DNA of 64,000 bases from contig JAHYJV010000001.1 of NCBI GenBank assembly GCA_019428855.1, forward strand, positions 14,885-78,884, read 5' to 3'. How positions within the stretch are numbered: the first letter of the stretch is position 1; the number at the start of each line of letters is the position of its first letter. This stretch comes from Patescibacteria group bacterium. Lineage in GTDB: Bacteria > Patescibacteriota > Minisyncoccia > JAHIHE01 > JAGLIN01. A model generated the notes under the pieces. That model saw only the letters and a list, made by a program, of their open reading frames with translations, did no database searches and was not told the origin of the DNA. Positions 1 to 64,000 of this stretch are shown here, piece after piece. Position numbers and translations under genes: made by a program.

Positions 1-90
1 ATTTAGCTTATTTTGCCTAATTTTTAGATATATCTTGTTCAATTATCGCTTAGAGGAAGATTTAATAGGAAGAGGACAGAGAAGAAAATC

Positions 91-112
91 CCCTCCTTAA
101 GTAAGGAGGGGC
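91..112. terminator. Perfect 10-bp-stem hairpin (CCCCTCCTTA / TAAGGAGGGG), terminator-like, flanked by a T-run on the minus strand
   Basis: Inverted repeat read directly; the orientation and the gene it serves cannot be determined from this window. Confidence 0.35.
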
Positions 113-252
113 AGGGGTTGTCGTGAATCAAACTTACAAAGAGAGGAACAATTGAAGAAAATCAGTAGGTCCTAATTTGCAAAAAATTGTAATTCGGGGG
201 CAGTTCTTGAAATAACGGACTGTTTCGTTTTGGCAAAAAACCTAGTTTTTAC

Positions 253-281
253 TTGAAATATCTGTTTTTTTAGTGTATACT
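253..281 (+). promoter_or_regulatory. Sigma70-like promoter upstream of gyrB (TTGAAA -17- TATACT)
   Basis: Near-consensus -35 hexamer, 17-bp spacer and -10 hexamer about 25 nt upstream of the gyrB ORF. Confidence 0.5.
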
Positions 282-304
282 AGTGGAGTGGTAATAAATG
301 ATAA

Positions 305-2365
<2,061 letters not shown>

Positions 2366-2410
2366 AAGAATTTAAAGAGGTTAAGCTTTTTAAATGAGTA
2401 ATACTGAAAA

Positions 2411-2530
2411 ATAAAAATGAAGAAGAAAAAAAATACTAGTTATTGGAACTGGCGGAAAGATAGCATCTGTGAAGACAAAAGAAGGATTGCGAGCAGCATA
2501 CAAAACTGATGAACTGATTGCATTTTTTCG
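2411..2530 (+). pseudogene. Remnant of an L-asparaginase/GatD-family N-terminus (..KKILVIGTGGKIASVKTKEGLRAAYKTDELIAFF..) with no start codon
   Basis: The reading frame follows a TGA directly and stops after about 38 codons. The TGG(T/K)IA nucleophile-loop motif is recognisable. It lies just left of the IS element. Confidence 0.25.
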
Positions 2531-2785
2531 GAAGTAAAAGAAATTGATAAGATTTCTGGGAAAATGTTTTTCAATCTTGATAGTACTAACATTCAACCAC
2601 ATCATTGGTCGAAGCTTGCCAAATAATAAAGATATGAAAAAATTGATGGTCGGGAATTTCGTTGGTGAAATAAAGTAATCTTTAATAATTTCATAAAAAA
2701 ACTTAAGCTTATGGGCTAAGTTTTTTTCAATTTAAATTTCTTGCTCTTAATTTATATGGCAAAATATGCTATCATACATATAATG

Positions 2786-2884
2786 TTATAAGAATGCGGG
2801 CAGTACCAAAGCAAGAATCATACTGAAAGCGATAATACTGATTGCAATAAATTTAATCGCTTCTTTTAATTTTTTCTTTTTCAT
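2786..2884 (-). CDS. Possible 32-aa hydrophobic peptide (MKKKKLKEAIKFIAISIIAFSMILALVLPAFL)
   Basis: ATG-to-TAA ORF below the ORF-track threshold with a single TM-like segment. Weak evidence. Confidence 0.2.
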   Translation of the reverse strand: MKKKKLKEAIKFIAISIIAFSMILALVLPAFL

Positions 2885-2973
2885 ATGGATGGTTAATAGT
2901 AATCGATAATAGAAATGATTTCTGCTTTAAGAATAACACTAATTTCTGATAAAGTCCATACTGCGTTATACCC

Positions 2974-4310
2974 CATAAATAATGTTACCGAAACAGGTAG
3001 TGGATAGCTCATAAATGGTGTTACCATAAGGTTATTAATTTTTAACCTAAAAACACCATGAAAACAACAGTAGAACCTTTTGAAAAATATAGGGAAGAAT
3101 ATTGGAAAGCGAACAAAAAGAGGAAGGGGGAAATTTTAAATGTGATGGCAGAATTGACTGCGATGCATAAGAAATCAATTATCCGTAAATTCAAGAAACT
3201 GCAATTCGCTGATCAGGCATCCAAAAAATCTATGCCTGTTAAACAGGGAAGGCCTTGCGTCTATAATTTTGAAATTATTTTTGCTTTAAAACAATTATGG
3301 GAATTGAGTTTAAAATTATGCGGAGAGTTGTTGCATCCGATGATTGGGGAATATTTGGAACAATACAAGCAAAATGGCGACTGGAAATACAGCGAAGAAA
3401 TTGACTCTAAATTATTGATGATGAGCGTTTCCACGATCAAGAGAAAAGTCAGTCAATCTTTTAAAGAAGACAAGAATTCTTTTCGCAAAGGAAAATCAAC
3501 AACAAAATCATCATCTATCAAAACAATTATTCCGATCAGAGACGCTTCTTGGTTTGACGCTAAAATCGGCGAAGGTCAATTAGACACCGTCGTCCATTGC
3601 GGAGACAGTTTGTGCAGAGATATGGCTTATACGCTTAATTACACTGATTTCAAGACTTATTGGATTGGACTGCGAGCACAAATGAATAAAGGACAAATCG
3701 CGACTCAGAAAAGTCTGTTTTACATTCAAGAAAGATTGCCATTTGATTTATTGGAAATACACCCTGACACAGGCAGCGAATTTATTAACTATCATTTGAA
3801 GAATTGCTGCAATGAAATCGGAGTTAAAATGACTCGCTCGCGTCCTAATCATAAAAATGATAATATGTGCGTAGAAGAAAGAAACGGACATATTATCAGG
3901 AAGAAGGTTGGTTACATCAGAATTGATTATCAGGAAGCAGTGAATGTTTTGAATGAGTATTATGAGAATCTCTGTCTGTTTCAAAACCATTTTATAGCCG
4001 TGAGAAGAACCAAAGATAAAGTTAGAATCGGTTCCCGTTATCAAAGAACATTTGAATCAGCCAAAACTCCTTATCAAAGAGTTGTGGAATCCAATGAAAT
4101 TTCTGACGATCAAAAGAAAAAATTAGAATGAATTCATAAAGCTCTTAATATATTTGAACTGCAAGAAAAAATGGATGAATTATTAGAAAAAGTTTGGATT
4201 ATTCAAAAGAAAAAAAGAGGCAAACTATATTAATTCTTCTGCTTGCTTTCGGTAACATACTTATGAATTACACATCTTAATTTCGGTAACATTTACTTAT
4301 GAGCTATAGC
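2974..4310 (+). mobile_element. Insertion sequence with a single DDE transposase and duplicated subterminal inverted repeats
   Basis: Left end carries CATAAATAATGTTACCGAAA (2974-2993) and ATAGCTCATAAATGGTGTTACC (3005-3026). The right end carries their reverse complements TTTCGGTAACATACTTATG (4247-4265) and TTTCGGTAACATTTACTTATGAGCTAT (4281-4307). Confidence 0.6.
3058..4131 (+). CDS. DDE (rve/integrase-core) transposase
   Basis: Catalytic triad candidates DTVVHCGD ... HPDTGSEF ... CVEERNGHIIRK (D-D-E), an N-terminal HTH-like segment, and flanking inverted repeats. Confidence 0.75.
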   Translation: MKTTVEPFEKYREEYWKANKKRKGEILNVMAELTAMHKKSIIRKFKKLQFADQASKKSMPVKQGRPCVYNFEIIFALKQLWELSLKLCGELLHPMIGEYLEQYKQNGDWKYSEEIDSKLLMMSVSTIKRKVSQSFKEDKNSFRKGKSTTKSSSIKTIIPIRDASWFDAKIGEGQLDTVVHCGDSLCRDMAYTLNYTDFKTYWIGLRAQMNKGQIATQKSLFYIQERLPFDLLEIHPDTGSEFINYHLKNCCNEIGVKMTRSRPNHKNDNMCVEERNGHIIRKKVGYIRIDYQEAVNVLNEYYENLCLFQNHFIAVRRTKDKVRIGSRYQRTFESAKTPYQRVVESNEISDDQKKKLE

Positions 4311-4383
4311 GTACTGTTATTATTATTTTTGGCAATTATCTAGTAGCTGTAATTGTCAAGAAAATAGAAATTTAAATAAATTT

Positions 4384-4791
4384 ATGATTATAAAAAAAAG
4401 AAAAAAAAATAAATCTGGAAAAATATTATCTTTTAAATTATTTTTGATTTTTAGTGTCGTTCTAGTTGTTTTTTTGAGTGTTGGCGTTGGAGAAGAATAT
4501 TATAGAGAATATCAAATTCAAAAAGAAATTAGTTCTTTGACAAATGAAATTGATTATTTTGAAAAGAATAATTATAAATTGTCGCAATTGATGGAATATT
4601 ACCAAACAAAGGAATATAAAGAGCTCGAAGCAAGAAAAAGATTGAATATGCAGAAGGAAGGGGAGAGTGTTGTGATAATATCACAATATGATACGAATTC
4701 GACAGAGTCAGCAGTGGAAAATGAAAATAAAATTGCGGAGATGGCGAATTATATAAAATGGTGGAACTATTTTTTCGCGACCAAGAAATAA
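4384..4791 (+). CDS. Septum formation initiator FtsB/DivIC-like protein
   Basis: N-terminal basic segment, one TM helix, then a coiled-coil (EISSLTNEIDYFEKNNYKLSQL...KELEARKRL). Size and architecture are typical of FtsB/DivIC. Confidence 0.55.
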   Translation: MIIKKRKKNKSGKILSFKLFLIFSVVLVVFLSVGVGEEYYREYQIQKEISSLTNEIDYFEKNNYKLSQLMEYYQTKEYKELEARKRLNMQKEGESVVIISQYDTNSTESAVENENKIAEMANYIKWWNYFFATKK

Positions 4792-4813
4792 ATTCTTTGG
4801 ATCATTTGTTTTT

Positions 4814-4884
4814 GCGGGTATCGTATATCGGTATTATGTGACCTTCCCAAGGTTAAGAGACGGGTTCGACTCCCGTTACCCGCT
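4814..4884 (+). tRNA. tRNA-Gly (anticodon CCC)
   Basis: Cloverleaf folded by hand: acceptor GCGGGTA/TACCCGC; anticodon stem TGACC/GGTTA with loop TTCCCAA; T-arm ACGGG-TTCGACT-CCCGT; discriminator U. Confidence 0.7.
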
Positions 4885-4953
4885 CAAAAGTATATTACTT
4901 TTTGAATTACGCAACGCAAAATATATTAATTAGTATATCTTAAAAAAATTACC

Positions 4954-5006
4954 GGAGTTCAGGTTTTAACCTGCAATCTAAAATTACAGAATAAAGTCTG
5001 AACTCC
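4954..5006 (+). other. Nested stem-loop (GGAGTTCAG[CAGGTT..AACCTG]...CTGAACTCC) downstream of tRNA-Gly
   Basis: 9-bp outer and 6-bp inner inverted repeats read directly. Function unknown. Confidence 0.3.
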
Positions 5007-5514
5007 AGATATTAGAGTTACATAATTCAATTGTGAACCAAAAAATTATAGTATTATTAGCAATAATTTTAATCGCCATTTTAGCGATAGCTATTATTGC
5101 TATGAAACAAAATCAATCTTAAAACGAAGGAACTAATAAACAGAAACTCCAACAGAAATTTTAGTTAATAAAATCTCAATATGAACGGGCAAAAGCAGAA
5201 GTATCCGATATTTTTCTTATAACAATAATTATGGCACCGAAATAAAACTCGCTTAAGGAAATATCTTAGTAGAAATTATGCAGACAGATCAGAATGTTGA
5301 ATGGAGTATTAAGTTATTTTTGTCATTGCGAGGAGCCGAAGAGACAAAGCAATCTCTCTCATGCATTTCTCATCTCTGTTATTGCGAGGAGTAGCAACGA
5401 TGAAGCAATCTATAGCTGTAACATAAGACTACTTCGCTATGAATACATAACTCGCAATAACAGAAGTATCGGCAGGGTTAATCAATAAAATAGTTAAAAA
5501 TTAAATTAAATAAT

Positions 5515-5991
5515 ATGGCGGGCAACAAACAAAGTATTAAATTTACAAAAGAACAATTTGAAGATTTATCAAAAATGGTATATCTCGGCAATTGGATGGC
5601 GAATGCTCATCGCGATGGTAGCACCGAAGATCTGCATATAGAAAAATACGAAAAAATTCAAGACTATATTTTTTCTTTGGCGCCGAAATTCGGGCTGGAA
5701 AAATATATGGATCACGAGGATTCCGATGGAGATAAATATTATCCGAGTAGATTTTTTGAGGAGGAAACGGATATAAATTTACTGCATGATGAATATGATG
5801 AAAACACTTTTTGGCAAGAATTGCCTAATCGATTGGGTGACAGGGATTTTTTTGAAAAATTTTCAAAAGCGGAAATTGAAGCAATGAGTGATAAAGAAAG
5901 ATTTATTAAACGATGCAGGCACAGTGAGACATATGAAGATGAACTGTCAAAAAATGGTATAGAAAGATTGCGGATTTTGAAAAAAGATTAA
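5515..5991 (+). CDS. Hypothetical acidic protein (158 aa)
   Basis: Clean ATG ORF with no recognisable motifs. It lies between tRNA-Gly and tRNA-Thr amid hairpin repeats. Confidence 0.5.
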   Translation: MAGNKQSIKFTKEQFEDLSKMVYLGNWMANAHRDGSTEDLHIEKYEKIQDYIFSLAPKFGLEKYMDHEDSDGDKYYPSRFFEEETDINLLHDEYDENTFWQELPNRLGDRDFFEKFSKAEIEAMSDKERFIKRCRHSETYEDELSKNGIERLRILKKD

Positions 5992-6261
5992 ATTTTTAGG
6001 GCCATAAAGACTTGTCGACAATAGTTATTTATTCAAACGAGCATGTCTTATCTCTTTTATCTTAAAAATAATTGGCGATGATACAAAGAGGAAATTTTTT
6101 ATTTGTTTTTAATTATCATGGTGAGTGTAATTTTTATGATTATTTAAATTTTATAAATACGGATTTGTCTAAACTGATTAAAGTGAGCTGGCTTGATGGA
6201 AAGAGTTTATAGATAACATCAAGTATGGCAAGGTAAACATCTGTAAGAATGATAAATAGTT

Positions 6262-6296
6262 GACCAAACGGTAAATAATATTGTATTATAAAAATG
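6262..6296 (+). promoter_or_regulatory. Promoter upstream of tRNA-Thr (TTGACC -16- TG-TATTAT extended -10)
   Basis: Consensus-like hexamers about 30 nt upstream of the tRNA. Confidence 0.4.
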
Positions 6297-6328
6297 CAAT
6301 GTTTTTTTGCTAAGCATATTTTATAAAG

Positions 6329-6401
6329 GCCACCCTAGCTCAGTTGGTAGAGCAACGCACCCGTAATGCGTAGGTCGCCAGTTCGAATCTGGCGGGTGGC
6401 T
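6329..6401 (+). tRNA. tRNA-Thr (anticodon CGT)
   Basis: Acceptor GCCACCC/GGGTGGC; D-arm GCTC-AGTTGGTA-GAGC; anticodon stem ACGCA/TGCGT with loop CCCGTAA; T-arm GCCAG-TTCGAAT-CTGGC. Position 33 appears to be C, which is unusual. Confidence 0.6.
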
Positions 6402-6686
6402 CCCAAATAACTTATAACGCCTAACTTATAACAATCATTTTTGTTATTCTGAAATTGTTTTAAGAATCTTTTATATTTAAAGTTCTGACTTATTCTATTT
6501 AACACTGATCGTCATTTAAGGCGTAAATTCAATTATCTTTTTGTACAACATAATAATTGTGTTTTAGTTTTAATAAAACATGCAAAGATTATGAATTAAA
6601 TTAGTGTAATAGCTGAAAAATCTTAAAAAAAGTTCAAGACGACAGTAATATTTTCCATTTCTAAAAAAATATGCTATTATGTATTT

Positions 6687-7797
6687 ATGAAAGAAACAGT
6701 TGAAAAAATTCAAGATTTAAAAAAGAGGGCCCTCCTGGTGAGGGAATGTCTTTGACTTGAATCGAAAGAAAGCGGAGATTGTTGGACTGGAAGCGGAAGT
6801 TAATGAGACTGGATTTTGGAGTGACACCAGGAAAGCAAAAAGGGTTATGCAGAAATTAGATAGTTATCGAGAAATAGTAGGTTTTTGGGATGATATTGAA
6901 AAAAGAATCGATGATTTAGAAGAGATTTTGAACATAATTGATGAAAAAAAAGATAAGGAAGTTCTTCGGGATGCAAAGGAAAGGCTTACTTTTTTGGAAA
7001 AAACATTTATAGAACACGAATTTGAGGCTTTGATGAGTGGTAAATATGACAGTGCGAGTGCAATTATGGCAATTCACAGCGGAGCAGGTGGGGTTGATGC
7101 ACAGGATTGGTCAGAAATGGTTTTGCGAATGTATTTGCGTTATGCAGAAAATCATAAATATAAAACATCTATAGTAAGTATATCAATAGGAGAAGAAGCT
7201 GGAATTAAGAGCGTGACATTTATAGTTACTGGGCCGTTTGCTTATGGACATTTGAAAAATGAAGCTGGGGTGCATAGATTAGTGAGACTCTCACCGTTTA
7301 ATTCTGATAATTTGCGTCAAACTTCATTTGCTCTAGTGGAAGTGTTGCCAGAAATTGAATCTGATGACGAAGTGAAGATTAATGATGATGATTTGAAAAT
7401 TAATACATTCCGGGCAAGTGGAGCAGGCGGTCAGCATGTCAATAAAACAGATTCAGCCGTTCGTATTACTCATCTTCCGACAAAGACAGTAGTAGAATGT
7501 CAAAACGAAAGAAGTCAGTCACAAAACAAGGAAAGTGCCATGCGAGTTTTGAAGGCAAAATTATATAAGTTACAACAAGAAAAAGAAGAAGCAGAAAAGA
7601 AAGAGCTGCGCGGAGAATATACTTCGGCAGAATGGGGAAATCAGATTAGGTCATATGTTCTTCATCCCTATAAACTTGTCAAAGACCACCGCACTGGAGT
7701 TGAAAATAAGGACACAGAAAAAGTTCTTGAGGGAGACATTAATCGATTTATAGAAGCGAGGCTGAAGGGGGTTGTGGAGAGAGGGGATAGGAAGTAG
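6687..7797 (+). CDS. prfB: Peptide chain release factor 2, including the 22-codon leader and a programmed +1 frameshift
   Basis: The main ORF (track 6757-7797) has GGQ (SGAGGQHVN) and SPF motifs. The upstream ATG at 6687 gives the leader MKETVEKIQDLKKRALLVRECL, which ends at CTT TGA C. Confidence 0.85.
6738..6757 (+). promoter_or_regulatory. RF2 +1 frameshift site: internal SD-like GGTGAGGG, then CTT-TGA-C
   Basis: This is the canonical autoregulatory recoding motif. By my hand count the register is uncertain by 1 nt. Confidence 0.6.
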
Positions 7798-8084
7798 GAT
7801 TTGTCATTACTTAAATACAAGATTATGGATTCATGGTCTCGCGGGATCTTGGATGGCTAAATAGAATTTTTATTTTATAGAGAAAAGATCCCGTTGTCAT
7901 TCCGTACGCAGAGAAAAGAAGTTGAGGAATAGCTCTTTTTTTCAGTTATCATATAAATACTAATTTTTAAACTGGTCATTACCGCGGAGCAAGAATGACA
8001 ATTAAAGTCTAGGGTTAATAAGAAAGCTGTAAATGACAATCTGAAATATAATAAATAACTTTATTAAAAACTAATTTTAAACAT

Positions 8085-8549
8085 ATGACAAAAAAAAATA
8101 TCAAGAAGGTAGAAAAAATGGAAATTAAGAAGGATATGCCACAGGACCACTACTATACAAATTCAACACAATTACCAGTTAATTATACTGATGATTTATT
8201 TGAAGCAGTTGATTTACAAAATCCTTTGCAAACAAAATATACAGGTGGAACTGTGATGCATGCTTTTTTAGGTGAAAGATTGCCAAGTGGAAAAGAAGCA
8301 AAGCTGTTGGTAAAAAAAATATTTGAAAAATCTCAAATGCCATATCTTTCTCTTACTCCAACTTTTAGTGTTTGCCCAAATCATGGTTATCTTTCTGGTG
8401 AACATTTCACTTGTCCAAAATGCCTAATTGAACAACCTTGCGAAGTTTATTCAAGAGTAGTGGGATATTTGCGTCCTGTTCAACAATGGAATAAGGGAAA
8501 AGTTTCCGAATATGCGAGAAGAAAAGTATTTAAGGCTAAAATAAAATAA
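8085..8549 (+). CDS. Stand-alone NrdD C-terminal domain protein (glycyl-radical loop + Zn ribbon), copy 1
   Basis: YYTNSTQLPVNY...YTGGTVMHAFLGE...LTPTFSVCPNHGY...CPKC...YSRVVGYLRPVQQWNKGKVSEYARRKVF matches the C-terminal ~150 aa of anaerobic ribonucleoside-triphosphate reductase, including the RVxGY glycyl-radical motif. Confidence 0.8.
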   Translation: MTKKNIKKVEKMEIKKDMPQDHYYTNSTQLPVNYTDDLFEAVDLQNPLQTKYTGGTVMHAFLGERLPSGKEAKLLVKKIFEKSQMPYLSLTPTFSVCPNHGYLSGEHFTCPKCLIEQPCEVYSRVVGYLRPVQQWNKGKVSEYARRKVFKAKIK

Positions 8550-8673
8550 GATTGTTCAAGATTAACATTACCGCGGAGCAAGAATGACAATTAAAGTCTA
8601 GGGTTAATAAGAAAGCTGTAAATGACAATCTGAAATATAATAAATAACTTTATTAAAAACTAATTTTAAACAT

Positions 8674-9138
8674 ATGACAAAAAAAAATATCAAGAAGGTA
8701 GAAAAAATGGAAATTAAGAAGGATATGCCACAGGACCACTACTATACAAATTCAACACAATTACCAGTTAATTATACTGATGATTTATTTGAAGCAGTTG
8801 ATTTACAAAATCCTTTGCAAACAAAATATACAGGTGGAACTGTGATGCATGCTTTTTTAGGTGAAAGATTGCCAAGTGGAAAAGAAGCAAAGCTGTTGGT
8901 AAAAAAAATATTTGAAAAATCTCAAATGCCATATCTTTCTCTTACTCCAACTTTTAGTGTTTGCCCAAATCATGGTTATCTTTCTGGTGAACATTTCACT
9001 TGTCCAAAATGCCTAATTGAACAACCTTGCGAAGTTTATTCAAGAGTAGTGGGATATTTGCGTCCTGTTCAACAATGGAATAAGGGAAAAGTTTCCGAAT
9101 ATGCGAGAAGAAAAGTATTTAAGGCTAAAATAAAATAA
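8674..9138 (+). CDS. Stand-alone NrdD C-terminal domain protein, copy 2 (identical)
   Basis: The translation is identical to the ORF at 8085-8549. Confidence 0.8.
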   Translation: MTKKNIKKVEKMEIKKDMPQDHYYTNSTQLPVNYTDDLFEAVDLQNPLQTKYTGGTVMHAFLGERLPSGKEAKLLVKKIFEKSQMPYLSLTPTFSVCPNHGYLSGEHFTCPKCLIEQPCEVYSRVVGYLRPVQQWNKGKVSEYARRKVFKAKIK

Positions 9139-9308
9139 GATTGTTCAAGATTAACATTACCGATCAGGAATTTCAATATTTTGTTTTCAAATGTCTCAGA
9201 GACCCTAGAGCCTCTAGAGACATTGAGGTGCAAAAATGTGAAGCTTGTTTTGAGTTTTGCTGAATGTTTGAAACAGCGATGATTAATGTATGTAATTAAT
9301 ATAATTAA

Positions 9309-10004
9309 ATGAACCAGATAATGATTGAATTCGAAAATGTATCAAAAATATATAATGAAAATAGCTTTGCCCTGAAAGATATTAATTTTCAGATTGTTAA
9401 AGGAGAATTTGTTTCAATCGTTGGTCAAAGTGGTGCGGGAAAATCTACACTTTTGAAAATGGTTTTTGCAGAGGAAAATCCGACAGAAGGAAATATTTTA
9501 ATTAAGGGCAGAAACATAAGCAAAATCAAGAGTAACAAAATGCCGGTTTTGAGAAGGCACATTGGTGTTGTTTTTCAGGATTTCAAATTGCTATATGGGA
9601 AAACAGTTTTTGAAAATGTTGCTTTTGCTATGGAGGTTTCTGGAAAAACGGACAAAGAAATTAGAGAAGATGTTCCTCAAGTCTTGGAAATTGTAGGATT
9701 AGCAAGCAAGGTTGATAGTTATATAGATGAACTATCTGGTGGAGAAAGACAGAGAGTCTCAATTGCTAGAGCGTTGGTTCACAGACCAGACATTATTATT
9801 GCGGATGAGCCGACTGGAAATCTTGACCTTGTTAATACTTGGGATATAGTGCAACTTTTGATGAAAATTAATCAATACGGAACTACTATCGTTTTGGCCA
9901 CACATAATAGGGAGATTGTAAATTTAATAAACAAAAGAGTAATTACGATTGAAAAAGGAAGAATATCAAGAGATCAACACGATAATGGAAAATATCTAAT
10001 ATAA
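9309..10004 (+). CDS. ftsE: Cell-division ABC ATPase FtsE
   Basis: Walker A GQSGAGKST, signature LSGGERQRVSIARAL, Walker [13 protein letters not shown]. It lies adjacent to ftsX. Confidence 0.85.
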   Translation: MNQIMIEFENVSKIYNENSFALKDINFQIVKGEFVSIVGQSGAGKSTLLKMVFAEENPTEGNILIKGRNISKIKSNKMPVLRRHIGVVFQDFKLLYGKTVFENVAFAMEVSGKTDKEIREDVPQVLEIVGLASKVDSYIDELSGGERQRVSIARALVHRPDIIIADEPTGNLDLVNTWDIVQLLMKINQYGTTIVLATHNREIVNLINKRVITIEKGRISRDQHDNGKYLI

Positions 10005-10051
10005 AAAAAGAAAATAAATTTAATAAATACAACTATAATTGAATTATCTCA

Positions 10052-10975
10052 ATGAAAAGATTGATTGTTACAAATTTTAAAAGAGTTTCGAAATCTGCTA
10101 TTAAGGATTTGACTCGCAACCTCTGGTTGAATATGGCAACAGTTATCATCGTAGTCATCGCTCTATTTACTATTACAACGATGCTGGCGATTGATGCGGT
10201 TGGTAATCATGCACTTCTGTCTTTGCAAGAAAAAATTGATATATCTATCCAGTTTGATGATGATGCCGAAGAATATAAAATATTAGAATTTAAAAAAGAC
10301 TTGGAGAATTTAGAGGAAGTGAAAAGTGTTTCATATATCTCCAAGGAGCAAGCTTTAATTAATTTCAGAGAAACTCACAAGGACAATGCATATGTAAATC
10401 AGTCAATTGATGAGTTGGGAGAGAATCCATTGTTTGCAGTTTTAAATTTAAAGTCAGCACAAATTACTCAATATAGTGCAATTAATGAATATATTCTTGG
10501 AAATGATAATTACCAAGATATAATTGAAAAAGTAAATTATAAAGAAAACGAAAAAGCGATTGAAAATCTTTCCAAGATATTGGCTACGATTAAAGATGGA
10601 ATTTTTGCTTTAACGGTTTTGTTTATTTTTATAAGTATCTTAATTGCATTTAATACAATTCGTCTAGCATTATATTCTCACAAAATGGAAATCGAGATTA
10701 TGCGTTTAGTTGGCGCGAGTAACTGGTATATTAGAATGCCATTCGTAATTGAGGGTGCTATATTAGGTGCAATTAGTTGTTTGATAACCCTCGCGATTAT
10801 ATCTCCTGCGGCCGTCTATGTTTCTCCAAGGATTACTCAATTTTTACCAGAATTTGATTTATATATTTATTTTATGGATAATTTTCTCAGTATCTCTGCC
10901 TTACTAGCCTTAATTGGAATCGGGATGGGAGTGTTTAGTAGTTTGATTGCAATTAGGAGATATTTAAAAGCATAG
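10052..10975 (+). CDS. ftsX: Cell-division permease-like protein FtsX
   Basis: N-terminal TM helix, a large extracytoplasmic loop, three C-terminal TM helices, and a position immediately downstream of ftsE. Confidence 0.8.
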   Translation: MKRLIVTNFKRVSKSAIKDLTRNLWLNMATVIIVVIALFTITTMLAIDAVGNHALLSLQEKIDISIQFDDDAEEYKILEFKKDLENLEEVKSVSYISKEQALINFRETHKDNAYVNQSIDELGENPLFAVLNLKSAQITQYSAINEYILGNDNYQDIIEKVNYKENEKAIENLSKILATIKDGIFALTVLFIFISILIAFNTIRLALYSHKMEIEIMRLVGASNWYIRMPFVIEGAILGAISCLITLAIISPAAVYVSPRITQFLPEFDLYIYFMDNFLSISALLALIGIGMGVFSSLIAIRRYLKA

Positions 10976-11065
10976 GAATTTTAATAGGGCTCAAAATAAA
11001 GACAGTTTTTTGAAGTTGTATCTCAATAGGGTTGTTTAAGTATATTCTTGGTTTATGTAATATTC

Positions 11066-11196
11066 TTGAATTACGAAATACAACATACTTGTCACCCTGA
11101 GCTTGTCGAAGTGTTGAAGTTGCAAGAAATACTACTAATCAAGATGAATTAACTTCGACAAGACCATCATGAGAAATTTAGCTATTTCATAATTCA
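11066..11196. mobile_element. MITE copy A (variant 1) with TIRs TTGAATTACGAAAT / ATTTCATAATTCAA
   Basis: It shares termini with five other copies and its internal sequence with copy B (43322-43454). Confidence 0.55.
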
Positions 11197-11342
11197 AAAT
11201 AATATACAATTTCTAAGGGACTGTCCTTTAATGGGTTGTTCGGTCTAATTTAAATTAACTCAGTAAAATGAGTTATTTTATTGATTCGCACAGGTTGATT
11301 AGTTTCTTTTTCTGTGATATAAATTATATATTGTTCAAATAT

Positions 11343-11413
11343 TCGGGGGTCGTCTAATGGTAGGACGGCAGGTTCTGGTCCTGCTAATCGGGGTTCGAGT
11401 CCCTGCTCCCGAA
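11343..11413 (+). tRNA. tRNA-Gln (anticodon CTG)
   Basis: Acceptor TCGGGGG/CTCCCGA with a U1-A72 pair as in bacterial tRNA-Gln; anticodon stem GCAGG/CCTGC with loop TTCTGGT; T-arm CGGGG-TTCGAGT-CCCTG. Confidence 0.7.
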
Positions 11414-11467
11414 CAAACAAAATATCCGCCTTAGCTAGCGGTTATTTTATTATTATCCCAATATATT

Positions 11468-11598
11468 TAATTCCTTTGAATTACGAAATGCTGTTTTCTT
11501 GTCTTCTCGAATAATATGAGAGATCTTAAAATACGGGAAATGAAACTAAATTTATTTTTAGACCATTCCGTCGCTACCGCTCTTTCGGGATGACAAAG
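11468..11598. mobile_element. MITE copy C (variant 2), truncated and lacking the 3' TIR
   Basis: The 5' TIR and internal sequence match copies D and F; the element ends at ..GGGATGACAAAG. Confidence 0.45.
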
Positions 11599-11656
11599 TA
11601 TGCTGAGTTCAGGTGCTTGATATGTTGGTTTTGATGTAATGTGCAATAGATTCTGA

Positions 11657-11818
11657 ATTACTTTGAATTAGGAAATGCTGTTTTCTTGTCATCTCGAACA
11701 ATATGAGAGATCTTAGAATATGGGAAATTAAAATAGATTTAATTTTAGATCCCTTTGTCGCTACCTCTTTTTCAGGATGACAAAAAAAGAAATGCTAATT
11801 TCGTAATTCAAAGTAATT
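11657..11818. mobile_element. MITE copy D (variant 2), complete with 21-bp TIRs AATTACTTTGAATTAGGAAAT / ATTTCGTAATTCAAAGTAATT
   Basis: Inverted termini read directly; the internal sequence is about 90% identical to C and F. Confidence 0.6.
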
Positions 11819-12116
11819 CATTAGTTCTTGACATTATTTTTTATCAGATATATACTTATGATACTTACTTACCAACTGGTAAGTAAGTAAACAAGAGACA
11901 ATAAAGGAGGAAAAAAGTATATCGAATTTAATTAAAAAAAAAGAGATATTTTTACGAAAAATCTCTTGTATAGTGTTTTTTAATTTAATTTTTCTTCGAA
12001 TAATACGCAGAAAAATTAAGCACAGAGGCTTTCGGAATTTTTTGTAGAAAAAAATATTTTTCTACACCTTTTAAAATTACAATTTTCAATATTAAGCAAT
12101 TATTAAAATATTACAT

Positions 12117-12701
12117 ATGATTAATGCCAAAGAATCAACAATGTCTACAAAAGTTTTAATCCTTGAAACCGCTGAACATCTATTTGCAGAGTTTGGTTAT
12201 TTGGGTGTTTCAATGCAGGACATTGCTAGTGCTTTGGGAATTACGAAATCGGCATTATATTATCATTTTGATAGTAAAGAAAAAATTTATTTGAAAGTAT
12301 TAGATGACGCATTTTTAGAATTCTCAGAAGAAATTCAAAAAGTAACTCTTGATAAAAAATTATCAATTGAAAAAAGGTTTCACAAAACAGTTCTTGCATA
12401 CATTGATTTTTGTTTAGAAAAAAGAGATTTGGTTAAATTAACAATGCATAAATTGTCCAATGATAATGATGGTATCGTTAAATCTATTGCTAAAATAAAA
12501 ATTAATATTATTAATCAACTTGAACCTATTGTTGAGGAATATCTTGTCTATAAAAAAAGAAGCATATTGATTAATGGCAAAATTGCGACTTACTTTCTGG
12601 TCGGTATTCTTAATGCTTTTATTCTTGGTGAGATTGTCGATGGTGGAAAAGTCTGGAAGACAAAAGATATTGTTAGGCAGATTGAAAAATTATTTTTTTA
12701 A
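12117..12701 (+). CDS. TetR/AcrR-family transcriptional regulator
   Basis: N-terminal HTH: LETAEHLFAEFGYLGVSMQDIASALGITKSALYYHFDSKEKIY. Confidence 0.8.
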   Translation: MINAKESTMSTKVLILETAEHLFAEFGYLGVSMQDIASALGITKSALYYHFDSKEKIYLKVLDDAFLEFSEEIQKVTLDKKLSIEKRFHKTVLAYIDFCLEKRDLVKLTMHKLSNDNDGIVKSIAKIKINIINQLEPIVEEYLVYKKRSILINGKIATYFLVGILNAFILGEIVDGGKVWKTKDIVRQIEKLFF

Positions 12702-12842
12702 GTTACTGATATTTTTCTTAAATGAATTTATTAATTATAATTTAATCAATCTTGATAAAATTATAAAAAATGAATTAATTACTGATAAACTTATTAGTAA
12801 AAAAATGGTTCATTAAAAATCGAGTAAAATGGAGGAATTACA

Positions 12843-13355
12843 TTGAAGGACAAGTTTAAGTTTGTATCCAGCTGTATTATTATTTTTTTTGTGATAATTG
12901 TATTGCTCGGAATATTAGGCATGATTTTTGGAGCTTTAGCGACGGGATTGATCTTTATTTCCCAAATAGTTCCAATTAAATTGGGAATTGTTCTGTTAAT
13001 GGTAATGGCAGTTACTATTAATATTATTAGCAAGATATCGCAGTCTGAAGACAACACAAAATTTTCTTTTTTCAAAGAGATTATTGTTATAAAAAATATC
13101 TCTGAAAGTTTGTTGAAAAATGGACATTTTAAAGTAGTCTATGTAAATCTTAGTGATAATATTTCTGTTATTGGATTTACCAATGGAGAGGTTACTGACA
13201 CAGGAAAAATCTTTGTCTTCGTGTCAACCACTCCAATTGCATCGACTGGTATAACTCTGCTTGTTGATTTAAAAAATATTCAGTACTCTGATTTATCAAC
13301 AAGAGAGGCTTTAATAGCAATTGTAACAGGAGGTCTTGGCTCAAAAAAGAAATGA
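12843..13355 (+). CDS. DUF502-like small membrane protein
   Basis: Two N-terminal TM helices, then IFVFVSTTPIASTGITLLVD...ALIAIVTGGLG, which resembles the DUF502 signature. Confidence 0.5.
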   Translation: MKDKFKFVSSCIIIFFVIIVLLGILGMIFGALATGLIFISQIVPIKLGIVLLMVMAVTINIISKISQSEDNTKFSFFKEIIVIKNISESLLKNGHFKVVYVNLSDNISVIGFTNGEVTDTGKIFVFVSTTPIASTGITLLVDLKNIQYSDLSTREALIAIVTGGLGSKKK

Positions 13356-13484
13356 GGTTTTCGTAGGAAAAGAAAAGGAATGCATTCTCTTACTATTAAA
13401 AAAAATAGATTAAAAGATGCATTCCGAATTTTTTAAAATCAAATTCAATTTAAATATTTATAGTTTATTTATAATTTAAAAAAT

Positions 13485-13826
13485 ATGATTTTAAACCAAA
13501 AATATATTAGTAAGTTTATTTTAGGTCTTTATATTTTGACTTTTGTATTTGCTTTAAGTTCTTCCATACTGCCTGAAACTTCGCAAGGTGCTACGATTTC
13601 TGGCTGGGGAACAGCATATGTTCCAGACGGAACTCCCACTGATATCAGACAAGCCATTATAAATGTAACTAATTGGATTTTAGGGTTTGTTTCGATGGTG
13701 TGTGTTTTGGTTGTTCTATATGGACTGGTCAGTGGTGCCGACACCATAAAATATGGACTTTTGGGTCTTGTTATTTGTGGCTTGGCCTATGCAATCGTAA
13801 TTGTTGTTTCGACTGTTATCTTATGA
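13485..13826 (+). CDS. Small secreted/membrane protein (signal peptide plus two hydrophobic helices; weakly TrbC/VirB2 pilin-like)
   Basis: The assignment rests on hydrophobicity pattern only. Confidence 0.4.
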   Translation: MILNQKYISKFILGLYILTFVFALSSSILPETSQGATISGWGTAYVPDGTPTDIRQAIINVTNWILGFVSMVCVLVVLYGLVSGADTIKYGLLGLVICGLAYAIVIVVSTVIL

Positions 13827-14031
13827 TTTTAATATAAAAATTAAGAATCTAAAAATAATTTCGAAGTAGCTTTAAAAAAACTCATAGAATAAAAAAACTA
13901 CTAGACTATATAAATCATTTAATCATATCTTTTTTGTAGACTATTTTTTACTAGCAAAATAACGAAAAAAAATTCCATTTTTTCTTATCTGGTGAGCAGA
14001 CTTATTCACAAAAAACAGAATCGAAAAAAGT

Positions 14032-14060
14032 TGGCTCCATGCTTTCGCAGGGAGCCTTTT
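14032..14060 (+). terminator. Rho-independent terminator-like hairpin GGCTCC-N12-GGAGCC followed by a T-run
   Basis: Read directly; it lies about 200 bp downstream of the previous gene. Confidence 0.4.
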
Positions 14061-14153
14061 GAAATTTGGGCAGATACTTTTTTTATGAAAAATTTAATTC
14101 GAATTATTTTGCATTTTGTGTTAAAATAAAGATATAATAAATAATTAATCAGC

Positions 14154-15890
14154 ATGAAAAAAACAAAAGACAATTTTTTAGATGTTGCTTACTTTTCAAT
14201 GGAAGTGGCTATTAATTCGGAAATGATGACATATAGCGGTGGTTTGGGAGTGTTGGCGGGTGATACGCTAAAAACTTTTGCTGACTTTAAGTATACAGCA
14301 GTAGGAATTACGATTTTACATGAACAAGGCTATGTCAAACAGAGTCTTGATTCAGCAGGACAACAAATAAGTAAATCGGTGCTTTGGAATAAAGAAGAAA
14401 ATTTAACAAAACTTCCTTTTACTATCGAGGTTCCCTTGAGCGATCATGTAGTTGTGTGTGCAATTTGGCAATATAATATTGAGGGACAATTCGGCGATAT
14501 CGTGCCTGTGTATTTTTTAGATTCTAATCTTCCTCAAAATACTGAGTATGATCGTACATTTACGAGTCACTTATACGGAGGTGATAGATTTTATCGCCTT
14601 TGCCAAGAACAGTTACTTGGATTAGGTGGTTTGATCTTGCTTGAGATGTTAAATTATAATTCTGACAAAGTTCGTATCTACCATTTGAACGAAGGTCATG
14701 CTTCTTTTGTCGGATTGGCTCTGTATGAGCAGGCTAAGAAATTATTTTCAACCCATATTGAAGTAATTGATTATATAGGTTCCAAATTAGTATTTACGAC
14801 ACATACCCCTGTTGAGGCTGGTCATGATCGTTTCTTAATTTCTGATGTTAAGCACACTCTTCCTGCCAGTCTTTTTGAGAAGATTCCGCAAGAATGCTTT
14901 TTAGAAGATAAACTTTGTATGACATTATTGTCTCTTTATTTTTCTGGCATTGTAACTGGAGTAGCGAAGATGCATGAAAAAGTAACAGAAAAGATGTTTC
15001 CAGAATATGATATCATACCTGTCACAAATGGTGCCTATCATCTGGAATGGACTCATCCAGATTTAAAAAAAGTTTACGATGAATATATTCCCGAATGGAC
15101 CATTGATCCATCTAGCTTGCGAAAAGCAATTAGTATACCAGATGAAAAAATATGGGATGCACATGTTGAGGCGAAAAAGAAATTGATAAAATATGTAAAT
15201 CAATTCTCAGAAAATGAATTTTCAGTGGATGTTTGTACTTTGGGATATGCTCGTCGTTTTACATCGTATAAACGACCCGCCCTTATTTTAGCTGATCTCG
15301 AAAAATTGGAAAATATGATTTCTGCCGTGGGAAGTTTGCAAATTATTTTTGCTGGAAAGGCTCACCCTTCCGATGAAAAAGGCAAGGATTCGATAAGGGG
15401 TATTTACGAAATAATTCAAAAACATCAGGGAAAAATTAAGATGATATTTTTAGAGGACTATAATATGGAAATGGCTAAAAAATTGGTGGCTGGAGTTGAT
15501 ATTTGGCTAAACACTCCCTTGCAAAAGTTTGAAGCTTCTGGAACAAGCGGAATGAAAGCATCATTTAATGGAGTTCCACATCTAAGTGTCTTGGATGGTT
15601 GGTGGCCAGAGGGCTGGACTGAAGGGGTGACGGGATGGTCAATTGGTAAAAATTCTTCAGAGGCTAGAATTGATGATTTGACTAGCTGGAATTTTGAAGT
15701 TGAAGACTTATATCAAAAGCTTGCTACGAATATTTTACCTTTGTATTATCAAGACCGATTAGGATTTATAAAGATAATGAAACATGCTCTTGCGTTAAAC
15801 GGGTCACATTTTAATACATATAGAATGATGAACGATTATGTCGCAAAAGTTTATTTTCCATTGAAAAATGGATTAAATAAAAAGTGGTAG
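14154..15890 (+). CDS. glgP: Alpha-glucan (glycogen/maltodextrin) phosphorylase, GT35 short form
   Basis: N-terminal YFSMEVAINSEMMTYSGGLGVLAGD and the PLP-lysine region EASGTSGMKASFNGVPHLSVLDGWW. Confidence 0.8.
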   Translation: MKKTKDNFLDVAYFSMEVAINSEMMTYSGGLGVLAGDTLKTFADFKYTAVGITILHEQGYVKQSLDSAGQQISKSVLWNKEENLTKLPFTIEVPLSDHVVVCAIWQYNIEGQFGDIVPVYFLDSNLPQNTEYDRTFTSHLYGGDRFYRLCQEQLLGLGGLILLEMLNYNSDKVRIYHLNEGHASFVGLALYEQAKKLFSTHIEVIDYIGSKLVFTTHTPVEAGHDRFLISDVKHTLPASLFEKIPQECFLEDKLCMTLLSLYFSGIVTGVAKMHEKVTEKMFPEYDIIPVTNGAYHLEWTHPDLKKVYDEYIPEWTIDPSSLRKAISIPDEKIWDAHVEAKKKLIKYVNQFSENEFSVDVCTLGYARRFTSYKRPALILADLEKLENMISAVGSLQIIFAGKAHPSDEKGKDSIRGIYEIIQKHQGKIKMIFLEDYNMEMAKKLVAGVDIWLNTPLQKFEASGTSGMKASFNGVPHLSVLDGWWPEGWTEGVTGWSIGKNSSEARIDDLTSWNFEVEDLYQKLATNILPLYYQDRLGFIKIMKHALALNGSHFNTYRMMNDYVAKVYFPLKNGLNKKW

Positions 15891-16084
15891 TGAAATAAAA
15901 TATTATAAATCAAAATAAGCATTAAAATTATTGAAAATCTAGAATTTCAAGGTCCGTTTAGATAATATCAAAAATTGATTGCTACTCAAATTGAGAACAC
16001 CAGAGTAAAAGACATTATTATTGCACTAATCTCATAATATTGGTAAAATATAAGTGTTAAATAGTAAAAAAGGAGGCAAAGCAT

Positions 16085-16750
16085 ATGAAAAACAAAAAAG
16101 AACTTAAATGGCTAATTATAACTTTGCTGGTGGCCATCATTATATATCTCGTGCTTTCTTCTGCAAGCAAGTGTGCTTTGGCAACTCAGGCGGATTTTTG
16201 TTCGGGTGGGTATACTTTTGGAATGTCTTTTAGTGCTTTCATTTCTAATATGTTTTATGTTTTTTTGGCGATGTTTTTTTGGTTTATTTCACCGATTGGT
16301 GTTTTATTCTTATTAGGCATAAAGTTGTTTTTTTCTGAGAATGCATCAAGTGTGAGGAGACATATCGCCATGTTAATTCAATTTCTATCTTTTCTGACTT
16401 GGTCTTCAGTGATGTTTATATTAATAGTTGTTTACATTGATTCAACTTCGTATCAAGTACTTGGTTCGGGAGGGGCAATGTTAAATTTGGTGATTAAATC
16501 AGGGTTAGGTTTCATGATATTTATGATTATATTGGCTTTGGCTGAAAATAATATTATAAATAGGCAGAAATGTAAATTAAAAAATGAGAAGGAAAAAATA
16601 AAGAATATTGATGAAAATAGAAGAGAAGGAAAAAATAGTAAATTTGAAGAAAATTCTGGAGTCAAGAAAGGTGGGATAAAAAATAAAATTAAGAACAAAA
16701 TTAAAGAAGAAATTAAAGAAATTATTGATAATAAGATTGATAAATTATAA
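16085..16750 (+). CDS. Polytopic membrane protein with a lysine-rich C-terminal tail
   Basis: Several TM segments followed by KKGGIKNKIKNKIKEEIKEII. Confidence 0.5.
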   Translation: MKNKKELKWLIITLLVAIIIYLVLSSASKCALATQADFCSGGYTFGMSFSAFISNMFYVFLAMFFWFISPIGVLFLLGIKLFFSENASSVRRHIAMLIQFLSFLTWSSVMFILIVVYIDSTSYQVLGSGGAMLNLVIKSGLGFMIFMIILALAENNIINRQKCKLKNEKEKIKNIDENRREGKNSKFEENSGVKKGGIKNKIKNKIKEEIKEIIDNKIDKL

Positions 16751-16773
16751 ATTATAAATTATTAATTAAAATT

Positions 16774-17385
16774 ATGGCTATATTAAAAAGCTTACAAAAT
16801 TTATTAGAAAAAAATAGTGTGAAGCATGAAGTTATTGAACACAAAACTGTTTATACGGCTCATGATAGTGCTGAAACTCAGCATATTAAACCGCAGGAAG
16901 TTGTGAAAACTCTAGTGATGAAAATAAGCTCAAACAAACATGTTTTGGCTTTAATTCCTGCGCATAGGAATTTAGACAAGAAAAAACTTCTCAAGGAAAT
17001 AAATGTCTGGCTGAAAAAGGAAGAGAGTAGGGCTGTCAAAACTGTGGAGTTCGCCAAAGAGGCTTGGATGAAAAAGAATATGAAAGGGAAAATTGGGGCG
17101 ACTGTTCCCTTTGGTTCTCTCGCCAAAATGAAGACTTTTATCGATAAGAGTTTGTTGAAAAATAAAGATTTGATTATTAATACTGGGGATTACAATAAAT
17201 CAATTAAATTGGCGACGGCTAAATTTTTAGAATTGGAAGATGTAGTGAAAGGACTTATTTCAAAAGCAAAGCCAGTAAAGAAAAAAATAAAAGTCAAGCC
17301 TAAAGCGGTGATAAAGAAAAATAAGATTAAATCAAAAGTTAAACCTCGAGCTTTCGAAGTAAAAAAGAAAAAGACTAAGATATAG
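16774..17385 (+). CDS. YbaK/ProX-like aminoacyl-tRNA deacylase domain with a lysine-rich C-terminal tail
   Basis: VKTLVMK...HVLALIPAHRNLDKKKL...VPFGSL...INTGDYNKSIKL matches the YbaK fold pattern. About 50 C-terminal residues are K-rich (KPVKKKIKVKPKAVIKKNKIKSKVKPR). Confidence 0.55.
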   Translation: MAILKSLQNLLEKNSVKHEVIEHKTVYTAHDSAETQHIKPQEVVKTLVMKISSNKHVLALIPAHRNLDKKKLLKEINVWLKKEESRAVKTVEFAKEAWMKKNMKGKIGATVPFGSLAKMKTFIDKSLLKNKDLIINTGDYNKSIKLATAKFLELEDVVKGLISKAKPVKKKIKVKPKAVIKKNKIKSKVKPRAFEVKKKKTKI

Positions 17386-17587
17386 AAATAAAAAAAACAG
17401 ACTATGTTATGTCTGCTAGTTGTTTTATACTATTAATTATCTTGTTTATGCCCTTATAAATAACTATTTTAGAGCCATCTTCGAGGCATATTATTTTTTT
17501 CCCACCTATCATAATTCTTGTCAGGGGAATGTAAGTGAATTCAACCAACGTATATTTTTTTATCACCATATATTATATATATCACAT

Positions 17588-18313
17588 ATGTCCTATATTG
17601 TTAAGGCACACAATTTACAGAATCAGGAACAGATGTTTGAAGGTCCACTCGATCTTCTTTTGGATTTGATTGAAAAAGAAAAACTTGATATTACGGATAT
17701 TGCGCTGGCTCAAGTTGCAGATCAATTTATAGGTTATCTTGAAAACTCAAAGGAAGATATTACTCCAGAATATCTTTCAAGCTTTATTTTAGTTGCCGGA
17801 AAACTTATCTTAATTAAGTCCAAAGCAATCTTGCCAATGTTGGAGCTTGAAAAGGAGGAAGAAGAGGATATTGAAGAATTGAAATCAAGGTTAAGGGAAT
17901 ATCAAAGATTCAAAAATATTTCCAAGGAGATTAAATTGTTGGAAAAAAGAAGCGAAATGTTTTATTCCAGACAGAGTTATTCTGGTATGAAAAATATATT
18001 TAGTCCTCCTGAAGATATAAGTTGTATTGATTTGCAGTCGTCTCTGGAAAATATTTTTATTAAAATGCCTCAGATTGATACGACAAGAAAAATGGTGATC
18101 ATCAATAATATTAACATAAAGGATAAAATACAATATATAAAAGATCGGATGATGCATCGAATCGAAATGACATTTAAAGATATGACAGTTGATGCAAGTG
18201 ACAAAATTGAGATTATTATAACATTTTTGGCCATGCTTGAGCTTGTAAGAAAAAGTTTAGTTGTCGTAGAACAGGCTGACATGTTTGGAGATATCAAAAT
18301 AAAGAGAATTTAA
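17588..18313 (+). CDS. scpA: Segregation and condensation protein A
   Basis: FEGPLDLLLDLIEKEKLDITDIALAQVADQFIGYL. The track ORF starts at 17420, but a 56-aa low-complexity N-extension is implausible, so the likely start is the ATG at 17588. Confidence 0.8.
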   Translation: MSYIVKAHNLQNQEQMFEGPLDLLLDLIEKEKLDITDIALAQVADQFIGYLENSKEDITPEYLSSFILVAGKLILIKSKAILPMLELEKEEEEDIEELKSRLREYQRFKNISKEIKLLEKRSEMFYSRQSYSGMKNIFSPPEDISCIDLQSSLENIFIKMPQIDTTRKMVIINNINIKDKIQYIKDRMMHRIEMTFKDMTVDASDKIEIIITFLAMLELVRKSLVVVEQADMFGDIKIKRI

Positions 18314-18331
18314 TATTAATAATAAAAAATT

Positions 18332-18913
18332 ATGAATACCGAAGCGGTTATTGAGAGTTTATTATTTATTTCAGGAGAACCAATGAGTTTCAAAAAACTT
18401 TCAAAAATTATTGAGGTTGTTGAAAGTGACATAAAGTTGGCAGCTGACAAACTGGCAGAGCAATATTCCAAGTCAAATAGGGGATTAAGAGTTATTATTA
18501 ATGAGAATAAGATTCAAATGGTTACTGCTGGGGAGAGCAGCCTATTTGTTGAAAAATATCTTAAAACTGATATTGAGGGTGATCTTAGTAATGCAGCACT
18601 AGAAGTTCTCTCAATTATTGCATACAGAGGACCAATTTCACGATCTGCGATTGAAGAGATTAGGGGGGTGAATTGTAGCTTTACAATAAGACATCTAACG
18701 ATTAGGGGTCTTGTTGAGAGAATTAGTAATCCAAATGATGCCCGAGCATATATTTATCGAGTTTCTTTGGATTTTTTGAAAAAATTGGGAATTGAAAAAG
18801 TTCAAGACCTACCTAAATATAGTGAATTGCGAGACCGAAAAATATTTGAGAAAAATAAAGAGAATATTATTTTTGATAATGTCGCAGAAGAGAAATTTGA
18901 TAAGCAAAAGTAA
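18332..18913 (+). CDS. scpB: Segregation and condensation protein B
   Basis: ESLLFISGEPMSFKKLSKI and tandem winged-helix architecture, immediately downstream of scpA. Confidence 0.85.
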   Translation: MNTEAVIESLLFISGEPMSFKKLSKIIEVVESDIKLAADKLAEQYSKSNRGLRVIINENKIQMVTAGESSLFVEKYLKTDIEGDLSNAALEVLSIIAYRGPISRSAIEEIRGVNCSFTIRHLTIRGLVERISNPNDARAYIYRVSLDFLKKLGIEKVQDLPKYSELRDRKIFEKNKENIIFDNVAEEKFDKQK

Positions 18914-18928
18914 TAATTAAAAATTAAA

Positions 18929-19885
18929 ATGATTGAAAATATTGCCATAATTATATTAGCCTTATTATCTCAGATTAATATTGTTACAGGTGATGCAGGA
19001 CTAAACCAGATATTAAATCAATTTGTAAAAAATGATTCAGTTAATGTCTCTACTAATAAAGAGAATTGGAATACATATAAAATTATTTCTGAAAATGAAG
19101 CAGAAATACGGCCTTTACCTTCTAGGATTAAAAATAATAAGATTAACATAGACTCAAGCTCGGCGATTGCCTTTGATGTGGGAACGGACTATATTCTGTA
19201 TTCAAAGGATATAAAAAAAAAGTTGCCCATAGCAAGTTTGACAAAAATTATGACATCAATAATTGTATTAGAAAATAATAATCTTGATGATGTCGTGGTA
19301 ATAAATCAAAGTGCTCTTCAGACCGAAGGAAGAAAGGTGGGTCTGTTGACAGGAGAAAAGATTACTGTGGATAATTTATTAAAGATTATGTTAGTAAGTT
19401 CAAATAATATCGCTGCCGTTGCTCTTGCGGAACATACGGGTGGGGATGTTAAAAATTTCGTTGAGTTAATGAATCAAAAAGCAAAAGTTTTAGGGCTTGA
19501 TGATACCGAATTCTATAATCCAACTGGTTTAGATGAAGTAAATATCAACATATCTACTGCTTATGATGTTGCTCAATTAGTTGATTATGCTTTAGAAAAG
19601 TCAATTATCTGGGAATATTCCAAAACTAAAAGTGTTACAGCGAGCTCTGTAGATGAAAAAATAAATCACAAAGTAAATAATACCAATCAATTGTTAGGAG
19701 TAATGGAAAATGTGATAGGTGGGAAAACTGGCTTCACGGATATGGCAGGTGAATGTTTGATGATAATCCGAGCTGACCCTAGGGATGAAAATAATCGAGT
19801 TATTACTGTCGTGCTTAATGCCCAAGATCGATTTATGCAAACGCAGAGATTACAAAATTGGGTTTGGGAAAATTATAAGTGGTAG
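18929..19885 (+). CDS. D-alanyl-D-alanine carboxypeptidase (S11 PBP5/6-like)
   Basis: SxxK (ASLTK), SxN (SSNN) and KTG (KTGFT) motifs with an N-terminal signal/TM segment. Confidence 0.8.
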   Translation: MIENIAIIILALLSQINIVTGDAGLNQILNQFVKNDSVNVSTNKENWNTYKIISENEAEIRPLPSRIKNNKINIDSSSAIAFDVGTDYILYSKDIKKKLPIASLTKIMTSIIVLENNNLDDVVVINQSALQTEGRKVGLLTGEKITVDNLLKIMLVSSNNIAAVALAEHTGGDVKNFVELMNQKAKVLGLDDTEFYNPTGLDEVNINISTAYDVAQLVDYALEKSIIWEYSKTKSVTASSVDEKINHKVNNTNQLLGVMENVIGGKTGFTDMAGECLMIIRADPRDENNRVITVVLNAQDRFMQTQRLQNWVWENYKW

Positions 19886-19917
19886 TGTTAATTTTATCAT
19901 TTTGTGAAATGAAAATT

Positions 19918-20268
19918 ATGAGCATAGAAAATATGACAACAAAAGAGATTTGTTCGGAAAGTGAATTTCGTGATACTCTTCTTATGGAGTTGCTAAAAAC
20001 GAAAGAAACTGGAATTACTAGTAAGGATTTGTTCAATGTTATGCAGGTCGCTATTCCCGATGACATTAAAAAACCTAAACTTGCTCAACTAAATGATGTT
20101 TTAAGAGAGCTGGCAAGCAAAGGACTTATTACTATTAATAGTATTTTGGAAAAGGGAAAATATCAATATTTTGACATTTATCCAAATGATATTATTAAAG
20201 TCAGTCCTCAGGAAAATAATAGTTTATTGAGCTTGTTAAGAAAAAGGGATGATGATAATAATAAGTAA
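19918..20268 (+). CDS. Hypothetical protein, possible winged-helix fold
   Basis: Start placed at MSIENM to avoid a long overlap with the preceding gene. No diagnostic motif. Confidence 0.4.
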   Translation: MSIENMTTKEICSESEFRDTLLMELLKTKETGITSKDLFNVMQVAIPDDIKKPKLAQLNDVLRELASKGLITINSILEKGKYQYFDIYPNDIIKVSPQENNSLLSLLRKRDDDNNK

Positions 20269-20497
20269 CTATGTTATCCCGAGTGACGAAAGGAGGCGAG
20301 GGGTCACTCTCTCTTTAATCACGCTAAACATTATTAAATGTCAATCCCAATTAAGAGCGATTCCTCTATCTTTCTGCCATTCTTCTCGGAATGACAGTTG
20401 AATATTGCTCTTTTTTTGATGACAAAATTTCAAAGTTAAAATAAAAACATGCGAAAAATGAAAAAATAATAAATATTTTTCTACAAAAAAAAGCATA

Positions 20498-20537
20498 CAA
20501 AAAAAGATGAAAAAACTAACCTTTTCATCTTTTTTAC
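20498..20537. terminator. Bidirectional terminator hairpin (AGATGAAAA...TTTTCATCT) flanked by A- and T-runs, downstream of rplT
   Basis: Read directly. Confidence 0.45.
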
Positions 20538-20549
20538 TATTATATAAAA

Positions 20550-20906
20550 TTATTTTATTACTTCTTTTGCTTTTTCGATTATGCTTTTAAAAACCTTTGG
20601 ATTTTCAATTGCCATTTGTGAAAGCACTTTTCGGTCAAGATCAATCTTTGATATTTTGAGAGCATGAATGAATTTACTATAATTCAATCCGTATTCTCTG
20701 ACACCAGCATTAAGTCTGATTAGCCAAAGGCCTCGCATTGATCTTTTTTTAGCTTTTCTATCTCGATATGCATAAGTACCAGCTTTCATCAATGCTTCTT
20801 TTGCGGCTTTATATTTCTTACTTCTAGCATTTAGAAATCCTTTCGCTTTTTTCAAAACTTTTTTCCTTCTTTTGTTGGCCATTACGCCTCTTTTTATTCT
20901 TGTCAT
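20550..20906 (-). CDS. rplT: 50S ribosomal protein L20
   Basis: MTRIKRGVMANKRRKKVLKKAKGF... Confidence 0.95.
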   Translation of the reverse strand: MTRIKRGVMANKRRKKVLKKAKGFLNARSKKYKAAKEALMKAGTYAYRDRKAKKRSMRGLWLIRLNAGVREYGLNYSKFIHALKISKIDLDRKVLSQMAIENPKVFKSIIEKAKEVIK

Positions 20907-20934
20907 TTCAGTTGATTATTTAATCTAATTATAT

Positions 20935-21126
20935 CTATTTCCCAAGCTGTCTCTTGATAGATTTTTTCGTGGCATTGGTAATTTTTTTGTCTAATCTTTT
21001 TGCTCTCGTAACATTACCTGACTCACTAGAATTGAAGTGATCTTGATTTGCTGTTCGTGCTATAACTTTTCCAGTCTTAGAAATTTTAAATCTTTTAGCT
21101 ACAGCTCTTTTAGTTTTAATTTTCAT
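20935..21126 (-). CDS. rpmI: 50S ribosomal protein L35
   Basis: MKIKTKRAVAKRFKISKTGKV... Confidence 0.9.
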   Translation of the reverse strand: MKIKTKRAVAKRFKISKTGKVIARTANQDHFNSSESGNVTRAKRLDKKITNATKKSIKRQLGK

Positions 21127-21164
21127 TTTTCTAGAAATTATTAGTTAAGTATAAGTGCTGATTA

Positions 21165-21734
21165 TTATTTTTTCTTAAATTCAATAACTATATTCAACCC
21201 TTGTGGAGTTTTCTTGATTTCTTGCTCTTTGACAATATCTCTTTCTTCTGTTTCCTTGTCAGCTTTTGACATCTCGGTAATCATAGTGAGAAATTTTTCC
21301 ATTTTTTCAGTGGCTAGATTTTGATGAGCCTTCTCTCTGCCCTTAAGGACCATATCAATTTTTACTCTGTCGCCATTTTTGAGAAATTTGACCGCATTCT
21401 TTGCCTTAAAGCTTAAATCATGTTTTTCTGCCCTCATGCTAATTCGGAGCGCTTTGGTTTCTGTTTTTTTTATTTTTGCATTTTGGTGCCTTTTTTGCTT
21501 AGCAATCTTATAAAGATATTTGCCGTAATCCATTATCTTACAAACTGGAGGTTTGAGATGCGGAGAAACTTCTACTAAATCAAGTTCTCTTTCTGTAGCT
21601 AAAATTAAAGCATCTTTAAACTTCAGAAGTCCTAATTGCTTCCCCGTTTCATCAATCACCATAACTTCTGGTAATTTGATTTGTCCGTTTACTCTTAATT
21701 CTTTTGTTTTTGCTATATATTTATCTTTAATAAT
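21165..21734 (-). CDS. infC: Translation initiation factor IF-3, extended to a probable AUU start
   Basis: The track ORF starts at 21662 (MVIDETG). The in-frame upstream residues ..IIKDKYIAKTKELRVNGQIKLPEV match the conserved IF-3 N-terminus, and infC classically starts at AUU. Confidence 0.8.
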   Translation of the reverse strand: MIKDKYIAKTKELRVNGQIKLPEVMVIDETGKQLGLLKFKDALILATERELDLVEVSPHLKPPVCKIMDYGKYLYKIAKQKRHQNAKIKKTETKALRISMRAEKHDLSFKAKNAVKFLKNGDRVKIDMVLKGREKAHQNLATEKMEKFLTMITEMSKADKETEERDIVKEQEIKKTPQGLNIVIEFKKK

Positions 21735-21739
21735 TAGTC

Positions 21740-21998
21740 TTATTTGATTTAAGTATATATTAATAAGGAATATTTTGCAATATTTACTAGTAGTACATGC
21801 CTAAAACATATATATTTTTGTGAAGACGGTGGTAATTTCACTGTCCACCTTTCAGGCAGTGCTTTAAAACTCCTCGGTTTTAATATTTAAGCCATGGGAA
21901 ATTGTCGTTTTCCAAACCTTTTATTGTTTAATTCCCTTCGGCTATTTATTTCTTGAATATTTCTTTTTTAATGATATCTATTTCGCTTGAGAAATTAT
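21740..21998 (-). promoter_or_regulatory. Candidate structured 5' leader of infC-rpmI-rplT (possible L20-responsive element)
   Basis: Several hairpins are visible, including GGTGG-N12-CCACC and GGGAAA-N6-TTTCC. This is inference from position only. Confidence 0.25.
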
Positions 21999-22395
21999 TG
22001 GTGGAGATGGCGGGAATTGAACCCGCGTCTAGTAAATCCATTTAAAAATCATCTACCAATATATGCCGTTCTTTGGGGTTTAAAATTTATAAGCAATGAA
22101 CGACCAAGACCTCATAAATTCGATTCTGACTAAATTTTCAGATTTTTGCGGTAAGAAATCACAAAGTCCTATCTTGATGTATAACACCGAAGTTTTGCCT
22201 ATCAAGATTTGGCAAATCGATGGCTACCGGTCTATTAGACAGTAGCAGTCGCAAATGTAGGAACTCTAAATAGAGAAGCTACTTTGCTTACAAGTGATTC
22301 TGCACTTATATTTTTCTGATAATTTTTACGAGATTAACCAGAATGCTCGATTGGCAATTTTCAAATTAAGATTCCTATCGAATCTAAACATCCCC
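21999..22395 (-). ncRNA. ssrA: tmRNA (SsrA)
   Basis: 5' GGGGATG pairs with 3' CATCTCC-ACCA and includes the G3-U70 wobble. The T-arm GCGGG-TTCAATT-CCCGC precedes the CCA end. An internal tag frame starts at GCA near nt 93 and ends in tandem stops TAA TAG. smpB lies immediately upstream. Confidence 0.85.
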
Positions 22396-22443
22396 ATAAG
22401 TATGATGAAATTAATTTAAATATCAACATACTTATGATTATCT

Positions 22444-22890
22444 TTATTTTTCTCGTAAAGCTCTTTTCATACTCACTTCAGCCTCTCTTTTTTTGATATC
22501 TTCTCGCTTGTCAATTTTCTTTTTTCCCTTACCAACACCAAACTCAAGCTTTATAAGCCCGCGAGTAGAGTATACTCTAATTGGTACTAATGTCAACCCT
22601 TTTTGGCTAATTTTTCCAAGTAGAGATTTGATTTCTTTTTTATGGATGAGAACCTTCCTAGATTGATTGGGGTCGTATTCTGGTGGCATATTTTTTACTT
22701 GATAGGCTGGGATATTGGCATTTGTTAAAAATGCTTCATTTTCATGAATTGTGACGAATGCTCCTTTAAGACTAATGTGTCCAGTTTTAATTGATTTAAC
22801 TTCATATCCAGCTAATACTAACCCACCTTCTAGTTTTTCTAGAATTTCATAATCAAAATTGACTCGTTTATTAATAGCGTATGTTGGCAT
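22444..22890 (-). CDS. smpB: SsrA-binding protein
   Basis: MPTYAINKRVNFDYEILEKLEGGLVLAGYEVKS... Confidence 0.9.
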   Translation of the reverse strand: MPTYAINKRVNFDYEILEKLEGGLVLAGYEVKSIKTGHISLKGAFVTIHENEAFLTNANIPAYQVKNMPPEYDPNQSRKVLIHKKEIKSLLGKISQKGLTLVPIRVYSTRGLIKLEFGVGKGKKKIDKREDIKKREAEVSMKRALREK

Positions 22891-23100
22891 GTTTACAATT
22901 GCTTTATTTTAAGTAATTTATTGTCATTTCAGATCCCATTTGGTAAGAAATCTCTTAGTGGATTTTTTCAGAAAACATAATAAATATCAGAATAAAATCT
23001 AGAAAATCTTTCAATTATACCTCATTTCGAGATAATAAATAATATAATTTTAGTTTAACATAAATATCGAGAATGATGAATAGAAAATGATGAAATTTCT

Positions 23101-23262
23101 AATTACTTTGAATTACGAAATACCTCCTTTTGTCATTTCGAAATGAGCGATAGCGATTGAGAAATCCCTTCAACAATGTAAATAGCGATAATAATATTGA
23201 AGGGATTCCTCGCTTAAGGCTCAAAATGACACAAAAATTTGCATTTCGCAATTCAAAGTAAT
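23101..23262. mobile_element. MITE copy E (variant 3) with TIRs AATTACTTTGAATTACGAAAT / ATTTCGCAATTCAAAGTAATT
   Basis: It carries an internal 11-bp inverted repeat AATCCCTTCAA/TTGAAGGGATT and ends 60 bp upstream of a GT4 gene. Confidence 0.6.
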
Positions 23263-23322
23263 TATTGACACTCCAGACCATAGGCTTATAATTAAAGCAG
23301 TAAATAACTAATTTGTAAATAT

Positions 23323-24480
23323 ATGAAAATTGGAATTGATGCACAAACGATTTTAAGTCCAAAACTGGGAGATGCTGCAGGGCTTGGGCATTATACTTAT
23401 CATTTGATTGACAACTTGCTTAAAATTGATCAAAAAAATAAGTATGTTTTGTTTTTTAATTATAAAGCTCGAAAAGCTGATATTGAAAAATTGAGTAAGC
23501 AAAATGTGACAATTCGAAGATTTCCTTTTTCATATTATAAAAATTTTTTGCCACTAGCATATTCTGAAACTTTGGCGACAGCTTTTTTCTTGCGTGATAA
23601 ACTTGATGTACTTTTTGTTCCAGGAGGTCGAGTGCCAATGACCTATCAGAAAAAAATTGTGGTGACGGGATATAATTTAGCCGTGAAAAAATATCCAGAA
23701 CTTTTTTCAAAAAAAGAAGCTTTGAAATATAAAATAAAACCTTCAGCTTTCAAAAGAGCTGATGTTGTAATTGCCTCAAATCAAGCTGCAAAAAGTAATA
23801 TGGAAGCTGATTTTGGGGTTGAGAGCGAAAAGATACGAGTTATTCATAATGCTTTTGATGAAGATTTTTTTCAAATTGCCAGTGTAAATGAAATTCAGAA
23901 TGTTAAAAATAAATATAAAATAGAAGGCGAATATCTATTATATATGAATACTATTAAGCCGTCTAATAATCTGCCGAAACTAATTGAAGCATTTTCAATG
24001 TTACGATTGTTATTAAAGGGTAAAAAACCAAATTCAAATTATAAATTAGTCTTAGCTGGAAAAAATGGCTGGCTCTCTGACGAAATTCATCAGGTTGCAA
24101 AAGACTTTGGCTTGAAGAATGAAGTTATTTTTCCAGGATATATTGCACAGGAAGACCTGAATCCGCTTTATAGTGGAGCTGATGTTTTTGTTTCTGTTCC
24201 AATTTATGAAGAATTTGGAGCGACAGTTTTAGAAGCGATGGCCTGCGGAATACCGGTAGTATGTTCGAATGTACCTGCCCTTTCTGAAATTACAGGCGGG
24301 GCAGTTCAATTAGTTGACCCCTATGATGTGGATCGAATTAAATGTGTGATTTTGAAAGTTCTTGATGATGATGTTTTGCGAAGAGAGATGAAGGAGAGGG
24401 GATTAGAGCAAGCCAAGAAATTTCATTGGAGAAAAACTGCAGAAGAGACCTTGAAGGTTTTGGAAGAAGTGGCGAAGTAG
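23323..24480 (+). CDS. Glycosyltransferase family 4 (GT-B, retaining)
   Basis: C-terminal EEFGATVLEAMACGIPVV motif. Confidence 0.8.
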   Translation: MKIGIDAQTILSPKLGDAAGLGHYTYHLIDNLLKIDQKNKYVLFFNYKARKADIEKLSKQNVTIRRFPFSYYKNFLPLAYSETLATAFFLRDKLDVLFVPGGRVPMTYQKKIVVTGYNLAVKKYPELFSKKEALKYKIKPSAFKRADVVIASNQAAKSNMEADFGVESEKIRVIHNAFDEDFFQIASVNEIQNVKNKYKIEGEYLLYMNTIKPSNNLPKLIEAFSMLRLLLKGKKPNSNYKLVLAGKNGWLSDEIHQVAKDFGLKNEVIFPGYIAQEDLNPLYSGADVFVSVPIYEEFGATVLEAMACGIPVVCSNVPALSEITGGAVQLVDPYDVDRIKCVILKVLDDDVLRREMKERGLEQAKKFHWRKTAEETLKVLEEVAK

Positions 24481-24776
24481 TTTTTAGATTTGCATTTTTA
24501 TAATTCTGAAGGATTAAGCTACGAGAAAGGTTTGATGTTTTAGTTTCTGTTATTTCAAATTTGATTTAGAATTTTTGTTATTACAAGTTTTTATTTTTTA
24601 TTTAGAAATTTTTTTTTATTTACAGTCTAATTGCAATTATTTGCTTAATTGCATATTGTGTTTTTATTATGAGAAAAATAGCATGTCAATTATGGTTTAA
24701 ATTAATGTAATGGACAAAAGTCCTGAATCAAGTTTAGGATGGTAAATTGGTTGATAATTATATTATATTATCAAAA

Positions 24777-24813
24777 CAAAATCCGCAGACTGATGAGCGG
24801 ATTTTGTTTTTTT
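24777..24813 (+). terminator. Orphan Rho-independent terminator (AAATCCGC-N10-GCGGATTT + T-run)
   Basis: Read directly; it lies about 300 bp downstream of the GT4 gene in a 1.2-kb AT-rich gap. Confidence 0.45.
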
Positions 24814-24998
24814 CTCAACTCGTCTTTCGGGAAAGATGGGATGGGAAAAAAGAAAAAGGAAGGGACTAACTAATTGTCCTTGTAATTAATTTTAATTTCT
24901 TTTTGATTTCGTCAATTTCTAATCCTTTTTGCATTATACCAATGCAATGGTTTATCTGACTGATAAGAAAATCTAATTTATATAGTCCCCGTCTTCTT

Positions 24999-25202
24999 TT
25001 AAAAATTATTATTTGCATGCAACAGAATTATTTCCCCGATACTTTTCTTTTTAGAGGACTTTAAGGAATACGCCAATTCCGTTAGCATTTCTTCTGGATC
25101 TCCCTTTTTATAATTATTGCGTTTTTTACAACCTCTTAATGATGTAATTATCTTTAAGAGAAGAGTGTATCCCTGATTGAGTTTCTTATTTACTTCTTTC
25201 AT
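24999..25202 (-). CDS. Possible small basic protein (67 aa)
   Basis: ORF only, no motif. Confidence 0.2.
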   Translation of the reverse strand: MKEVNKKLNQGYTLLLKIITSLRGCKKRNNYKKGDPEEMLTELAYSLKSSKKKSIGEIILLHANNNF

Positions 25203-25713
25203 ATTATAGCCTCCATAACTGGAAAACTAATAATTAAAACAGTTTTTATAATCAATTTTCTGGGATAAAGGTTTTTTTATTTTCTTCCTAATATTTCAAA
25301 GAACTTGTTTAAGTAGTTTTTGTTGTTTTTTATAAAACTTAGTAGGTTAACATAATTGGAAATATGTATAGCTTTACTTTTTGCTGTTTTTGGCTTATTA
25401 TAAAAGAGTATATAAGAATGTTTTACTTCAGTTCATATAAATTAAGTCTGTCATTTAGAACTTGATTCAGTATTATTATATAGCAATGAAATAATTTTAT
25501 AAATCACTGAATGTTTGATAAAAGTGAAAAATCAATAATTAGAAGATATAGAAATAACGGTCGCAGTTAAACTGTAAGCAAACAAATATTGTAAGCTAAA
25601 AAAAAATAAGATGTAATATTCGAAGGATTTTGAATTAAGTTCAGAATGACAAAGATAATGTCAATAATCTAATAAGAAAGTATTATTATATATTAAAATC
25701 TAAAATTAAAATA

Positions 25714-28700
25714 ATGTTTAAAAAGGTAAATCCGAGGCAGAATTTTCCAGAGATGGAGAAGGATGTGATGAAATTTTGGGAAGATAATAAAATATTTGAA
25801 AAATCTGTAGAAAATCAGGGTAATAAAAAAACATATAGCTTTTTTGATGGACCTCCGTTTGCGACAGGGCTTCCTCACTATGGACATGTTGTCGCCAGTT
25901 TGATCAAGGATGTTGTACCACGATTTCGGACAATGAAAGGCAACAAAGTGAACCGTAAATGGGGTTGGGATTGTCATGGTTTGCCGATTGAAAATTTGAT
26001 TGAAAAAGAACACGATATCAAAAATAAGCAGGATATTGAAAAGTGGGGGGTTGATAATTTCAATAATACTTGTCATAATTCTGTTTTGCGTTATGCGGAA
26101 GATTGGAAGAAATTTATTCCACGCATGGGTAGATGGGTTGATATGGAAAATGATTATCGCACGATGGATTGGAAATATACGGAAAGTATTTGGTGGGTTT
26201 TTTCCGAGCTTTTCAAAAAAGGACTGGTTTATGAAGGACACAAAGCGATGCATATTTGCCCAAGGTGTGAGACGACGCTTTCTAATTTTGAAGTGACGCA
26301 GGGATATAAGTATATCACAGATTTATCGGCGACAGTGAAGTTTAAGTTGAAAAAAGAGAGCGGAAAATTGTTAAGGGAAAAGATCCTGAATCAAGTTCAG
26401 GATGACAGTGCAAATCAGGATGAAAAAAATCTCAGGGCGAATTTCTCAAATCATAATGATGAAGATGTTTTTTTGTTAGCTTGGACAACAACGCCGTGGA
26501 CTTTACCGGGAAATGTGGCTTTGGCGGTTAGGGAAGATATTGAGTATATAGAAATTGCTGAAAGCATTAAAGGTAGTATAAGTTCAGATAATAAAACATA
26601 TGAGCTTCCTAGTAATGAAAAATATATCATTGCAAAAAAAATCTTTTCAAAAGAAAGTCAAAAACTTGTGACAGATAATGATTTAAGTCAGGTTTATATT
26701 TACGAAGGAAAGAATTATAAAATAATTAAAGAATTTAAAGGTAAAGATTTAGTCGGTTTGGAATATGAACCTTTGTTTGACTATTATTTTCAAAAAGATG
26801 ATTTGGAAAATAAAGATAACGGTTGGAAAATTTATGCTGGTGATTTTGTTTCCACAGATGAAGGAACAGGAGTTGTTCATATTGCACCAGCATTTGGAGA
26901 TGACGATATGAAGATGGGGCAGAAACATAATTTGCCTTTTGTTCAGCATGTTAAAATGAGCGGGAGATTTACAGAGGAAGTGGTTGATTTCAAGGATAAA
27001 GATGGAGGAAATGCGGAAGTAAAACCTAAGGGAGTGGCTGGCGAAAAAGATGCAAACATGAAGACTGATATTGAAATTATCAAATATTTAGCACATCATA
27101 ATTTTCTGTTTTCAAAGAAAAAATATGAACATAGTTATCCTCATTGTTGGAGATGTGATACGCCGCTTTTGAATTATGCGACGAGTTCTTGGTTTGTGAA
27201 GGTGACGGAAATTAAAGATCAAATGGTGACAAATAACAAACAAGTAAACTGGACTCCGGAATATATTAAGGAGGGGAGATTTGGAAAGTGGCTGGAAGAT
27301 GCGCGCGATTGGGCAATTTCACGAAACCGATTTTGGGGAGCTCCGCTACCAATTTGGAAGTGCTCAGATTGTGAGAATGTTGAAGTTGTGAATTCGATTG
27401 ATGAACTTCGAGAAAAAACAGAGGAGAAAATCACCAAGTTTATTTTTGTCAGACATGGGGAAAGTGAAAGTAATTTAAATAATACGAAAGTAAGTCAAAT
27501 AAATGATTATCCATTGACGAACAAAGGCATTGAACAGTCGAAAAATATTGCAAAAATATTAAGTGACGAAAAGATTGATATCATCATTTCTTCTCCTATA
27601 CTCAGAACAAAACAGACCGCTGATATTATCAATGAGGTTTTAAATATTGAGAGAATTGAAGATGATAGAATCAAGGAATATGAATATGGGTCTTGGAACG
27701 GTCATAGCAGTGAGGAATTGTTTTGTGAAAAGAATGAAATATATCAAAATTATAAAAAGATGGAGGGTCCCGAAGAAAAATGGCATTTTAAATTTGGGGG
27801 AGACGGCGAGTCAAGGCTTGAAGTTGAAAAGAGAGTGCGGATTTTTATGGAAGAAATTAACAAAAAATATGCGGGTCAGAATATATTAGTTGTCAGCCAT
27901 GGCGGAGTCAATGCAATGCTTGTCAAGATTTTTGAGAATTTATCAATCAAGGAAACATACAAACATGAGTTTATCGGTCATGCAGAAAAAAGTGTTTTTT
28001 ATGCAAACAGTGAAGGAAAAAAATTTGACCTTCATAAACCAAATATTGATGGAGTAAAAATTAAATGTTCTGCTTGTGGTAGTGAGGCAAAAATCGTCGG
28101 TGATGTATTTGATTGTTGGTTTGAATCTGGTTCAATGCCTTATGCTCAGTGGCACTATCCATTTGAAAACAAGGATGAATTTGAAAAAAATTTTCCAGCA
28201 GATTTTATTGCGGAAGGGTTGGATCAAACGCGAGGTTGGTTCTATACTTTGATGGTGCTTTCGACGGCACTTTTTGACAAAGCTCCATTTAATAATGTGA
28301 TTGTGAATGGTATGGTCCTAGCCGAAGATGGGCAGAAAATGAGCAAGAGATTACAGAACTATCCCGAGCCTAATTTGGTAATCGAAAAATATGGAGCTGA
28401 TGCTTTGCGATATTATCTTTTGTCTTCACCGGTGATGAAAGGGGAGAGTTTGCGATTTTCAGAAAAGGGAGTTGATGAAGTTCTGAAGAAGTTTATTTTG
28501 ACGCTTTGGAATACCTATTCATTTTTGGTGATGAATGTGGACGAAGAGATCTTTCTTCGCCAAGCTCAGAATGACAAAGTATATTTAAAATCTGAAAATC
28601 TACTTGATCAGTGGATTATTTCAGAATTCAATATTTTAATTGGAGAGGTGAATAAGGAAATGGAAAACTATGATTTGGTGCGTGCCACCAGACCATTGCG

Positions 28701-29550
28701 TGAGTTTATAGAGAAGCTTTCCAATTGGTATGTTCGTCGAAGTAGAAAAAGATTTGCGTCAGAAAATGTTAATGATCGGAATTTTGCCCAGCAAACTTTA
28801 TATTATGTTCTGAGCGAATATGCGAAATTGTTAGCGCCATTTATGCCATTTTTATCTGAAGAAATATATCGAAATTTAACTGACAAAGAGTCTGTTCATC
28901 TGTCGGATTATCCCATTTCTAATCAAGATTTAATCAATGAAAAAGTAAGCGGTGAAATGAATTTTATTAGACAGGTGATTTCGCTGGGCTTGGCGATTCG
29001 TGCCAAGAATGCAATTAAGGTCAGAATGCCTCTGGCTACTTTACAAATTCAAAGTGAAAAATCGAAATTGGAAAATAAAGAATTAATGAATTTGATAAAG
29101 GAAGAATTAAATGTGAAGGCCGTTGAGTTTGTTGAATCTTTGCAAAAAGGATCTACTCAAGAGAATGGAGCAGACGAAGGTGGCTGGGCGATTGCAGAGG
29201 AAGTAGGATTGAAAGTGGCACTTGATTTGAATTTGACGGAAGAATTAAAAAATGAAGGATTGGCCAGAGAGTTAGTTCGACATATTCAAGTGATGAGAAA
29301 AGAGGCAAAATTTAATCGAGAGGATTTGATTTTTATTGAATACAGCTTTATAAAAGAAAGCAAGGGAGTGGAGAAAGCTTTTGAAAGCTGGAAAGATTGT
29401 ATCAAAAAAGAGTGTTTGGCAAAAACTATGAAATTCAAAGAAGTAATTGAAAGTGAAAATTTTGATTCAGTGAAAGAATTGAAGGTGGGGGAGTCTGTGG
29501 TTAAAGTTGGGGTTAAAAAATATAATAAAAAAGAAAGGAAGATTTTATAA
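25714..29550 (+). CDS. ileS: Isoleucyl-tRNA synthetase with an embedded histidine-phosphatase domain
   Basis: HIGH (PHYGHVV), WAISRNRFWGAPLPIW and KMSKS (KMSKR) motifs. At 1278 aa it is about 200 aa longer than typical IleRS because of an insert between the WKCSDC and CSACGS zinc-knuckle halves. Confidence 0.9.
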   Translation: MFKKVNPRQNFPEMEKDVMKFWEDNKIFEKSVENQGNKKTYSFFDGPPFATGLPHYGHVVASLIKDVVPRFRTMKGNKVNRKWGWDCHGLPIENLIEKEHDIKNKQDIEKWGVDNFNNTCHNSVLRYAEDWKKFIPRMGRWVDMENDYRTMDWKYTESIWWVFSELFKKGLVYEGHKAMHICPRCETTLSNFEVTQGYKYITDLSATVKFKLKKESGKLLREKILNQVQDDSANQDEKNLRANFSNHNDEDVFLLAWTTTPWTLPGNVALAVREDIEYIEIAESIKGSISSDNKTYELPSNEKYIIAKKIFSKESQKLVTDNDLSQVYIYEGKNYKIIKEFKGKDLVGLEYEPLFDYYFQKDDLENKDNGWKIYAGDFVSTDEGTGVVHIAPAFGDDDMKMGQKHNLPFVQHVKMSGRFTEEVVDFKDKDGGNAEVKPKGVAGEKDANMKTDIEIIKYLAHHNFLFSKKKYEHSYPHCWRCDTPLLNYATSSWFVKVTEIKDQMVTNNKQVNWTPEYIKEGRFGKWLEDARDWAISRNRFWGAPLPIWKCSDCENVEVVNSIDELREKTEEKITKFIFVRHGESESNLNNTKVSQINDYPLTNKGIEQSKNIAKILSDEKIDIIISSPILRTKQTADIINEVLNIERIEDDRIKEYEYGSWNGHSSEELFCEKNEIYQNYKKMEGPEEKWHFKFGGDGESRLEVEKRVRIFMEEINKKYAGQNILVVSHGGVNAMLVKIFENLSIKETYKHEFIGHAEKSVFYANSEGKKFDLHKPNIDGVKIKCSACGSEAKIVGDVFDCWFESGSMPYAQWHYPFENKDEFEKNFPADFIAEGLDQTRGWFYTLMVLSTALFDKAPFNNVIVNGMVLAEDGQKMSKRLQNYPEPNLVIEKYGADALRYYLLSSPVMKGESLRFSEKGVDEVLKKFILTLWNTYSFLVMNVDEEIFLRQAQNDKVYLKSENLLDQWIISEFNILIGEVNKEMENYDLVRATRPLREFIEKLSNWYVRRSRKRFASENVNDRNFAQQTLYYVLSEYAKLLAPFMPFLSEEIYRNLTDKESVHLSDYPISNQDLINEKVSGEMNFIRQVISLGLAIRAKNAIKVRMPLATLQIQSEKSKLENKELMNLIKEELNVKAVEFVESLQKGSTQENGADEGGWAIAEEVGLKVALDLNLTEELKNEGLARELVRHIQVMRKEAKFNREDLIFIEYSFIKESKGVEKAFESWKDCIKKECLAKTMKFKEVIESENFDSVKELKVGESVVKVGVKKYNKKERKIL
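27433..28020 (+). other. In-frame histidine-phosphatase (phosphoglycerate-mutase superfamily) domain inserted inside ileS
   Basis: FIFVRHGESESN (RHG catalytic His) ... LVVSHGGVNAM (second His motif). It is flanked by the IleRS segments ..PIWKCSDCENVEVVNSIDELREK and DLHKPNIDGVKIKCSACGS..DVFDCWFESGSMP. Confidence 0.7.
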
Positions 29551-29594
29551 TTTATATAATCATCTGCCTTTCGTAATTTGATTTCGTTGAAGAT

Positions 29595-29873
29595 TTATCT
29601 TTTGGCTAGTACATTTACTGTGAAAACCGAGATTTTATATCCTCCTTTTTGTATAGTAAAGAGAGGTTTTTCCCCTATTATACTTGTATTACAAAAAAAA
29701 GATCCGACCTTATCTGGAATAATTCCATACCCTCCTTTAACATTGATTTTTTTGTTTGGAATTACTAATCTTCCATCAGGTGTTATAGCGACTAGTTGTG
29801 CAACGCCGTTCAAGCTTTTTTTTTCGAATGTTAGTACCTCTATTGAAATTGCTGCTGTACTTATTTTTACCAT
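29595..29873 (-). CDS. Hypothetical small protein (92 aa); it looks more protein-like than the overlapping plus-strand ORF
   Basis: Composition only. Confidence 0.3.
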   Translation of the reverse strand: MVKISTAAISIEVLTFEKKSLNGVAQLVAITPDGRLVIPNKKINVKGGYGIIPDKVGSFFCNTSIIGEKPLFTIQKGGYKISVFTVNVLAKR

Positions 29874-29960
29874 TAAATCACATCTTTTTGGAGTTAAGAA
29901 TATTAATATCTTAAAACAATTAAATTCTATATAAAAAAAGAATATTTGTCAATTATTTGA

Positions 29961-30755
29961 ATGTCCACATATAAAACTCAGGGAATAGTAATTAAAAGAA
30001 GTCACTTTGGAGAGTCGAGCTTGATTTTGAGTGTTTACACAAAAGACTATGGAAAGGTTGAGGCTGTGGCAAGATCCGCGCGTAAGGTCCATGGAAAGCT
30101 CAAAGGGCATCTTGAACTTTTTCTGCTGTCGGATTTTATATTTGCCTACGGAAAAAATATCGATAAAATTGCCAATAGCTATTCTTTGGATAATTTTGAG
30201 AATCTGAGAAATAATTTAAATATTTCTTTTGGTGCTTATTATATTTTGGAATTGACAGATAGAATCACTGAACAGGGTTTTCGGAATGAAAGGTTATATT
30301 ATTTATTGAAAGACACGATGAATTTTTTGGATTCATTATCTCAAGAAGATGCCTTGAAATATTATTTGGCAATAATTCAATATCAGATAAATGCAATACA
30401 ATTATCTGGATTTTTCCCAGAAATGAACGAGTGTACTATTTGCCAAGAAAAAATTAAACTTGAGGAAAATTATTTCAGTTTTTATCACGGAGGGATTATT
30501 CAAAAAAAATGTCTGCATAGTGACAAAGATGCAGTTGCAATTGATAATGATGTCATTAAAATAATGAGATTATTATATATAGACAAGGGTGAAATTAATG
30601 AATATAGAGGTAATATAAAAAATAATATTAAAATTATTAATAAGTTGAAAGTGAAAAAAAAGTTAATTTTTCAATTGCTTAAGTTGATGAATAAATTTAT
30701 TGAAAATAATATTGAAAGAAAGATTAACGGTATTGATTTTCTAGGGGTCGTGTAG
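29961..30755 (+). CDS. recO: DNA repair protein RecO
   Basis: N-terminal OB-fold pattern (GIVIKRSHFGESSLILSVYTKDYGKVEAVARSARK) and a C4 zinc finger (CTICQEK..KKC). Confidence 0.8.
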   Translation: MSTYKTQGIVIKRSHFGESSLILSVYTKDYGKVEAVARSARKVHGKLKGHLELFLLSDFIFAYGKNIDKIANSYSLDNFENLRNNLNISFGAYYILELTDRITEQGFRNERLYYLLKDTMNFLDSLSQEDALKYYLAIIQYQINAIQLSGFFPEMNECTICQEKIKLEENYFSFYHGGIIQKKCLHSDKDAVAIDNDVIKIMRLLYIDKGEINEYRGNIKNNIKIINKLKVKKKLIFQLLKLMNKFIENNIERKINGIDFLGVV

Positions 30756-31097
30756 TATCTTTGAATTAAATCCTATTTTTCTTCGGAATTTATGCTGAAT
30801 TTATCAAAGCAAAGAGATGACAAAAAATGTGTTTGAAAGAGGTTTATGTAAAAGGCTTGAATAGCGACTAACCGCACTCTCGGAGATGATAAATTAAAAT
30901 AATTTGTGCAGTTTTGGACAAAAGCGTTAAATTTCTGTATTATTAAAATATGATAACTAATAATCAAAGGACAGTCCTTTCCTTGGTTTATTTAATTTGC
31001 ACTGATATATTTACGCAAAGCAAAGAAAACTTAAAGACTTAATAAATGAAGTAAAGGACTGTCTTTCTATCAATAACATAATCTAACATTTTAACAA

Positions 31098-32630
31098 ATG
31101 TCATTTAACTTTCCATCACCAACTCCAAATAATAAAAAAGATTATTACATTCAGAGAGGAATAGAGGTTCTTCCGGGGCTTATAACCTGGTCTTTTTTGA
31201 TTTTGAGTATATATTTATCTTTTCGTTCACCATTATATATAGCAATTTTTATTATTATCTTTGATTTATATTGGATGATTAAGGTATTTTATATCACGGT
31301 CTTTATGGTTTTCGGTTATCGGAGAATTAGGATTTGGGAAAAAATTGATTGGCTTGTAAAGTGTGAAAAAATTTCAAATGAGAAAGAGAATCTTGATTGG
31401 AGAAATTTATATCATCTAGTTATAATTCCGACCTATAAAGAGGGAATTGAAATATTAGAGCCATCATTAGACTCGCTTTTGAACTCTGATTATCCAAAGG
31501 AAAAAATGATTGTCATTTTAGCCTTCGAAGAGCGTGCCGGAAGTGAAGCAATTAAGAGAGCACAAATATTAGAGGAAAAATATTCAGGTAAATTTTTTAG
31601 CTATCTGACAACTTTTCATCCAGATGGTATTTCTGGCGAAGCAAAAGTGAAGGGAGCAAATACGAGCTGGGCAGCCGAGGAAGCAAGGTTGTTTTTGATT
31701 GAAAAAAATATAAAAAATGAAAATGTAATTGTTTCTACATTTGATTGTGATACTTGTGTACACTTTAAGTATTTTTCGTGTTTAACTTATCAGTTTTTGA
31801 AAAATCCACTTCGCCATCAATTTAGCTATCAGCCACTACCTCTATATAATAATAATATTTGGAAAACTAATAGTGTTGTCAGAGTAATAATGGTAAGTTC
31901 TTCTTTTTGGCAAATTATGCAATCTGTGCGGTATAATAAAATGGTTACCTTCTCAAGCCATTCAATGAGCTTTAAAACTTTGGTTGAAATAAATTATTGG
32001 CCGAAAGATATGATTTCTGATGACTCAATTATTTTTTGGAAATGTTTTATGCTTTATCATGGAAATTATTTCGTCGAACCAATATATTTGACAGTTTCTT
32101 TAGACGCTGTGTTGGATGATAATTATGTTAAAACACTAATAAATCAATATAAACAGCAGCGTCGTTGGGCATGGGGAATTGAGAATATTCCTGTGATATA
32201 TAGAGCATTTTTAAGCGATCATAAAATTTCGCTCAAGAAAAAAATTAGTAAAGCTTGGGAAGAATTAGCTGGAAGAATTTCGTGGGGGTTGACACCTATC
32301 ATTATCGCTTTTTTTGGATGGCTTCCTATTTGGTTTGGCGGAGATGAATTTAATCAGACCGTTATTGCTTTGAATTTACCAAAGATTTTGGGTTATCTGA
32401 TGACATTCGCTATGTTTGGTTTGTTTATTTCAATGTTTATGTCACTTTATTTACTTCCTACTCCTTCAGGGAAGGTAAGTATATTTAAGAGGGCGACAAT
32501 GGTGATTCAATGGATTCTTGCTCCTCTAGTTGCTATTCCGCTTGGTGCTTTGCCGATGATTGATGCTCAAACCAGAATGTTGTTTGGAAAATATATGGAA
32601 TTTTGGGTAACGAAAAAGGTAAGGAAGTAG
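31098..32630 (+). CDS. Membrane-embedded processive GT2 glycosyltransferase (cellulose/chitin-synthase-like)
   Basis: GT-A D motifs (IIPTYKE, TFDCDT) and QQRRWAWG (the QxxRW motif), with N- and C-terminal TM helices. Confidence 0.75.
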   Translation: MSFNFPSPTPNNKKDYYIQRGIEVLPGLITWSFLILSIYLSFRSPLYIAIFIIIFDLYWMIKVFYITVFMVFGYRRIRIWEKIDWLVKCEKISNEKENLDWRNLYHLVIIPTYKEGIEILEPSLDSLLNSDYPKEKMIVILAFEERAGSEAIKRAQILEEKYSGKFFSYLTTFHPDGISGEAKVKGANTSWAAEEARLFLIEKNIKNENVIVSTFDCDTCVHFKYFSCLTYQFLKNPLRHQFSYQPLPLYNNNIWKTNSVVRVIMVSSSFWQIMQSVRYNKMVTFSSHSMSFKTLVEINYWPKDMISDDSIIFWKCFMLYHGNYFVEPIYLTVSLDAVLDDNYVKTLINQYKQQRRWAWGIENIPVIYRAFLSDHKISLKKKISKAWEELAGRISWGLTPIIIAFFGWLPIWFGGDEFNQTVIALNLPKILGYLMTFAMFGLFISMFMSLYLLPTPSGKVSIFKRATMVIQWILAPLVAIPLGALPMIDAQTRMLFGKYMEFWVTKKVRK

Positions 32631-32766
32631 GATTAGAAATTTGTGATTAGTGTCGAGTAGCAAGTATTAAATATTAAGGAAATTATTTAATTTTGTTGCT
32701 GGCTTAATTTTTTTTATCTAACAATACGGAGGAATTTTTCATGTGGTTGGATGTTTTAAAAAACAG

Positions 32767-33084
32767 CTTAATGTAATTTTACATTTAGTCTGACGAGATT
32801 TATTTTGTTGCCTTCAGAAGTGCTATTCCGAAATTACCTTTTGAGGACCCAACAACTTTGAGTTGTTCTTCGGTTTGCAGGTAGCGTACTAACCATTCAA
32901 TTTCATCTACTGCCTTCAACAATCCAGAGTGCTCAGTTTTCTCAGGATATTTTTCACAAATTTTTTTATATGCAATTTCCGCAAGCTCTTCTGATGTCCA
33001 TGGATGATTTCCACTCGCGGCTTCAAGAATCGTTTTAATTATCTAATTTTCACTTCTCTTCACAAAACTCTCAATATTTTCCAT
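32767..33084 (-). pseudogene. Small ORF (105 codons) interrupted by one in-frame TAG at codon 14
   Basis: ATG GAA AAT ATT GAG AGT TTT GTG AAG AGA AGT GAA AAT TAG ATA ATT ... continues in frame through ..WTSEELAEIAYKKICEKYPE..LKVVGSSKGNFGIATSEGNKINLVRLNVKLH to TAA. Confidence 0.4.
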
Positions 33085-33138
33085 TAAATCTTCTCTATTT
33101 TCATTTATGTTAATTGAAACTTATCAAACTACAAAAAA

Positions 33139-34185
33139 ATGTCAAGCATATTTTTATATTTCCAACCATTTTTAATAACATTTATTTTCAGTCTTATTAT
33201 CACTATGGCGCTTATTTTGTTTGGACAGAAATACAAGCTATTTGACCCTTTAAAAGAAGATAAGATTCATAAGCAAAACGTGGCAAGGTTTGGTGGAGCG
33301 GGAATTATACTTTCTTTTTTGATTGGAATGTTTTTTTCAGGTGAATTGGTTTTTGATAGTTTGAAGTGGGGGATTGTATTTTCTACTTTGATGATTTTGT
33401 TTTTTGGTATGTATGACGATTTAAAAAATGCAAACTGGAAAAAGCAGTTTTTTGTTCAATGTTTTGTCGCTCTGTTGATGATTTATGCGGGGCTGACTGT
33501 CGATTATATTGCGAATCCATTCGGCGGAGCAGAATTCCGATTAGACGGTCTGAGTGGTCAATTTTTTGGATTTTCATTTTCAATTTTAGGCTCACTGTTC
33601 ATTATTTTTTGGATTGTGGGATTGATGAATGCCATGAATTGGTTGGATGGACTTGACGGTCTTTCTGGGGGAGTTGGATTTATCGGAGCGATGACAATGT
33701 TTTATTTGAGTGTTTCAGCGATTGTAAATCAACCGCCGCTTGCCATAATTTCAATAATATTTGCTGGATCAATTTTGGGATTTTTGGTTTTTAATTTTCA
33801 TCCGGCAAAAATATTCATGGGAACGAGTGGTTCAATGTTCTTGGGATTTATGTTGGCAGTTTTAGCAATTTTTTCGGGTGGAAAGATTGCTACTTTACTC
33901 TTGGTAATGGGATTGCCAATCTTAGATGCAATATGGGTTATTATGCGAAGAATAAATGCAAAAAAATCTCCTTTTAAAGGGGATATGCGTCATTTACATT
34001 ATCGTCTGTTGACCAGAGGCTGGAGCCAAAAGAAAATAGTTCTTTTTGTTTATTCAATTTGCATCTTATTCGGATTTTTAGCAATACAACTGCAAAGCTT
34101 TGAGAAGATACTGTCTTTCATTTTTCTGTTTCTAATTTCAATAATAATGTTGATATATTTTAATAAAAATTTAATTAAACATTAA
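33139..34185 (+). CDS. Polyprenyl-phosphate N-acetylhexosamine-1-phosphate transferase (WecA/TagO/MraY family)
   Basis: DDLKN and NAMNWLDGLDGL motifs with about 10 TM helices. Confidence 0.75.
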   Translation: MSSIFLYFQPFLITFIFSLIITMALILFGQKYKLFDPLKEDKIHKQNVARFGGAGIILSFLIGMFFSGELVFDSLKWGIVFSTLMILFFGMYDDLKNANWKKQFFVQCFVALLMIYAGLTVDYIANPFGGAEFRLDGLSGQFFGFSFSILGSLFIIFWIVGLMNAMNWLDGLDGLSGGVGFIGAMTMFYLSVSAIVNQPPLAIISIIFAGSILGFLVFNFHPAKIFMGTSGSMFLGFMLAVLAIFSGGKIATLLLVMGLPILDAIWVIMRRINAKKSPFKGDMRHLHYRLLTRGWSQKKIVLFVYSICILFGFLAIQLQSFEKILSFIFLFLISIIMLIYFNKNLIKH

Positions 34186-34270
34186 AGAATTTAAATATTC
34201 AATTTTCAAGTCTGAAAGAGCTTTTATTAGAGACTTGGGTGCGAAGCTTAATATATAAGAACTTCTAAAA

Positions 34271-36748
34271 ATGAAGAAAATAGTATTTAGAATAAAAAAA
34301 ATTTTGAAAGAAAAGATTGGTGATTTTTTGGTAATTGGTGTATTAATTTTGGCAATATTAATTTTCTTTCAAGAACCAATTTATAATGGTTTTGTTCAGT
34401 CTTCGGCAAAGATATTATATAGTACTGATAGCTTGCATATAAATGATTCATCAGCTGTAGAAAATTTTACAAGTAATGGATTACTCGGTGATACGATTTA
34501 TCAATTTTACCCTTGGCACAAATTCACCTTAGACTCAATAAAGAAATTTGAAATTCCTTTTTGGAATCCATATGTTCTTGGAGGTGTTCCTTTTTTTGCA
34601 AATTATCAATCTTCCCTTTTTGAATTTACAAGATTGGTATCTTATTTATTAAGTATTCCATTAAATCATTTTTCCTTTTTTTCAGCATTTGTTGAATTGT
34701 TTTTTGCTGGTTTATTTACTTTTTTGTTTGTGAGAAATTTAAAGGTTAGTAGATTAGGTAGTATTGTTAGTGCTATATCCTTTATGTTTTCGCTACCACT
34801 CGTTGTTTGGATGCAACACCCAATTGGGAAAGTAATTATTTGGTTGCCACTTATACTACTTTGTATTGATAAGATTATAAAAAGAAAATTTTACTATATT
34901 TCAATATTAGCATTCGCTATTGCTTTTCAGTTTTTTGCTGGTAATCCTGAGATTTCTTTTTTTGTTCTTCTGTTAGGCTTATCCTATGCTATTTTCCGAA
35001 CTTTAAATCAAGAATATAATCTGAAATATTCAAAAATAAAAATTTTATCTATTCTGACAATTCCATTTATCTTAGGTGGATTAATCGCCTTAGTACAAAT
35101 TATTCCATTTTTAGAGTTATTATCTCAAAGTGATATGGTTGGTGTTGGCAGAACAGGGAGTGCTGGCACAAATATTTTTGAAGCGATTTTTTCTGGTCAA
35201 TGGAATACCTGGAATAGTTCAGAAGGAGTAAAGGAATTTATAAAAAATATATCTGTAGCCTTTAATCCAAATTTATACGGTTCTCCGGTAATTAATAGTT
35301 GGTGGAGAGAAACTGGAAATTATAGTGAGAATTCAATTTATTTTGGATTTTTGCCTTTCTTATTCTCTTTGATAGCTGTAATGTTCTCTTTCAAAAAGAA
35401 GAATGTTAAGTTTTTTTTAGTAGTTGGAATTTCATCATTATTCATATCAATTGCTATTCCTATTTTTGTTTTGTTTAATTATTTACCTATATTTAATTTG
35501 GTTAATCTGGGAAGATTAAGATTAGTTTATGTTTTTTGTGGGGCCGTGCTTGCCGGAATTGGCTTTGATTATGTATTTAATAAAGAAAATATAAATAAAA
35601 AGAAAATTATTATTATTGTGCTATTATTCGTTTTGCTTCTTACATTTTATTCTATCGTAGTGTTTACATTGAGAAGTTTAATGCAGGTTGATTTGTTTAA
35701 AGCTCAACTGATAAAAAATTATTTATTGATATTTTCAAGTATTTTTATTTTAGGCATTTCTTTGTTTGTTGTATATAAAAAAGGTGAATTAAAAAAATCG
35801 TTTAGGTTTAATAAACATGTTATCATTACTATGATATTTTTTGATTTATTTTTATATGGAAGCAGCTATCATCCGTCTTTAGAGGAAAAATATATTTATC
35901 CTCAGAGAGAAGGAATTGCTTTTTTGACTCAAAATACAAGCAATTATGAAAGGGTAACAAGTTTAAAATTTGATAACACAAAATTACAATCTTCTCTAAT
36001 ACCAAATTCAAGTATTGTATATAATCTTTATGATGCAAGGGGATTTGAGGTTGTAAAAATTAGTAGATACGAGAAATTGGTTGAAAAAGATTTTAATCAG
36101 ATAGGAGAATATTTTTTAGGAGGTAATCCACCAGACAGGCTTCTGGATGTTTTAGGAGTAAAATATATTATTCAGGAAAAAAATAGTAGGGAAGATCAAA
36201 ATTTAGCTGATAAAAAATATAAATTGTCATATTCGGATGATGATATAAATATATATGAGAATTCTGGTTATTTGCCGAAAGTTTTCTTTGTTGAGAATAT
36301 AATTAATATAAAAAATATCGATGATGCCTTAAATATGTTTCCGAAATTTAATTATACAAAAGAAGCTTTAGTAGAAATAGATGATCTGGAAAAGATTAAA
36401 AGCTATAATTTAAAGAGTCAGAGAGAAAATTCTGAGAGTGATGTTCTAGAAATTAAACAATATTCTCCAAATTATATCGAGGTTCAGTCTAGTAGTGAAA
36501 ATGAGAACTTTATGGTACTAAGCGATACTTACTATAAAAATTGGCATGCTTATGTAGATGGTGAAGAAACAATTATATATCCTGTGAATGTTGCCTTTCG
36601 TGGAATATTTGTGCCAGACGGAAACCACAGAATCGTTTTTAAATATTCTCCTTATAGATTTAATTTATTAATTATTATCTCAATTTTTACTGTTTTCATC
36701 TCAGTTATTTTATTCATGAAAGAAATTAGACCTAGGAAGAATAAATAG
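34271..36748 (+). CDS. YfhO-family large membrane protein (GT-C-like)
   Basis: 825 aa with more than 12 TM helices; the N-terminal region PWHKFTLDSIKKFEIPFWNPYVLGGVPFFANYQSS is YfhO-like. Confidence 0.5.
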   Translation: MKKIVFRIKKILKEKIGDFLVIGVLILAILIFFQEPIYNGFVQSSAKILYSTDSLHINDSSAVENFTSNGLLGDTIYQFYPWHKFTLDSIKKFEIPFWNPYVLGGVPFFANYQSSLFEFTRLVSYLLSIPLNHFSFFSAFVELFFAGLFTFLFVRNLKVSRLGSIVSAISFMFSLPLVVWMQHPIGKVIIWLPLILLCIDKIIKRKFYYISILAFAIAFQFFAGNPEISFFVLLLGLSYAIFRTLNQEYNLKYSKIKILSILTIPFILGGLIALVQIIPFLELLSQSDMVGVGRTGSAGTNIFEAIFSGQWNTWNSSEGVKEFIKNISVAFNPNLYGSPVINSWWRETGNYSENSIYFGFLPFLFSLIAVMFSFKKKNVKFFLVVGISSLFISIAIPIFVLFNYLPIFNLVNLGRLRLVYVFCGAVLAGIGFDYVFNKENINKKKIIIIVLLFVLLLTFYSIVVFTLRSLMQVDLFKAQLIKNYLLIFSSIFILGISLFVVYKKGELKKSFRFNKHVIITMIFFDLFLYGSSYHPSLEEKYIYPQREGIAFLTQNTSNYERVTSLKFDNTKLQSSLIPNSSIVYNLYDARGFEVVKISRYEKLVEKDFNQIGEYFLGGNPPDRLLDVLGVKYIIQEKNSREDQNLADKKYKLSYSDDDINIYENSGYLPKVFFVENIINIKNIDDALNMFPKFNYTKEALVEIDDLEKIKSYNLKSQRENSESDVLEIKQYSPNYIEVQSSSENENFMVLSDTYYKNWHAYVDGEETIIYPVNVAFRGIFVPDGNHRIVFKYSPYRFNLLIIISIFTVFISVILFMKEIRPRKNK

Positions 36749-37251
36749 TGGTTTTATTAAACAATGTTAGGCTTAATGTTTTATAAAATTTTATAGATGT
36801 AATTTTAGACATTTTACTTAGCTTATTAAAAAATTGTAATTTTCTTCAGGGATGTTTTACCGAGGTTTGTGTATTTTAATGAGGCTGTTATATCTTTTAT
36901 GAGTATGTCCTATATCTTGCGGGGTATCTGTTTTGGGTTCGTGCGTTTATGTGATAAAAATGCCTTGCAAGATGTAAGGTATCTTCGTTAAAGATAAAAA
37001 TATCTACTGGGCTGTTTTTTTAAATTTAGATTTTATCGTGATATTGACATAAATTCAATCAGTTGCTATATTAGAGGGGTTAGTAAGCGATAAGAACAAA
37101 TATGTGAGAAGGATATTACATAGAAAAAAATTTTCTATTGGTAATATTGAAGAAATAGTGAAAATTTGAAGATTTATTAGTGAGATTATATAAATTTATA
37201 ATCTGGCGAATATCAATTAAATATTTTAAAATATAAATTAATAAAAACATC

Positions 37252-37572
37252 ATGATTGCAGTAATAAAAACAGGTGGGAAGCAATATAAAGTTTCTCCGA
37301 AAGATAAATTAAAGATTGAAAAGATTGAAGGCGAGGAAGGTGCAAAAGTTGTTTTTGATCAAGTGCTTCTTATTTCAGATGACAGTGGTCATGAAATCTC
37401 AATCGGAGCTCCAATCGTTGAAGGATCAAAAGTTGAGGGTGTCATATTGAAACAAGCAAGGTCAAAAAAAATTGATGTTATCAAACATAAGGCAAAAAAG
37501 AGATATAACAGAAGAGCAGGTCATAGACAATATTTTACTGAAGTAGAAATCGGAAATATTGTCAAAGCATAA
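37252..37572 (+). CDS. rplU: 50S ribosomal protein L21
   Basis: MIAVIKTGGKQYKVSPKDKLKIEKIEGEEG... Confidence 0.9.
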   Translation: MIAVIKTGGKQYKVSPKDKLKIEKIEGEEGAKVVFDQVLLISDDSGHEISIGAPIVEGSKVEGVILKQARSKKIDVIKHKAKKRYNRRAGHRQYFTEVEIGNIVKA

Positions 37573-37587
37573 ATAAATCTGAAAACA

Positions 37588-37618
37588 AAAAAGACTTTGT
37601 TAGAAGTCTTTTTTGTTT
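37588..37618 (+). terminator. Rho-independent terminator after rplU (AAGACTT-N7-AGTCTT + TTTTGTTT)
   Basis: Read directly. Confidence 0.45.
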
Positions 37619-37947
37619 GCAGATTGGGGTTTGAGAAACTGATTTAAAATAAGTTAAACTAGGTTTATCAACACATCGAAGGATAGTCCTTTGGAGATTT
37701 CATATAACAAAAATCAAAAAATAAATCAAAACGATATTATTAAGATGTTGACTTAAGGAACTGCTCTTGTTTTAGGGAATATTGAAGGTACTCTATATTT
37801 TTCGGTATCAGTTTACACTTTAAATAACTTGCCCTGAGTGATAGTCGAATTGGGAGGTAAAATTGCAAATTATTAAGAATGATTATTAGAATTTTAATAA
37901 TTCTATCTCGCTTTATAAAAAATAGATGAAAAATCAGTAAACTCGAA

Positions 37948-38544
37948 TTATTTATATTCTACTCTTTGCGTGAGGGCATTGCCGATTGTAGCTTGGTCAA
38001 CATATTCCAAATCACTGCCAGTGGAAAGCCCTCGAGCGAGGCGAGTGATTTTGACTTTAAAATTTTTCAAAACATTAAGTAAATACAATGCAGTAGTTTC
38101 ACCTTCTGAATTTGGGTTTGTAGCGATGATAATTTCCCGAATCTCAGCTTGATTTATTCTTTTTACTAATTCTTTGATATGAAGTTTTTCGGGGCTAATT
38201 CCTTCATTGGGTTTGATGCTTCCACCTAGTACATGATATAGTCCTTTGAATTTGTTAGTTTTTTCTATGGAAGGTATATTCATTGCTTCTTCAATAACAC
38301 AGATAATTGAGTTATCTCTTTTTGAATCGATGCAAAATTCACAGAAATCATTTTCTGAGATGTTGAAACAATTTTTACAGATTTTAATATCTTTTTTAAG
38401 TTTTGCAATCGCGTGGGAAAGTAGTTCTGAATCAAAATCGGAACGACGCAGAAGGTTAAAGGCAAACCGTCCAGCAGTTCGTGGTCCTATTCCTGGTAGT
38501 TTTGCAAATTCATTAATAACATCTTGAATAGGTTTGGGATACAT
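37948..38544 (-). CDS. recR: Recombination protein RecR
   Basis: HhH (LPGIGPRTAGRFAF), C4 zinc finger (CKNCFNISENDFCEFC) and a Toprim domain. Confidence 0.9.
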   Translation of the reverse strand: MYPKPIQDVINEFAKLPGIGPRTAGRFAFNLLRRSDFDSELLSHAIAKLKKDIKICKNCFNISENDFCEFCIDSKRDNSIICVIEEAMNIPSIEKTNKFKGLYHVLGGSIKPNEGISPEKLHIKELVKRINQAEIREIIIATNPNSEGETTALYLLNVLKNFKVKITRLARGLSTGSDLEYVDQATIGNALTQRVEYK

Positions 38545-38609
38545 ATTTTTAAGTTAAGATATTACTTGATAGAAAAAGTTTAGATTTGTCGTGCTTAAGC
38601 TTGGGTTTA

Positions 38610-39980
38610 TTATTGACGAGATTTATCAATATTTCTGAAGCTAGTGCATTGTTCATTGAAATATAGGCTAGCACTTCCAATTGGCCCATTTCTGTGTTTT
38701 GCGACAAGTATTTCTGCTATGTTTGTCTTATCAGTGTCTCTATTAACTCTGTCTTCTCTGTAAATAAACAAAACAACATCAGCATCTTGTTCGATTGAAC
38801 CGCTTTCACGCAAATCTGAAAGTTTTGGCTTTTGATCGGTTCGAGATTCAATGCCTCTTGAAAGCTGAGAAAGGGCGACAATCGGAATATTTAATTCTCT
38901 GGCAAGTCCTTTTAGGGATCTGGAAATCTCGCTAACCTCCAAGACACGATTTTCAATCCGACCACCTCTACCTTCAATGAGTTGTAGATAGTCAATGATA
39001 ATTAGTCCAAGACCGTGTTCTGCTTGTAATCTTCTTGCCATAGTTCTCATGCCCATAACATTGAGACCAGCAGTATCGTCAATAAAAAGAGGTGCTTCGG
39101 AAAGAACTCCCATAGCATGTCCAATTCTTGAAAAGTCGTCATTTTCTCCTATACTGGAAAGTTTTCCTGTTCTCATTTTCCAAAGATCAATATTCGCTTC
39201 AGCACAAATTAACCTATCAATAACCTCTCCTTTTGACATTTCCAAGGAGAAGACTCCAACTGGTACCTTTTCTTTGACGGAGGCATGTCGTGCGAGATCC
39301 ATCGCTAGCGATGATTTACCAACACTAGGTCGGGCACCGATGATAATTAAGTTTGATTCTTGGAGACCAGAAAGAATGTTATCAAGGTCGGTGAAGCCTG
39401 TTGGAATACCACGCATCTTTCCTTTATTTTTGTGTAGGTCGTCGATTCTATCAAAAGCTTCTTCGAGGATTGGTTTTATTGGCGTAAAATCCTGTCTGAC
39501 ATGTTTTTTAGAAACTGAAAATATTTTTTTTTCAGCGTCATCAAGAGTTAATTCAATTTCTTTGGTTTCCTTATAGGCATCGGAAATAATTTCAGATGCA
39601 TTATCGATTAATTTTCGAAGGACAGATTTTTTGGAAACAATTTTTGCATAATGAAGAACATTGGCGGCAGTTGGAACAGTATTTGCTAGTGATGCTAAAT
39701 AGCTATGCCCCCCAATTTTTTCAAGGCTTTCTGTATCTTTTAGTCGATTAGAAAGACTTAAAAGATCGATTGGTTCATGATGCTCATAGAGATAAAGCAT
39801 GGCCTCATAAATTTTCCCATGAGAATTTTTGTAAAAATCTTCAGGAGAAATTAAATCTCCGACTTTAATAATGGCATTTTTGTCTATCATTAATGATCCC
39901 AGAACAGATTGTTCAGCTTCAAGATTTTGTGGTGGTAATTTTTCTGTGTTAAAATCAGGATTTTTATCTTTTTTTGACAT
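38610..39980 (-). CDS. dnaB: Replicative DNA helicase DnaB
   Basis: N-terminal PPQNLEAEQSVLGSLM, Walker A GARPSVGKSSLAMD, and RecA-like motifs. Confidence 0.9.
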   Translation of the reverse strand: MSKKDKNPDFNTEKLPPQNLEAEQSVLGSLMIDKNAIIKVGDLISPEDFYKNSHGKIYEAMLYLYEHHEPIDLLSLSNRLKDTESLEKIGGHSYLASLANTVPTAANVLHYAKIVSKKSVLRKLIDNASEIISDAYKETKEIELTLDDAEKKIFSVSKKHVRQDFTPIKPILEEAFDRIDDLHKNKGKMRGIPTGFTDLDNILSGLQESNLIIIGARPSVGKSSLAMDLARHASVKEKVPVGVFSLEMSKGEVIDRLICAEANIDLWKMRTGKLSSIGENDDFSRIGHAMGVLSEAPLFIDDTAGLNVMGMRTMARRLQAEHGLGLIIIDYLQLIEGRGGRIENRVLEVSEISRSLKGLARELNIPIVALSQLSRGIESRTDQKPKLSDLRESGSIEQDADVVLFIYREDRVNRDTDKTNIAEILVAKHRNGPIGSASLYFNEQCTSFRNIDKSRQ

Positions 39981-40130
39981 ATGATTAAAGATGTATTAAT
40001 TAAAAAAATATATAAAATAGGACTAAATTTCGTGAGACTATCTTGATCTCTATCTGTGTAGTATACAAAAATAAGCCATTTAAATCAATAGCTTATTTAT
40101 GCTCTTATAATACACAGGTTGTTCAAGGAT

Positions 40131-41540
40131 TTATTTTTTTCTAAGCCTAGTTTCTTTTGAGGTGTCTTTGACAGTGAAACCTTTCATTTCAATCTCTGTT
40201 CGTAATTTATCTGAGAGATCCCAATTTTTGTTTTCTCTGGCTTTATTTCTTCGATTCACTAAGTTACTAATTTCTTGAGGAATATTTTCTTCCGGAGAAA
40301 TATTGTTTAATTCAAATCCAAAAACTTCATCAAATTTTAGCAATGTAGCTTTTTTGTCTTCCGTGTTGAAATTTTTTGACTTTATCATTTCCCAGGTGAT
40401 TGCTAATGCTTTTGGGCTGTCTAAATTATTTTCTAAAGCTTCTTTAAACCTTGTTTCGTAGTCCGCAATAATTTTACCATTATTATTTTTGCAAGATTTC
40501 AAGAAGGTGTAAATCTTATTCAGAGTAGTTTGATTTGCCTCGAGGCTTTTCCAAGTAAAATTTAACTTAGATTGATAGTGGGCAGTTAAAAACAAATATC
40601 TAAGTGATAGGGGATGAAAACCTTTTTCTTTCAATTCTTGCAAAGAATAAGAAGTTCCTTCTGATTTGGCCATTTTTTTATTATCCACGAGGAGATGTTC
40701 ATTGTGAAGCCAATAATTTGCAAATGTCACACCGTTTGCGCTTTCACTTTGAGCAATTTCGTTCGTATGGTGGACGGGAATATGTTCAATACCTCCCATA
40801 TGTATATCAAGTGTATTTCCAAGATATGTTTTGCTCATCACGGAACATTCAATGTGCCACCCAGGAAAACCATTTCCGTTTTCAACAAGTTTGGATGTGA
40901 AAGGGGACGACCAAAATTGTAAAGCATGCTGGTGTTTTCCGGCTTTGAAAAACCAGAGGGCAAAATCGGAGGAATGTTTTTTTTGCGGGTCGCTTATTTC
41001 ACTTTTCCCAGCACCTTGAATGTTTTCTTCCATAATTTGTCCTGATAATTTTGTATAGTTTTTTACTTTTGACACCTCAAAATATATAGCTAAATCTGTT
41101 GTGTAGGCATACTTTTTTTCAATCAAGGTTTGAACCATTTTAATTATTGCGTTGATGTGTTGAGTGACTCGTGGCTTAACTGTTGGCTCAAGCAGGTTTA
41201 ATTCTTTTGTATCTTGTTCAAAAATGGCAATATATTTCTTGGCAATTTCTTCAGGACTTGTGCCTTCTCGGCGAACTCCTTTTTCCATTTTGTCCTCACC
41301 TTCATCGCCGTCAGATGTGAGATGTCCTACGTCGGTATAGTTTCTGACATGCGTTACTGCATAGCCGAGATATTTAAATGTTCTCACAGCAAGGTCAGCA
41401 CAAAACATTCCTCGTAAATTTCCGATATGCTGAGTCCAATAAACGGTGGGTCCACAATGATAAAGCTTAATTTTTTCTTTCTCTATTGGCTCAAATTCAC
41501 GCATACTCTTTGAGAGGGTATCATAAAGTTTAATTGTCAT
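40131..41540 (-). CDS. cysS: Cysteinyl-tRNA synthetase
   Basis: HIGH (HIGN) after CGPTVY, and KMSKS (KMAKS). Confidence 0.9.
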   Translation of the reverse strand: MTIKLYDTLSKSMREFEPIEKEKIKLYHCGPTVYWTQHIGNLRGMFCADLAVRTFKYLGYAVTHVRNYTDVGHLTSDGDEGEDKMEKGVRREGTSPEEIAKKYIAIFEQDTKELNLLEPTVKPRVTQHINAIIKMVQTLIEKKYAYTTDLAIYFEVSKVKNYTKLSGQIMEENIQGAGKSEISDPQKKHSSDFALWFFKAGKHQHALQFWSSPFTSKLVENGNGFPGWHIECSVMSKTYLGNTLDIHMGGIEHIPVHHTNEIAQSESANGVTFANYWLHNEHLLVDNKKMAKSEGTSYSLQELKEKGFHPLSLRYLFLTAHYQSKLNFTWKSLEANQTTLNKIYTFLKSCKNNNGKIIADYETRFKEALENNLDSPKALAITWEMIKSKNFNTEDKKATLLKFDEVFGFELNNISPEENIPQEISNLVNRRNKARENKNWDLSDKLRTEIEMKGFTVKDTSKETRLRKK

Positions 41541-41609
41541 ATTATATATTTGGTTAATATTATCTAGTATTTAAATTATTGCATAATTTCGGAAAAATGC
41601 AAATAAAAA

Positions 41610-41716
41610 GGCTCTACACTAATTAGTGTGGTTGATAACTAAAGAAGTGGTAGAACGATATTGATAAATTAACAATTCATGTCACTCCTTTGAAAAATGT
41701 AATCAAAAACTCGTTT
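41610..41716 (+). repeat. Conserved intergenic module R1-R2, copy 1, containing the perfect 14-bp palindrome ACACTAATTAGTGT
   Basis: GGCTCTACACTAATTAGTGTGG...GTGGTAGAA..ATATTGATAAATTAA..CACTCCTTTGAAAAATGTAATCAAAAACTCGTTT. Homologous copies lie at 43257-43504 and 59698-59803. Confidence 0.55.
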
Positions 41717-41928
41717 AAAATTTCATCATAGGTGGCGGTAAAAGCCGAGAAGTCCCTATTAATCGCACTAAGTCTTATCAAACATCAATTCCGAGCTATA
41801 AACGATTCCTTTATGCAGTTTTACTATTATTGGAATGACAGTTAAAAATTATTATATTTTAATCATCATCTGTTTTGAAAAAAGCTAATAAAAAACAGCC
41901 TATTGGCGTTTAATTTAGCGGGAGAGTA

Positions 41929-41988
41929 GGGTAGCTGTAGCAACGAACTCCAGCTACCCCATGTGTTCCTTTTTCGGAACATTTTTTA
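41929..41988 (+). terminator. Two consecutive hairpins plus a T-run (GGGTAGCTG..CAGCTACCC; TGTTCC-TTTTT-GGAACA-TTTTTT), an orphan terminator or small RNA 3' end
   Basis: Read directly. Neither flanking gene is on the plus strand. Confidence 0.3.
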
Positions 41989-42264
41989 TTACATTAAATA
42001 TATCAATTAACTATAATAATGTCAATAGCACAAATATGGTGACAAATAAAAGGAAAAATATACTTATCCACATTTTACAGAAAAGTGAATTGGTGCGGTG
42101 TACTGAATATTGAAATACAAAATTTAGATTAAATATCTAAATTTAGCGTGGTTAGTTTTTTTCAAAGCCCATCTTTACATTATAATATTTTTTTAAAAAA
42201 CAAAAAAACTTGTAGCTAAGGATTTTTGTTTATACAAACTTTAAGATTTTGATTATTGCTAGTG

Positions 42265-43182
42265 TTATAACCATGTTTTGAATTTGAAATAAACAAATGA
42301 AATTGAAGTTACGAACATCATGAAAAATATTACAGTCCAAAATCCGTATGGTTGATTTTCAAAAGGCATCCCGTTAGTGACATTCATGCCGAAGACATTG
42401 GCTATGAGTGAGAGGGGAAGCATAATAACGGAAAATGCGGTCAAAATCTTCATGGTATTGTTTAATTTATAAGACAAAAGGGATTCGTTAGTATGCTCTA
42501 GGGCTTCAATCATTTCTTTGTGATTTTCTAAAGTATTCCATACTTTGATGTTTGAACCGATTACTTCGGTGGAAAGTCTGGTTAAATTCGAATCAGAAAT
42601 TTTTGTAATATTTCGAGAAAGAATTTCAAGAACCATTCTCTGTGGTTTCATTATTCTTCTGAAACTGATGATATCGTGTTTGACAATGGCAATTTCACTA
42701 ACCATCTTTCTTTCATCTCCATTAAAAATTCCATCCTCGACATTACTAATATGATCATCAATGTGATCAAGCATAGGCATTCTGGTATCAATTAGTTTGT
42801 CTAATATTTTAAAGATAAGTTCTCCAGCATTATTTTTCAGATAGTAGTTTTTTGCCAGTTCATGAGCATTGCATTTTTCATATATTTTTTTGAGTTCAGG
42901 TAAAGACCCATTGTGACTAGTGATGAGAGTATCATTGAATAAAAGTATATCAAGTTCTGTTGCAGTTGTTTTTCTAATTTTCCTATTAAAAACTGGAAAA
43001 TGGATGACGATAAAAAAATAATCCTTGTAAATTTCAACTTTAGGTCTCTTTATTTTTGGGACATATTCTCTGAGGATTGATGGACAAATATTAAAATCAC
43101 GTTTCAAATATTCTACAGTATTTTTATTTGGATTTTCAATGTCAATCCATTTTACTTTACCATTTTGGATTTCTTGTTGCAT
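42265..43182 (-). CDS. corA: CorA-family Mg2+/Co2+ transporter
   Basis: GMN signature (FGMNVTNGMPFEN) followed by two C-terminal TM helices. Confidence 0.8.
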   Translation of the reverse strand: MQQEIQNGKVKWIDIENPNKNTVEYLKRDFNICPSILREYVPKIKRPKVEIYKDYFFIVIHFPVFNRKIRKTTATELDILLFNDTLITSHNGSLPELKKIYEKCNAHELAKNYYLKNNAGELIFKILDKLIDTRMPMLDHIDDHISNVEDGIFNGDERKMVSEIAIVKHDIISFRRIMKPQRMVLEILSRNITKISDSNLTRLSTEVIGSNIKVWNTLENHKEMIEALEHTNESLLSYKLNNTMKILTAFSVIMLPLSLIANVFGMNVTNGMPFENQPYGFWTVIFFMMFVTSISFVYFKFKTWL

Positions 43183-43256
43183 ATATTATTTTAATAAAAA
43201 ATTTAAGATCATTATCGTTATTATACAGTTTTTTAAAACGATTGACAAATAATTTG

Positions 43257-43504
43257 GGCTCTACACTAATAATTGTGGTGAAAAGCTAAAGAAGTGGTAG
43301 AATTATATTGATAAATTATTTTTAAATTACAAAATTCAACATACTTGTCACCCTGAGCCTGTCGAAGGGTTGAAGTTACAAGAAATATTATCAATCAATA
43401 TGAATTTACTTCGACAAGCTCACCATGACAAATTTAGCTATTTCGTAATTCAAAAGAATAAACAATACACCACTCCTTAGAAAAATGATATCAAAAAACT
43501 GTTT
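43257..43504 (+). repeat. R1-R2 module, copy 2, split by the insertion of MITE copy B
   Basis: R1 (43257-43318) and R2 (43471-43504) are contiguous in copy 1 but separated here by about 150 bp carrying the MITE. Confidence 0.55.
43322..43454. mobile_element. MITE copy B (variant 1)
   Basis: AAATTACAAAATTCAACATACTTGTCACCCTGAGCCTGTCGAAGG...CTTCGACAAGCTCACCATGACAAATTTAGCTATTTCGTAATTCAAAAG is about 85% identical to copy A. Confidence 0.55.
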
Positions 43505-43571
43505 TTATATATCAAGTATTTGCTTTTCTCTCAAGCCCCTTGACGCATTTTCTAAAACTATTATAATGTAA

Positions 43572-43598
43572 TTAGCACTCTCGTAGTGCAAGTGCTAA
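43572..43598 (+). promoter_or_regulatory. CIRCE operator (TTAGCACTC-N9-AAGTGCTAA) upstream of hrcA
   Basis: Matches the CIRCE consensus TTAGCACTC-N9-GAGTGCTAA at 17 of 18 positions. Confidence 0.8.
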
Positions 43599-43614
43599 TC
43601 GGTCTAGAATAATT

Positions 43615-44358
43615 ATGGAAAGTCGGCAAGAAATTATATTGACTGCAATTATAAAGGAATATGTAAGTTCTGCAATTCCTGTCGGATCTTCGTTGATATT
43701 TGAAAAGTATAATTTGAATGTTAGCTCGGCTACGATTCGAGCGGAAATGATGGAGCTGGAAAATTGTGGATATCTGTATCAGCCCTATACTTCCGCAGGA
43801 AGAATTCCGACTGATCAAGGATTTCGATATTTTGTGGATGAGTTGATGAAGGATAAAAAATTGACGCAAAAAGAGCAAAATTCTTTGCAGGTTGAAGTGC
43901 TGAAATTGAAAGCACAAAATAGGATGCTTGCTCGGACGACTGCGAAGTTACTTTCTCAGATGTCTGATAATCTGGCTGTGAGTGGTGTGATTGGCTCGGA
44001 TGATTTTCAAAAGGCTGGATTACAAAGACTTTTTTCCAAACCAGAGTTTCAAAATTCAGACAGTGTTTGTCGAGTTGCCGAAGTGCTTGATTATATCGAT
44101 GAGAGTATAGATGCTCTTTCGAATGAATTGAAAAATAAATCAGAAGTGGAAGTTTATATCGGCAAAGAAAATCCAATTTGTGCCGTGGATGAATGTAGTA
44201 TGGTTATTTCAAAATATTCGTTGGAAAGTGGTGAAGAGGGACTGCTGGCGATTATTGGTCCGAAGAGGATGAAATATTCCCATAATGTTTCTTTGATTGA
44301 TTATTTGAAAAAGCTACTGAGTGGAGGAGTTATGATAATTTTGATAATTTTGGTCTAG
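43615..44358 (+). CDS. hrcA: Heat-inducible transcription repressor HrcA
   Basis: N-terminal wHTH (ILTAIIKEYVSSAIPVGSSLI) and a position preceding grpE. Short form, 247 aa. Confidence 0.85.
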   Translation: MESRQEIILTAIIKEYVSSAIPVGSSLIFEKYNLNVSSATIRAEMMELENCGYLYQPYTSAGRIPTDQGFRYFVDELMKDKKLTQKEQNSLQVEVLKLKAQNRMLARTTAKLLSQMSDNLAVSGVIGSDDFQKAGLQRLFSKPEFQNSDSVCRVAEVLDYIDESIDALSNELKNKSEVEVYIGKENPICAVDECSMVISKYSLESGEEGLLAIIGPKRMKYSHNVSLIDYLKKLLSGGVMIILIILV

Positions 44359-44392
44359 AATATTTAAATAATATAATCTTATAGTTTAAAAT

Positions 44393-44926
44393 ATGTCCAG
44401 CGAAAATAAAGAAAAAATGCAAAAAGAAAAGCAAAAAATATCTTCAAAAAAAGTTAATAAAGAAGTTGAAGAATATAAAAAAAAGGCGGAAGACAATTTG
44501 ATTTGTTGGCAGAGAACACAGGCTGATTTTCTCAATTATAAAAAAGATCAAGAGAAATATTTGGGCGAGTTTCGAAAGTATGCCAATGAAGATATTATTC
44601 TGAGCCTACTTCCAACAATTGACAGTTTTGTACTTGCGACTAATTATTTGCCAGATGATTTGAAGGATTCTGATTGGGTGAAAGGGATTTTGTGCATTAA
44701 GGGACAGTTTGATGGATTTTTGAAAGAAGTGGGAGTTGAGGAAATTAAATCCATGGGAGAAAAGTTTGATCCAAATTTGTTTGAATCGGTTGGCGAAGAA
44801 GAGTCAGACGAAGAAGAGGGAACAGTGGTTGTGGAAATTCAAAAAGGGTATAAGATGGCAGAAAAAGTGATTCGGCCGGCGAAAGTGAAAATTGCGAAGG
44901 GGAAAGAGGAGAAAGTGGAAAATTAA
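44393..44926 (+). CDS. grpE: Nucleotide exchange factor GrpE
   Basis: Coiled-coil N-terminus and a conserved C-terminal beta domain (DPNLFESVG...VVVEIQKGYK). Confidence 0.85.
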   Translation: MSSENKEKMQKEKQKISSKKVNKEVEEYKKKAEDNLICWQRTQADFLNYKKDQEKYLGEFRKYANEDIILSLLPTIDSFVLATNYLPDDLKDSDWVKGILCIKGQFDGFLKEVGVEEIKSMGEKFDPNLFESVGEEESDEEEGTVVVEIQKGYKMAEKVIRPAKVKIAKGKEEKVEN

Positions 44927-45333
44927 TTAGTTTGAATTAAGAAATATTAATTATCATTTCGTGGGAGTGATAACGATGAGAAATCTATCTATAAAATTAA
45001 GCTTACTCAGCCTACTTTCAGATTTCTCGATCATATCTCACTTCGAGATGACAGTGAATATATATTTTTTCAATAAAATAAAAAAAGACGAAAAGTTTTA
45101 TGTTTAACTTTCCGACTGCAACATTTATCCTTTTTTTGTTTTCCGTACCCAATTATAGGTGCAGTCAAGATTGCATGTAGTGCCATATAAATTGTACTTA
45201 TGACAATACTAAGAATAATAATGTTTGGTATTTCTATAAGTAAAATGTTTTCGGTAAAATGGAAAAAATAAAATATGTCAGATGATTAACAGAAAAAAGA
45301 AGCCTTAAATAATTTAATAAATAATAAAAAAAT

Positions 45334-45510
45334 ATGTCAAAACTTTACAAATGTGCAAAAGGGTGTGGGAGTATTGAAGAAAGTGATGCGAAAAAAATCC
45401 CTACTTGTTGTAATGAGCCAATGGTTGAAACAAATGAAGAAGAATTATTCAGTTGTCCAGGTTGCGCTGGTTGTCACACTGGATGTGGAAGTACAAAAGA
45501 AGAAGCATAA
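45334..45510 (+). CDS. Unannotated 58-aa cysteine-rich protein (8 Cys: CxxxC..CC..CxxCxxCxxxC), putative metal-binding
   Basis: MSKLYKCAKGCGSIEESDAKKIPTCCNEPMVETNEEELFSCPGCAGCHTGCGSTKEEA. Clean ATG-to-TAA ORF between grpE and hsp20; below the ORF-track length cutoff. Confidence 0.45.
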   Translation: MSKLYKCAKGCGSIEESDAKKIPTCCNEPMVETNEEELFSCPGCAGCHTGCGSTKEEA

Positions 45511-45567
45511 AGTCAATTGTTAATACTATGTTTTTTTTAATCCTTAAGCTAAAAGGAGGTGATAAAT

Positions 45568-45999
45568 ATGGATATTATAAAATGGAGTCCCTTTGGGGAG
45601 ATGGATAAATTTTTTGCGGCGGAAGACTTTTTCCCAGTAATTCCGGCATTGTCCCGCAAGTCAAAACCAGCGATGGATATCTATCAAACCAAAGATAGTA
45701 TCGTAGCTGAGGTTGCATTGGCAGGAATCGATCCAAAAGATGTGGAAGTCTTAGTGGAAAATGATGTGCTTACGGTCAGGGGAGAGACAAGGAAAGAAAA
45801 AGAAACCAAAGAAAAAGACTATTACTGTAAAGAAATTAGATCTGGAAGTTTTACTCGTGCGATGAGTTTGCCTGTTCATGTGAAAGCAGAAAGTGCTCAA
45901 GCAGAAAGTAAAGATGGAATATTAATGATTACAATCCCCAAGGATGAAAAGAAAATGCTCAAGAAAATTCCGATTAAGATAGCTAACAAGAATAAATAA
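45568..45999 (+). CDS. Hsp20/alpha-crystallin family small heat-shock protein
   Basis: Alpha-crystallin domain (MDIYQTKDSIVAEVALAGIDPKDVEVLVENDVLTVRGE). Start placed at the ATG 6 nt after the AAAGGAGGTG Shine-Dalgarno sequence; the track uses GTG at 45559. Confidence 0.85.
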   Translation: MDIIKWSPFGEMDKFFAAEDFFPVIPALSRKSKPAMDIYQTKDSIVAEVALAGIDPKDVEVLVENDVLTVRGETRKEKETKEKDYYCKEIRSGSFTRAMSLPVHVKAESAQAESKDGILMITIPKDEKKMLKKIPIKIANKNK

Positions 46000-46123
46000 A
46001 ATGAATGAATTTGGAAAATTAGGAGACCGACCAAGTGCCGGCTCTCCAGAAGATGAAGTTGTGAAAACAGTTTTATCTTTTGGGGAGTTTGATTAAATTT
46101 AAATAAATTAATAATAAAAAAAT

Positions 46124-48064
46124 ATGGGTAAAATACTAGGAATCGATCTTGGAACAACAAACTCTGCGATGGCAATTGTCGAAGCAGGGGAACCAAGAAT
46201 ATTAGAAAATAAAGAAGGAAACCGAACTACACCTTCAATCGTAGCTGTGAATAAATCTGGAGAAAGACTTGTGGGAGTTGTGGCGAAAAGACAATCCGTC
46301 ACAAATCCTGAAAATACGATTTTTTCCGTGAAGAGATTGATTGGCAGAGGATTTGAGGATGAAGAAGTTCAAAGAGATTTAAAATTATTGTCATACAAAA
46401 TTACCAAGTCAAACGGTGGTGTGACAGTGAAAATCGGTGATAAAGAGCACACCCCACAAGAAGTTTCCGCTATGATTTTGCAAAAGTTGAAAGCGGATGC
46501 GGAGGAAAAATTGGGTGAGAAAATTACGGAAGCGGTGATTACTGTCCCAGCATATTTCAATGATTCTCAACGACAAGCAACCAAAGATGCTGGTAAAATC
46601 GCTGGCCTTGAGGTGAAAAGAATTATCAACGAACCAACAGCCGCAGCTCTGGCTTATGGTTTTAATAAAAAGAAAGACGAAAAAATTGTGGTTTATGATT
46701 TGGGAGGGGGAACATTTGATGTTTCAGTTTTGGAAGTCGGAGATGATGTCGTGGATGTAAAAGCGACAAACGGAGACACGCACTTGGGTGGTGATGATTT
46801 TGATCAAAGAATTATTAGTTGGATTGTGGATGAATTTAAAAAAGATCAAGGTGTTGACCTTTCCCAAGATGTAATGGCCTTACAAAGATTAAAGGAGGCT
46901 GCTGAAAAAGCAAAACATGAACTTTCGACATCTGTTGATACAGAGATTAATCAGCCGTTTATTAGTGTCGATGAAAATGGTCCAAAGCATTTGAATTTGA
47001 AATTGACCAGAGCGAAACTGGAAGAGCTTGTTGATGATTTAGTACAAGGAACACTTGTGCCATGCAAAAAAGCTCTCGAGGATGCGAAATTAAGCGTGGT
47101 TGACATTAATGAAGTAATTTTAGTTGGTGGGATGACAAGGATGCCTATTATTCAAGAAACCGTAAAGAAATTTTTCGGAAAGGAACCACATAAGGGTATT
47201 AATCCTGATGAAGTCGTGGCTCTGGGAGCTGCAATTCAAGGTGGTGTTTTAGCAGGTGATGTAAAGGATGTTTTGCTTTTGGATGTGACTCCACTTTCAT
47301 TTGGAATCGAAACTCTTGGTGGAGTTTCTACAAAATTAATTGAAAGGAATACGACAATTCCAACGGCAAAGACTCAAATATTTTCAACCGCCGCAGATAA
47401 CCAGCCGTCAGTTGAAATTAATGTTATTCAAGGTGAAAGGGAAATGGCAGTTGATAATAAGTCTTTGGGAAGATTTATCTTGGACGGAATTCCACCTTCA
47501 CCAAGAGGATTGCCACAGATTGAGGTGACATTTGATATTGATGCAAACGGAATTTTAAATGTCAAAGCAAAAGACAAAGCCACGAACAAAGAACAGTCAA
47601 TACGAATTGAAGCTTCATCTGGGCTTTCCAAAGAAGAAATTGAAAAAATGACAAAGGATGCAGAGATTCATGCTGAAGATGATAAGAAAAAAAGAAAACA
47701 GAATGAAGTGAAAAATAGTGCCGATACACTTGTTTATTCTACGGAAAAACTTTTGCGAGATTCTGGAGATAAAATTAAGGAAGAAGACAAGAAATCAGTT
47801 GAAGAAAAGGTAGAGGCTTTAAAAAAAATTAAAGATGGTGAAGATTTTGAAGCTATTGAAAAAGCTTCAGAAGAGCTTTCGCTTGAAGCTCAGAAAATTG
47901 GAACTGCTATGTATCAACAGGCTCAAGAAAGCGTGGATGCCGAGAAGGCTAAAAAAGAAGAAGCTGATAAAGGTCCTGTAGAAGGGGAGTTTGAAGAAGT
48001 GCAAAATGAAGAGAAGAAAAGTGACGAGCAGACCAAAAAAGATGATGACAGTGAAAAGAAATAA
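46124..48064 (+). CDS. dnaK: Molecular chaperone DnaK
   Basis: [16 protein letters not shown], and a full Hsp70 architecture. Confidence 0.95.
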
Positions 48065-48119
48065 ATAATTCAATTGGCTCCATATTCTGCTGTGGAGTCT
48101 TTTGTGATTTAGTTTCAAA

Positions 48120-48153
48120 AAACAGCGACTGTCTTTGTCGTTGTTTTTTTGAT
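48120..48153 (+). terminator. Terminator after dnaK (ACAGCGAC-N7-GTCGTTGT + T-run)
   Basis: Read directly. Confidence 0.4.
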
Positions 48154-48220
48154 GAAAAAGTCTTGCTAAAGGTTTTATATTAAAATGTTGAAGTATATGT
48201 TTCCGTGGTGTTTAATACAT

Positions 48221-48391
48221 TTAATATAATATAAAATTTTTAATTGGTTCAAACCAACCTTCTCTTAAACCAGCTTTGATGAATCCAGCGAGAAGAAGAA
48301 AAACTAGCACTTGCATAAACCGATTAGCTGCTTTTGTTGGTAAAGGTTTGCCAACATAGGCTGAGGTGCTATTCCATTTGGACTTTGACAT
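48221..48391 (-). CDS. Possible 56-aa small membrane protein (MSKSKWNSTSAYVGKPLPTKAANRFMQVLVFLLLAGFIKAGLREGWFEPIKNFILY)
   Basis: ATG-to-TAA ORF below the track cutoff with a single TM segment. Confidence 0.3.
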   Translation of the reverse strand: MSKSKWNSTSAYVGKPLPTKAANRFMQVLVFLLLAGFIKAGLREGWFEPIKNFILY

Positions 48392-48962
48392 ATGGTTAGT
48401 AAGTTAGATTATTATATAATATTCATAGTAGACAAGTACCTTTACTTTACTGGAAAAAGGGAGAATTGACAAGAGTTATTTTTTATACTAAACTAATCGT
48501 AGTAATTTCCATTGAAATCTATATAAATAATGATAGATTAATGATGTGGAATAAAAGAGGGATAAAATGAGTAAAATAATAATAAAAGATAAAATTGAAG
48601 ATAATAGAAGAAAACGGAATCGCGCAGGCGATCCGTACCCAGAAGACCTTATTGCAAGGTCAAATAGGGAAGTAGTTTTATATATGGGGGATCGGCAATA
48701 AGTAAGAGAAGAAAGGGAATTATAAAGAAATTGAATATCAAAAAAAGATTATTCTGCTTATAGTTCTCTCTTCTTCTCTGAAAACTTTTTTAAACAGAAA
48801 ATCGCAGCTGTTGGCTGTTTTTTTTGTTTTGGTAAATTTTAGAATGGCAAATTATGGAGGAAACTGTGGATAGAGGTTATTTGTCAAAAAGTAAAAAAGG
48901 GAGCATACTAAAAGTTAAGAAAGGGTTGTTTTCTTATGTTAAATCAATAAATAGATAATTCT

Positions 48963-49316
48963 ATGAAAATACAACGAGCAAAAAATCCAAAGGCTCTTAC
49001 TGGTTTTGAGCAGATGCATTTGCCTTGGATTTCATTTCCTGAATTTATTAAGATTGGAGAGGAATTTGATTTGGTCGTGAAAATTGGAGAAGTTTCTCAT
49101 CCCATGACTAGTGAACATTATATCAGATGCATTCGGCTTTATATTAATGAAGAGCAATTTGAATGCCAGATTTTAAAAGACAAAAAGAAAGCACAAGCTG
49201 ATTTTAAAATTAAGCTTGAAAAGGATTCTACTATTACCGTTGTGACGGAATGTAATTTTCACGGAGCATGGGAAGCCAAGAAGAAAATTATTTTATATCG
49301 TGGAAACGGGGAATAG
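48963..49316 (+). CDS. Superoxide reductase (neelaredoxin/desulfoferrodoxin-type 1Fe-SOR)
   Basis: EQMHLP, HPMTSEHYIRCIRLY and CNFHGAWE match the SOR iron-site motifs (E..H.P, HP..EHHIR.IEL, CN.HG.WE). Confidence 0.75.
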   Translation: MKIQRAKNPKALTGFEQMHLPWISFPEFIKIGEEFDLVVKIGEVSHPMTSEHYIRCIRLYINEEQFECQILKDKKKAQADFKIKLEKDSTITVVTECNFHGAWEAKKKIILYRGNGE

Positions 49317-49513
49317 GTTTTTTTAGTGTAAAAAATATTGCCAAGCATTTTACTCTGAGCAGGCCGACAATTTCTCATCATCTACATTTAATGAAGTGGT
49401 CTAGACTTTTGGTTTCAAGAAAAGATGGTCAAGAGGTTTATTATTTTTTTAATACGCATTATGTAAAAAAATTTATGAAAGTAATTAATGATAGTTTAAA
49501 TTCTTGTTACTGA
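49268..49513 (+). CDS. Truncated ArsR/SmtB-like wHTH (recognition helix and wing only)
   Basis: IAKHFTLSRPTISHHLHLMKWSRLLVSRKDGQEVYY resembles the ArsR core (S.PTVSHHL..L..AGLV..R.G..VYY). The first helix is missing and the track ORF overlaps the SOR 3' end, so it is possibly a remnant. Confidence 0.3.
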   Translation: MGSQEENYFISWKRGIGFFSVKNIAKHFTLSRPTISHHLHLMKWSRLLVSRKDGQEVYYFFNTHYVKKFMKVINDSLNSCY

Positions 49514-49567
49514 ATGTTTATTAAAAAAATATTTAATGTATATAATTTATTGGTAATCTTATAAAAT

Positions 49568-51418
49568 ATGACAAAAAAGAAAATTATTATAATCATAGTT
49601 GTCTTAGTAATTTTGATAATTGCTTTTTTGGGTTTTTCAAAAAAACCAGAAGTGAAATATACCACAGTAAAAGTTGAGCAAGGGTTTGTTTTGCAAACTG
49701 TTTCAGCGACCGGAACGGTGGAGGCGGCGACCAAGCTTGATTTACGATTTGTAAATTCTGGAAAAATTGAGCAGATTAATGTGAAAGTGGGAGATAAGGT
49801 GGAAAGTAAAACGGTTCTGGCACAGCTTGATACAAGTCAATTAAATTCTCAACTTGCTAGGTCAAAGGCTAGCTTGAGTGCTGCCAATGCTAATTATAAT
49901 AAACTCGTTACCGGAGCAATCGCCGAGGATTTACAGATTTCTCGAACGGCCGTTGATAATGCCCAGATTACTTTGAATAGTGCTAATCAAAATTTGGCGG
50001 ATGTTCAAATTGGTGGACAAAAGGATATTGATAACTCCAGTTCGTCGTTAAATAGCACACAAGTGTCGCTTGATAATGCTAATTTAAGTTTAGAAAATGT
50101 TAAAATTTCTAATGAAAATAATCTCAATCAAGACTATGACGATGCTTGGGATGTGGTCAATTCTTCGCTTTTGACGATGTTTGATGCTTTAAATACAAAT
50201 AAAACCACGCTTGATTATGAAGATGCACAAGATACTTTGAGCGTGCTCAATACTCAATATCTCAATTATTCATCTCAAAGTAAGATTGTGGCTCAGAATT
50301 CATATAATGATGCTCGGGATTATTTAGATAGTATGCGAGATAATCGATCTTTTGAGAATATTGATGAAGCTCTTTTGAAAACAAAAAATGCCCTTGAAGA
50401 TGTGAGAGATACTTTGGGCGACACTGGCAATGTTTTGAGTTCAACTATTACTTCTTCACAGCTTTCACAGACTGAATTAGATTCTTTGAAATCTAGCATT
50501 TCATCATCTAGAGCAAGCATAAATACGACTATTTCTAATGTTACAACTGCAACTCAGAATATAGCCACTCAAAAAGTAGCAAACCAAACCAATCTCAATA
50601 ATGCCCAAGCCACCGTGAGTTCTGCTGAAAGCTCCTTGACTGTGGCCAACAATTCTTTATCGGCTGTCAAATCTTCTGTCGACATTAAAATAAATGCAGC
50701 ACAAAATACCATTAAATCGGCCGAAGGAGCTTTGAAACAGGCACAAGATCAGTTGGCTTTTAAGATGGCAGGTCCGAGTTCTTCTGATATGCAATTATAT
50801 CGAGCTCAAATTCAAGAAGCACAAGCAAGTGTAAATATGATTCAGAGTCAAATTAATGATTCAATTTTGTATGCACCGCGAGATGGCGTTATAACTGTGA
50901 TAAACGGGGAAATAGGGGAGGCTGTTAATTCAGCAATGACATTTATCTCTTTGATAACTGACGAGAATTTTGAAATTAAGGCTAATATTTCTGAGGTTGA
51001 TATTTCAAAAATAAAAATCGATGATGTCGTTGAAATTAATTTTGATGCTCTTGATCCTGATGAGAAGTTTGAAGGAACAGTTGTCAGTATTGATCCAGCG
51101 GAAACAGTAATTTCAGGAGTGATATATTATAAATTGACCACGATGTTTACAGGTGATGGAAAAATTATTAAACCTGGAATGACTGCTAATCTTGATATTA
51201 TGACTGCGAGAAAAGATAATGTGGTAAAAATTCCTTTTCAAGCTCTCAAGAATAAGGATGGGCAGAAATATGTGCAAGTTCTTGAAGGCGAAGTGGCTCG
51301 TGATGTTATTGTCGAAGTTGGACTTCGGGGAGATCTTGATTTGGAAATTACAAGCGGATTACAAGTGGGACAAGATGTGGTGACTTTTATGGAAGAATAT
51401 AAAAGAAAACAACCATAA
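49568..51418 (+). CDS. Periplasmic adaptor (HlyD/MacA-family membrane fusion protein), unusually long
   Basis: N-terminal TM helix, biotinyl/lipoyl-like motifs, a very long S/T/N-rich alpha-helical hairpin and a C-terminal beta-barrel region. It sits upstream of a MacB-type ATPase and permeases. Confidence 0.7.
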   Translation: MTKKKIIIIIVVLVILIIAFLGFSKKPEVKYTTVKVEQGFVLQTVSATGTVEAATKLDLRFVNSGKIEQINVKVGDKVESKTVLAQLDTSQLNSQLARSKASLSAANANYNKLVTGAIAEDLQISRTAVDNAQITLNSANQNLADVQIGGQKDIDNSSSSLNSTQVSLDNANLSLENVKISNENNLNQDYDDAWDVVNSSLLTMFDALNTNKTTLDYEDAQDTLSVLNTQYLNYSSQSKIVAQNSYNDARDYLDSMRDNRSFENIDEALLKTKNALEDVRDTLGDTGNVLSSTITSSQLSQTELDSLKSSISSSRASINTTISNVTTATQNIATQKVANQTNLNNAQATVSSAESSLTVANNSLSAVKSSVDIKINAAQNTIKSAEGALKQAQDQLAFKMAGPSSSDMQLYRAQIQEAQASVNMIQSQINDSILYAPRDGVITVINGEIGEAVNSAMTFISLITDENFEIKANISEVDISKIKIDDVVEINFDALDPDEKFEGTVVSIDPAETVISGVIYYKLTTMFTGDGKIIKPGMTANLDIMTARKDNVVKIPFQALKNKDGQKYVQVLEGEVARDVIVEVGLRGDLDLEITSGLQVGQDVVTFMEEYKRKQP

Positions 51419-51475
51419 GGCTGTTTTGAGGTTTATATTTATTTGTTGCTAGATAATGAGAGATTATTTTGCTCA

Positions 51476-51621
51476 TTATTTAGAAAGAGCTTTTCTTGAA
51501 CTTTCACAAACAGAACATTCTTTTTGGTCAAGTATAACCTTTGAATCTTTTGGCAGATCGTTTTTTATTATTCCCCGTCCGCCACATACATCACATTTTT
51601 TGTAGTGCTTTTCTCATCCAT
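51476..51621 (-). pseudogene. Small double-CxxC zinc-ribbon ORF apparently frameshifted in an A6 run
   Basis: Shine-Dalgarno AAAGGAGGGG precedes ATG GAT GAG AAA AGC ACT ACA AAA AAT GTG A, with a stop after 17 codons. With one extra A the frame reads MDEKSTTKKCDVCGGRGIIKNDLPKDSKVILDQKECSVCESSRKALSK. Confidence 0.3.
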
Positions 51622-52257
51622 TGAAATAACCCCTCCTTTTTGATTTTATGTATAAAGAGTTTATCATAAATCCTATAGATGTTAATATTTGGAAATAAAA
51701 AAAGGAGAATAACTATTTATTGTTTAATTTATAATTCTTCAAATTTTTTTCTACTGGTTTGGGGATCATATTTGTTTCGCCATTAATTATTTTGGTAACA
51801 TCCCTTACTAGTATTCTTTGACAAATTCTTTCTCCTAGACTAGTACAAGTCTGAATGCATAGAATTACCAAATCTTTTGGATTCAAGAAAATTGTTTGCC
51901 TTAACAACACTGTGGGGCAAGTCGACAATGAATCACAAGCCGAAAATAGTTTACAGTAAGTTACTTCTCCAAGTGGGCATTCATTTTAAACCAACTATAG
52001 TTTTTATATGCCTAGCAAAACTGCAGTCGGTTCGTTGATGGCATGTTTATATATGGTCTCCACTGTTTTCGCATTTTGTTATGCAATTACAATCATCAAC
52101 CCATTTTGTCATATTTATTCCTCGTGTTATTTTAGGCTTGTATACCTTAATAACTTTTGTAATATTATCAAAAGTTTAATATAAAAAAAATATAAATGTT
52201 AATGTCAATGTCTTGTCGCGGTTTAACTATTTCTACTAGTTATTTAATATTAAATTT

Positions 52258-52983
52258 ATGTCAATTTTAATTAGAACTCAAAATCTTGCAAAAGATTATG
52301 TCACTGGCGACATTATAACCAGCGTCTTGAAGGGGGTTTCTTTTGAAATTCAGCAAGGGGAGTTTGTTTCTATTATGGGTTCATCGGGATCTGGGAAATC
52401 AACCTTGATGTATATTTTGGGATTTTTAGATATGCCGACCAGTGGAGCATATTTTTTTGAGGGTTTAGATACATCAAAACATGACGAGGATAGGTTGGCA
52501 GAATTTCGTAATGAAAAAATTGGTTTTATATTTCAGTCATATAATTTGCTTCAAAGAACATCAGTTTTAGATAATGTTCTTTTGCCATCGACATATTATG
52601 TGGGGGGTGATTTAAAGAAAGCCGAAGTCGAAGCACGAAAACTTTTAGAAAGAGTAGGACTGGGTCATAGGATTGATCACAGACCGAATCAGCTCTCAGG
52701 TGGTGAACAACAAAGAGTTGCCATTGTTCGTGCTTTAATAAATAATCCACAATTGATTCTGGCTGACGAGCCAACTGGAAATTTGGACAGTAAATCTGGA
52801 GAAGAGATTATGGATATTTTGCAGGATTTAAACAAGGAAGGAAAAACTATCATTATGGTAACCCACGAGCAATATACAGCAGAATGTGCAAAAAGAATCT
52901 TACACATCAAGGATGGTTTGATTATTAGTGATGACAGAGTCGGCTCACAAAGATTGGCAGTTAATGGAGATTTTAAAAAGTAG
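52258..52983 (+). CDS. ABC transporter ATP-binding protein (MacB/LolD-type)
   Basis: Walker [10 protein letters not shown], signature [15 protein letters not shown], Walker [13 protein letters not shown]. Confidence 0.9.
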
Positions 52984-53035
52984 TCAGTATTAAGTATCAA
53001 TTATTAAGCAAGACGACATCGGTACTACTTTATAC

Positions 53036-54289
53036 TTGATACTCGTTACTTTTTTTATGAACATAGCTCAAACTATTAAATCATCTCTTGTAAATTTAGC
53101 CGTAAACAAATTTCGGTCTTTTTTGACGATGTTAGGAATGATTATTGGAGTTGGTTCTGTAATTGCAATAATGTCCATTGGAGCAGGAGCACAAAGTTTG
53201 ATTTTTAATGAAATTACATCCTTCGGCACAAATTTAGTTGGAGTTATTCCGGGAGGAAGTGAAGAGGGTGCTCCTCCAGCTGCGATGATGGGTGTTATGA
53301 TAACTACTCTAACTTATGAAGATGCGAAGGCAATTGGCAATATTCCCCATATTCTGGCTGTAACACCCTATTCCAATGGGAATGCTAATCTTTCTTATGG
53401 TGACAAAACGAAAAATGCAGGTTTTGTGGGAGTTTCCTCACAATATCTTGGAGTAGAAGAAAACAAAGTCAGTCAAGGCCGATTTATTTCTGCCGCGGAA
53501 GACGAAAGCACCACGAGGATTGTCGTTTTAGGTTCGGAGATTAAAGAAGCTTTATTCGGTGAAAATAATCCTATAGGAGAGAGAATTAAAATAGATCAAA
53601 CAAGTTTTGTGGTTGTGGGAGTTATGGAGAAAAAAGGTTCTTCTTTAGTAGCAAATAGAGATAAGAATGTTTTTATTCCTGTAAAAACGGCACAGAAAAC
53701 TTTGCTAGGAGTTAATCATGTTGGACTGATTAGAGTGAAAATTGATGATGAAAAAAAAGCACCTCTAGTAATTAGTGAAATAAAAAAGCTTTTGCAACAG
53801 AGACATAATATTAAAGACCCTAAGAAAATTGATTTCACAGTTCAGAGTATGAGCCAGGCACTTGATATGATTGGAACGGTGACGGATGCCTTGAACGCAT
53901 TTCTGGGTGCAATCGCGGCAATTTCACTTTTGGTTGGGGGAATTGGAATTATGAATATTATGCTTGTAAGTGTAACAGAAAGAACCAGGGAAATTGGACT
54001 TCGAAAGGCATTGGGTGCAAAAAGAAAAAATATCATAAGTCAATTTTTGACTGAGTCGATTGTCATTACTTTTATAGGTGGTTTGATTGGTATCGTTGGA
54101 GGTTCTCTTTTTGCAGCTATTATTGCTGTAGGTGTGCAATATTGGGGATATGATTGGGATTTAGTAATTACTTCTTTTTCTGTAATTCTTTCTTTTTCTA
54201 TCGCAGTTATAATTGGACTTCTTTTCGGAATTTATCCTGCTAAAAAAGCGGCTAGTCTCAATGCAATTGAAGCACTAAGACATGAATAG
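53036..54289 (+). CDS. ABC transporter permease, FtsX/MacB-type (N-terminal TM, large extracytoplasmic domain, three C-terminal TM)
   Basis: C-terminal GIGIMNIMLVSVTERTREIGLRKALGA motif typical of MacB/LolCE permeases. Confidence 0.8.
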   Translation: MILVTFFMNIAQTIKSSLVNLAVNKFRSFLTMLGMIIGVGSVIAIMSIGAGAQSLIFNEITSFGTNLVGVIPGGSEEGAPPAAMMGVMITTLTYEDAKAIGNIPHILAVTPYSNGNANLSYGDKTKNAGFVGVSSQYLGVEENKVSQGRFISAAEDESTTRIVVLGSEIKEALFGENNPIGERIKIDQTSFVVVGVMEKKGSSLVANRDKNVFIPVKTAQKTLLGVNHVGLIRVKIDDEKKAPLVISEIKKLLQQRHNIKDPKKIDFTVQSMSQALDMIGTVTDALNAFLGAIAAISLLVGGIGIMNIMLVSVTERTREIGLRKALGAKRKNIISQFLTESIVITFIGGLIGIVGGSLFAAIIAVGVQYWGYDWDLVITSFSVILSFSIAVIIGLLFGIYPAKKAASLNAIEALRHE

Positions 54290-54737
54290 AATCTGGAGCT
54301 CAGACTTCAGCAAATAGTTCTTGGAGCTTAGACTTTAGTCTGTAAGATTCTGAAGTCTAGGATTTAATTCGTAATTTACAGGTTGAAACCTGAAATCCAG
54401 TTTGAGATTAATGGGAGAAAAGAGGCAATAAAAAAAGACAGACTTGGTTAGAGTGCTGTCAAGCTCTTTTCCAGAATTATTCTACAAGGATAATTCTGGA
54501 AGGCTTTCCGACCCGAATGTGAGCCATGATCCAAAACTATACCAATAAGCTCTTTTGTAGCATTTGTGTTTTGCAAAATCTAAACAAACATGAAATTGAA
54601 TAACCGAAGCTACTATTAATCCTAGTACTATTATTTCCTTCATTTTTCTTTTTCTCCAATTTAACTCTACTTCATCTGAGATAGGTCATAGCTGCTTTAC
54701 TATAACAAAGCAATCTAATACACACATATATATCTTT

Positions 54738-55997
54738 ATGTCAAGACTGCCAATTAAAACTCTCAAACTCGCCATTGTCGGATTAAAGGCGAATATGACT
54801 AGGACAGCCCTTTCGGTGCTGGGTATTGTGATTGGAGTGGCGGCGGTGATTGTGATTGTTTCAGTCGGTCAGGGATTAAAAGTTTTAATTGTCAATCAGA
54901 TTAGTGTGTTTGGAGATAATATGATGAGCGTGCAAGTTAAAATTCCAGGAAGTGATTACAGATCTTCAATGCAATCAATGGTTGAAGGAACGGTGATTAC
55001 CACGCTGAAATATGAGGATGTTGAGGCGGTGAGAGATAAAGAAAGATTTCCCTACATCAAATCGGCTTCTGGTTATGCGGCGGGAATGGATTGGGCAACT
55101 TATCGGGAAAAAGAGAAACAGGTGATGATTATTGCCAGTGATGCCTTTTATCCTGATATTGATGGACAACTCAAAATTGCTACGGGGCGATATTTTTCCA
55201 GTGAAGAAGAAAGGGGTATAGTTAGGGTCGTTGTAATTGGGAGTAAGATTGCTGATGATTTTTTTCGAGGAGAAAATCCAATCGGCAAGCAGATTAAAAT
55301 CAAACAGATTGGTTTCAAAGTAATTGGAGTGATGCAAGAAAGAGGACTTGTGATGACAATGGATTGGGACACAATGGTTTATATCCCTTTAAAAACTTCC
55401 CAAAAACTTATTACCGGAGTTGATCATCTACTTGAGTTTGCCATGGTTATGGAAGATGATCAACATTTTGCACAGGCAGAAGTGGAAATTACGCAGTTGC
55501 TCCGCCAGCGACATAATATTGATGACCCTGCGAAAGATGATTTTGAAATTATGTCAATGGATCAAATAATTAAAATTGTTAATACGGTAACAAGTGTGAT
55601 TTCTCTGTTATTGGGTTTGCTGGCGGCGATTTCATTGATTGTCGGAGGGGTTGGGATTATGAATATTATGTTAGTTATTGTCACAGAAAGAACATGGGAA
55701 ATTGGACTTCGAAAATCAGTCGGTGCCAAGCGAAAGGATATTTTAAATCAATTTGTGACAGAAGCGGTATTGATATCAGTCCTGGGGGGAATTATTGGTA
55801 TAATAGTCGGAATTACAGTTTCTTTTGTTATCACAATTGCTGTCAGGGCATATGGCTTTGACTGGCCGTTTGTCATTTCAATGGAAGCAATAATTATCGC
55901 ATTTTTGACGGCCGCATTTTTTGGGATTGTATTTGGTTGGTATCCAGCGAAAGAAGCTGCAAAATTAAACCCAATAGATGCATTAAGGCAGGAGTAG
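54738..55997 (+). CDS. ABC transporter permease, FtsX/MacB-type, paralog of 53036-54289
   Basis: Same architecture, with VGIMNIMLVIVTERTWEIGLRKSVGA. Confidence 0.8.
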   Translation: MSRLPIKTLKLAIVGLKANMTRTALSVLGIVIGVAAVIVIVSVGQGLKVLIVNQISVFGDNMMSVQVKIPGSDYRSSMQSMVEGTVITTLKYEDVEAVRDKERFPYIKSASGYAAGMDWATYREKEKQVMIIASDAFYPDIDGQLKIATGRYFSSEEERGIVRVVVIGSKIADDFFRGENPIGKQIKIKQIGFKVIGVMQERGLVMTMDWDTMVYIPLKTSQKLITGVDHLLEFAMVMEDDQHFAQAEVEITQLLRQRHNIDDPAKDDFEIMSMDQIIKIVNTVTSVISLLLGLLAAISLIVGGVGIMNIMLVIVTERTWEIGLRKSVGAKRKDILNQFVTEAVLISVLGGIIGIIVGITVSFVITIAVRAYGFDWPFVISMEAIIIAFLTAAFFGIVFGWYPAKEAAKLNPIDALRQE

Positions 55998-56552
55998 AGT
56001 TTTTGGAAGTTTTTTTGGATTTTAGGCTTTAATTATTTTTTAAAAAAAGAAAATATTAATTATATTTAAGAGTAAGAAAGTAGAAGACATCTATTGTAGA
56101 AATGCTAAATGAAATTATTCAATGACAAAAAGAGAAAAAATAAGATAATCAACAAAGTATATTCCCTATAATGCCAAAAATATTTAATATCATGCAAAAC
56201 CAACAATGAAAAAACTAATAATAAAAAATTATAAATTCTAATTTTGACAGTACAAATTTTGACAATCCTGAGTATATCTGATAATATGAAATTACATAAT
56301 TAAATAGTTAATTTTGATTGAAAGATATTGTTGATAATCTAGATAAAATCATATGTCGTTACTTTATAGCTTTAAAATACAATTAATCGCCTTAATTTAT
56401 ACTAATAATGGTTCTTTACATAAAAGAGACTTTTAGTGAGTCTTTTTAATATTAGTATGGATTAAAAATGATAATACATTTTAAAAAAGGTAGACAAGTA
56501 GATTCTAGATTATACATCGGTATTTGATCGATTGATTTAGAGGAAATATAAA

Positions 56553-58082
56553 ATGAATGAAATACAAATAATGATTGGTTTGCTTGTAGCTTTTAGTGTG
56601 GGTGCTATGATAGGATATTTAGGTAGGCAGTTTCTGGCAACAAAACAAATGGAAACTGCAGAAGGAAAAGTTAACAAGATTTTAAGTGATGCCAAAAATC
56701 AGGCAGCAGAAATTTCGTTGAATGCCAAAAACAAGGCTGTCAAAATTTTAGATGATGCCAAGAATGAAGAGATGGAAAGAAATAGACAAGTAAATCGAAA
56801 TGAACAAAGGCTGGTAAGTAAGGAAGAAAATTTAGAAAAGGAAAAAATAGAAATTGAGAATCAAAAAGTAATACTTCAGGGAAAGGGCAAACAAATTTTG
56901 AAAATCAAGGATGATATTGAAAATATTAAGCAAGAGCAAATAAAAAAATTAGAAGAAATTGCTGATTTAGATCAAGAAGCTGCTAAACAAATTATTCTTG
57001 AAAAGGTTGAGCAAGTTCACAAAGAAGAAGTGATCAAGAAAATCAAGGATCTTGAAGAAGAAGGTCAAGATGTTCTCAAGGCGAAAGCAAATGATATTAT
57101 TGTGCAGGCTATTCAAAGATATTCTGGAGCACATACAGCTGAAACTACGACTTCAAATGTTTCTTTGCCAAGTGATGAAATGAAAGGAAGAATTATTGGT
57201 CGAGAGGGAAGAAATATAAAAGCCCTAGAACAGGCAACTGGAGTGGAGATTATTATTGATGACACTCCTCAGACAATTATTGTTTCTGGATTTGATCCGA
57301 TTAGAAGGCAGGTTGCTAAGCTGTCGTTGGAAAAACTTATGCTAGATGGCAGGATTCATCCAGCTCGAATCGAAGAGATTGTTGATGAAGTCAAAAAAGA
57401 GATAATTGAGACAGTAAAGCATGCTGGACAGGTTGCTGTTTCAGATGTAGGTGTGGTTGGATTTAATCAAAAACTGGTTCAACTAATTGGAAGATTGAAA
57501 TATAGAACGAGTTATGGTCAAAATGTTTTAATTCATTCAATTGAAGTTGCTCATTTATCAGCGTCTATTGCTTCTGAGCTTGGTGCAAATGTTACAGTTG
57601 CCAGAAAGGCTGGGCTGCTTCATGACATCGGTAAGGCAGTTGACCATGAGATTCAAGGAACTCATGTTGAAATTGGTAGAAATATATTAATTAAATTTGG
57701 AATCTCAGAAGATATTATCAAAGCGATGCAGTCGCATCACGAAGATTTTCCTTTTGAAACGACAGAGTCAGTGATTGTGCGAGTTGCAGATGCAATTTCA
57801 GCTTCTCGTCCTGGTGCTAGAAAAGATTCTCTGGAGAATTATTTGAAGCGCTTGGAAGAGCTTGAAGGTATTGCAAATTCCTTTGAAGAGGTTGAGAAGT
57901 CCTTTGCGATTCAGGCTGGGAGAGAGATTCGTGTGTTTGTGACGCCAGAAAAGATTGATGATTTAGGAGCTGTAAAGATTTCAAAAGATATTGCAAAGAA
58001 AATTGAAGAGACTCTGAATTATCCTGGAGAAATTAAGGTTCATGTTATCAGAGAAACGAGGGCTATCGATTATGCCAGATAA
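56553..58082 (+). CDS. rny: Ribonuclease Y
   Basis: N-terminal TM helix, coiled-coil, KH domain (GRIIGREGRNIKALE) and HD domain (LLHDIGK). Confidence 0.9.
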   Translation: MNEIQIMIGLLVAFSVGAMIGYLGRQFLATKQMETAEGKVNKILSDAKNQAAEISLNAKNKAVKILDDAKNEEMERNRQVNRNEQRLVSKEENLEKEKIEIENQKVILQGKGKQILKIKDDIENIKQEQIKKLEEIADLDQEAAKQIILEKVEQVHKEEVIKKIKDLEEEGQDVLKAKANDIIVQAIQRYSGAHTAETTTSNVSLPSDEMKGRIIGREGRNIKALEQATGVEIIIDDTPQTIIVSGFDPIRRQVAKLSLEKLMLDGRIHPARIEEIVDEVKKEIIETVKHAGQVAVSDVGVVGFNQKLVQLIGRLKYRTSYGQNVLIHSIEVAHLSASIASELGANVTVARKAGLLHDIGKAVDHEIQGTHVEIGRNILIKFGISEDIIKAMQSHHEDFPFETTESVIVRVADAISASRPGARKDSLENYLKRLEELEGIANSFEEVEKSFAIQAGREIRVFVTPEKIDDLGAVKISKDIAKKIEETLNYPGEIKVHVIRETRAIDYAR

Positions 58083-58125
58083 TTCAAACTGACTATGCTA
58101 AGAATTAAGTATTAAATATTAAGCA

Positions 58126-58923
58126 ATGAATATTTTATTTTTTGGAGATCTTGTAGGAAGGTCAGCCAGGAACATCTTAAAGCAGATTTTGCCAGAAATG
58201 AAAAAAAAATATAACATTGACCTTACCATTGCTAATGGTGATAATTTAGCACATGGAAAGGGAGTAACGAAAAATACGCTTCAGGAAATAAAAGAGTATG
58301 GGATTGATATTATAACTTGTGGTGATCATACCTGGGATACTTCCCAGGCAATCGAAATATTAAAGAGCAGTGAGTTTAACTTTATCTGTCCAGCAAACTA
58401 TCCCATCTTAGATCTTAAGAAAGGTTATAAAATCATTAAAATTAAGTCTAAGAAGGTTTTAGTTATAAATTTGATTGGCAGGGTTTTTCTAAAAGATCAT
58501 CCTGATTGTCCATTTCGTGCTGTTGATAAAATCCTCAAAGATAATAAAGAAAAATTTGATATAGCGATAGTTGATTTTCATGGCGAGGCGACAAGTGAGA
58601 AAAGAGCTCTTGGTTTATATTTAGACTCAAGAGTTTCTTGTTTTTTGGGAACACATACACACATTCAAACTGCTGATGAGCAAATCTTTCCAGGAGGAAC
58701 AGCCTATATTTCCGATGTTGGAATGGTTGGTCCGAATGATTCTGTTTTGGGCTGTAAAAAAGAATTTGTGATAGAGCAAATGCAAAATCAAACTAAATTT
58801 TGCTATCAAATTAGTGAGGACAAAAATATTTTGATTGGGGCGGTGGTCGTTGAAATTGATGATAAAAAATTAGTAGCAAAAAATATTTTGCGTATAAATG
58901 AGGTTGTAAAAAGTTCTGTTTGA
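58126..58923 (+). CDS. ymdB: YmdB-family metallophosphoesterase (2',3'-cyclic-nucleotide phosphodiesterase-like)
   Basis: MNILFFGDLVGR..IANGDNLAHGKG..GDHTWD motifs, and rny-ymdB synteny. Confidence 0.8.
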   Translation: MNILFFGDLVGRSARNILKQILPEMKKKYNIDLTIANGDNLAHGKGVTKNTLQEIKEYGIDIITCGDHTWDTSQAIEILKSSEFNFICPANYPILDLKKGYKIIKIKSKKVLVINLIGRVFLKDHPDCPFRAVDKILKDNKEKFDIAIVDFHGEATSEKRALGLYLDSRVSCFLGTHTHIQTADEQIFPGGTAYISDVGMVGPNDSVLGCKKEFVIEQMQNQTKFCYQISEDKNILIGAVVVEIDDKKLVAKNILRINEVVKSSV

Positions 58924-59034
58924 AAAAATTTGCCTTATTTCAGCTCTTTGTATATAATGATGATATTAGCTATAATATAAAATATTTTGTTTTTTAAAAG
59001 TATATAAATAATTAAATCCTTATTAAGAAAGGAG

Positions 59035-59319
59035 GTGTATCAAATGACAAAAGATGAATTAATAGAAGTTGTTTCTGCAAAGACTGATTCTTCAAAAAAA
59101 GACACAGAAAGGACCGTTAATGCAGTTTTAGAGTCAATCACAAAAGCACTCGTTGATGGTGATAAGGTTGCTTTTACAGGTTTTGGAACATTCAGTGTTA
59201 ACAGAAGAGAGGCAAGAACAGGGGTTAATCCTCAACATCCAGAGCAAAAGATTCAAATTCCTGCAATGAATGTACCAAAATTTAAAGCTGGAAAAAGCTT
59301 GAAGGATGCTGTAAAATAA
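59035..59319 (+). CDS. hup: DNA-binding protein HU
   Basis: MTKDELIEVVS...GFGTFSVNRREARTGVNPQHPEQKIQIPA. The likely start is the ATG at 59044, after a GGAGGTG Shine-Dalgarno sequence. Confidence 0.9.
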   Translation: MYQMTKDELIEVVSAKTDSSKKDTERTVNAVLESITKALVDGDKVAFTGFGTFSVNRREARTGVNPQHPEQKIQIPAMNVPKFKAGKSLKDAVK

Positions 59320-59337
59320 TTTTTTATGTAAAATAAA

Positions 59338-59367
59338 AATTCCCTAAATTATATTAGGGAATTTTTA
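59338..59367 (+). terminator. Terminator after hup (TTCCCTAA-N6-TTAGGGAA + T-run)
   Basis: Read directly. Confidence 0.5.
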
Positions 59368-59697
59368 TTGACATAAGTCTGTTTATTAGAAAAAAGGTTC
59401 TTTGTCAAAATTTGTGGTGGTTAAGCATCGAAGTGGAACAAATGCTGATATAACCTTGGCTATATAATTTTGTCTGAAAGAAATGAGTAATTTAATAGTT
59501 CTTCTGGCTGGAGCGATAGCGGAGTGGAGTTTTACTGAAAACGCCGTGCTGTGAAATTACGGTCAAATTTTAGCTCTCGTAACATTTGACACTCCTGGAA
59601 ATTTGATTGTGCTTAGTTGGGGATTAATATCGGTAAAGATTTAGTAAGTCAAAGAGAGACTACTAATATCCTCTCGTCACTCTAGACAACATTTGAA

Positions 59698-59803
59698 AAC
59701 AGTTTTTTGATATCATTTTTCACAGGAGTGGTGGGAATTGTTAATTTATCAATATACTTCTTTTATTTTTTCATCTATCCACTATAATAATTAGTGTAGA
59801 GCC
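59698..59803 (-). repeat. R1-R2 module, copy 3 (reverse orientation)
   Basis: The reverse complement reads GGCTCTACACTAATTATTATAGTGG...ATATTGATAAATTAACAATTCCCACCACTCCTGTGAAAAATGATATCAAAAAACTGTT. Confidence 0.5.
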
Positions 59804-59844
59804 AAAAGAAATTGAATTTTTTATGTTAGTATTTAATGAAGTTT

Positions 59845-59995
59845 TTTGAATTACGAAATGAGCATTTCTTTTTTTGTCATCCCGAAAGAGCGGTAGCGAC
59901 GAAGGGATCTAAAAGTAAAGCTAGTTTCATTTCCCGTATTTTAAGATCTCTCATATTGTTCGAGATGACAAGAAAACAGCATTTCGTAATTCAAA
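59845..59995. mobile_element. MITE copy F (variant 2, reverse orientation relative to C/D)
   Basis: TTTTTGAATTACGAAATG....ATTTCGTAATTCAAAGG. It ends 30 bp upstream of a GT4 gene. Confidence 0.6.
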
Positions 59996-60024
59996 GGAAG
60001 TTATAAAATTAACTATATTAATGT

Positions 60025-61146
60025 ATGAAAATTGGAATAGATGCTAGAAGTCTTGAGAATTCAAAAACTGGAGTTGGCAGATATCTGTCTAACTTATTGA
60101 AATTTTGGAAGAATGAAAAGAGTATCCAGTTTGTTCTTTATTTTAAGGATCAAATTCCCAAAGAAGAGCTCGCTGATACTGATAATTTTGAAAAAGTGTT
60201 GTTGAAAAATCCACTTGGTTTTTCGAGTAATTTTTTCTTTCAGCATTTTTTGTTGCCCAATCGTCTTAAAAAAGATAAAATTGATTATTTCTTTTCTCCA
60301 TTTTATCTCAAGCCGATTTATTGTCCCGTAAAATCATCTATAGTCCTTCATGATATTTCTTATGAAGCTCATCCAGAGTGGTTTGATTTTAAAAGTCAAT
60401 TTGTCTTAAGAATGCTTTCAAGATATTCTGCTAAAACAGCACAGAGAATATTTACTGTTTCGTTTTATAGTAAAAAGGAGATTATTAAATACTACGGTAC
60501 TGATTCTGAAAAAATTACAGTGACTAATTTAGCTCCCGATGATAGTTTTTCAAAAATTGAGGATTTGGATAAAATAAAAACCATGAAAAAAAAATATGGC
60601 ATTGTAAAGAAATTTATTTTTTGCATTGGAACAATTTTTTCTAGAAGACATATCAGTGAAATTATTGAGGCATTTGAAAAGATTTCGGATAAAAGCTTGG
60701 AATACCAACTTTTAATTGTCGGAAAAAACGTGACGCATCCTTTTGTTGATATTGATAAAAAAATAGAGCTAATCAATCAGAATATTAAAAATAATAGCAT
60801 AATCCATCTTAATTCCGTTTCTGAGCAGGAATTAATGGCTTTGTATAGCTCTTGTGATTTTGTCATTTATCTCTCTGATTATGAGGGATTTGGTTTACCT
60901 GTGATTGAAGCTCAGTTTTTTGGCAAAGCTCTGCTTACAAGCTATAATACATCGTTGATTGAAGTAGGGGGAAATTCAGTTGAATTTGTGAAGGAAAACA
61001 CGACAGAAGAAATTCAGAGATCCATGGAGAAAGTTATTTTTAATGAAGATTACAAGGGCCAGCTAGTGCAAAAGGGTGCTGAGAATTTAAAAAGGTTTAG
61101 TTGGGAGAAGTCTGCAATGGAGACACTGAATAAGTTATTATATTGA
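60025..61146 (+). CDS. Glycosyltransferase family 4
   Basis: C-terminal EGFGLPVIEAQFFGKALL motif. Paralog of 23323-24480. Confidence 0.8.
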   Translation: MKIGIDARSLENSKTGVGRYLSNLLKFWKNEKSIQFVLYFKDQIPKEELADTDNFEKVLLKNPLGFSSNFFFQHFLLPNRLKKDKIDYFFSPFYLKPIYCPVKSSIVLHDISYEAHPEWFDFKSQFVLRMLSRYSAKTAQRIFTVSFYSKKEIIKYYGTDSEKITVTNLAPDDSFSKIEDLDKIKTMKKKYGIVKKFIFCIGTIFSRRHISEIIEAFEKISDKSLEYQLLIVGKNVTHPFVDIDKKIELINQNIKNNSIIHLNSVSEQELMALYSSCDFVIYLSDYEGFGLPVIEAQFFGKALLTSYNTSLIEVGGNSVEFVKENTTEEIQRSMEKVIFNEDYKGQLVQKGAENLKRFSWEKSAMETLNKLLY

Positions 61147-61429
61147 AAATTGACTGATCAAAAGAGAAGAAGCAATGATATGAGCTGTAATTTAAAAAAG
61201 CTAAATTTACGCATTCAAATTGTAAGGGCTTTAAATCTCTCTTATTATTCCGCGCTATAGTCCAGAATTCAAATAAAAAAGAAGGTGTTTGTTCTCTATA
61301 ATTATTATGAAAATTCTCTGTCTTTATTGTGGCGAGGCACTAAGTTTCCAACATGTTTCTTTTTCCTCTTATGTTTTATCATTTTGATAAAATATCTAGC
61401 TTTCATTACTTAATAATACAATTTCAAAA

Positions 61430-63058
61430 ATGTTGACATCCTTGAAAACAATTTTCATCTCAGAATTAATCCTGGTTTTTGCCATGGTTGCGGGAATTAT
61501 TCCTCAGGAATTTTCATATCTTATTTTGTTTTTGCTTTCGGTGAGCTTTCTTAAAATGAAGATGTCGGATTCCTTAAAGCTTTTTATTCTTTCAGTTCCC
61601 TTTTTTGTCGCACTACCGGCTAATGCGTTTTCAGATTCAATGAGTAGCTGGAGGGTTTTAATTCTGGTATTGTTTCTGAAATTATGTTATGAAAAGTTGT
61701 ATGCAAAAAATGTCGGAAAGTCATTTAGTTTTCTACAAATTTTCAAAAAGAGATGTCAGAGAGTTAAAAAGGAACTAAGCTATCTTAATAAAAAAAGTTA
61801 TTATAAATTATTCATATTAGTTTCTGTGTTTCTCTCCTTTACTATTGTATCTTTATTATTTGCTCAGGATATATCAGCGGGAGTGAAAAAGATATTGTTT
61901 TTTGTAAATATTATATTATTATTTCCAATTACATTATATTGCCTAGAGAGCGAGAAAGACTTAATTAATATAATTAAATATTTATTTTATTCGATTTCAA
62001 TTATTCTTTTTTTCGGATATTTTCAGTTTGGATTAACTTTTATTATTCCGTTGCACGATTTTTGGCAGTTCTGGTCGCACAATGTAATAAAGGTTCTATA
62101 TGGCGAAAATCTCAGTGTTTTATTAAGCTATAGTAATACATGGTTCTCTTATTATTCAAACTTACCACCAACATTAAGAATGTTTTCGGTGATGCCTGAT
62201 TCTCACTCATTTGCAATGATAGTTATTATTTCAATCCCATTGTTATTAGTCTTATTGTCTCAAAATATTGTTAGTAAAAGGATTTTGATTTGGACATTGA
62301 TATTGGCAGCATGTTCAATATTTTTTTCTGGAACGAGAGGTATTTGGGTTGGATTGATAATGACTTTATTCGTCGCTATGTCTCCTTTTTTTTCGTATAA
62401 GTTTACGAGAAGAAGACCATATTTAGTAAGAACAAAGAAGCATAATTTAGATAATGTGAATTCAAAAATAATTTTATATTCCATTATTTTATTTTTTATT
62501 GTCGCCCCAATTTCTTTTTTTGTATTAAGACAAAATCAAGAGATGCAATTATATAAAAATGGCGAGAAAATTGTGGTTGATGATAAGTTTAATTTATTTG
62601 AGCGGGTAAGATCAGTAACTGATTTTTCTGAAATCTCAAATAAAGGGAGACTTCAAATTTGGAAGGAAACGGTAGTTTCGATATCAGATAATACTTTTTT
62701 CGGAGTAGGTTATGGAAATTATCCTTTAGTCTTGAATGAAAGTCTGAATAATGTTAAAAGAGGTTCTTCGGCACATAATATATATTTGGACATTGCAGCG
62801 GAATTAGGAATTTTTGCATTACTGGTATTTATATTGTTAATTGTTGAAGTCTTGAGTGTTTGCCATCGTCTTTTCAAGACTCTCTCAAATGATTATTTAA
62901 AAACATTTGCAGGATCATTTTTTATCTATTTCTTCTGGATATCTGCATATGGACTTTTTGATGTTGTTATTTTCAATGACAAGGTTTTGATGTATCTTGT
63001 GGTTGTGATCGGTTTGGTTTATTTTGTACTGGAAAATCAGAAAAAACTAGAATTGTAG
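61430..63058 (+). CDS. O-antigen ligase/polymerase-like membrane protein (Wzy_C-type)
   Basis: More than 10 TM helices and a periplasmic loop with FFSGTRGIWVGLIMTLFV ... RLQIWKETVV..FFGVGYGNY. Confidence 0.5.
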   Translation: MLTSLKTIFISELILVFAMVAGIIPQEFSYLILFLLSVSFLKMKMSDSLKLFILSVPFFVALPANAFSDSMSSWRVLILVLFLKLCYEKLYAKNVGKSFSFLQIFKKRCQRVKKELSYLNKKSYYKLFILVSVFLSFTIVSLLFAQDISAGVKKILFFVNIILLFPITLYCLESEKDLINIIKYLFYSISIILFFGYFQFGLTFIIPLHDFWQFWSHNVIKVLYGENLSVLLSYSNTWFSYYSNLPPTLRMFSVMPDSHSFAMIVIISIPLLLVLLSQNIVSKRILIWTLILAACSIFFSGTRGIWVGLIMTLFVAMSPFFSYKFTRRRPYLVRTKKHNLDNVNSKIILYSIILFFIVAPISFFVLRQNQEMQLYKNGEKIVVDDKFNLFERVRSVTDFSEISNKGRLQIWKETVVSISDNTFFGVGYGNYPLVLNESLNNVKRGSSAHNIYLDIAAELGIFALLVFILLIVEVLSVCHRLFKTLSNDYLKTFAGSFFIYFFWISAYGLFDVVIFNDKVLMYLVVVIGLVYFVLENQKKLEL

Positions 63059-63174
63059 GTAAGAGATTATTATCATTTTTCTATTTCAGCTTTACACTGT
63101 TTTGCTCACTATTTACAAAAATGAGAAAAAATGCGAAAATGAATGCATATGAAATTAATTAAAGTTTAATAATT

Positions 63175-64000
63175 ATGGTTTATTGTCCACCAGAAAAGCA
63201 GTTTGATATTGAGAGAATTGTTAATCAAACGGAAACTGAAAATGAGAATAGTTTAAGGGATATTCAGAGAAAAAGAAAAAAAATATCACCCAAAAAAATA
63301 CTTATGTTTTTGGGAATTTTCATTTTGATTGTTTTAATTTCGGGAGGATATATGGTTTATAGAGCAAATTCAACTTTTGATAAAATTACAGGAAAAGAAA
63401 ATTCAGTTATAATGAGTTTTATAAAAATGCTTCCCATGGGTGATAATTTCTTTCAAGTATTTCCACAAGATGATGAAAAAAGTACGATAGAAAAGCTAAA
63501 AAACAATGAGCTTGATAGACTAAATATTTTATTACTTGGTATAAGAGGTGTTGGTGACCCAAATGGGGGGTTGTTAACAGACACTATGATAATTGTTAGT
63601 CTGAAGCCAAATACAGAGCAACTCGCTTTAATTTCAATCCCAAGGGATTTATATGTTGAAATTCCACATCGAGATGATAAGAATAAGATTAATGAAGTGT
63701 TTGTTAATGGAGTGCAAGACGGCGGTTGGGAAAAAGGTTTCGAATATAGTAAAAAAACAATTAAAAATGTTTCTAGTCTTGACATCCACTATGTTGTTAG
63801 TGTTGATTTCGACGCTTTTAAGGAAATTGTAGATACCCTAGGTGGTGTGAAAATTACACTGAATAGACCATTTTCAGAAACAAATCAATTTGAAGAGGGT
63901 ATCATCAAACTTCCAGCAGGGACGCAAATTATCGATGGCGATACAGCATTACTTTATGCACGAGCGAGATTTAGCTCTAGTGATTTTGATCGATCAAAAA
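63175..64000 (+). CDS. LytR-CpsA-Psr (LCP) family cell-wall polymer transferase, 3'-partial at the window edge
   Basis: N-terminal TM helix, then NILLLGIRGVGDPNGGLLTDTMIIVSLKPNTEQLALISIPRDLYVEIP...HYVVSVDFDAFKEIVDTLGGVKI. Confidence 0.7.
   Translation, partial: MVYCPPEKQFDIERIVNQTETENENSLRDIQRKRKKISPKKILMFLGIFILIVLISGGYMVYRANSTFDKITGKENSVIMSFIKMLPMGDNFFQVFPQDDEKSTIEKLKNNELDRLNILLLGIRGVGDPNGGLLTDTMIIVSLKPNTEQLALISIPRDLYVEIPHRDDKNKINEVFVNGVQDGGWEKGFEYSKKTIKNVSSLDIHYVVSVDFDAFKEIVDTLGGVKITLNRPFSETNQFEEGIIKLPAGTQIIDGDTALLYARARFSSSDFDRSK

Follow-up and report, generated by a model that had tools for sequence, protein, structure and literature searches.

The window, i.e. the whole 64-kb stretch of DNA analysed here, contains a perfect head-to-tail duplication of a 589-bp unit that is bounded by 8-bp direct repeats and carries nrdD-C, a stand-alone gene for the C-terminal piece (154 aa) of a class III RNR. 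We put the probability that the duplication is real, arose in vivo and is carried by a substantial fraction of the population or more at roughly 60%. The duplication is ordinary in kind; the more unusual part is the two-piece enzyme to which the duplicated gene appears to belong.

Position-by-position self-comparison of the window (s[i]=s[i+589]) reveals that positions 7977-8573 are identical to positions 8566-9162 (597 of 597 nt at offset 589), in agreement with the perfect 2 x 589-bp tandem duplication claimed by an earlier sequence-only reading, whose coordinates and sequence strings were correct and whose choice of phase (unit starts at 7979 and 8568) falls inside the 8-bp ambiguity. The whole 154-aa ORF and the 5' region, which it had likewise called identical in both units, do match exactly (ORFs 8085-8549 and 8674-9138). 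The architecture can be written as m-U-m-U-m, i.e. two 589-bp units in head-to-tail orientation, where m is the 8-bp sequence CATTACCG, found at 7977-7984, 8566-8573 and 9155-9162, all at period 589, with no fourth occurrence in the 64-kb window. The third, partial copy of the unit-start motif that had been reported after copy 2 exists, but it comprises just the 8 bp of CATTACCG at 9155-9162. Apart from the 589-bp duplication, the only exact direct repeat of at least 20 nt in the window is one 22-mer, and the window contains 0 Ns. TRF missed the duplication because the longest period it covered was 500. The features of the region are:

6688-7797, + strand: prfB (RF2), conserved upstream neighbour, with a CTTTGAC +1 frameshift site at about 6750-6756 (profile matches)
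7977-7984, + strand: left CATTACCG, outer left boundary of the duplication (exact match, period 589)
7977-8565, + strand: duplication unit 1, 589 bp, with nrdD-C preceded by 108 nt of 5' region and followed by 16 nt of 3' sequence (identical to 8566-9154)
8059-8084, + strand: conserved 5'-proximal element TTTATTAAAAACTAATTTTAAACAT, directly before the copy 1 ATG (conserved among stand-alone loci)
8085-8549, + strand: nrdD-C copy 1, 154-aa stand-alone C-terminal class III RNR piece (Pfam NRDD, PRK08270 and 4COI matches)
8566-8573, + strand: junction CATTACCG, the novel joint ...AGATTAA-CATTACCG-CGGAGC... (sequence read-out); the joint-spanning sequence is AGATTAACATTACCGCGGAGC
8566-9154, + strand: duplication unit 2, 589 bp (identical to unit 1)
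8674-9138, + strand: nrdD-C copy 2, identical to copy 1 (exact identity)
9155-9162, + strand: right CATTACCG, outer right boundary of the duplication (exact match)
9190-9226, + strand: imperfect inverted repeat AATGTCTCAGAG...CTCTAGAGACATT, after copy 2 only and outside the unit (-8.5 kcal/mol, z = -1.74)
9309-10975, + strand: ftsE (9309-10004) and ftsX (10052-10975), conserved downstream neighbours (profile matches)

The ends of the unit bear on its origin. Of 200,000 tandem breakpoints placed arbitrarily in the de-duplicated window, with units of 300-2000 bp, 0.038% had a junction homology of at least 8 bp (P = 0.0004), and CATTACCG is one of only three 8-mer pairs that bracket the whole gene within its two spacers. 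No long flanking repeat able to support RecA-dependent recombination was found around the unit, and this, combined with the 8-bp junction homology, points to RecA-independent slippage, template switching or microhomology-mediated joining. Classical unequal crossing-over needs tens of bp or more. Of the earlier proposal of a recent unequal crossing-over on a short repeat, the recency and the short direct repeat can be retained, but the 8-bp microhomology indicates slippage or illegitimate recombination independent of RecA and not crossing-over. Microhomology of 5-25 bp defines the RecA-independent class of events (bioRxiv 10.64898/2026.05.22.727201), and the case described here shows identical head-to-tail units with microhomology in this range at both boundaries and at the joint. 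It resembles microhomology-mediated tandem gene duplication/amplification also in the absence of long flanking repeats and in the inclusion of a whole gene with its 5' region, but its unit of 589 bp is unlike the usual bacterial amplicons, which range from kb to Mb, and unlike the described bacterial amplifications it is known from one consensus assembly only, that of an uncultured CPR bacterium, and has no known selective agent.

Judging from the junction structure, the single-copy ancestor would have had CATTACCG on both sides of nrdD-C, 589 bp apart, and slippage, template switching or another type of RecA-independent illegitimate recombination between these 8-bp repeats would have generated the m-U-m-U-m arrangement. 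Since there are 0 differences between the copies and the approximately 22 relatives described below are single-copy, the event appears to be lineage-specific and very recent. Tandem duplications are inherently unstable (bioRxiv 10.64898/2026.05.22.727201), which fits the zero divergence of the copies. The duplication would then be very young, with a copy number of at least two, and might be carried by only part of the population.

The same observations have to be weighed against an assembly or in vitro artefact, in which one true copy was doubled by over-traversal of a graph loop (from chimeric MDA/PCR reads), by faulty gap closing or by an unmerged contig overlap. An artefact would also give perfect identity of the copies and would agree with the single-copy state of all of the approximately 22 relatives; an assembler can traverse a loop that is backed by minority or chimeric reads, in vitro template switching also uses microhomology, and neither exact-protein look-ups (NrdD-C, FtsE) nor an exact 24-mer search of the unit start and the junction in JGI metagenomes matched anything, so that no second assembly of the strain came to light. 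On the other hand, contigs that overlap without being merged, like errors of gap closing, would end at arbitrary positions; the ends found here share 8 bp, a coincidence at the P = 0.0004 level that speaks against an unmerged overlap. At any given site, chimeric reads usually make up a small minority, two strain variants placed in tandem cannot yield identical copies, and the 64 kb show no Ns, no other exact repeat (bar the one 22-mer) and no other oddity. We regard an artefact as unlikely, albeit one to be reckoned with, and prefer a duplication that took place in vivo. Short reads would also leave room for a true copy number above two, and the practical lesson of this duplication is that copy number at this locus needs checking at the level of reads.

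Database searches with the 154-aa protein identified a clade of 142-172-aa proteins that are 63-94% identical to it. They belong to Candidatus Pacebacteria/Paceibacterota and related CPR bacteria, and several are encoded on contigs of 50-100 kb. We fetched approximately 22 of these stand-alone loci (L001-L016, L018, L038 and L098-L102), and in every one of them the region homologous to NrdD begins at one and the same point, residue 588 of the full-length CPR NrdD (718 aa) from locus L017. The gene is single-copy in all of the approximately 22 loci, up to a protein identity of 94%, which gives no indication that the duplication recurs or is selected. Wherever the flanking sequence suffices (18 loci checked), nrdD-C adjoins prfB and/or ftsE, even where PrfB identity is only about 60%. 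The dN/dS values for nrdD-C of the window (0.049 against L002 and 0.063 against L011, i.e. about 0.05) indicate strong purifying selection, and the alignment of stand-alone homologs contains 52 invariant columns, including C97, H100, C110 and the R-V-x-G-Y motif. We considered a pseudogene remnant and ruled it out on the basis of the dN/dS of about 0.05, the conserved synteny and the intact motifs. The description of the unit as carrying an "NrdD-C gene" was right as far as it went, but this label undersells a conserved, selected and syntenic stand-alone glycyl-radical gene.

The comparison with relatives also bears on two other readings of the repeat. In one, the two-copy state is older and stable, gene conversion keeps the copies identical and there is an advantage in having more of the radical subunit; the unit does enclose exactly one complete gene with its conserved 5' element, and the product is the part of the enzyme that, as is generally known, oxygen is expected to destroy. 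This reading has to contend with zero differences in 597 nt, non-coding positions included, with the lack of any relative with two copies (even at 94% protein identity) and with the ease with which a 589-bp direct repeat is lost by RecA recombination, and we find it highly unlikely. In the other, the unit is a small mobile cassette inserted beside itself and CATTACCG is an 8-bp target-site duplication (TSD), to which m-U-m-U-m is formally equal (TSD-element-TSD-element-TSD). Here, the unit is a resident syntenic gene, found at the same position across the clade, and it has no transposase, no terminal inverted repeats and no further copy in the window, on which grounds we rejected this scarcely credible alternative.

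The non-coding parts of the unit show few recognizable signals. The sequence-only reading had placed a GTCATT...AATGAC hairpin at the head of each unit, which our analysis does not bear out: the GTCATT left arm is intact before copy 1 alone, as G7975 and T7976 fall outside the repeat, the DNA fold of the copy 1 hairpin (-3.3 kcal/mol, z = -0.43) is no better than that of shuffled sequences, and copy 2 retains a stem of 4 bp (-0.6 kcal/mol, z = +1.18). With folding at the level of shuffles, the unit-start hairpin was discarded as a structural feature. The left breakpoint lies inside the motif GGTCATTACCGCGGAGCAAGAATGAC, which looks like a decayed palindromic REP-like element of the GTCATTCCCGCGGAGGCGGGAAT type. 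A GTCATTCCCGCGGAGGCGGGAAT-type palindromic element is also present upstream of nrdD-C in L011, in the same spacer and in the opposite orientation, and the GTCAYYCYGA family, which is related to the breakpoint motif, has 9 copies in the window against 0.36 expected. As a lead only, the REP-like motif at the left breakpoint may have favoured pausing or misalignment.

The sole upstream block conserved among the stand-alone loci (L002, L011, L013, L014, L099) is TTTATTAAAAACTAATTTTAAACAT, which lies inside the unit and is hence duplicated at 8648-8673. This block may act as a promoter or in translation initiation; the ATG of copy 1 is not preceded by a visible Shine-Dalgarno sequence, and a scan for sigma-70 promoters and intrinsic terminators returned nothing above the shuffle expectation, with no convincing sigma-70 promoter in the unit. 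As the unit includes the conserved TTTATTAAAAACTAATTTTAAACAT, both copies should be translated alike, and both would be expressed, either from a signal of their own or as two cistrons of a prfB-nrdDC-ftsEX transcript. The inverted repeat at 9190-9226, the only notable one, was not called as an intrinsic terminator (it has no T-run) and may be a weak one. No match to the NrdR box (ACACWATATATWGTGT, at most 4 mismatches) was found upstream of nrdD-N or nrdD-C, and no Rfam family was detected in 7750-9350, where the single sub-threshold match, to a human lncRNA model, is due to chance.

The 154-aa protein matches the very end of the NrdD family: positions 427-562 of 562 of Pfam NRDD (E 1.7e-47), positions 548-683 of 684 of NCBIfam PRK08270 (195 bits against a full-length cut-off of 548) and residues 523-644 of Thermotoga maritima NrdD (4COI), and it is 77% identical to the C-terminus of the 718-aa CPR NrdD of L017. 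It possesses the glycyl-radical motif RVxGY (RVVGYLRP, aa 124-131, with the radical glycine G127), which is invariant in 35 stand-alone homologs, the YTNS strand and a putative zinc site C97-x2-H100...C110-x2-C113 (plus C119), whose CxxH/CxxC pattern is likewise found in the full-length NrdD of L017. NrdD-C is thus similar to the last ~125 residues of full-length NrdD enzymes of known structure (T. maritima 4COI/4U3E, Prevotella copri 8P23), including RVxGY and the zinc-site region, but it differs from them in having a lysine-rich leader of about 20 aa of its own and in lacking the complete catalytic chain (ATP-cone, ten-stranded barrel and finger-loop cysteine). From these matches we classify the 154-aa ORF as a piece of NrdD and not as an NrdD (PF13597/TIGR02487), which covers the last ~130 residues of the enzyme, from the last strand of the barrel through the zinc ribbon to the glycyl-radical loop. 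AlphaFold2, given the 154-aa protein on its own, produced a low-confidence model (pLDDT 67), and a Foldseek search of the PDB with this model gave no match at E <= 0.001, an uninformative result that is to be expected because the protein is a piece cut from a barrel.

A search with residues 1-587 of the full-length CPR NrdD retrieved the apparent counterpart: ~70 clusters of 577-581-aa proteins (ATP-cone + NRDD) that end just where NrdD-C begins and that are abundant in the same clade. These NrdD-N proteins, of ~580 aa, comprise an ATP-cone and a catalytic barrel that includes the finger-loop cysteines (MCCRL). Their genes are found in the order ftsA/ftsZ - nrdD-N - nrdG, where nrdG codes for a 240-aa radical-SAM activase, and the gap between nrdD-N and nrdG is 34-160 nt, so that no vestigial C-terminal coding sequence is left between them. 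In the relatives, the two ORFs jointly cover the full-length chain without overlap or loss: NrdD-N ends with ...KYPDIITA and 4 further aa, NrdD-C continues after its leader with D-x-YYTNSTQLP, and the undivided NrdD has an 11-aa linker between the end of the N-part and the start of the C-part. Two MAGs contain both halves, namely JAGLIM01 (C-piece at L011, N-piece with nrdG at L097) and GCA_030638075.1 (C-piece at L004, 94% identical to that of the window, N-piece with nrdG at L182), and four ENA metagenome samples contain N- and C-pieces together. Among the best 80 genome matches there was no full-length NrdD from either of these MAGs, both of which are incomplete. The N-terminal part of NrdD, nrdG and ftsZ are absent from the 64-kb window. 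Since the N-piece has no radical domain of its own, we read the small protein as the obligatory radical-bearing subunit of a two-gene class III RNR, a role that for the genome of the window would follow from its close relatives.

Such a small protein invites comparison with GrcA. Oxygen destroys glycyl radicals and in doing so cuts the polypeptide at the glycine, and E. coli rescues PFL cleaved in this way with GrcA; according to a 2026 review, spare-part proteins of this kind are known only for formate lyases (PMC13450708). Like GrcA (YfiD), NrdD-C is a small stand-alone homolog of the C-terminal domain of a glycyl radical enzyme and, by analogy, it is presumably activated by the same activase and docks on a large subunit without a working radical domain. 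If the resemblance went further, the 154-aa protein could be a spare part of the GrcA/YfiD type that repairs oxygen-cleaved full-length NrdD and not an obligatory half, as is suggested by its being small, autonomous and homologous to that end of its own enzyme which bears the glycyl radical, as well as by the 86-90-aa glycyl-radical ORFs that directly follow full-length nrdD in other lineages. However, the sole NrdD found in the two checkable MAGs ends where the 154-aa protein starts and has no radical domain, no full-length NrdD from them appears among the best 80 genome matches, and the 154-aa protein extends beyond the radical loop to include the zinc ribbon and the last strand of the barrel. 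GrcA is a homolog of PFL and occurs alongside full-length PFL, whereas NrdD-C has matches to the NRDD family only, with no homology to the PFL-type Gly_radical domain (Pfam), NrdD-N never has a radical domain of its own, and coexistence with a full-length enzyme bearing such a domain was not seen in the relatives. We consider repair of a full-length NrdD very unlikely and retain the interpretation of NrdD-C as an obligatory subunit.

Division of an RNR chain into two polypeptides has precedents. The class II RNR of Pseudomonas aeruginosa is split into NrdJa and NrdJb (cited in PMC9669993) and resembles the present case in that a large polypeptide makes up the N-terminal part and a small one, with a zinc-finger-type module, the C-terminal part; it differs in class and in that the small piece is without the radical site, which in the class III enzyme is located on the small piece. 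The NrdD halves are encoded at distant loci (ftsZ-nrdDN-nrdG and prfB-nrdDC-ftsE). In P. aeruginosa, nrdJa and nrdJb are adjacent. NrdA of phage Aeh1 is reportedly encoded by "genes-in-pieces", split by a homing endonuclease gene, and is an RNR large subunit that works as two separately translated pieces, as NrdD would; the Aeh1 pieces flank an inserted mobile gene within one locus, whereas the NrdD pieces are at different loci with no mobile gene. The split class III RNR is probably a new version of the known split-enzyme idea and not a proven novelty. Partial coverage of the literature yielded no relevant description of a published split or truncated NrdD, or of NrdD in Parcubacteria/Patescibacteria, an absence that is weak evidence.

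The net effect of the duplication would be two gene copies for a small radical-bearing piece that is sacrificed to oxygen. Selection for the doubled dosage is something that we infer only, the alternative being a transient neutral variant; because glycyl radicals are cleaved by oxygen, a higher supply of a separate radical domain could be useful. A further-reaching interpretation, which we find distinctly improbable, is that the split makes the glycyl-radical domain a replaceable cartridge, with the duplication as an adaptive increase in dosage under oxygen and the 86-90-aa mini-ORFs as a second, independent solution. If this were true, only the 154-aa protein, and not the 580-aa catalytic chain, would have to be remade and re-activated after cleavage by oxygen, and gene amplification would be acting on the "spare part" of an enzyme.

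On the split-enzyme reading, annotations such as "partial NrdD" (~150 aa) and "truncated NrdD" (~580 aa) in Paceibacterota genomes denote neither pseudogenes nor contig-end fragments. In the literature covered, we found no description of a class III RNR in which the radical domain forms a protein of its own, encoded far from the rest of the enzyme. Should the two pieces assemble, they would constitute a natural two-component glycyl radical enzyme, whose separable parts would allow NrdG activation, docking of the radical domain and the repair of oxygen damage to be examined, and the "spare part" idea would be extended beyond pyruvate formate-lyase.

Several genomes outside the window encode, in the ORF immediately following a full-length nrdD (the gene of the class III, anaerobic ribonucleotide reductase, RNR), a protein of only 86-114 aa. 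These ORFs lie in the following loci, which were fetched from databases for comparison:

L057:4263-4607, small glycyl-radical ORF
L059:4480-4725, small glycyl-radical ORF
L061:2507-2767, small glycyl-radical ORF
L066:10692-10958, small glycyl-radical ORF
L080:8094-8354, small glycyl-radical ORF
L173:2039-2311, small glycyl-radical ORF

Each of the encoded proteins has a CxxC...CxxC zinc ribbon of its own and, after it, TEVYSRVVGYIRPVQQWNKGK..E..DRKEF, a glycyl-radical loop near-identical to the C-terminus of the neighboring NrdD; they match positions 510-562 of the 562 in the Pfam NRDD family (E ~1e-13). According to a 2026 review (PMC13450708), spare-part proteins are unknown outside the formate lyases; the small proteins look like a spare part for class III RNR, of the type represented by GrcA (YfiD) of pyruvate formate-lyase.

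At other loci (L029, L043, L054, L058, L067, L129, L148, L153, L156 and L160) the full-length nrdD ORF itself is oversized, and its 1000-1370 aa instead of the usual ~700 suggest that NrdD of other CPR lineages carries large in-frame insertions, perhaps inteins.

The window itself contains the following additional features:

3058-4131, + strand, 357-aa ORF with weak IS3/IS481 transposase similarity
4814-4884, 6329-6401 and 11343-11413, + strand, three ordinary tRNA genes
21999-22395, - strand, one ordinary tmRNA gene
25714-29550, + strand, isoleucyl-tRNA synthetase (IleRS) ORF, 1278 aa

The transposase-like ORF lies between gyrB and a DivIC-like gene. In the closest relatives (L001-L006) this position is taken by an asparaginase gene, a difference that points to local gene replacement or insertion. 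The RF2 gene prfB carries a canonical programmed +1 frameshift site (6688-6760), with the ATG at 6688 followed by the SD-like GGTGAGGG and by CTT TGA C (6750-6756), so that the ORF as listed (6757-7797) covers only the post-frameshift part.

Short palindromic REP-like elements of one family (TTGTCAYYCYGA...) are dispersed over the window in 9 copies versus 0.36 expected (11091, 11594, 11781, 20395, 25650, 26406, 28575, 43347 and 59876). MITE-like intergenic repeats of 130-190 nt with 86-90% identity, which share the core TTTGAATTACGAAATGCTGTTTTCTTGTC, occur in direct and inverted orientation (11052-11210 paired with 43308-43466; 11460-11597 and 11651-11834 with 59823-60010). Two of the REP-like copies (26406 and 28575) fall within the IleRS ORF, which recalls in-frame insertions of palindromic elements. 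This ORF also contains a complete histidine-phosphatase (His_Phos_1) domain (aa 577-771), which separates the catalytic part from the anticodon-binding part.

Follow-up and report, generated by a model that had tools for sequence, protein, structure and literature searches.

The known class III ribonucleotide reductases (RNRs) comprise the activase NrdG and the reductase NrdD, a single polypeptide of 600-750 aa, as in phage T4 (PDB 1H7A), T. maritima (4COI/4U3E) and P. copri (8P23). To our knowledge, in all characterized glycyl radical enzymes, the radical glycine resides on the catalytic polypeptide. A small free-standing carrier of the glycine loop of such an enzyme, GrcA/YfiD, coexists with the complete pyruvate formate-lyase (PFL), of which it copies only the glycyl radical domain (GRD); in a June 2026 review of this enzyme class, formate lyases are the sole case for which such separate small radical proteins are mentioned (PMC13450708). 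Split RNR genes have been described in phages, namely, nrdJa/nrdJb in Thermus phage phiYS40 and Synechococcus phage P60 and nrdA-a/nrdA-b in Aeromonas phage Aeh1, along with a fragmented nrdD in Aeromonas phage phiAS4 (PMC3653736). The pieces of the split phage genes described in that work are adjacent, often with an intron, an intein or a homing endonuclease between them.

Here we analyze a 64-kb stretch (64,000 nucleotides, hereinafter the window) of a metagenome-assembled genome (MAG) of a Patescibacteria group bacterium. The open reading frame (ORF) at positions 8085-8549, the product of which is labeled hypothetical protein in GenBank, very probably encodes the radical-bearing small subunit of a class III RNR, denoted NrdD-C hereinafter, that was produced by gene fission. 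NrdD-C belongs to the same family (PF13597/NF006126) as the class III NrdDs listed above and shares with them the Zn ribbon and the RVxGY loop, and the ATP-cone and the Cys loop are found in a partner protein, the gene of which, in relatives, has nrdG beside it. Unlike in those enzymes, the last ~130 NrdD-homologous residues are encoded by a separate gene, the two halves are hundreds of kilobases apart in a relative, and the small gene is duplicated in the window's genome. Like GrcA/YfiD, NrdD-C is a small free-standing carrier of the glycine loop of a glycyl radical enzyme; unlike GrcA, it extends into the barrel and has a Zn ribbon, and no other GRD appears to belong to its enzyme. The resemblance to the split phage RNRs lies in a catalytic subunit that is divided between two ORFs, the products of which have to function together, whereas the present case involves a cellular class III enzyme in which the cut isolates the radical part and the halves are dispersed. 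Thus, split nrdJ, nrdA and phage nrdD genes are known already, whereas a conserved, dispersed split of a cellular NrdD is apparently new: we found no description of one in a full-text literature search, the coverage of which is incomplete (for example, RNRdb might have one). The principal features of the locus are as follows.

6757..7797, + strand: prfB (Pfam PCRF and RF-1), the conserved upstream neighbor
8052..8084, + strand: 33-nt AT-rich motif TAAATAACTTTATTAAAAACTAATTTTAAACAT directly before the ATG, repeated at 8641-8673 before the second copy
8085..8549, + strand: nrdD-C copy 1, ATG start, 154 aa (identified as an ORF and by profile matches)
8373..8423, + strand: codons of the Zn-ribbon ligands C97, H100, C110 and C113 (motif C-x2-H-x9-C-x2-C; metal binding predicted)
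8463..8465, + strand: codon of the predicted glycyl-radical site Gly127 (SRVVG127YLRP, RVVGY motif), at 9052-9054 in copy 2
9309..10975, + strand: ftsE-ftsX (Pfam ABC_tran, FtsX_ECD and FtsX), the conserved downstream neighbors

In the Pfam scan, the product of ORF 8085-8549 matches the NRDD profile (PF13597) over residues 11-149 with E=1.7e-47 and 162.8 bits (cutoff 26.2), and the part of the profile that is covered consists only of positions 427-562 of 562, that is, the C-terminal quarter of NrdD. The NCBIfam profile NF006126 is matched at positions 548-683 of 684 (E=1.6e-57); the score stays below the equivalog cutoff of 548 bits, three quarters of the NrdD protein being absent. Matches of this strength are well outside what chance would produce. 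Among the proteins of known structure, the ORF corresponds to residues 523-644 (of 651) of T. maritima NrdD (4COI) and to residues 606-734 (of 743) of P. copri NrdD (8P23). The published domain limits of the P. copri protein place the core barrel at 123-671 and the GRD at 676-739 (PMC11226230), and this alignment therefore indicates that the ORF exceeds the GRD and the Zn ribbon: it includes about 65 barrel residues (P. copri 606-671) and the whole GRD.

The 154-aa protein consists of a 22-aa Lys-rich leader, the last beta-alpha barrel units, the Zn ribbon and the glycyl-radical loop, with the motifs YYTNS at residue 23, YTGGTVMHAFLGE, LTPTFSVCP..GY, CPKC and SRVVGYLRPVQQWNKGK. The SRVVG127YLRP loop aligns with the loop that contains Gly621 of T. 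maritima NrdD (PMC4493059), and the Cys-His-Cys-Cys ribbon resembles the CxxxHx6CxxC ribbon of that protein (PMC4493059). An AlphaFold2 model of the full-length relative P0121, built from 29 sequences, has a mean pLDDT of 59, which is too poor for contacts or a fold search, and only suggests that the region corresponding to the C piece folds as beta-alpha-beta-alpha-beta, with the ribbon and then the loop after it. An earlier sequence-only reading of this DNA, made without database searches, had described the ORF as a stand-alone, intact NrdD C-terminal module; the ORF, the Pfam match and the NCBIfam match all agree with this description, and all the motifs quoted in that reading are present in the translation. 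Its characterization of the module as glycyl-radical plus Zn-ribbon is accurate for what it names, both elements being present, and too narrow with respect to the barrel residues. The claimed end-to-end alignment with NrdD applies to residues 23-150 only; the leader, residues 1-22, is lineage-specific and has no counterpart in NrdD.

The upstream neighbor prfB ends 287 bp before nrdD-C (not 290 bp, as first given), and the prfB/nrdD-C/ftsE-ftsX gene order is also found at the loci L001-L006 and L090. Alignment of the upstream regions shows that the AT-rich motif directly before the ATG is common to the window, L001, L007 and L090; this motif is likely to function as a promoter or a leader. The upstream region of nrdD-C has a folding z-score of 0.12. 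In a promoter and terminator scan, the counts do not rise above those in shuffled controls. No relevant group I intron or riboswitch was detected near nrdD-C with Rfam, either at the gathering threshold or at a permissive threshold applied to positions 7700-9400. The observation that no N-terminal NrdD body lies upstream of the ORF extends to the whole 64 kb: a tblastn search with five full-length NrdDs detected no NrdD body in the window and matched only the two C pieces. Likewise, Pfam detected no nrdG, no other RNR and no radical-SAM protein among 41 ORFs of the window that were scanned, which include nrdD-C and are otherwise housekeeping genes.

The remainder of NrdD is encoded elsewhere. 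With residues 1-587 of the NrdD of locus L013, the nearest full-length one, as the query, we identified about 60 clusters of 573-585-aa proteins that contain an ATP-cone and NRDD and show 73-79% identity; many of these clusters are represented on long contigs, up to 831 kb. The N pieces terminate at ...YPDIITA plus 2-10 aa, the C pieces begin with a leader of 15-25 aa followed by (Y/F)YTNS, and, across the same stretch, the full-length relatives read ...YPDIITAG-x(3-12)-YYTNS. The sequence-only reading had suggested a search for an nrdD truncated just before the start of the window ORF, and such a gene is indeed present in the same MAG, as well as in relatives. Its product, P0170 (MBW6440516.1, 580 aa, encoded on a 67,430-bp contig), is an NrdD body with an ATP-cone and positions 1-435 of the 562 positions of NRDD; the accession number is 88-89 numbers after those of the window proteins (MBW6440427/8), and the organism label and the sources match, hence the assignment of P0170 to the window's MAG. 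P0170 ends where the window ORF begins, and, with the NRDD positions 1-435 in one protein and 427-562 in the other, the two proteins tile the family profile. The finger-loop cysteine and the allosteric sites, which are absent from the product of ORF 8085-8549, are supplied by P0170, in which the sequence SMCCRL aligns with the thiyl-radical cysteine loop of phage T4 NrdD (MGCR; PMC4493059).

The arrangement of both halves within a single contig is seen in a relative, ERZ23498665 scaffold_1 (831,018 bp), where they are located about 465 kb apart on opposite strands. The C piece (P0245, 156 aa) maps to about 799 kb and is flanked by prfB and ftsE-ftsX. The N piece (P0157, 578 aa) maps to about 333 kb, after ftsA-ftsZ; the gene that comes next encodes NrdG, a 240-aa Fer4_12/Radical_SAM protein. 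The same pair is present on contigs 3 and 7 of the MAG GCA_023132875.1, and another N piece, P0159, is found in the context ftsZ-x-N-nrdG. Thus, in relatives, the gene of the activase directly follows that of the N piece; it is not found in the 64-kb window. No NrdD body was detected within 10 kb of the loci with stand-alone C pieces, and no remnant of the C piece was detected downstream of the dispersed N pieces.

These observations bear on the explanation that was initially put forward by analogy with GrcA/YfiD, namely, that the free module replaces the O2-cleaved C-terminus of a full-length NrdD encoded elsewhere. The ORF is indeed small and autonomous, its Gly loop and Zn ribbon are intact, it is conserved and, in the window, duplicated, and there is a precedent in PFL (PMC8683613, PMC13450708). 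However, the NrdD of the same MAG and those of the relatives lack exactly the region encoded by nrdD-C, so that, barring a further full-length nrdD in these genomes, there is nothing for NrdD-C to be a spare for; because the partner lacks this region, NrdD-C is apparently the only radical domain of the enzyme. Furthermore, the piece includes ~65 barrel residues that would not be removed by O2 cleavage at the glycine, and the lineages that possess a candidate spare part use for it a different, GRD-only protein of 86-88 aa that is encoded beside a full-length nrdD. Neither did direct comparison reveal similarity to the PFL module: the window protein has no match to Pfam Gly_radical (PF01228) at E<=1, and BLASTP produced no alignment with E. 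coli GrcA. The spare-part explanation is thus very unlikely to be correct.

The GRD-only proteins represent a distinct family outside the window. An ORF of 81-88 aa follows a full-length nrdD at five loci (L053, L055, L057, L062 and L076), and in L062 and L076, where the ORFs were listed, the order is nrdR, nrdD, small ORF, nrdG. The product of the small ORF includes a CxxC..CxxC ribbon of its own, and its glycine loop is almost the same as in the neighboring NrdD; it matches Pfam NRDD at positions 510-562 only, and neither Pfam nor NCBIfam has a dedicated family for it. A search for this protein yielded 664 hits; among the 120 clusters listed, all members are 80-113 aa in length, and the named ones come mostly from Moranbacteria. 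Overall, the hosts include Moranbacteria, Komeilibacteria and other Patescibacteria, with the gene located between full-length nrdD and nrdG. In L062, the loop and tail of the small protein match the NrdD tail in 33 of 40 residues, and the third codon positions, compared within a genome, agree in at most 17 of 40; the protein-level match combined with the low agreement at third positions argues for selection rather than gene conversion. Judging from these sequence features, the 86-88-aa proteins are a candidate GrcA-like spare part for class III RNR. They resemble NrdD-C in that an NrdD-derived glycine loop and a Zn ribbon make up a free-standing protein in the same superphylum, and differ from it in that they consist of the GRD only, have a ribbon of the CxxC..CxxC type and coexist with a complete NrdD.

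The genes for RNRs are frequent intein hosts, and an N piece from the present set, P0181 (899 aa), carries a classical intein; in principle, therefore, the two products might be ligated by a split intein after translation, yielding a full-length NrdD. The termini of the pieces argue against such trans-splicing: the tail of the N piece, at 2-10 aa, leaves no room for an IntN of ~100 aa, and the leader of the C piece, at 15-25 aa compared to ~35 aa for an IntC, is variable and does not end in His-Asn, and the residue after it is Tyr or Phe instead of Cys, Ser or Thr. Furthermore, Pfam finds NRDD alone. We consider this route to a full-length protein extremely improbable.

Homologous stand-alone ORFs, which the earlier reading had proposed to look for in related genomes, are present and conserved. 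The protein search with the window protein yielded 2200 hits, and the best 28 clusters (formed at 90% identity), several of which are represented on contigs of 20-100 kb, show 64-94% identity, with all proteins in the range of 114-160 aa. The orthologue P0002 (94% identical) occupies the prfB/ftsE-ftsX spacer, as a single copy, in all 6 of 6 independent assemblies. A scan of the GTDB species representatives identified 80 loci; at each of these, the match was extended to the full ORF before it was classified as stand-alone or as the C-terminus of a longer protein. Stand-alone ORFs of 145-172 aa with 75-93% identity were found at L007-L012, L034 and L014 (the last one cut by a contig end), and altogether, stand-alone nrdD-C is present in at least 8 GTDB species representatives. 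The more distant loci (56-77% identity) are all C-termini of NrdDs that are mostly ~620-760 aa in length, some being longer and some cut by contig ends.

Two other lineages retain the two halves side by side. In L096 (GCA_017973895.1), the gene order is ybeY, ftsA, ftsZ, the N piece (581 aa), a 32-bp AT-rich spacer and the C piece (153 aa), which is in a frame different from that of N and starts with an ATG and a leader of its own. The order in L097/L098 is ftsA, ftsZ, the N piece (608 aa), a 110-bp spacer, the C piece (145 aa) and nrdG. The lineages with adjacent halves mark an intermediate state, and from these adjacent-gene intermediates, a three-stage history of the nrdD fission appears likely. 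The starting point would have been a full-length nrdD between ftsZ and nrdG; this gene would then have been split in place into two adjacent genes; and, in the clade that includes the window, nrdD-C would have been relocated to the spacer between prfB and ftsE. In a neighbor-joining tree of the C-terminal regions, the dispersed C pieces form a single clade, with the full-length L013 as the sister group, and the two adjacent-split loci are just outside the dispersed clade, although the alignment is short and the branching order is not relied upon. The tree is also compatible with a second fission or, alternatively, with a re-fusion in L013, the linker of which is unusually long.

Both NrdD halves are under strong purifying selection, with dN/dS of about 0.05. 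For the C piece, the dN/dS values (Nei-Gojobori) are 0.049 for the window vs L001 (dS 0.78), 0.063 for the window vs L007 and 0.029 for L011 vs L012, in an overall range of 0.03 to 0.07; in more distant pairs, synonymous sites are saturated, with dN of at most 0.32. For the N piece, the dN/dS is 0.048 (L087 vs L093). The nrdD-C frame is intact in 10 of the 10 orthologues analyzed, and neither the Gly motif nor the Zn ligands vary among the C pieces.

The second explanation offered in the sequence-only reading, that the ORF is the surviving 3' part of a disrupted nrdD, is correct as regards the origin, given that the 5' piece has been found, and not as regards decay, the split being a conserved fission. 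A functionless fragment of an nrdD destroyed by rearrangement could account for the existence of a 5' piece that ends at the start of nrdD-C elsewhere in the genome and for the annotation as a mere hypothetical protein. However, a decaying remnant is hard to reconcile with the low dN/dS of the C piece at dS values up to saturation, with an ORF that is intact in every species examined and retains invariant catalytic motifs, with the conservation of both the synteny and the upstream AT-rich motif, and with an N piece that is equally constrained and, in relatives, still located beside nrdG; hence, we regard decay as highly improbable. By the same token, the 5' fragment, which was to have indicated simple gene disruption, does not carry that implication here, given the many species that share the split, the synteny, the adjacent intermediates and the selection on both halves.

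In the window, nrdD-C is present in two tandem copies, as defined by self-comparison and by the junction sequences:

7977..8565, + strand: duplication unit 1, 589 bp, consisting of 108 nt upstream, nrdD-C and 16 nt downstream
8566..9154, + strand: duplication unit 2, 589 bp
8674..9138, + strand: nrdD-C copy 2, identical to copy 1 in DNA and protein
9155..9162, + strand: third occurrence of the 8-nt microhomology CATTACCG (the other two are at 7977-7984 and 8566-8573), which marks the duplication junction

Self-comparison at an offset of 589 shows that 7977-8573 equals 8566-9162 at 100% over 597 nt; accordingly, as initially described, the ORF has its own ATG and is intact in both copies. GenBank contains two proteins with consecutive accessions, MBW6440427.1 and MBW6440428.1, for one sequence (K0B03_00115; 80,963-bp contig; P0266 in our set), and because the sequence is listed twice in a row, the tandem pair belongs to the deposited MAG. 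In each of the relatives of the window, there is a single nrdD-C, so that the perfect 589-bp duplication is specific to the window's genome. It is also the sole repeat found beside the nrdD-C ORF, and a pattern search for a repeat family at the duplication border returned only chance-level matches (the pattern had the wrong spacing). The single-copy relatives are already split, hence the duplication did not cause the nrdD split, contrary to the proposal that the gene was disrupted by surrounding repeats.

The second copy might be an assembly artifact, in which case the genome would contain one nrdD-C; this concerns the duplication only. Identity between the copies is 100% over 597 nt, the sequence comes from one short-read MAG, and all relatives have one copy. 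Nevertheless, the sequence at the junction (...GATTAA/CATTACCGCGG) is novel, with only 8 nt of microhomology; this is below any assembler k-mer, which implies that junction-spanning reads must exist, and slippage or microhomology-mediated duplication typically produces such a pattern. An artifact is therefore rather unlikely, albeit with an appreciable chance of being the case. Under the reading of the second copy as genuine, nrdD-C together with its own upstream region would have been duplicated in tandem via the 8-nt microhomology, which would double the dosage, provided that both copies are expressed.

Taken together, the gene structure, complementarity and co-occurrence of the two halves, the selection acting on them and the intermediates, all of which are direct observations on genomes that are, throughout the comparison, metagenome-assembled, partly support the interpretation with which this analysis started and point to a two-subunit class III RNR. 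The steps by which such an enzyme would function can be drawn from the established chemistry of class III RNRs. NrdD-N (~580 aa), encoded elsewhere in the genome and, as in relatives, probably next to nrdG, would contain the ATP-cone and the allosteric sites, together with most of the 10-stranded barrel and the thiyl-radical Cys loop (SMCCRL). NrdD-C would complete the barrel with its last beta-alpha-beta units and add the Zn ribbon as well as the glycine loop. The two proteins presumably assemble non-covalently, such that the barrel is rebuilt; the radical-SAM protein NrdG would then take a hydrogen from Gly127 of NrdD-C, activating the enzyme in trans, and the radical would move from Gly127 to the finger-loop cysteine of NrdD-N, starting each round of NTP reduction. 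In the published structures, the GRD is mobile and shifts for the most part as one rigid body (PMC11226230), which makes a separate radical polypeptide plausible. The split point is located inside the barrel, not at a domain boundary, and the scheme accordingly assumes stable assembly of the halves. As a tentative extension, which we consider possible but doubtful, NrdD-C might be a consumable: O2 would cleave only the 17-kDa piece, at Gly127, and the body would be recharged with a fresh, perhaps pre-activated, subunit.

The split also matters for annotation: in Patescibacteria, the small piece is labeled hypothetical and the 580-aa piece is labeled a complete reductase, so that metabolic reconstructions could misjudge the integrity of the pathway. 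With regard to the enzyme family, a natural, conserved two-piece NrdD would imply, as far as the sequences indicate, that a subunit consisting of the radical domain and the last barrel strands can function on its own chain. Such an enzyme could be used to study the access of NrdG to the buried glycine, as well as whether activation can precede assembly and whether a damaged part can be exchanged. A consumable NrdD-C, if real, would mean that class III RNR here comes with its own spare parts, the supply of which would be raised by the duplication. The enzyme would then also be the first known glycyl radical enzyme in which the radical resides obligatorily on a separate subunit, in parallel to the two-subunit logic of class I RNR.

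The full-length class III ribonucleotide reductases (NrdDs) nearest to the split clade are found outside the window, namely, in a locus from a relative's genome (L013, positions 8240-10396) and in P0121, a protein recovered in protein searches. The linker at the split point is unusually long in both, ITAQHYNSDSDKFYDPYYTNS vs ITAGDKESYYTNS in typical enzymes, and in a neighbor-joining tree, they form the sister group of the dispersed-split clade, in which the N and C pieces are encoded at distant genome sites, within the wider split group. The long linker and the tree position may reflect either re-fusion of a once-split gene or independent fissions.

Several nrdD genes outside the window are enlarged. 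In some N pieces of split NrdD, namely, P0181 (899 aa) and the similar P0182, P0187, P0188 and P0191, about 320 aa are inserted at VGFQ/C...HN/TPFTN. The insert resembles an endonuclease-containing intein; given this resemblance, the large subunit of the split enzyme would itself be an intein host. The full-length nrdD ORFs of five loci from Patescibacteria (L025, L039, L050, L054 and L063) span 1020-1370 aa, compared to the usual length of about 700 aa, presumably, due to inteins or other insertions.

Within the window, an interrupted domain was detected in another enzyme, and a tmRNA gene adjoins smpB:

25714-29550, + strand, class I aminoacyl-tRNA synthetase of 1278 aa (Pfam tRNA-synt_1 (I/L/M/V) and Anticodon_1)
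21999-22395, - strand, tmRNA (Rfam, 129.5 bits)
22444-22890, - strand, smpB

The synthetase is probably IleRS, and its catalytic domain is interrupted at its middle by a complete histidine-phosphatase domain (Pfam His_Phos_1, residues 577-771, E=2.5e-39). The tmRNA of the window was matched by Rfam but not reported by ARAGORN.

In all five of the following relatives' loci, a full-length nrdD is immediately followed, on its 3' side, by an ORF encoding a protein of 81-88 aa:

L062, 10692-10958, small ORF, outside the window
L076, 8094-8354, small ORF, outside the window
L057, 2507-2767, small ORF, outside the window
L053, 4344-4607, small ORF, outside the window
L055, 4480-4725, small ORF, outside the window

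In L062 and L076, the two loci with listed ORFs, the operon order is nrdR, nrdD, small ORF, nrdG. The small protein contains its own CxxC..CxxC motif of a Zn ribbon and a glycine-radical loop nearly the same as that in the adjoining NrdD, and its match to the Pfam NRDD profile is restricted to positions 510-562. A protein search with the small ORF yielded 664 matches; all 120 clusters among the matches listed are 80-113 aa long, and the named ones among these 120 are mostly from Moranbacteria. In amino acid sequence, the tail of the small protein co-varies with the NrdD encoded beside it, whereas third codon positions show no such co-variation. According to a June 2026 review (PMC13450708), no spare-part proteins are known outside formate lyases; the 81-88-aa protein is a candidate for a true GrcA-like spare part of class III ribonucleotide reductase.

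Follow-up and report, generated by a model that had tools for sequence, protein, structure and literature searches.

The window analyzed here, a 64-kb stretch of a Patescibacteria (CPR) genome, has ~32% G+C and is rich in housekeeping genes, including gyrB, prfA, ftsEX, ileS, cysS, dnaB, dnaK/grpE/hrcA, rny, smpB, tmRNA, and three tRNAs. The ileS product (25714-29550; 1,278 aa) contains a complete histidine-phosphatase domain (His_Phos_1, residues 577-771) inside its catalytic core. A 300-bp tandem duplication (7955-8254 and 8544-8843; 97% identity, 589-bp spacing) carries two 154-aa ORFs that both match only the C-terminal glycyl-radical end of the anaerobic ribonucleotide reductase NrdD; relatives possess one such gene there. 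Dispersed between the genes are eight copies of a short element, equivalent to ~1 per 8 kb and ~1.8% of the DNA. An initial annotation had described six of these (A-F) as miniature transposable elements (MITEs) that are non-coding, internally palindromic, and bounded by terminal inverted repeats (TIRs). All six exist, and two degenerate copies (G and H) have to be added to that count. Copies A-F measure 124-153 bp and are all intergenic; copy E is overlapped only by a spurious 87-aa ORF. Long-hairpin folding of all copies yields z-scores of -2.9 to -5.0 relative to shuffled controls, in agreement with the palindromic character noted before.

Interior clustering and alignment of the window copies reproduced the three core types proposed initially, i.e., A with B, C with D and F, and E alone. 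Strand is assigned to C, D, and F only. Copy A (11064-11199; 136 bp, core type 1) lies between ftsX and tRNA-Gln, is bounded by the TIRs TCTTGAATTACGAAAT and ATTTCATAATTCAAAA, and is flanked by the perfect 6-bp direct repeat TAATAT (11058-11063 and 11200-11205). Copy B (43320-43455; 136 bp, core type 1), 86% identical to A, is located between corA (-) and hrcA (+); its left TIR contains two mismatches and its target-site duplication (TSD) is degenerate (AAATTAT/GAATAAA). Copy C (11474 to ~11597, plus strand, core type 2) is positioned downstream of tRNA-Gln with the left TIR CTTTGAATTACGAAAT and no right TIR, in line with the 3′-truncation annotated for it, and shows 86% identity to D and 90% complementarity to F. 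Copy D (11661-11813, plus strand; 153 bp, core type 2) has the TIRs CTTTGAATTAGGAAAT and ATTTCGTAATTCAAAG and precedes a tetR-family gene. Its flanks, GAATTA and TAATTC, form a degenerate direct repeat that agrees at four of six positions, and they resemble the target TAATTA; a strong promoter-like TTGACA-17-TATACT sequence starts at 11828, directly beside the element. The third member of core type 2, copy F (59844-59996, minus strand; 153 bp), is inverted relative to C and D, with 87-90% complementarity to D and C, and is found upstream of a second GT4 gene. Both its TIRs match the motif exactly and its 6-bp TSD, GAAGTT, is perfect (59838-59843 and 59997-60002).

Copy E (23106-23258; 153 bp, core type 3) separates smpB (-) from a GT4 glycosyltransferase gene (+). 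A perfect 6-bp TSD, TAATTA, surrounds it (23100-23105 and 23259-23264), and a strong promoter-like sequence with a 12/12 consensus match starts at 23265, abutting the element. Copies of 94-95% identity to E were found in another Patescibacteria MAG (L058 and L110), where the flanks are unrelated. Degenerate copy G (4900-5032) directly follows tRNA-Gly; its left end TTGAATTACGCAAC (two mismatches) and right end ACATAATTCAATTG (three mismatches) are 129 bp apart and enclose a palindromic core. The end motif at ~4897 that had been taken for a possible solo TIR is thus indeed present, but constitutes the left end of this whole degenerate element. Copy H lies between grpE and hsp20 at ~44930-45075, an approximate coordinate as its right end is eroded, with the left end GTTTGAATTAAGAAAT (one mismatch) preceded by TAATTA and a core comprising two inverted GTCAT-type hairpin units.

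At up to two mismatches, the end motif TTGAATTACGAAAT occurs 21 times in the 64-kb window compared with 3.0 ± 1.6 matches (maximum 9) in shuffled sequences. Inverted pairs of this motif at 40-220 bp spacing delimit six distinct elements (eight raw pairs), compared with 0.08 raw pairs in shuffles. The MITE TIR spans ~18 bp and consists of a 4-nt extension C[C/T]TT, the core GAATTACGAAAT, and 1-2 further nucleotides (G/A). Ends aligned from 110 copies in other genomes show the same order of C[C/T][T/G][T/C], GAATTACGAAAT, and 1-2 bases, followed by a T-rich stretch. The inverted repeats claimed initially are real; however, their outer AATTAC...GTAATT is restricted to D and E and, partly, C, and represents the duplicated TAATTA-like target instead of TIR sequence.

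The outermost four nucleotides vary by subfamily yet are complementary between both ends of each copy: ctgc...gcag in L014, L029, and L030, cccc...gggg in L063, L083, and L094, ctgt...acag in L009 and L080, and cctt...aagg or cttt...aaag in most others. The pattern points either to sub-lineages of the transposase that match the subfamilies or to a requirement that the two ends pair. Some elements are minimal, being 45-47 bp long and barely more than two TIRs and a short loop (L003 2021-2065, L018 2361-2407, and L068 7355-7401), and on the basis of these the TIR ends alone may be sufficient for mobility.

The initial annotation had suggested looking for target-site duplications, for presence or absence of the copies in related genomes, for their multiplicity, and for a parent transposase, and each of these searches gave a result in favor of mobility. 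In the window, perfect 6-bp duplications flank A, E, and F, and their sequence differs from copy to copy (TAATAT, TAATTA, and GAAGTT, respectively). Among the 110 copies from other genomes, a perfect direct repeat is placed just outside the 4-nt extension, comprising 7 bp in 34 and 6 bp in 20 of them, with a preference for T at position -11 and A at -5, the first and last target positions. An independent metagenome set gave similar repeats (7 bp perfect in 23/80, 6 bp in 10/80).

Two kinds of empty site were identified. Within the window, copy B splits a ~110-bp intergenic repeat (43246-43318 and 43468-43510, plus strand), whose other two copies (41610-41716, plus strand; 59691-59814, minus strand) are uninterrupted and provide an empty paralogous site, GATAAATTA/ACAATTC. 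The repeat, 77-91% identical between copies, is common to three intergenic regions: it precedes cysS and corA by ~65 bp each and is also located upstream of the GT4 gene at 60025. It contains the perfect palindrome ACACTAATTAGTGT and may represent a shared promoter or operator module; copy F sits between the third repeat copy and its gene. In other genomes, the orthologous ftsX-tRNA-Gln locus was compared in four related metagenomic genomes (L119-L122; FtsX 78-86% identity) that keep the order ftsE-ftsX-tRNA-Gln. Their spacers are short, with none of the copies A, C, and D in them. By label, the nearest relatives in FtsX belong to Pacebacteria/Paceibacterota. Exact-protein look-ups with HU and SmpB for strain variants returned no match. 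In one relative (L123 3880-6700 and L124 989-3804), the tRNA-Gln downstream of ftsX is followed by genes for a large serine recombinase and a Rep-like protein, probably a small integrated element that uses the tRNA-Gln region.

The elements are present in very large numbers, in individual genomes as well as across genomes. With one genome taken for each species, the exact pattern GAATTACGAAAT-N95-125-ATTTCGTAATTC retrieved at least 112 loci. Among the matches listed, nearly all belong to Patescibacteria, with G+C contents from 28 to 57% and many classes, including Saccharibacteria, Paceibacteria, Magasanik-, Kuenen-, Vogel-, Ryan-, and Roizmanbacteria as well as Gottesman-, Falkow-, Lipton-, Taylor-, Azam-, and Doudnabacteria. 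Three matches on contigs labeled Bacteroidales, Armatimonadetes, and Thermoguttaceae (L001, L051, and L057) were rejected as chance matches that consist of GAATTAC heptamer arrays or unrelated palindromes. Elements outside the window range from 45 to 330 bp, and the 123 interiors collected fall into 55 mutually unrelated clusters. Single MAGs contain near-identical copies with different flanks, e.g., six in CAYVXQ01, pointing at recent activity; recent bursts are also seen in JAUYJM01 and JAHJSK01. A scan of 2.9 million viral contigs yielded no copy. Neither this family nor any MITE of CPR was found described in the searchable literature outside subscription journals and ISfinder, whether looked for by TIR sequence, by hairpin-unit sequence, or by MITEs and IS elements in CPR.

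A full-length partner with identical TIRs, in the form of a ~1.0-kb IS982-family element, exists in metagenomes. Scanning metagenomes with the single end CCTTGAATTACGAAATG identified 120 loci, in which paired ends mostly bound short elements, the spacing of the 12-nt motif being 140-180 bp at its mode within a range of 20-330 bp. Six of these loci instead hold 986-1016-bp elements bounded by (A)CCTTGAATTACGAAATG with one ORF of 270-284 aa. Their ORFs match PF13612 (DDE_Tnp_1_3) at E-values of 1e-27 to 1e-34, and two of four proteins exceed the 130-bit cut-off of NF033520 “IS982 family transposase” (135.3 and 138.4 bits), the other two scoring 111-121 bits, below this cut-off. Conserved transposase motifs are DSTD, ADAGY, and IEL. 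Perfect 7-bp duplications (TTGTAGA and TGCCCGA) flank two of the six elements. The six transposases are 47-59% identical to one another, and the element ends are identical. At E <= 1e-20, the transposase clade comprises at least 2,560 protein clusters, mostly of 267 aa on ~1.0-kb contigs. A further 30 loci from three other transposase clusters contain 994-1021-bp elements, both ends intact in most, with the ends C[TC][CT]TGAATTACGAAAC, whose core is that of the MITE ends, and TAATTA-like flanks. Many full-length copies are placed on short, probably chimeric metagenomic contigs, and their duplications are therefore often unreadable. In 75% of the aligned MITE ends, the base preceding CCTT is A; in window copies A and F, however, it is part of the target duplication, which leaves a start with “AC” ambiguous.

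As stated in the initial annotation, the parent is absent from the window: neither a full-length copy nor an IS982-like coding remnant was detected in these 64 kb or in the 112 MITE-bearing loci. TIR pairs located 0.3-5 kb apart in the 112 genome loci enclose only ordinary genes, and clustering of the ORFs that neighbor MITEs revealed no recurrent transposase. When compared with the interiors of nine full-length elements, the MITE interiors showed no detectable shared sequence, so the MITEs are not simple deletion derivatives.

The insertion sequence that the window does contain (~2958-4309; a 357-aa ORF, 391 aa in homologs) is an unrelated rve-type element with faint rve, IS3, and IS481 matches. 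Its ~30-bp ends, ...TAAATAATGTTACCGAA, are unlike the MITE TIRs; in these ends, CGTTATACCCCATAAATAATGTTACCGAAA, the binding motif is repeated once more internally, and the target duplication is likely TACTG. The family is large in CPR, with 5-7-bp duplications and 1,718 protein clusters that come mostly from contigs of ~1.35 kb, and seems to be an uncharacterized CPR IS group. As a candidate parent of the MITEs it was rejected, the ends of its homologs being different and the family HMM giving no match in the 112 MITE-bearing loci.

The interiors are apparently structured. A hairpin unit of the form GTC-AT[TC]NN...loop...complement, in one or two inverted copies, is present in 43 of the 123 interiors, compared with 7.5 in shuffles. 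In the window this dispersed unit, TGTCAT-xyz-GAR...loop...z′y′x′-ATC, occurs alone, in inverted pairs, and inside the MITE interiors of C, D, E, F, and H, with a 5-bp stem that co-varies between copies (ATTGC, ATTCC, ATTCT, ATCCC, ATCTC, and ATTTC). It is found alone at a dozen window places. Positions of the repeat are 5322-5357, 5378-5413, ~5428-5462(-), 6443-6471, 7896-7934, ~20360-20395(-), 22923-22955, ~25620-25651(-), and ~41805-41839(-), with two more inside the coding sequence of ileS, near 26406(-) and 28576(-). At another locus (L106), a small GIY-YIG nuclease ORF has such a unit as its 3′ end. Two interior families, X and Y, recur across different CPR classes and combine invariant unpaired stretches with compensated stems. 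Family X shows compensatory stem changes in 17 of 54 pairs and a G:U versus A:C asymmetry of ~21 versus 10 that one column dominates. For family Y the multi-hairpin reading was made by eye; RNAalifold returned no inner structure, owing to alignment problems. The orientation of X and Y elements relative to neighboring genes is random. Apart from tRNA, tmRNA, and RNase P, Rfam 15, searched at gathering and E-value thresholds, gave nothing but miRNA-hairpin noise below threshold. The X and Y structures may have arisen by concerted evolution of the palindrome arms or, alternatively, by selection on DNA or RNA structure; that several interior types preserve their loops and compensate their stems over distant lineages is unexpected for a purely selfish, neutral interior.

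Could the elements be structured-RNA genes or cis-elements, with an RNA that includes the conserved outer stem and whose function drives the spread? The conservation of X and Y over CPR classes, with the compensated pairs of X, and the folding of all copies well below shuffled controls speak for such a function. It is nevertheless improbable, as ~55 unrelated interiors stand behind one invariant end, gene-relative orientation is random, no Rfam family matches beyond generic miRNA-hairpin noise, and concerted evolution of palindrome arms can mimic covariation; TSDs and a transposase-bearing parent moreover account for the spread without any RNA. Even less credit is due to a system of REP/REPIN-type palindrome doublets mobilized not by a DDE enzyme but by a domesticated Y1 (RAYT) transposase. 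The hairpin unit, in 43 of 123 interiors and alone in the window, does recall REP singlets and REPIN doublets. However, insertions of that kind lack TSDs and long TIRs, both of which are present here, the window contains no Y1 or RAYT gene, and the outer ends match the IS982-type element exactly, so that this explanation would be applicable to the inner hairpin units only.

The invariance of GAATTACGAAAT from 28 to 57% G+C across many CPR classes would also fit a host-factor site or a DNA-uptake signal arranged in inverted pairs, as DUS pairs are in Neisseria terminators, rather than a transposon end. Such signals come without site-specific duplications and do not bound a transposase gene; the density here is ~1 per 8 kb and not ~1 per kb, and the 2.9 million viral contigs yielded no copy, which makes this explanation very unlikely as well. 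Pieces of a segmental duplication, a possibility raised in the initial annotation itself as one that would speak against mobility, might be suspected from the paralogous glycosyltransferase genes downstream of E and F, and mobilization by the window IS at ~2958-4309 from its ends, which carry TTACCGAAA, reminiscent of TTACGAAAT. Taken together, these two ideas are the least probable of all. E and F differ in their interiors, similarity among window copies stops at the element ends, and the flanks are not colinear, so flank comparisons refute a segmental duplication, while the IS encodes a distant rve-type DDE enzyme, has different ~30-bp ends, and belongs to a family absent from the 112 MITE-bearing loci.

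We therefore consider the elements to be non-autonomous DNA transposons (MITEs) of an IS982-family IS clade abundant in Patescibacteria, with a probability of roughly 90%. Each MITE consists of a 20-330-bp non-coding, hairpin-forming body between TIRs identical to the ends of the ~1.0-kb elements that encode a 267-284-aa DDE transposase. A full-length copy at another place in the genome, now or once present, would provide the IS982-type transposase in trans; the enzyme would bind both ~18-bp TIRs of the short element and insert it at AT-rich T-N5-A or TAATTA-like sites via a 6-7-bp staggered cut, repair of which would leave the flanking direct repeats. Observed directly are the anatomy of the elements, their TSDs, empty sites, and multiplicity, and full-length elements with matching ends; mobilization of the window copies by this enzyme and a source copy in this particular genome are inferred. 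A more speculative extension, to which we assign a low probability although a clearly higher one than to any of the rival explanations, holds that the IS982-type end pair serves as a generic vehicle throughout CPR, its interiors being independent structured modules kept by selection rather than relics of the parent IS, and that the MITE population fixes transposase-TIR recognition. If this were true, the modules would be the multi-hairpin families and the GTCAT units that also live outside MITEs, acting for instance as small RNAs, protein-binding sites, or transposition enhancers, and recognition would be held constant by a huge MITE population while the transposases diverge to ~50% identity.

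Insertions directly against promoters (D and E) and within the shared regulatory repeat (B) may alter gene expression. It is also possible, judging from the sequence, that the outward TTCAAA of the element end pairs with a downstream -10 element, as at F. CPR/Patescibacteria genomes, of ~1 Mb, are usually called streamlined, an image with which ~1.8% of MITE DNA in the window contrasts. The 12-nt end provides a sequence tag for a transposon system common to many CPR classes, useful for following strain insertion polymorphism, for accounting for contig breaks in CPR assemblies, and for recognizing mis-binned contigs, and a 267-aa transposase with defined 18-bp ends is a candidate genetic tool for organisms that have almost none. 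The family leaves the understanding of how MITEs work unchanged; its points of interest are the superphylum-wide invariance of the ends, the diverse and apparently structured interiors, and this value as tag and tool for CPR genomes.

Several known systems offer a comparison. Bacterial MITEs are represented by Correia/NEMIS in Neisseria, RUP in Streptococcus pneumoniae (from IS630-Spn1), and ERIC/IRU in enterobacteria. These are intergenic hairpins without coding capacity, 100-160 bp long, that possess TIRs and duplicate their target; they are multi-copy, often located beside promoters, and mobilized in trans. The CPR elements are likewise short intergenic hairpins with TIRs and TSDs. However, Correia and RUP duplicate TA, whereas 6-7 bp are duplicated here, and each of these families is limited to a single genus or family and has one or few interior types, in contrast to a superphylum-wide CPR family with dozens of unrelated interiors. 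REP/REPIN elements are recognized by the absence of target duplication, by short palindromes with a conserved 5′ tetranucleotide, and by a linked RAYT gene. The inner GTCAT-type units resemble them as single units or inverted doublets with co-varying stems, but the TIR-bounded CPR element differs in having TSDs and a DDE parent, and no RAYT was seen.

On the side of the partner, IS982-family members are characterized in ISfinder by a length of ~1 kb, a single ORF, a 3-9-bp duplication, and ends beginning with AC, examples being IS982 of Lactococcus and ISAba4 and ISAba825 of Acinetobacter. The full-length partners resemble them in their length of ~1.0 kb, one ORF of ~267 aa, matches to PF13612/PF01609 and NF033520, and short TIRs; the 3-9-bp range includes the 6-7-bp duplications seen here. 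In the plasmid collection, the nearest curated relative is ISAba4, whose transposase is ~34% identical to the partner proteins over 76% of their length; its TIR sequence differs, in a plasmid copy where the ISAba4 ends are not cleanly readable. As further differences, the partner clade is centered on Patescibacteria and retains one invariant TIR despite transposases at 47-59% identity. MITE and IS982 family are both known kinds, and the relationship between them is that of a textbook MITE and its IS.

Follow-up and report, generated by a model that had tools for sequence, protein, structure and literature searches.

Correia elements (CREE or NEMIS) are able to create promoters, to bind IHF, and to undergo cleavage by RNase III (PMC2649163; PMC10969869). 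These three properties make them the model for an idea raised in a preliminary description of the DNA analyzed here, namely, that MITEs landing in the promoters of surface-glycan genes could supply or disrupt promoters and drive glycan variation. Like the family reported below, Correia elements are intergenic MITEs of ~100 to 155 bp with inverted ends and long hairpins, often situated near promoters and in transcripts. Their target duplication is TA and that of this family is 7 bp long, which places the two copies of interest (E and F) outside the Correia group. Correia ends carry −35 and −10 boxes, while E and F are without a consensus promoter, and the Correia host range is one genus (Neisseria), in contrast to the many Patescibacteria lineages that carry this family. 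The 26-bp inverted repeat of Correia elements is unrelated in sequence to the YYTTGAATTACGAAAT ends found here.

MITEAba12 of Acinetobacter (PMC6382973) and RUP of Streptococcus pneumoniae (PMC3049150) are likewise short and noncoding with inverted ends, which match the sites bound by a transposase, and they share with this family target-site duplications, many copies, and presence or absence between strains. A parent insertion sequence has been identified for both, whereas none was found for this family in the window or in the loci around its copies; the interiors of this family also vary far more, falling into at least four subtypes and shrinking to 49 to 51 nt in minimal forms. REP/BIME and ERIC/IRU sequences of enterobacteria resemble it in being hairpin repeats that lie between genes, are transcribed, and can influence how stable an mRNA is. 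REP sequences are 20- to 40-nt GC-rich palindromes that are linked to RAYTs and have no target duplications; the present elements, with lengths of 133 to 153 nt in the window, AT-rich 16-nt inverted ends, and 7-bp duplications, do not belong with REP/BIME. The genomes of Patescibacteria are very small and are believed to hold few mobile elements. A prokaryote-wide survey defines MITEs as mostly intergenic sequences of 50 to 800 bp with inverted ends of at least 10 to 15 bp and duplications of 2 to 10 bp (PMC11602168), a definition that this family fits; neither Patescibacteria nor candidate phyla are named in the main text of that survey (Nucleic Acids Res 2024).

The whole stretch of DNA that was analyzed, hereafter the window, is 64 kb long, has a GC content of ~32%, and carries housekeeping genes, mainly on the + strand. 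A family profile built from the window copies detected all eight members (A to H), rather than six; the extra two are G and H. Together the eight copies make up ~1.8% of the window DNA. They are located as follows.

4900..5032, + strand: MITE copy G, with divergent ends and a different interior, just past tRNA-Gly.
11064..11199, + strand: MITE copy A, with an A/D-type interior and the flanking repeat TAATAT, between ftsX and tRNA-Gln.
11474..11606, + strand: MITE copy B, lacking its right end and arranged in tandem with C.
11661..11813, + strand: MITE copy C, 14 nt upstream of a promoter, TTGACA-17-TATACT (11828-11856).
23106..23258, + strand: MITE copy E, 153 nt, with ends CTTTGAATTACGAAAT...ATTTCGCAATTCAAAG and a long hairpin, identified by profile, repeats, and fold.
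43320..43455, + strand: MITE copy D, with a decayed left end, inside a copy of the R2 repeat between corA and hrcA.
44930..~45079, + strand: MITE copy H, with an E-like interior and a decayed right end.
59844..59996, − strand: MITE copy F, 153 nt, with two perfect 14-nt cores and a B/C-type interior.

Copies A, B, and C are all located near tRNA-Gln. Copy D splits one of the three copies of R2, an unrelated 110-nt repeat; because the other two are intact, the filled site of D and its empty counterparts can be compared directly.

The ends of the family are 16 nt long and consist of a 14-nt core plus two conserved pyrimidine positions at each end. We surveyed one genome per species (185,579 species) with the pattern TTGAATTRYGAAAT-N(100-125)-ATTTCRYAATTCAA, requiring exact ends, and recovered 77 stretches holding ~80 copies. 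Most of these stretches come from MAGs labeled Patescibacteria, Paceibacterota, Parcubacteria, Saccharibacteria, or named candidate groups (Staskawicz-, Kuenen-, Magasanik-, Falkow-, Vogel-, Azam-, and Wildermuthbacteria); Kuenen- and Staskawiczbacteria, the two groups looked up, are ranked by NCBI as separate candidate phyla. A few records bear other labels, including "Gammaproteobacteria" MAGs and one "Lysobacteraceae" MAG, the label of which is surely wrong, since its GC content is 29 to 32%. Locus GC across the family copies spans 28% to 57%. Several unrelated subtypes of interior exist, and copies outside the window measure 49 to 180 nt, so the ends are the constant part, and their apparent conservation is partly built in by the exact ends that the survey pattern demanded. 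Relatives also carry diverged ends, for example, TTTGGATCACGAAAC in lineage L007.

Transposition leaves its mark in the flanks. An exact flanking repeat of ≥6 bp accompanies 55% of the 80 copies, compared to 2.9% when the flanks of different copies were paired. The commonest duplication length is 7 bp, and in the 7-bp register 4.31 of 7 flank positions match, against 2.89 ± 0.13 in the control. Unambiguous nonpalindromic duplications include TACTCTA, TAGAATA, CTATGAG, TATAACT, and TTTCAAA; the duplications mainly start with TA, and TAATTA is the commonest. A duplication of TA alone, as in Correia or IS630-like elements, was considered and rejected in view of the 7-bp register of many copies. 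We also rejected TAATTAC as an extension of the inverted repeat: TAATTA is a common palindromic target, and the nonpalindromic duplications elsewhere are direct repeats.

With a length of 50 to 800 bp, inverted ends, target duplications, dispersed copies, presence or absence at given sites, and no transposase, the element is of an ordinary kind (a MITE), and the family is apparently undescribed and unusually widespread. Its end sequence appears in no searchable paper, and no paper links MITEs with Patescibacteria in substance. To look for an autonomous parent, ends with ≤3 mismatches were paired at 20 to 3,500 bp in the loci around the copies; all resulting pairs were either short elements or products of chance, and no end pairs 0.7 to 3.5 kb apart in those loci enclosed an open reading frame (ORF). 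Among 30 window proteins, none showed a transposase domain. No matching family exists in Rfam: at the gathering score the window yielded a tmRNA and three tRNAs and nothing else, four element-bearing loci yielded nothing, and both GT4 upstream regions gave sub-threshold noise. Viral contigs scanned for the element gave 0 matches.

Two of the copies precede genes for GT4 glycosyltransferases, and the features of these two loci, in addition to E and F themselves, are as follows.

22444..22890, − strand: smpB, divergent neighbor of GT4-1, the pairing being kept in relatives.
23100..23105, no strand: left target-site duplication of E, TAATTA, a hexamer that recurs at 23259-23264.
23259..23264, no strand: right target-site duplication of E, again TAATTA, directly adjoining the −35 box of the GT4-1 promoter.
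23265..23292, + strand: ancestral sigma-70-type promoter of GT4-1, TTGACA-16-TATAAT, a 12/12 match to consensus, conserved in relatives.
23323..24480, + strand: GT4-1, GT4 glycosyltransferase gene 1, 385 amino acids, Pfam Glycos_transf_1 and Glyco_transf_4.
59691..59803, + strand: copy of the R2 repeat (unrelated to the MITE), immediately upstream of the GT4-2 −10 box.
59824..59832, + strand: putative ancestral extended −10 box of GT4-2, TGtTAGTAT, ending 12 nt upstream of F.
59838..59843, no strand: left target-site duplication of F, GAAGTT.
59997..60002, no strand: right target-site duplication of F, GAAGTT.
60025..61146, + strand: GT4-2, GT4 glycosyltransferase gene 2, 373 amino acids, Pfam Glycos_transf_1 and Glyco_transf_4.
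61430-63058: Wzy_C/O-antigen-ligase-like gene, downstream of GT4-2.

The 14-nt cores of E, TTGAATTACGAAAT at 23108-23121 and ATTTCGCAATTCAA at 23243-23256, together with two conserved outer bases set its limits. Its arms, counted with the duplications (23100-23133 and 23231-23264), are 34 nt long and 82% complementary. In an nhmmer search with the family profile, E scored 88.8 bits on the + strand (E-value, 5e-26), and as RNA it is predicted to fold into a single long hairpin of −51.5 kcal/mol (z = −7.6 relative to shuffles). The end of E lies 64 nt before the GT4-1 ATG, and its right-hand duplication lies 58 nt before it. By eye, the region upstream of E (22910-23050) gave the impression of a decayed element; this candidate was rejected, as neither its fold (z = −0.4 relative to shuffles) nor the family profile revealed one. 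E-like copies with 90 to 95% identity occur at other places in one MAG (C14-28).

The perfect cores of F are at 59846-59859 and 59981-59994, and its end is 28 nt from the GT4-2 ATG. Its inverted orientation, noted in the preliminary description, was borne out both by its complementarity to B and C (87 to 90% over 138 to 184 nt) and by the family profile, in which F is inverted relative to E and scored 141.6 bits on the − strand (nhmmer E-value, 3e-42). The values for both elements are far outside what chance would produce. The predicted RNA fold of F has an energy of −48.1 kcal/mol (z = −4.9 relative to shuffles), and that of the opposite strand has an energy of −47.7 kcal/mol. At 153 nt, E and F are too short to encode a transposase, and neither holds a transposase gene; the sole overlapping ORF is a mechanical 87-amino-acid TTG frame on the opposite strand. 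The duplication flanking each of them consists of six exact bases, compared with the modal seven of the family.

Each downstream gene is a GT4 glycosyltransferase gene, as had been proposed. Both proteins show the GT-B pattern, with an N-terminal Glyco_transf_4 domain and a C-terminal Glycos_transf_1 domain above the curated cutoffs (Glycos_transf_1 E-values, 2.9e−31 and 1.5e−19). They are 27% identical, and both start with MKIGIDA. The preliminary description had placed its two MITE copies correctly upstream of these genes. It had further held that the DNA between element and ATG differs between the loci, and this DNA is indeed unrelated in sequence.

Comparisons of the GT4 loci were based on homologues. 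In a collection of 5.8 billion proteins, no relative was closer than 85% identity for GT4-1 or 80% for GT4-2; an exact look-up of both proteins returned no record, while identical cluster representatives exist. JGI metagenome contigs scanned for the conserved GT4-1 promoter and 5′ untranslated region (UTR) gave 0 matches. The smpB(−)/GT4(+) pairing is kept in three lineages (L001, L004, and L007), with GT4-1 protein identities of 81 to 85%; the spacer between the two genes measures 97 bp (L004) or 178 bp (L007); in L001 it consists of 675 bp of other sequence, and in the window it is 432 bp long. None of these three spacers contains an element core or a profile match. At the second locus, the gene order RNase Y, YmdB, HU, GT4, Wzy_C is kept in four lineages at 74 to 80% identity, and the HU-GT4 spacer measures 112 to 240 bp in those with both genes on the contig (L009, L012, and L014) versus 705 bp in the window. 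The R2 copy upstream of GT4-2 belongs to ~470 bp that are missing in the relatives.

E and F are separate insertions and not one duplicated block, as had been claimed: their duplications differ (TAATTA for E and GAAGTT for F), their interiors belong to different subtypes, their orientations are opposite, copies closely similar to E (90 to 95%) are found at other sites in MAG C14-28, and both are absent from every orthologous locus recovered (74 to 85% protein identity). The shared MKIGIDA start and the presence of an element upstream of each gene might have suggested that a single segmental duplication carried MITE and GT4 gene together to a second place. That reading is already refuted by the locus and element comparisons, and we assign it a negligible probability: the proteins are only 27% identical, each GT4 gene has its own orthologues (74 to 85%) in conserved but different neighborhoods, subtype, orientation, duplication, and distance to the ATG all distinguish the two elements, and both are missing at the orthologous loci.

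The relatives without the elements also show which promoter sequences came first, a comparison that the preliminary description had proposed. At GT4-1, an alignment (A1) of four lineages, including the E-less L001, L004, and L007, shows TTGACAC...TATAAT and the 5′ UTR as far as the ATG conserved with 91% column identity. Because the hexamers and the 5′ UTR are conserved in relatives that lack the element, the GT4-1 promoter is old host DNA. E adjoins its −35 box from upstream and has left the promoter intact. Sequence conservation among the relatives does not extend upstream of the −35 box, so E probably disrupted little there.

At GT4-2, the relatives have the HU terminator hairpin, followed by TATGTTAAAAT (an extended −10 box, TGnTAAAAT) and then 27 to 30 nt to the ATG; the corresponding window sequence is TATGTTAGTAT at 59822-59832. 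Once F is removed, a TATGTTAnnAT block is invariant in five lineages (alignment A2), and with F and one duplication removed, the window is collinear with the relatives from the box through to the ATG. Since the conserved extended −10 box is upstream of F, F probably sits in the GT4-2 5′ UTR. Transcription is predicted to start at ~59838-59841, just before F, and the conservation of the box thus suggests that the mRNA should begin with the 153-nt hairpin. The transcription starts of both GT4 genes are predictions from consensus and conservation. The conserved promoters predate E and F at both loci.

A consensus scan, on which the absence of promoters from the elements is based, found none inside either E or F. 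A weak hybrid candidate was found at F, where the element end supplies TTCAAA at 18 nt from TATATT (59990-60019, 9/12 matches); transcription from it would start at or past the ATG. A scan of the E and F hairpins detected no intrinsic terminator downstream and no T run. The proposal that the MITEs had landed in promoters stands insofar as both lie in promoter regions, give or take a few bases, and lacks support insofar as it had them supplying promoters: the conserved GT4-1 promoter is downstream of E, the conserved GT4-2 −10 box is upstream of F, and the scan found none inside the elements. Nor is disruption of promoters as a driver of glycan variation supported, although E and, especially, F in the 5′ UTR may have a quantitative effect on expression.

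The window has only two GT4 genes, and each is preceded by an element. Two of the seven element-bearing spacers, among ~55 spacers, precede GT4 genes, which by our own arithmetic corresponds to a nominal P of ~0.014 under uniform placement, calculated post hoc. A tblastn search of both GT4 proteins against 521 kb around the ~80 copies elsewhere gave one match, in L019, and a special link of the elements to glycan genes is not supported, with one GT4 neighbor among so many copies. Copy sides that face gene starts number 69 (median distance, 47 nt), and those that face gene ends number 70 (median, 65 nt); copies 20 to 30 nt before a start codon are common. Proximity to start codons is generic for intergenic insertion in such compact genomes. 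With copy sides turned as often to gene ends as to gene starts, the association with GT4 genes has the look of coincidence, and chance is most likely what put E and F next to such genes.

We consider it probable, and hold with some confidence, that E and F are independent MITE insertions abutting or downstream of ancestral GT4 promoters, that they donated no promoter, and that their pairing with GT4 genes is coincidental. The element would be a non-autonomous cut-and-paste transposon with 16-nt inverted ends around a variable hairpin interior, mobilized in trans, presumably by a DDE-type transposase that makes 7-bp staggered cuts at TA-rich targets; the 7-bp duplications point to a transposase with staggered cutting and are the basis on which a DDE mechanism is presumed. 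In a compact Patescibacteria lineage, TA-rich noncoding DNA would consist mainly of promoters, leaders, and terminators, so that copies would land tens of bases from gene borders. E would then have landed flush against the upstream edge of an old consensus −35 box, leaving the promoter intact, and F a few bases past the predicted GT4-2 start, downstream of the conserved extended −10 box. The GT4-2 mRNA would probably open with the 153-nt hairpin, whose folding energy is about −48 kcal/mol. The expected effects are modest: GT4-1 may have an altered upstream context, and GT4-2 may have altered stability or processing of its 5′ UTR.

Regulatory co-option, in which the insertions were retained because they altered GT4 expression and contributed to surface-glycan variation in the manner of Correia elements, is unlikely. 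Conceivable routes include a hybrid promoter, a changed upstream element, processing by RNase III, and stabilization of the mRNA, and several observations speak for co-option: the positions are sensitive ones (E flush with the −35 box and F between the −10 box and the ATG), the end of F contributes a TTCAAA with 18-nt spacing to TATATT, a duplex of −48 kcal/mol placed at an mRNA 5′ end may well influence decay, both GT4 genes of the window are affected, and Correia elements are documented as creators of promoters and targets of RNase III (PMC2649163). Yet the GT4 promoters are older than the elements, the scan found no consensus promoter in either element, and transcription from the hybrid promoter would begin no earlier than the ATG. 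The association with GT4 genes, moreover, is not seen in other genomes, and a position at gene starts is generic for the family, gene ends being equally frequent neighbors. A view in which the copies are host-functional hairpin modules (for instance, protein-binding sites, insulators, terminators, or structured RNAs) with ends kept by selection, and not selfish transposons, strikes us as very improbable. It would account for 14-nt ends that are identical across genomes of 28% to 57% GC and several candidate phyla while interiors vary, for hairpin potential retained in every subtype, and for half of the copies lying just past gene ends. The survey, however, demanded exact ends, and relatives such as L007 show diverged ones (TTTGGATCACGAAAC); target-site duplications and presence or absence at orthologous sites show that the copies were inserted by transposition. 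The hairpins have no T run on their 3′ side and no terminator was called, no Rfam family matches, and the two strands of F fold alike (−48.1 and −47.7 kcal/mol), as expected of a DNA palindrome and not of a strand-specific RNA.

A broader reading builds on the same data. The family might be an undescribed, Patescibacteria-wide MITE superfamily whose ends are held constant by a transposase, possibly one retained by its hosts, and which acts as a main source of regulatory change, including at both GT4 genes; as part of the same joint reading, a preference for TA-rich targets would bring copies into promoters and 5′ UTRs. We give this combination an outside chance. For the two insertions as such, the reading of independent insertion beside ancestral promoters has a direct consequence: because the GT4 promoters are old host sequence, insertions considered without transcript data should not be taken as evidence of glycan phase variation.

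The breadth of the family across Patescibacteria and its density in the window give it an interest beyond the original claim about GT4 genes. Family copies offer a marker of recent change in the genomes of unculturable organisms, and they may explain some of the contig breaks in Patescibacteria assemblies. The recurrence of the same ends in many candidate phyla provides a handle for finding the transposase responsible.

A second repeat family, R2, was found in the window. It is ~110 nt long, with the end sequence GTGTAGAGCC and the internal palindromes TTGATATCA and CTACACTAATTAGTGTGG, and its copies lie as follows.

41610-41716, minus strand, R2 copy
43246-43318 and 43457-43510, minus strand, R2 copy in two pieces, split by MITE copy D
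59691-59803, plus strand, R2 copy

For each of three genes, cysS, corA, and the glycosyltransferase gene GT4-2, R2 directly precedes the promoter region, in the same orientation in all three cases. R2 was not found at GT4-2 in relatives, nor in any other locus examined, and may be another mobile module, or a regulatory one.

A ~320-bp segment (59370-59690), with TTGACA at its start just past the HU terminator, separates that terminator from the R2 copy at GT4-2. Relatives contain nothing equivalent to this segment, Rfam returned no match for it, and it resembled none of the loci examined. In the relative L014 (74% identity), ~140 extra bases (9860-10000), unrelated to MITE copy F, separate the conserved -10 box from the GT4-2 ATG. 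The GT4-2 leader may tolerate or attract insertions.

MITE copy C lies 14 nt upstream of a promoter (TTGACA-17-TATACT, 11828-11856), which is followed by a perfect 12-2-12 palindrome, ACTTACTTACCA-AC-TGGTAAGTAAGT (11863-11888). The palindrome is located 5′ of a TetR-family gene (12117-12701) and is probably the operator of the encoded repressor. A CIRCE-like inverted repeat, TTAGCACTC-N9-AAGTGCTAA (43572-43598), follows the hrcA promoter (TTGACG-16-TATAAT, 43540-43567), which shows that canonical sigma-70-type promoters are in use in this organism. Another palindrome type, AAAGGACAGTCCTTT (GGAC-N-GTCC), recurs in intergenic DNA.

Window 11217-11235, AAAGGACAGTCCTTT-type palindrome
Window 30958-31075, AAAGGACAGTCCTTT-type palindromes, a pair 5′ of the GT2 gene (31098)
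L014 ~9950-9965, AAAGGACAGTCCTTT-type palindrome in the GT4-2 5′ region

A 300-nt tandem duplication (7955-8254 and 8544-8843; 97% identity, 589 nt apart) overlaps two ORFs of 154 amino acids each (8085-8549 and 8674-9138), the first of which matches only the C-terminal end of the anaerobic ribonucleotide reductase NrdD.

At 5316-5470, the motif GTCATTGCGAGGAG...GCAATC is present in three arms (2 direct and 1 inverted) and resembles the interior of E-type MITEs, but the TTGAATTACGAAAT ends are absent there, so the interior module may occur on its own, apart from the MITE ends. Exact TTGAATTACGAAAT ends were absent in the relatives, which do contain hairpin elements that have diverged and that share the TGTCATTTCG...CGAGATGACA interior.

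L007 16228-16397, diverged hairpin element with ends TTTGGATCACGAAAC
L001 11997-12116, diverged hairpin element
L011 1476-1607, diverged hairpin element
L009 20447-20586, diverged hairpin element

Many MITE copies lie directly at contig ends: in L030, L031, L072, L075, L078, L080, and L085, elements were located ~30 to 220 nt from the locus or contig end. The repeat is probably a cause of assembly breaks in Patescibacteria MAGs. The element was also found in MAGs labelled Lysobacteraceae, Gammaproteobacteria, and KSB1 (L069 and L083, both JAACEG01; L035, L039, and others). GC contents are 29 to 32% in the Lysobacteraceae-labelled and 38 to 46% in the Gammaproteobacteria-labelled element-bearing MAGs. 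The Lysobacteraceae label is implausible; the Gammaproteobacteria and KSB1 cases could be bins with a wrong label or genuine transfers beyond Patescibacteria.

Follow-up and report, generated by a model that had tools for sequence, protein, structure and literature searches.

Bacterial aminoacyl-tRNA synthetases (aaRS) are usually seen as architecturally conservative, and appended domains, mostly non-catalytic, are found mainly in eukaryotes. The closest described systems are of five kinds. Isoleucyl-tRNA synthetases (IleRS) of type 2, the mupirocin-resistant bacterial type, are represented by the structures of the Thermus thermophilus (1ILE) and Priestia megaterium (IleRS2, 8C8V) enzymes. An IleRS with an in-frame foreign enzyme has a curated precedent in model NF040702, 'isoleucine--tRNA ligase, N-acetyltransferase domain-containing'. 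Histidine phosphatases of branch 1 are known as compact free-standing enzymes of about 200 residues, and a CobC-like member is fused to a nucleic-acid enzyme in the bifunctional RNase H/acid phosphatase (NF005567, Rv2228c type). Finally, a tRNA 3'-end enzyme is coupled to a phosphohydrolase in the E. coli-type CCA-adding/repair enzyme (NF008137), in which a nucleotidyltransferase is combined with an HD domain. Within IleRS, CP3 is a peripheral and structurally variable subdomain, which binds zinc in T. thermophilus (PMC7191050), and the yeast equivalent of the CP2-CP3 linker, 453-ARDWNVSRNRYWG-465, builds the CCA-end/reveromycin pocket (PMC7955072). Here we describe an IleRS gene in a 64-kb stretch of patescibacterial DNA (64,000 nucleotides, hereafter the window) that carries a histidine phosphatase domain inside CP3 (Table 1).

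Table 1. Features of ileS and of its embedded phosphatase domain (positions in the window).
Feature	Position	Strand	Basis
ileS, type-2 (eukaryote-like) IleRS with embedded phosphatase	25714..29550	+	1278 aa; TIGR00392, AF2 model
HIGH signature (HYGH, aa 55-58)	25876..25887	+	motif position; H55, Y56, G57 invariant, H58 >=90% (alignment A2)
Hypervariable hairpin entering CP1 editing domain, low-complexity expansion (aa 212-250)	26347..26463	+	pLDDT ~59-74
CP2-CP3 linker ARDWAISRNRFWG (aa 530-542), lining tRNA CCA-end pocket	27301..27339	+	sequence; yeast equivalent
First CxxC of CP3 zinc knuckle (C550, C553; WKCSDC from aa 548)	27361..27372	+	motif, conservation
Inserted histidine-phosphatase domain (aa 574-772; Pfam match 577-771)	27433..28029	+	PF00300 + AF2 model
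RHG motif (R580, H581 predicted phospho-histidine nucleophile, G582; RHGES at 580)	27451..27459	+	R, H invariant 109/109; G 96%
R631, second phosphate-binding arginine (predicted)	27604..27606	+	invariant 109/109
E655, predicted proton donor	27676..27678	+	E 94%, D 6% of homologs
H729, second catalytic histidine (VVSHGG, motif from aa 726)	27898..27900	+	invariant 109/109
Second CxxC of CP3 zinc knuckle (C785, C788; CSACGS at aa 785)	28066..28077	+	motif, conservation
KMSKS signature (KMSKR, aa 875-879)	28336..28350	+	K875, K878 invariant; M876, S877 nearly so (alignment A2)
Anticodon-binding domain PF08264 (aa 965-1107)	28606..29034	+	Pfam match
C-terminal domain PF19302 DUF5915 (aa 1155-1269), typical of type-2 IleRS	29176..29520	+	Pfam match

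The ileS product is identical to GenBank MBW6440447.1 and reached 908.7 bits with TIGR00392 over the whole protein (cutoff 621.4), the match being split into aa 6-581 and about 770-1145; the ValRS, LeuRS and MetRS models stayed below their own cutoffs in the same whole-protein scoring. In the AF2 model of aa 1-1150, which includes the insert (pLDDT 87.5), the top PDB matches were IleRS2 8C8V, T. thermophilus 1ILE and eukaryotic IleRS, and type-1 IleRS superposed with an rmsd above 8 Å. Fold and DUF5915 C-terminal region place the protein among the type-2 IleRS, and a C-terminal zinc-binding domain of type 1 is absent from it. The WTTTPWT-type editing motif of CP1 is present as LLAWTTTPWTLPGN, with W257, T258-T260 and W262 invariant (alignment A2), WAISRNRFWG lies at aa 533 and DCWFESG at aa 800. 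As shown by these features, ileS is the housekeeping type-2 IleRS gene of the organism, with all synthetic, editing and anticodon-binding elements intact. Since the motifs are intact, this is the only ileS in the window and the gene order GT4-ileS-recO around it is conserved, we infer that its product aminoacylates tRNA-Ile. No T-box or other leader RNA was found upstream of ileS, no plus-strand terminator was found within it, and the insert is not set off by a break in GC content.

An earlier note on this DNA had recognised in the gene an in-frame histidine-phosphatase domain, set between the two CxxC halves of a zinc knuckle, flanked on either side by conserved IleRS sequence and hence not a fusion of neighbouring genes. 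Our analyses agree with that description. On the full protein, a single open frame, Pfam His_Phos_1 (PF00300) matched with an E-value of 2.5e-39 and 135.4 bits, against a gathering score of 21.7, over profile positions 2-188 of 194, and the interval 27433-28020 searched alone gave 1.8e-40. All the motifs quoted in the note are found where it had placed them, in the forms WAISRNRFWG, WKCSDC, RHGES, VVSHGG, CSACGS, DCWFESG and KMSKR, among them both catalytic signatures, and R580, H581, R631 and H729 are invariant in the 109 insert-bearing homologs. N587 is conserved in 94% of homologs. On the evidence of these alignments, the catalytic residues of the insert are under strict purifying selection and the phosphatase is apparently active.

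The AF2 model of the insert alone had a pLDDT of 96.4 and a pTM of 0.92. Its nearest solved structures were PspA 4IJ5/4IJ6 (33% identity, TM 0.83; rmsd to 4IJ6 2.2 Å), HFP 9MMH, PhoE and CobC, and on score, catalytic core and alpha/beta fold it belongs to branch 1 of the histidine phosphatases. As modelled, therefore, the insert is a complete and compact phosphatase fold of the PspA/PhoE/CobC type, distinct from a true mutase. A true phosphoglycerate mutase (dPGM) was rejected both by profile (TIGR01258, 37.8 against 81.7 bits; archaeal dPGM, 94.8 against 225) and by structure, since true dPGMs exceed the insert in length by 30-50 residues and superpose on it with an rmsd of more than 6 Å; the label 'PGAM-like' used in the note is thus right for the superfamily and wrong for the mutases, whose models all fall below their cutoffs. 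Every specific NCBIfam family model scored below its curated cutoff, including those for CobC (95.6 against 162.9), PspA (93.8 against 350), GpmB and SixA, and for this reason no substrate is assignable by homology. No second His_Phos gene was found elsewhere in the window.

The knuckle around the insert is well preserved, with each CxxC cysteine conserved in 96% of the 109 homologs and with fixed spacings of 7 residues from C553 to S561 and of 10 residues from H774 to C785. The phosphatase begins about 35 residues downstream of the CCA-pocket linker, and its own N-terminal linker is constrained in length, with 17-18 residues in 102 of 108 sequences. The note had located the domain in the catalytic core of the synthetase. 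The host element is, however, the peripheral CP3 and not the catalytic centre, though it directly follows the linker ARDWAISRNRFWG.

The insert occurs at the identical site in 109 of the 120 closest full-length IleRS; the best 80 matches, which come from 80 different species genomes and include one closed chromosome, all carry it. In close relatives devoid of the insert, which measure 1037-1110 aa, precisely the 195 residues of aa 577-771 are missing, a clean gap that accords with the roughly 200 extra residues counted in the note. Identities of core and insert correlate (Pearson 0.63), and the insert-less genes are nested at several points in the core tree. These sequence comparisons indicate that the insertion is old, that host gene and insert have descended and evolved together throughout the Paceibacteria/Parcubacteria part of Patescibacteria, and that several clean losses have occurred in various lineages. 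No compensating stand-alone phosphatase was found within ±10 kb of the insert-less ileS genes. Well over a hundred homologs of the same architecture are already present in public databases under generic annotations. The proposal that this is a new architecture without precedent consequently stands for the literature searched, in which no description of a phosphatase within IleRS was found, but not for the databases, which hold these homologs and the NF040702 model of a GNAT-inserted IleRS.

The same recurrence leaves practically no chance that the insert is an artefact, whether of a chimeric assembly or of neighbouring genes wrongly called as one, or that it is an intein or another element that is excised. 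A chimera was rejected because over 100 independent assemblies show identical junctions, and the gene is one open frame of unbroken composition. An intein or other self-excising element was likewise rejected: only His_Phos_1 matches the insert, its fold accounts for all 195 residues, and Pfam detected no intein (Hint) family in the protein. Intein junctions are expected to start with Cys or Ser and to end with His-Asn followed by Cys, Ser or Thr, and the boundaries of the insert, …KITKFIF… and …SEGKKFDLHKP…, are unlike these.

Related His_Phos domains were found at other sites and in other hosts. In clear IleRS homologs they occupy two further sites, at about q812-828 and q940-960, and two proteins (P0253 and P0329) have copies at these sites with CP3 empty. 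ValRS carries the domain at the site equivalent to CP3 and at a second one, in a protein (P0321) whose identity as ValRS is given by 786 bits against a cutoff of 704. In a clade of about 15 CCA-adding enzymes the embedded domains form a separate branch, from which it appears that these enzymes captured the phosphatase independently. Their gene neighbourhoods held nothing informative on function, and the idea that His_Phos replaces a dead HD domain in them was abandoned, since insert-bearing and insert-less enzymes alike have intact HD motifs, which is uninformative either way. Among the top 150 relatives there are six types of non-solo host (IleRS, ValRS, CCA-adding enzyme, a QueC-like protein, GpgS and an uncharacterised 358-aa protein), three of which bind the tRNA CCA end; the fusion of GpgS with a GpgP-type phosphatase, the sole one of known chemistry, couples consecutive steps of one pathway. 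Tandem arrays of two to four intact His_Phos copies occur elsewhere. In a neighbour-joining tree of the domain, which is based on 153 columns and noisy, roughly a dozen stand-alone proteins fall within the clade of embedded domains, and the function would thus be separable from IleRS.

Other IleRS loops hold other enzymes. Ten relatives have a 116-aa NUDIX domain in the CP1-entry hairpin loop, at the equivalent of aa 212-250; these modules are MutT-like with an intact Nudix box, GNAT modules of the RimJ/L type are found as well, and one NF040702 family member (P0240) bears both GNAT and His_Phos domains. The segment aa 212-250 itself was considered as a NUDIX remnant, a reading rejected in favour of a shared low-complexity expansion.

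As for function, we propose a bifunctional polypeptide in which the IleRS part would charge and edit tRNA-Ile as usual, and the phosphatase would take off a phosphomonoester. H581 would be phosphorylated in the intermediate, R580, R631 and H729 would bind the phosphate, and E655 would donate the proton. The uncertain step is the substrate, which would be a ligand common to enzymes that handle the tRNA 3' end; most probably this is a terminal A76 blocked by a 2'/3'-phosphate or by residual phosphate. Healing of the acceptor end would in that case take place on the enzyme that has to use it, and the insert would offer an extra station to a 3' end shuttling between synthetic and editing sites. 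This role of the phosphatase, on a ligand that tRNA 3'-end enzymes have in common and most likely on a tRNA end blocked by phosphate, is the reading we favour, with somewhat less than an even chance of being right. A broader form of it is doubtful: Patescibacteria IleRS and ValRS, which are editing-type class Ia enzymes, and the CCA-adding enzyme may each have acquired a built-in phosphatase that strips 2'/3'-phosphates, or the residue left after NUDIX clips a toxin-added pyrophosphate, so that damaged or toxin-blocked tRNA is healed on the enzyme needing a free A76. Precedent for the healing logic exists in the E. coli-type Cca, named 'multifunctional CCA addition/repair protein' by NCBIfam, whose HD domain is reportedly a 3'-end phosphatase, a result said to come from Yakunin and colleagues in 2004.

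Several observations favour action at the tRNA 3' end, namely the age and vertical descent of the insert, its fold and its intact catalytic set, the occurrence of the same domain type in IleRS (at three sites), ValRS and the CCA-adding enzyme, the binding of the CCA end by half of the six non-solo hosts together with the joining of pathway steps in the GpgS-GpgP-type fusion, and the position of CP3 directly after the CCA-pocket linker with a length-constrained N-terminal linker. Others argue against it. The nearest characterised relatives are all small-molecule phosphatases, and to our knowledge activity on RNA 3' ends has not been demonstrated for any histidine phosphatase. With a median net charge of -3 and a pI of 5.9, the embedded domains are slightly acidic and do not exceed the stand-alone ones in basicity, a comparison in which no electrostatic signature of RNA binding was found. 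Also, the insert has repeatedly been lost with no replacement nearby, the stand-alone proteins nested among the embedded domains speak for a function separable from IleRS, intact arrays of two to four copies are hard to reconcile with one precisely placed active site, and healing on IleRS or ValRS, if not in trans, would benefit no more than two tRNA species.

Many of these objections also count in favour of the main rival, an autonomous small-molecule phosphatase, acting on a sugar-phosphate, phosphoserine, nucleotide or cofactor precursor, that is lodged in a permissive surface loop of a large, essential and constitutive protein, works independently of aminoacylation and gains from the fusion only a secured co-expression in a streamlined genome. 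We consider this only a little less likely than action at the tRNA 3' end. CP3 is peripheral and structurally variable, the insert folds alone with high confidence in AF2 (pLDDT 96), the domain is acidic as soluble metabolic enzymes are, both clean losses and stand-alone 'escapes' are repeated, copies in tandem arrays are intact, and other IleRS loops are occupied by small housekeeping-type enzymes, the MutT-like NUDIX and RimJ/L-type GNAT. The closest solved relatives are metabolite phosphatases, namely PspA, the riboflavin-pathway HFP (PMC12051542), PhoE, CobC and GpgP. A ribK-ribE-ribH cluster is found 5 kb away from one stand-alone copy, and a riboflavin-pathway phosphatase was considered because of this cluster and of the structural match to 9MMH; it is unsupported, as no rib genes were found in 743 kb comprising the surroundings of 80 insert-bearing ileS loci and the window, an absence that also speaks against a free-acting metabolic enzyme more generally. 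So do the constraint on the N-terminal linker, the lack of other chimeric genes in the window and the strong bias of hosts towards tRNA 3'-end binders (IleRS at three or more sites, ValRS, CCA-adding enzyme). Patescibacteria, as far as we know, generally do without the pathways of the characterised phosphatase relatives, which counts on the same side.

The note itself had offered, as possibilities, adenylate or alarmone chemistry at the synthetic site or a moonlighting domain. In a form of the first idea extended to the other hosts, the phosphatase would act on small products or by-products common to IleRS, ValRS and the CCA-adding enzyme, for example pyrophosphate (PPi), AMP, or Ap4A- or alarmone-type nucleotides. 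All three hosts consume NTPs and release PPi, the NUDIX modules co-occurring in the same IleRS cleave nucleoside-diphosphate-X compounds, and an inorganic pyrophosphatase gene adjoins one stand-alone relative. That link comes, however, from a single 2.8-kb contig; branch-1 histidine phosphatases are phosphomonoesterases or mutases, hydrolysis of AMP would be wasteful, and PPi and AMP are released by every aaRS, yet IleRS and ValRS are the only aaRS hosts seen. We regard nucleotide chemistry as improbable. A regulatory module appears distinctly improbable, whether it would sense a phospho-metabolite or dephosphorylate IleRS or a partner protein, for example to counter a kinase toxin, and in this way tune aminoacylation. 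The superfamily includes the protein phosphatases SixA, PGAM5 and Sts-1, the insert gives a weak match to the SixA model (E 8.6e-08), and the short, length-constrained N-terminal linker would give a rigid tether. A pure sensor would not need the full catalytic set, which is invariant down to the proton donor (E or D at 655), multi-copy arrays and stand-alone escapes are ill-suited to an allosteric role, and no kinase or toxin context was found in the window.

Whatever its substrate, the domain adds a second, apparently active enzyme to the insertions in the catalytic domain of an essential synthetase, throughout a major bacterial lineage that is mostly uncultured, and ValRS and the CCA-adding enzyme have taken up the same module as well. 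If the healing of tRNA ends is true, the protein would be the first example both of an aaRS with tRNA end-repair built in and of a histidine phosphatase acting on RNA ends, and it would add a further layer, new to science, to tRNA quality control or anti-toxin defence in organisms of minimal genome. If instead the domain is a lodger with a function of its own, it would show in a clear natural case how enzyme domains can nest in the permissive loops of essential proteins, which is of use to protein engineering and to the study of genome streamlining. In addition, well over a hundred entries labelled 'class I tRNA ligase family protein' or 'histidine phosphatase family protein, partial' could gain a proper annotation.

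Compared with the known systems, the host shares with type-2 bacterial IleRS the overall fold (TM 0.91 to 1ILE, target-normalised; 34% identity to 8C8V), the HIGH and KMSKS signatures, the CP1 editing domain, DUF5915 and the zinc-binding CP3 of T. thermophilus, and differs from them by the 195-aa enzyme domain in the CP3 loop and by the low-complexity expansion of the CP1-entry hairpin. The insert has the same fold as the compact branch-1 phosphatases PspA 4IJ5, Aquifex HFP 9MMH, PhoE 1H2E, CobC 6E4B/6NRU and GpgP 4QIH (rmsd 2.2-3.0 Å, TM 0.80-0.84), with the R-H-N-R-E-H set complete, but it is embedded in another enzyme, whereas those are free-standing. The RNase H/acid phosphatase model NF005567 matches it (E 2e-23 on the full protein, 8.6e-24 on the insert alone) at 83 bits against a cutoff of 326, and there the partner enzyme is different and the fusion terminal rather than internal. 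In the E. coli-type CCA-adding enzymes of NF008137 the host differs and the phosphohydrolase fold is HD instead of His_Phos, and a Patescibacteria clade of these HD-containing enzymes has additionally gained the same His_Phos type. The members of NF040702, to which the present protein, at 302 bits against a cutoff of 1999 and with no GNAT domain, does not belong, are likewise IleRS with an in-frame foreign enzyme; their inserted domain is a GNAT at the editing-domain region, and here it is a His_Phos in CP3.

The ileS gene of the window is a single long open reading frame whose product carries, in frame, a complete histidine-phosphatase domain, as the earlier note had claimed. The isoleucyl-tRNA synthetase (IleRS) model TIGR00392 scores 908.7 bits (cutoff 621.4) in two pieces, aa 6-581 and about 770-1145, with a highly significant His_Phos_1 match between them, and every motif quoted in that note stands where it had been placed. 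The frame is unbroken, the GC content is steady and plus-strand terminators are absent from the gene, whose product is identical to GenBank MBW6440447.1, labelled 'class I tRNA ligase family protein'. The best structural matches of a model of aa 1-1150 (pLDDT 87.5, pTM 0.82) were Priestia IleRS2 8C8V (34% identity), T. thermophilus IleRS 1ILE (TM 0.91, normalised to target) and eukaryotic IleRS; on this model, the host is a type-2 IleRS. The product belongs both to the IleRS family and to histidine-phosphatase branch 1, and sequence analysis establishes it as a predicted bifunctional polypeptide in which both the IleRS and the histidine-phosphatase active site are intact.

Coordinates of ileS, its motifs and other features of the window
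Feature	Nucleotides (strand)	Residues of IleRS	Remarks
ileS	25714-29550 (+)	1278 aa	single long ORF
Helical expansion	26347-26463	212-250	low complexity; hairpin entering CP1
WAISRNRFWG		533	motif
WKCSDC		548	motif
His_Phos_1 (Pfam)		577-771	full-length, E 2.5e-39, profile positions 2-188/194
Insert interval taken alone	27433-28020		His_Phos_1 (Pfam), E 1.8e-40
RHGES		580	motif
VVSHGG		726	motif
CSACGS		785	motif
DCWFESG		800	motif
KMSKR		875	motif
578-aa ORF	14154-15890 (+)		PF00343 match limited to profile middle, 321-579/713
tmRNA, full-length	21999-22395 (-)		Rfam RF00023, 129.5 bits; absent from ARAGORN output
smpB	22444-22890 (-)		PF01668, E 2e-48; adjoins tmRNA
AT-rich stretch, 1.2 kb upstream of ileS	24481-25713		GC 0.22-0.30; longest ORF <=67 aa; no Rfam match
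186-aa ORF	25693-26253 (-)		antisense to ileS start
118-aa ORF	29578-29934 (+)		between ileS and recO; no Pfam match
RNase Y gene, then YmdB-like phosphoesterase gene	56553-58923 (+)		RNase_Y_N, KH, HD; genes directly adjacent

Modelled alone, the insert reached a pLDDT of 96.4 and a pTM of 0.92 (pLDDT 90-97 within the IleRS context), and a structural search with this model returned compact phosphatases of about 200 residues as the nearest solved structures. These include the phosphoserine phosphatase PspA (4IJ5/4IJ6; 33% identity, TM 0.83, rmsd 2.2 Å), the Aquifex riboflavin-pathway phosphatase HFP (9MMH), PhoE, CobC and GpgP. A true phosphoglycerate mutase was rejected, since true mutases superpose at rmsd >6 Å and dPGM models fall below cutoff; the NCBIfam models for CobC, PspA, archaeal dPGM, GpmB and SixA each scored below their own cutoffs on the ileS product. 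Because the specific models are sub-cutoff and mutases superpose poorly, the description 'PGAM-like' is valid at the superfamily level only, and the substrate is not readable from homology. Residues R580, H581, R631 and H729 are invariant in all 109 homologs with the insert, E655 is E or D in all of them and N587 is 94% conserved; judged from this alignment, selection on the catalytic set is strict. The insert diverges faster than its host (mean pairwise identity 0.37 vs 0.60).

The 120 best matches to the full-length protein are all IleRS (45-100% identity) and, where the source is named, come from Patescibacteria groups (Campbell-, Niyogi-, Yonath-, Buchanan-, Berkel-, Pacebacteria and others). 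MAFFT alignment places the domain at the identical site in 109 of these 120; in the other 11 that site is a gap, with boundaries of exactly 577-771 in three of them, and the insert-less knuckle is compact, about 45 residues, and reads C..C..IEVIGS..EL..K...DLHKPYID..IKCPKCG. Scanning one genome per GTDB species with a 285-residue query that includes the insert confirmed 594 stretches, the best 80 of which come from 80 different genomes, including the closed 995-kb chromosome CP060229.1, and cover the whole query, insert included, in one copy each inside ileS. An intein or other excisable element was also rejected: the histidine-phosphatase fold explains all 195 residues, Pfam returned no intein family and the junctions are not intein-like. 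An artefactual origin of the insert is effectively excluded.

The insert aligns between residues 492 and 499 of the yeast/Candida-type IleRS chain, inside the CP3 subdomain, which comprises residues 473-534 in Candida IleRS, binds zinc in T. thermophilus and varies in topology among IleRSs (PMC7191050). Because the insert falls inside CP3, its host element is peripheral and variable, outside the catalytic centre, and the earlier note's placement in the catalytic core has to be abandoned. The zinc knuckle is kept around the insert, each of its four Cys being 96% conserved; the spacings C553-to-S561 (7 residues) and H774-to-C785 (10 residues) are constant in 108/108 sequences, and between GS and RHG the N-terminal linker measures 17-18 residues in 102 of the 108. 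CP3 starts immediately C-terminal to the linker ARDWAISRNRFWG (aa 530-542). The equivalent linker of yeast IleRS, 453-ARDWNVSRNRYWG-465, lines the tRNA CCA-end pocket, and its arginines, superposed on the LeuRS-tRNA complex, occupy positions contacting A73, C74 and A76 (PMC7955072).

The gene order L20-IF3-tmRNA-SmpB-GT4-ileS-recO is conserved. The Rfam result for the AT-rich stretch upstream of ileS indicates no T-box leader there, and in insert-less relatives this position is occupied by several small ORFs that lack annotation. The 118-aa and 186-aa ORFs are both probably spurious. Elsewhere in the window, the 578-aa ORF may encode a divergent or truncated glycogen-phosphorylase-like protein, and the RNase Y and YmdB-like genes form a conserved RNA-turnover pair.

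Identities of insert and core correlate over 5886 pairs (Pearson 0.63), and in a neighbour-joining tree of the core alone the insert-less IleRSs are nested in several separate positions. Their loci retain the order GT4-ileS-recO-GT2, with no stand-alone phosphatase within ±10 kb of ileS. The simplest reading is that the domain entered once, long ago, and was then inherited vertically, with precise loss on several occasions. About 12 stand-alone proteins of about 200 aa, with their own start and stop and 41-49% identity to the window insert (one confirmed on a 53-kb contig), nest within the embedded clade, and therefore the phosphatase function appears separable from IleRS. One such relative, P0023, lies directly downstream of an inorganic pyrophosphatase gene (locus L004, 476-1769, a single 2.8-kb contig). 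Another, 66% identical to it, follows a ribK-ribE-ribH cluster at a distance of 5 kb (locus L086, 3210-4631 and 9983-10594), a proximity that deserves attention because recent work identified an Aquifex histidine phosphatase as the phosphatase of the riboflavin pathway. The 743 kb surrounding 80 insert-bearing ileS loci, and the window itself, contain no rib genes.

The domain also occurs in further copies, sites and hosts. Tandem arrays hold two copies in several IleRS and four in one ValRS fragment, and the R-H-N-R-E-H set is intact in every complete array copy but one. Clear IleRS homologs (P0253, P0329, P0243) reveal two extra sites: one directly follows WFESG (~q812-828), and the other lies beyond KMSKS, at the entrance to the anticodon-binding domain (~q940-960). 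In P0253 and P0329 the copies are at these two sites and CP3 is empty; the P0329 sequence is present on contigs up to 1.06 Mb. In ValRS hosts (P0321/P0506, P0345/P0507, P0248; P0321 scores 786 bits vs the ValRS cutoff of 704), the number of copies is one, two or four; they occupy the CP3-equivalent position, and some of these proteins have a second site immediately ahead of the DWCISRQ motif. The catalytic set is degenerate in one copy (RHNRAN). About 15 clusters of CCA-adding enzymes with HD (P0310, P0385-P0395, P0397, P0400; loci L166, L167) contain an intact His_Phos inserted after the HD domain, whose motifs stay intact whether or not the insert is present; insert-less relatives, named Candidatus Dojkabacteria, show a clean ~210-aa gap. 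This capture appears independent, since the embedded domains form a separate branch. Other hosts among the top 150 relatives include one QueC-like PP-loop protein (P0309) and one GT2-type protein, NCBI-named glucosyl-3-phosphoglycerate synthase (P0283; cluster members P0509-P0511), both joined to the same phosphatase clade; the latter is plausibly a GpgS-GpgP fusion of consecutive pathway steps. Related IleRS, with or without the phosphatase, also hold other modules: an Acetyltransf_3-type GNAT inside CP1, the editing domain, and a weakly MutT-like NUDIX of 116 aa with a strict Nudix box, inside CP1 or in its entry hairpin, where ten relatives have it, Nudix box intact, in the loop equivalent to aa 212-250.

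On the chemistry established for this superfamily, the phosphatase would cleave a phosphomonoester through phospho-H581. We tentatively hypothesize, at somewhat less than an even chance, that its substrate is a ligand common to tRNA 3'-end enzymes, most plausibly a phosphate-blocked A76. The same domain type has been captured repeatedly by IleRS (at least three sites), ValRS and an unrelated CCA-adding enzyme, the CCA pocket adjoins CP3, the N-terminal tether is constrained in length, the sole fusion of known chemistry links consecutive steps, and in IleRS and ValRS the tRNA 3' end already shuttles from one active site to a second. However, the closest characterised relatives are metabolite phosphatases, and the domain is acidic and not more basic than stand-alone copies; repeated losses, stand-alone escapes and arrays of up to four copies also tell against a tRNA 3'-end substrate, and on-enzyme healing by IleRS or ValRS would help just two tRNA species. 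The main rival, in which a permissive loop carries an autonomous small-molecule phosphatase as a mere passenger, is a serious candidate that we rate as only slightly less likely. Chemistry on PPi, a nucleotide or an alarmone seems improbable, and a regulatory or protein-phosphatase role slightly more so.

The insertion is real and wider than was visible from the sequence of the window, and the claim of a new architecture needs qualifying: full-text literature outside subscription journals yielded no account of an IleRS, ValRS or Patescibacteria aaRS with an embedded phosphatase, NUDIX or similar enzyme, but the architecture is already deposited in databases under generic names and seems not to have been studied. 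The ileS product falls outside the dPGM, CobC, PspA and SixA families and also outside the curated family of IleRS with GNAT. In design it comes closest to NF040702, an IleRS with an inserted GNAT, and NF005567, an RNase H/acid-phosphatase fusion; a precedent for the proposed logic is the CCA addition/repair enzyme of the E. coli type, which has an HD phosphohydrolase.
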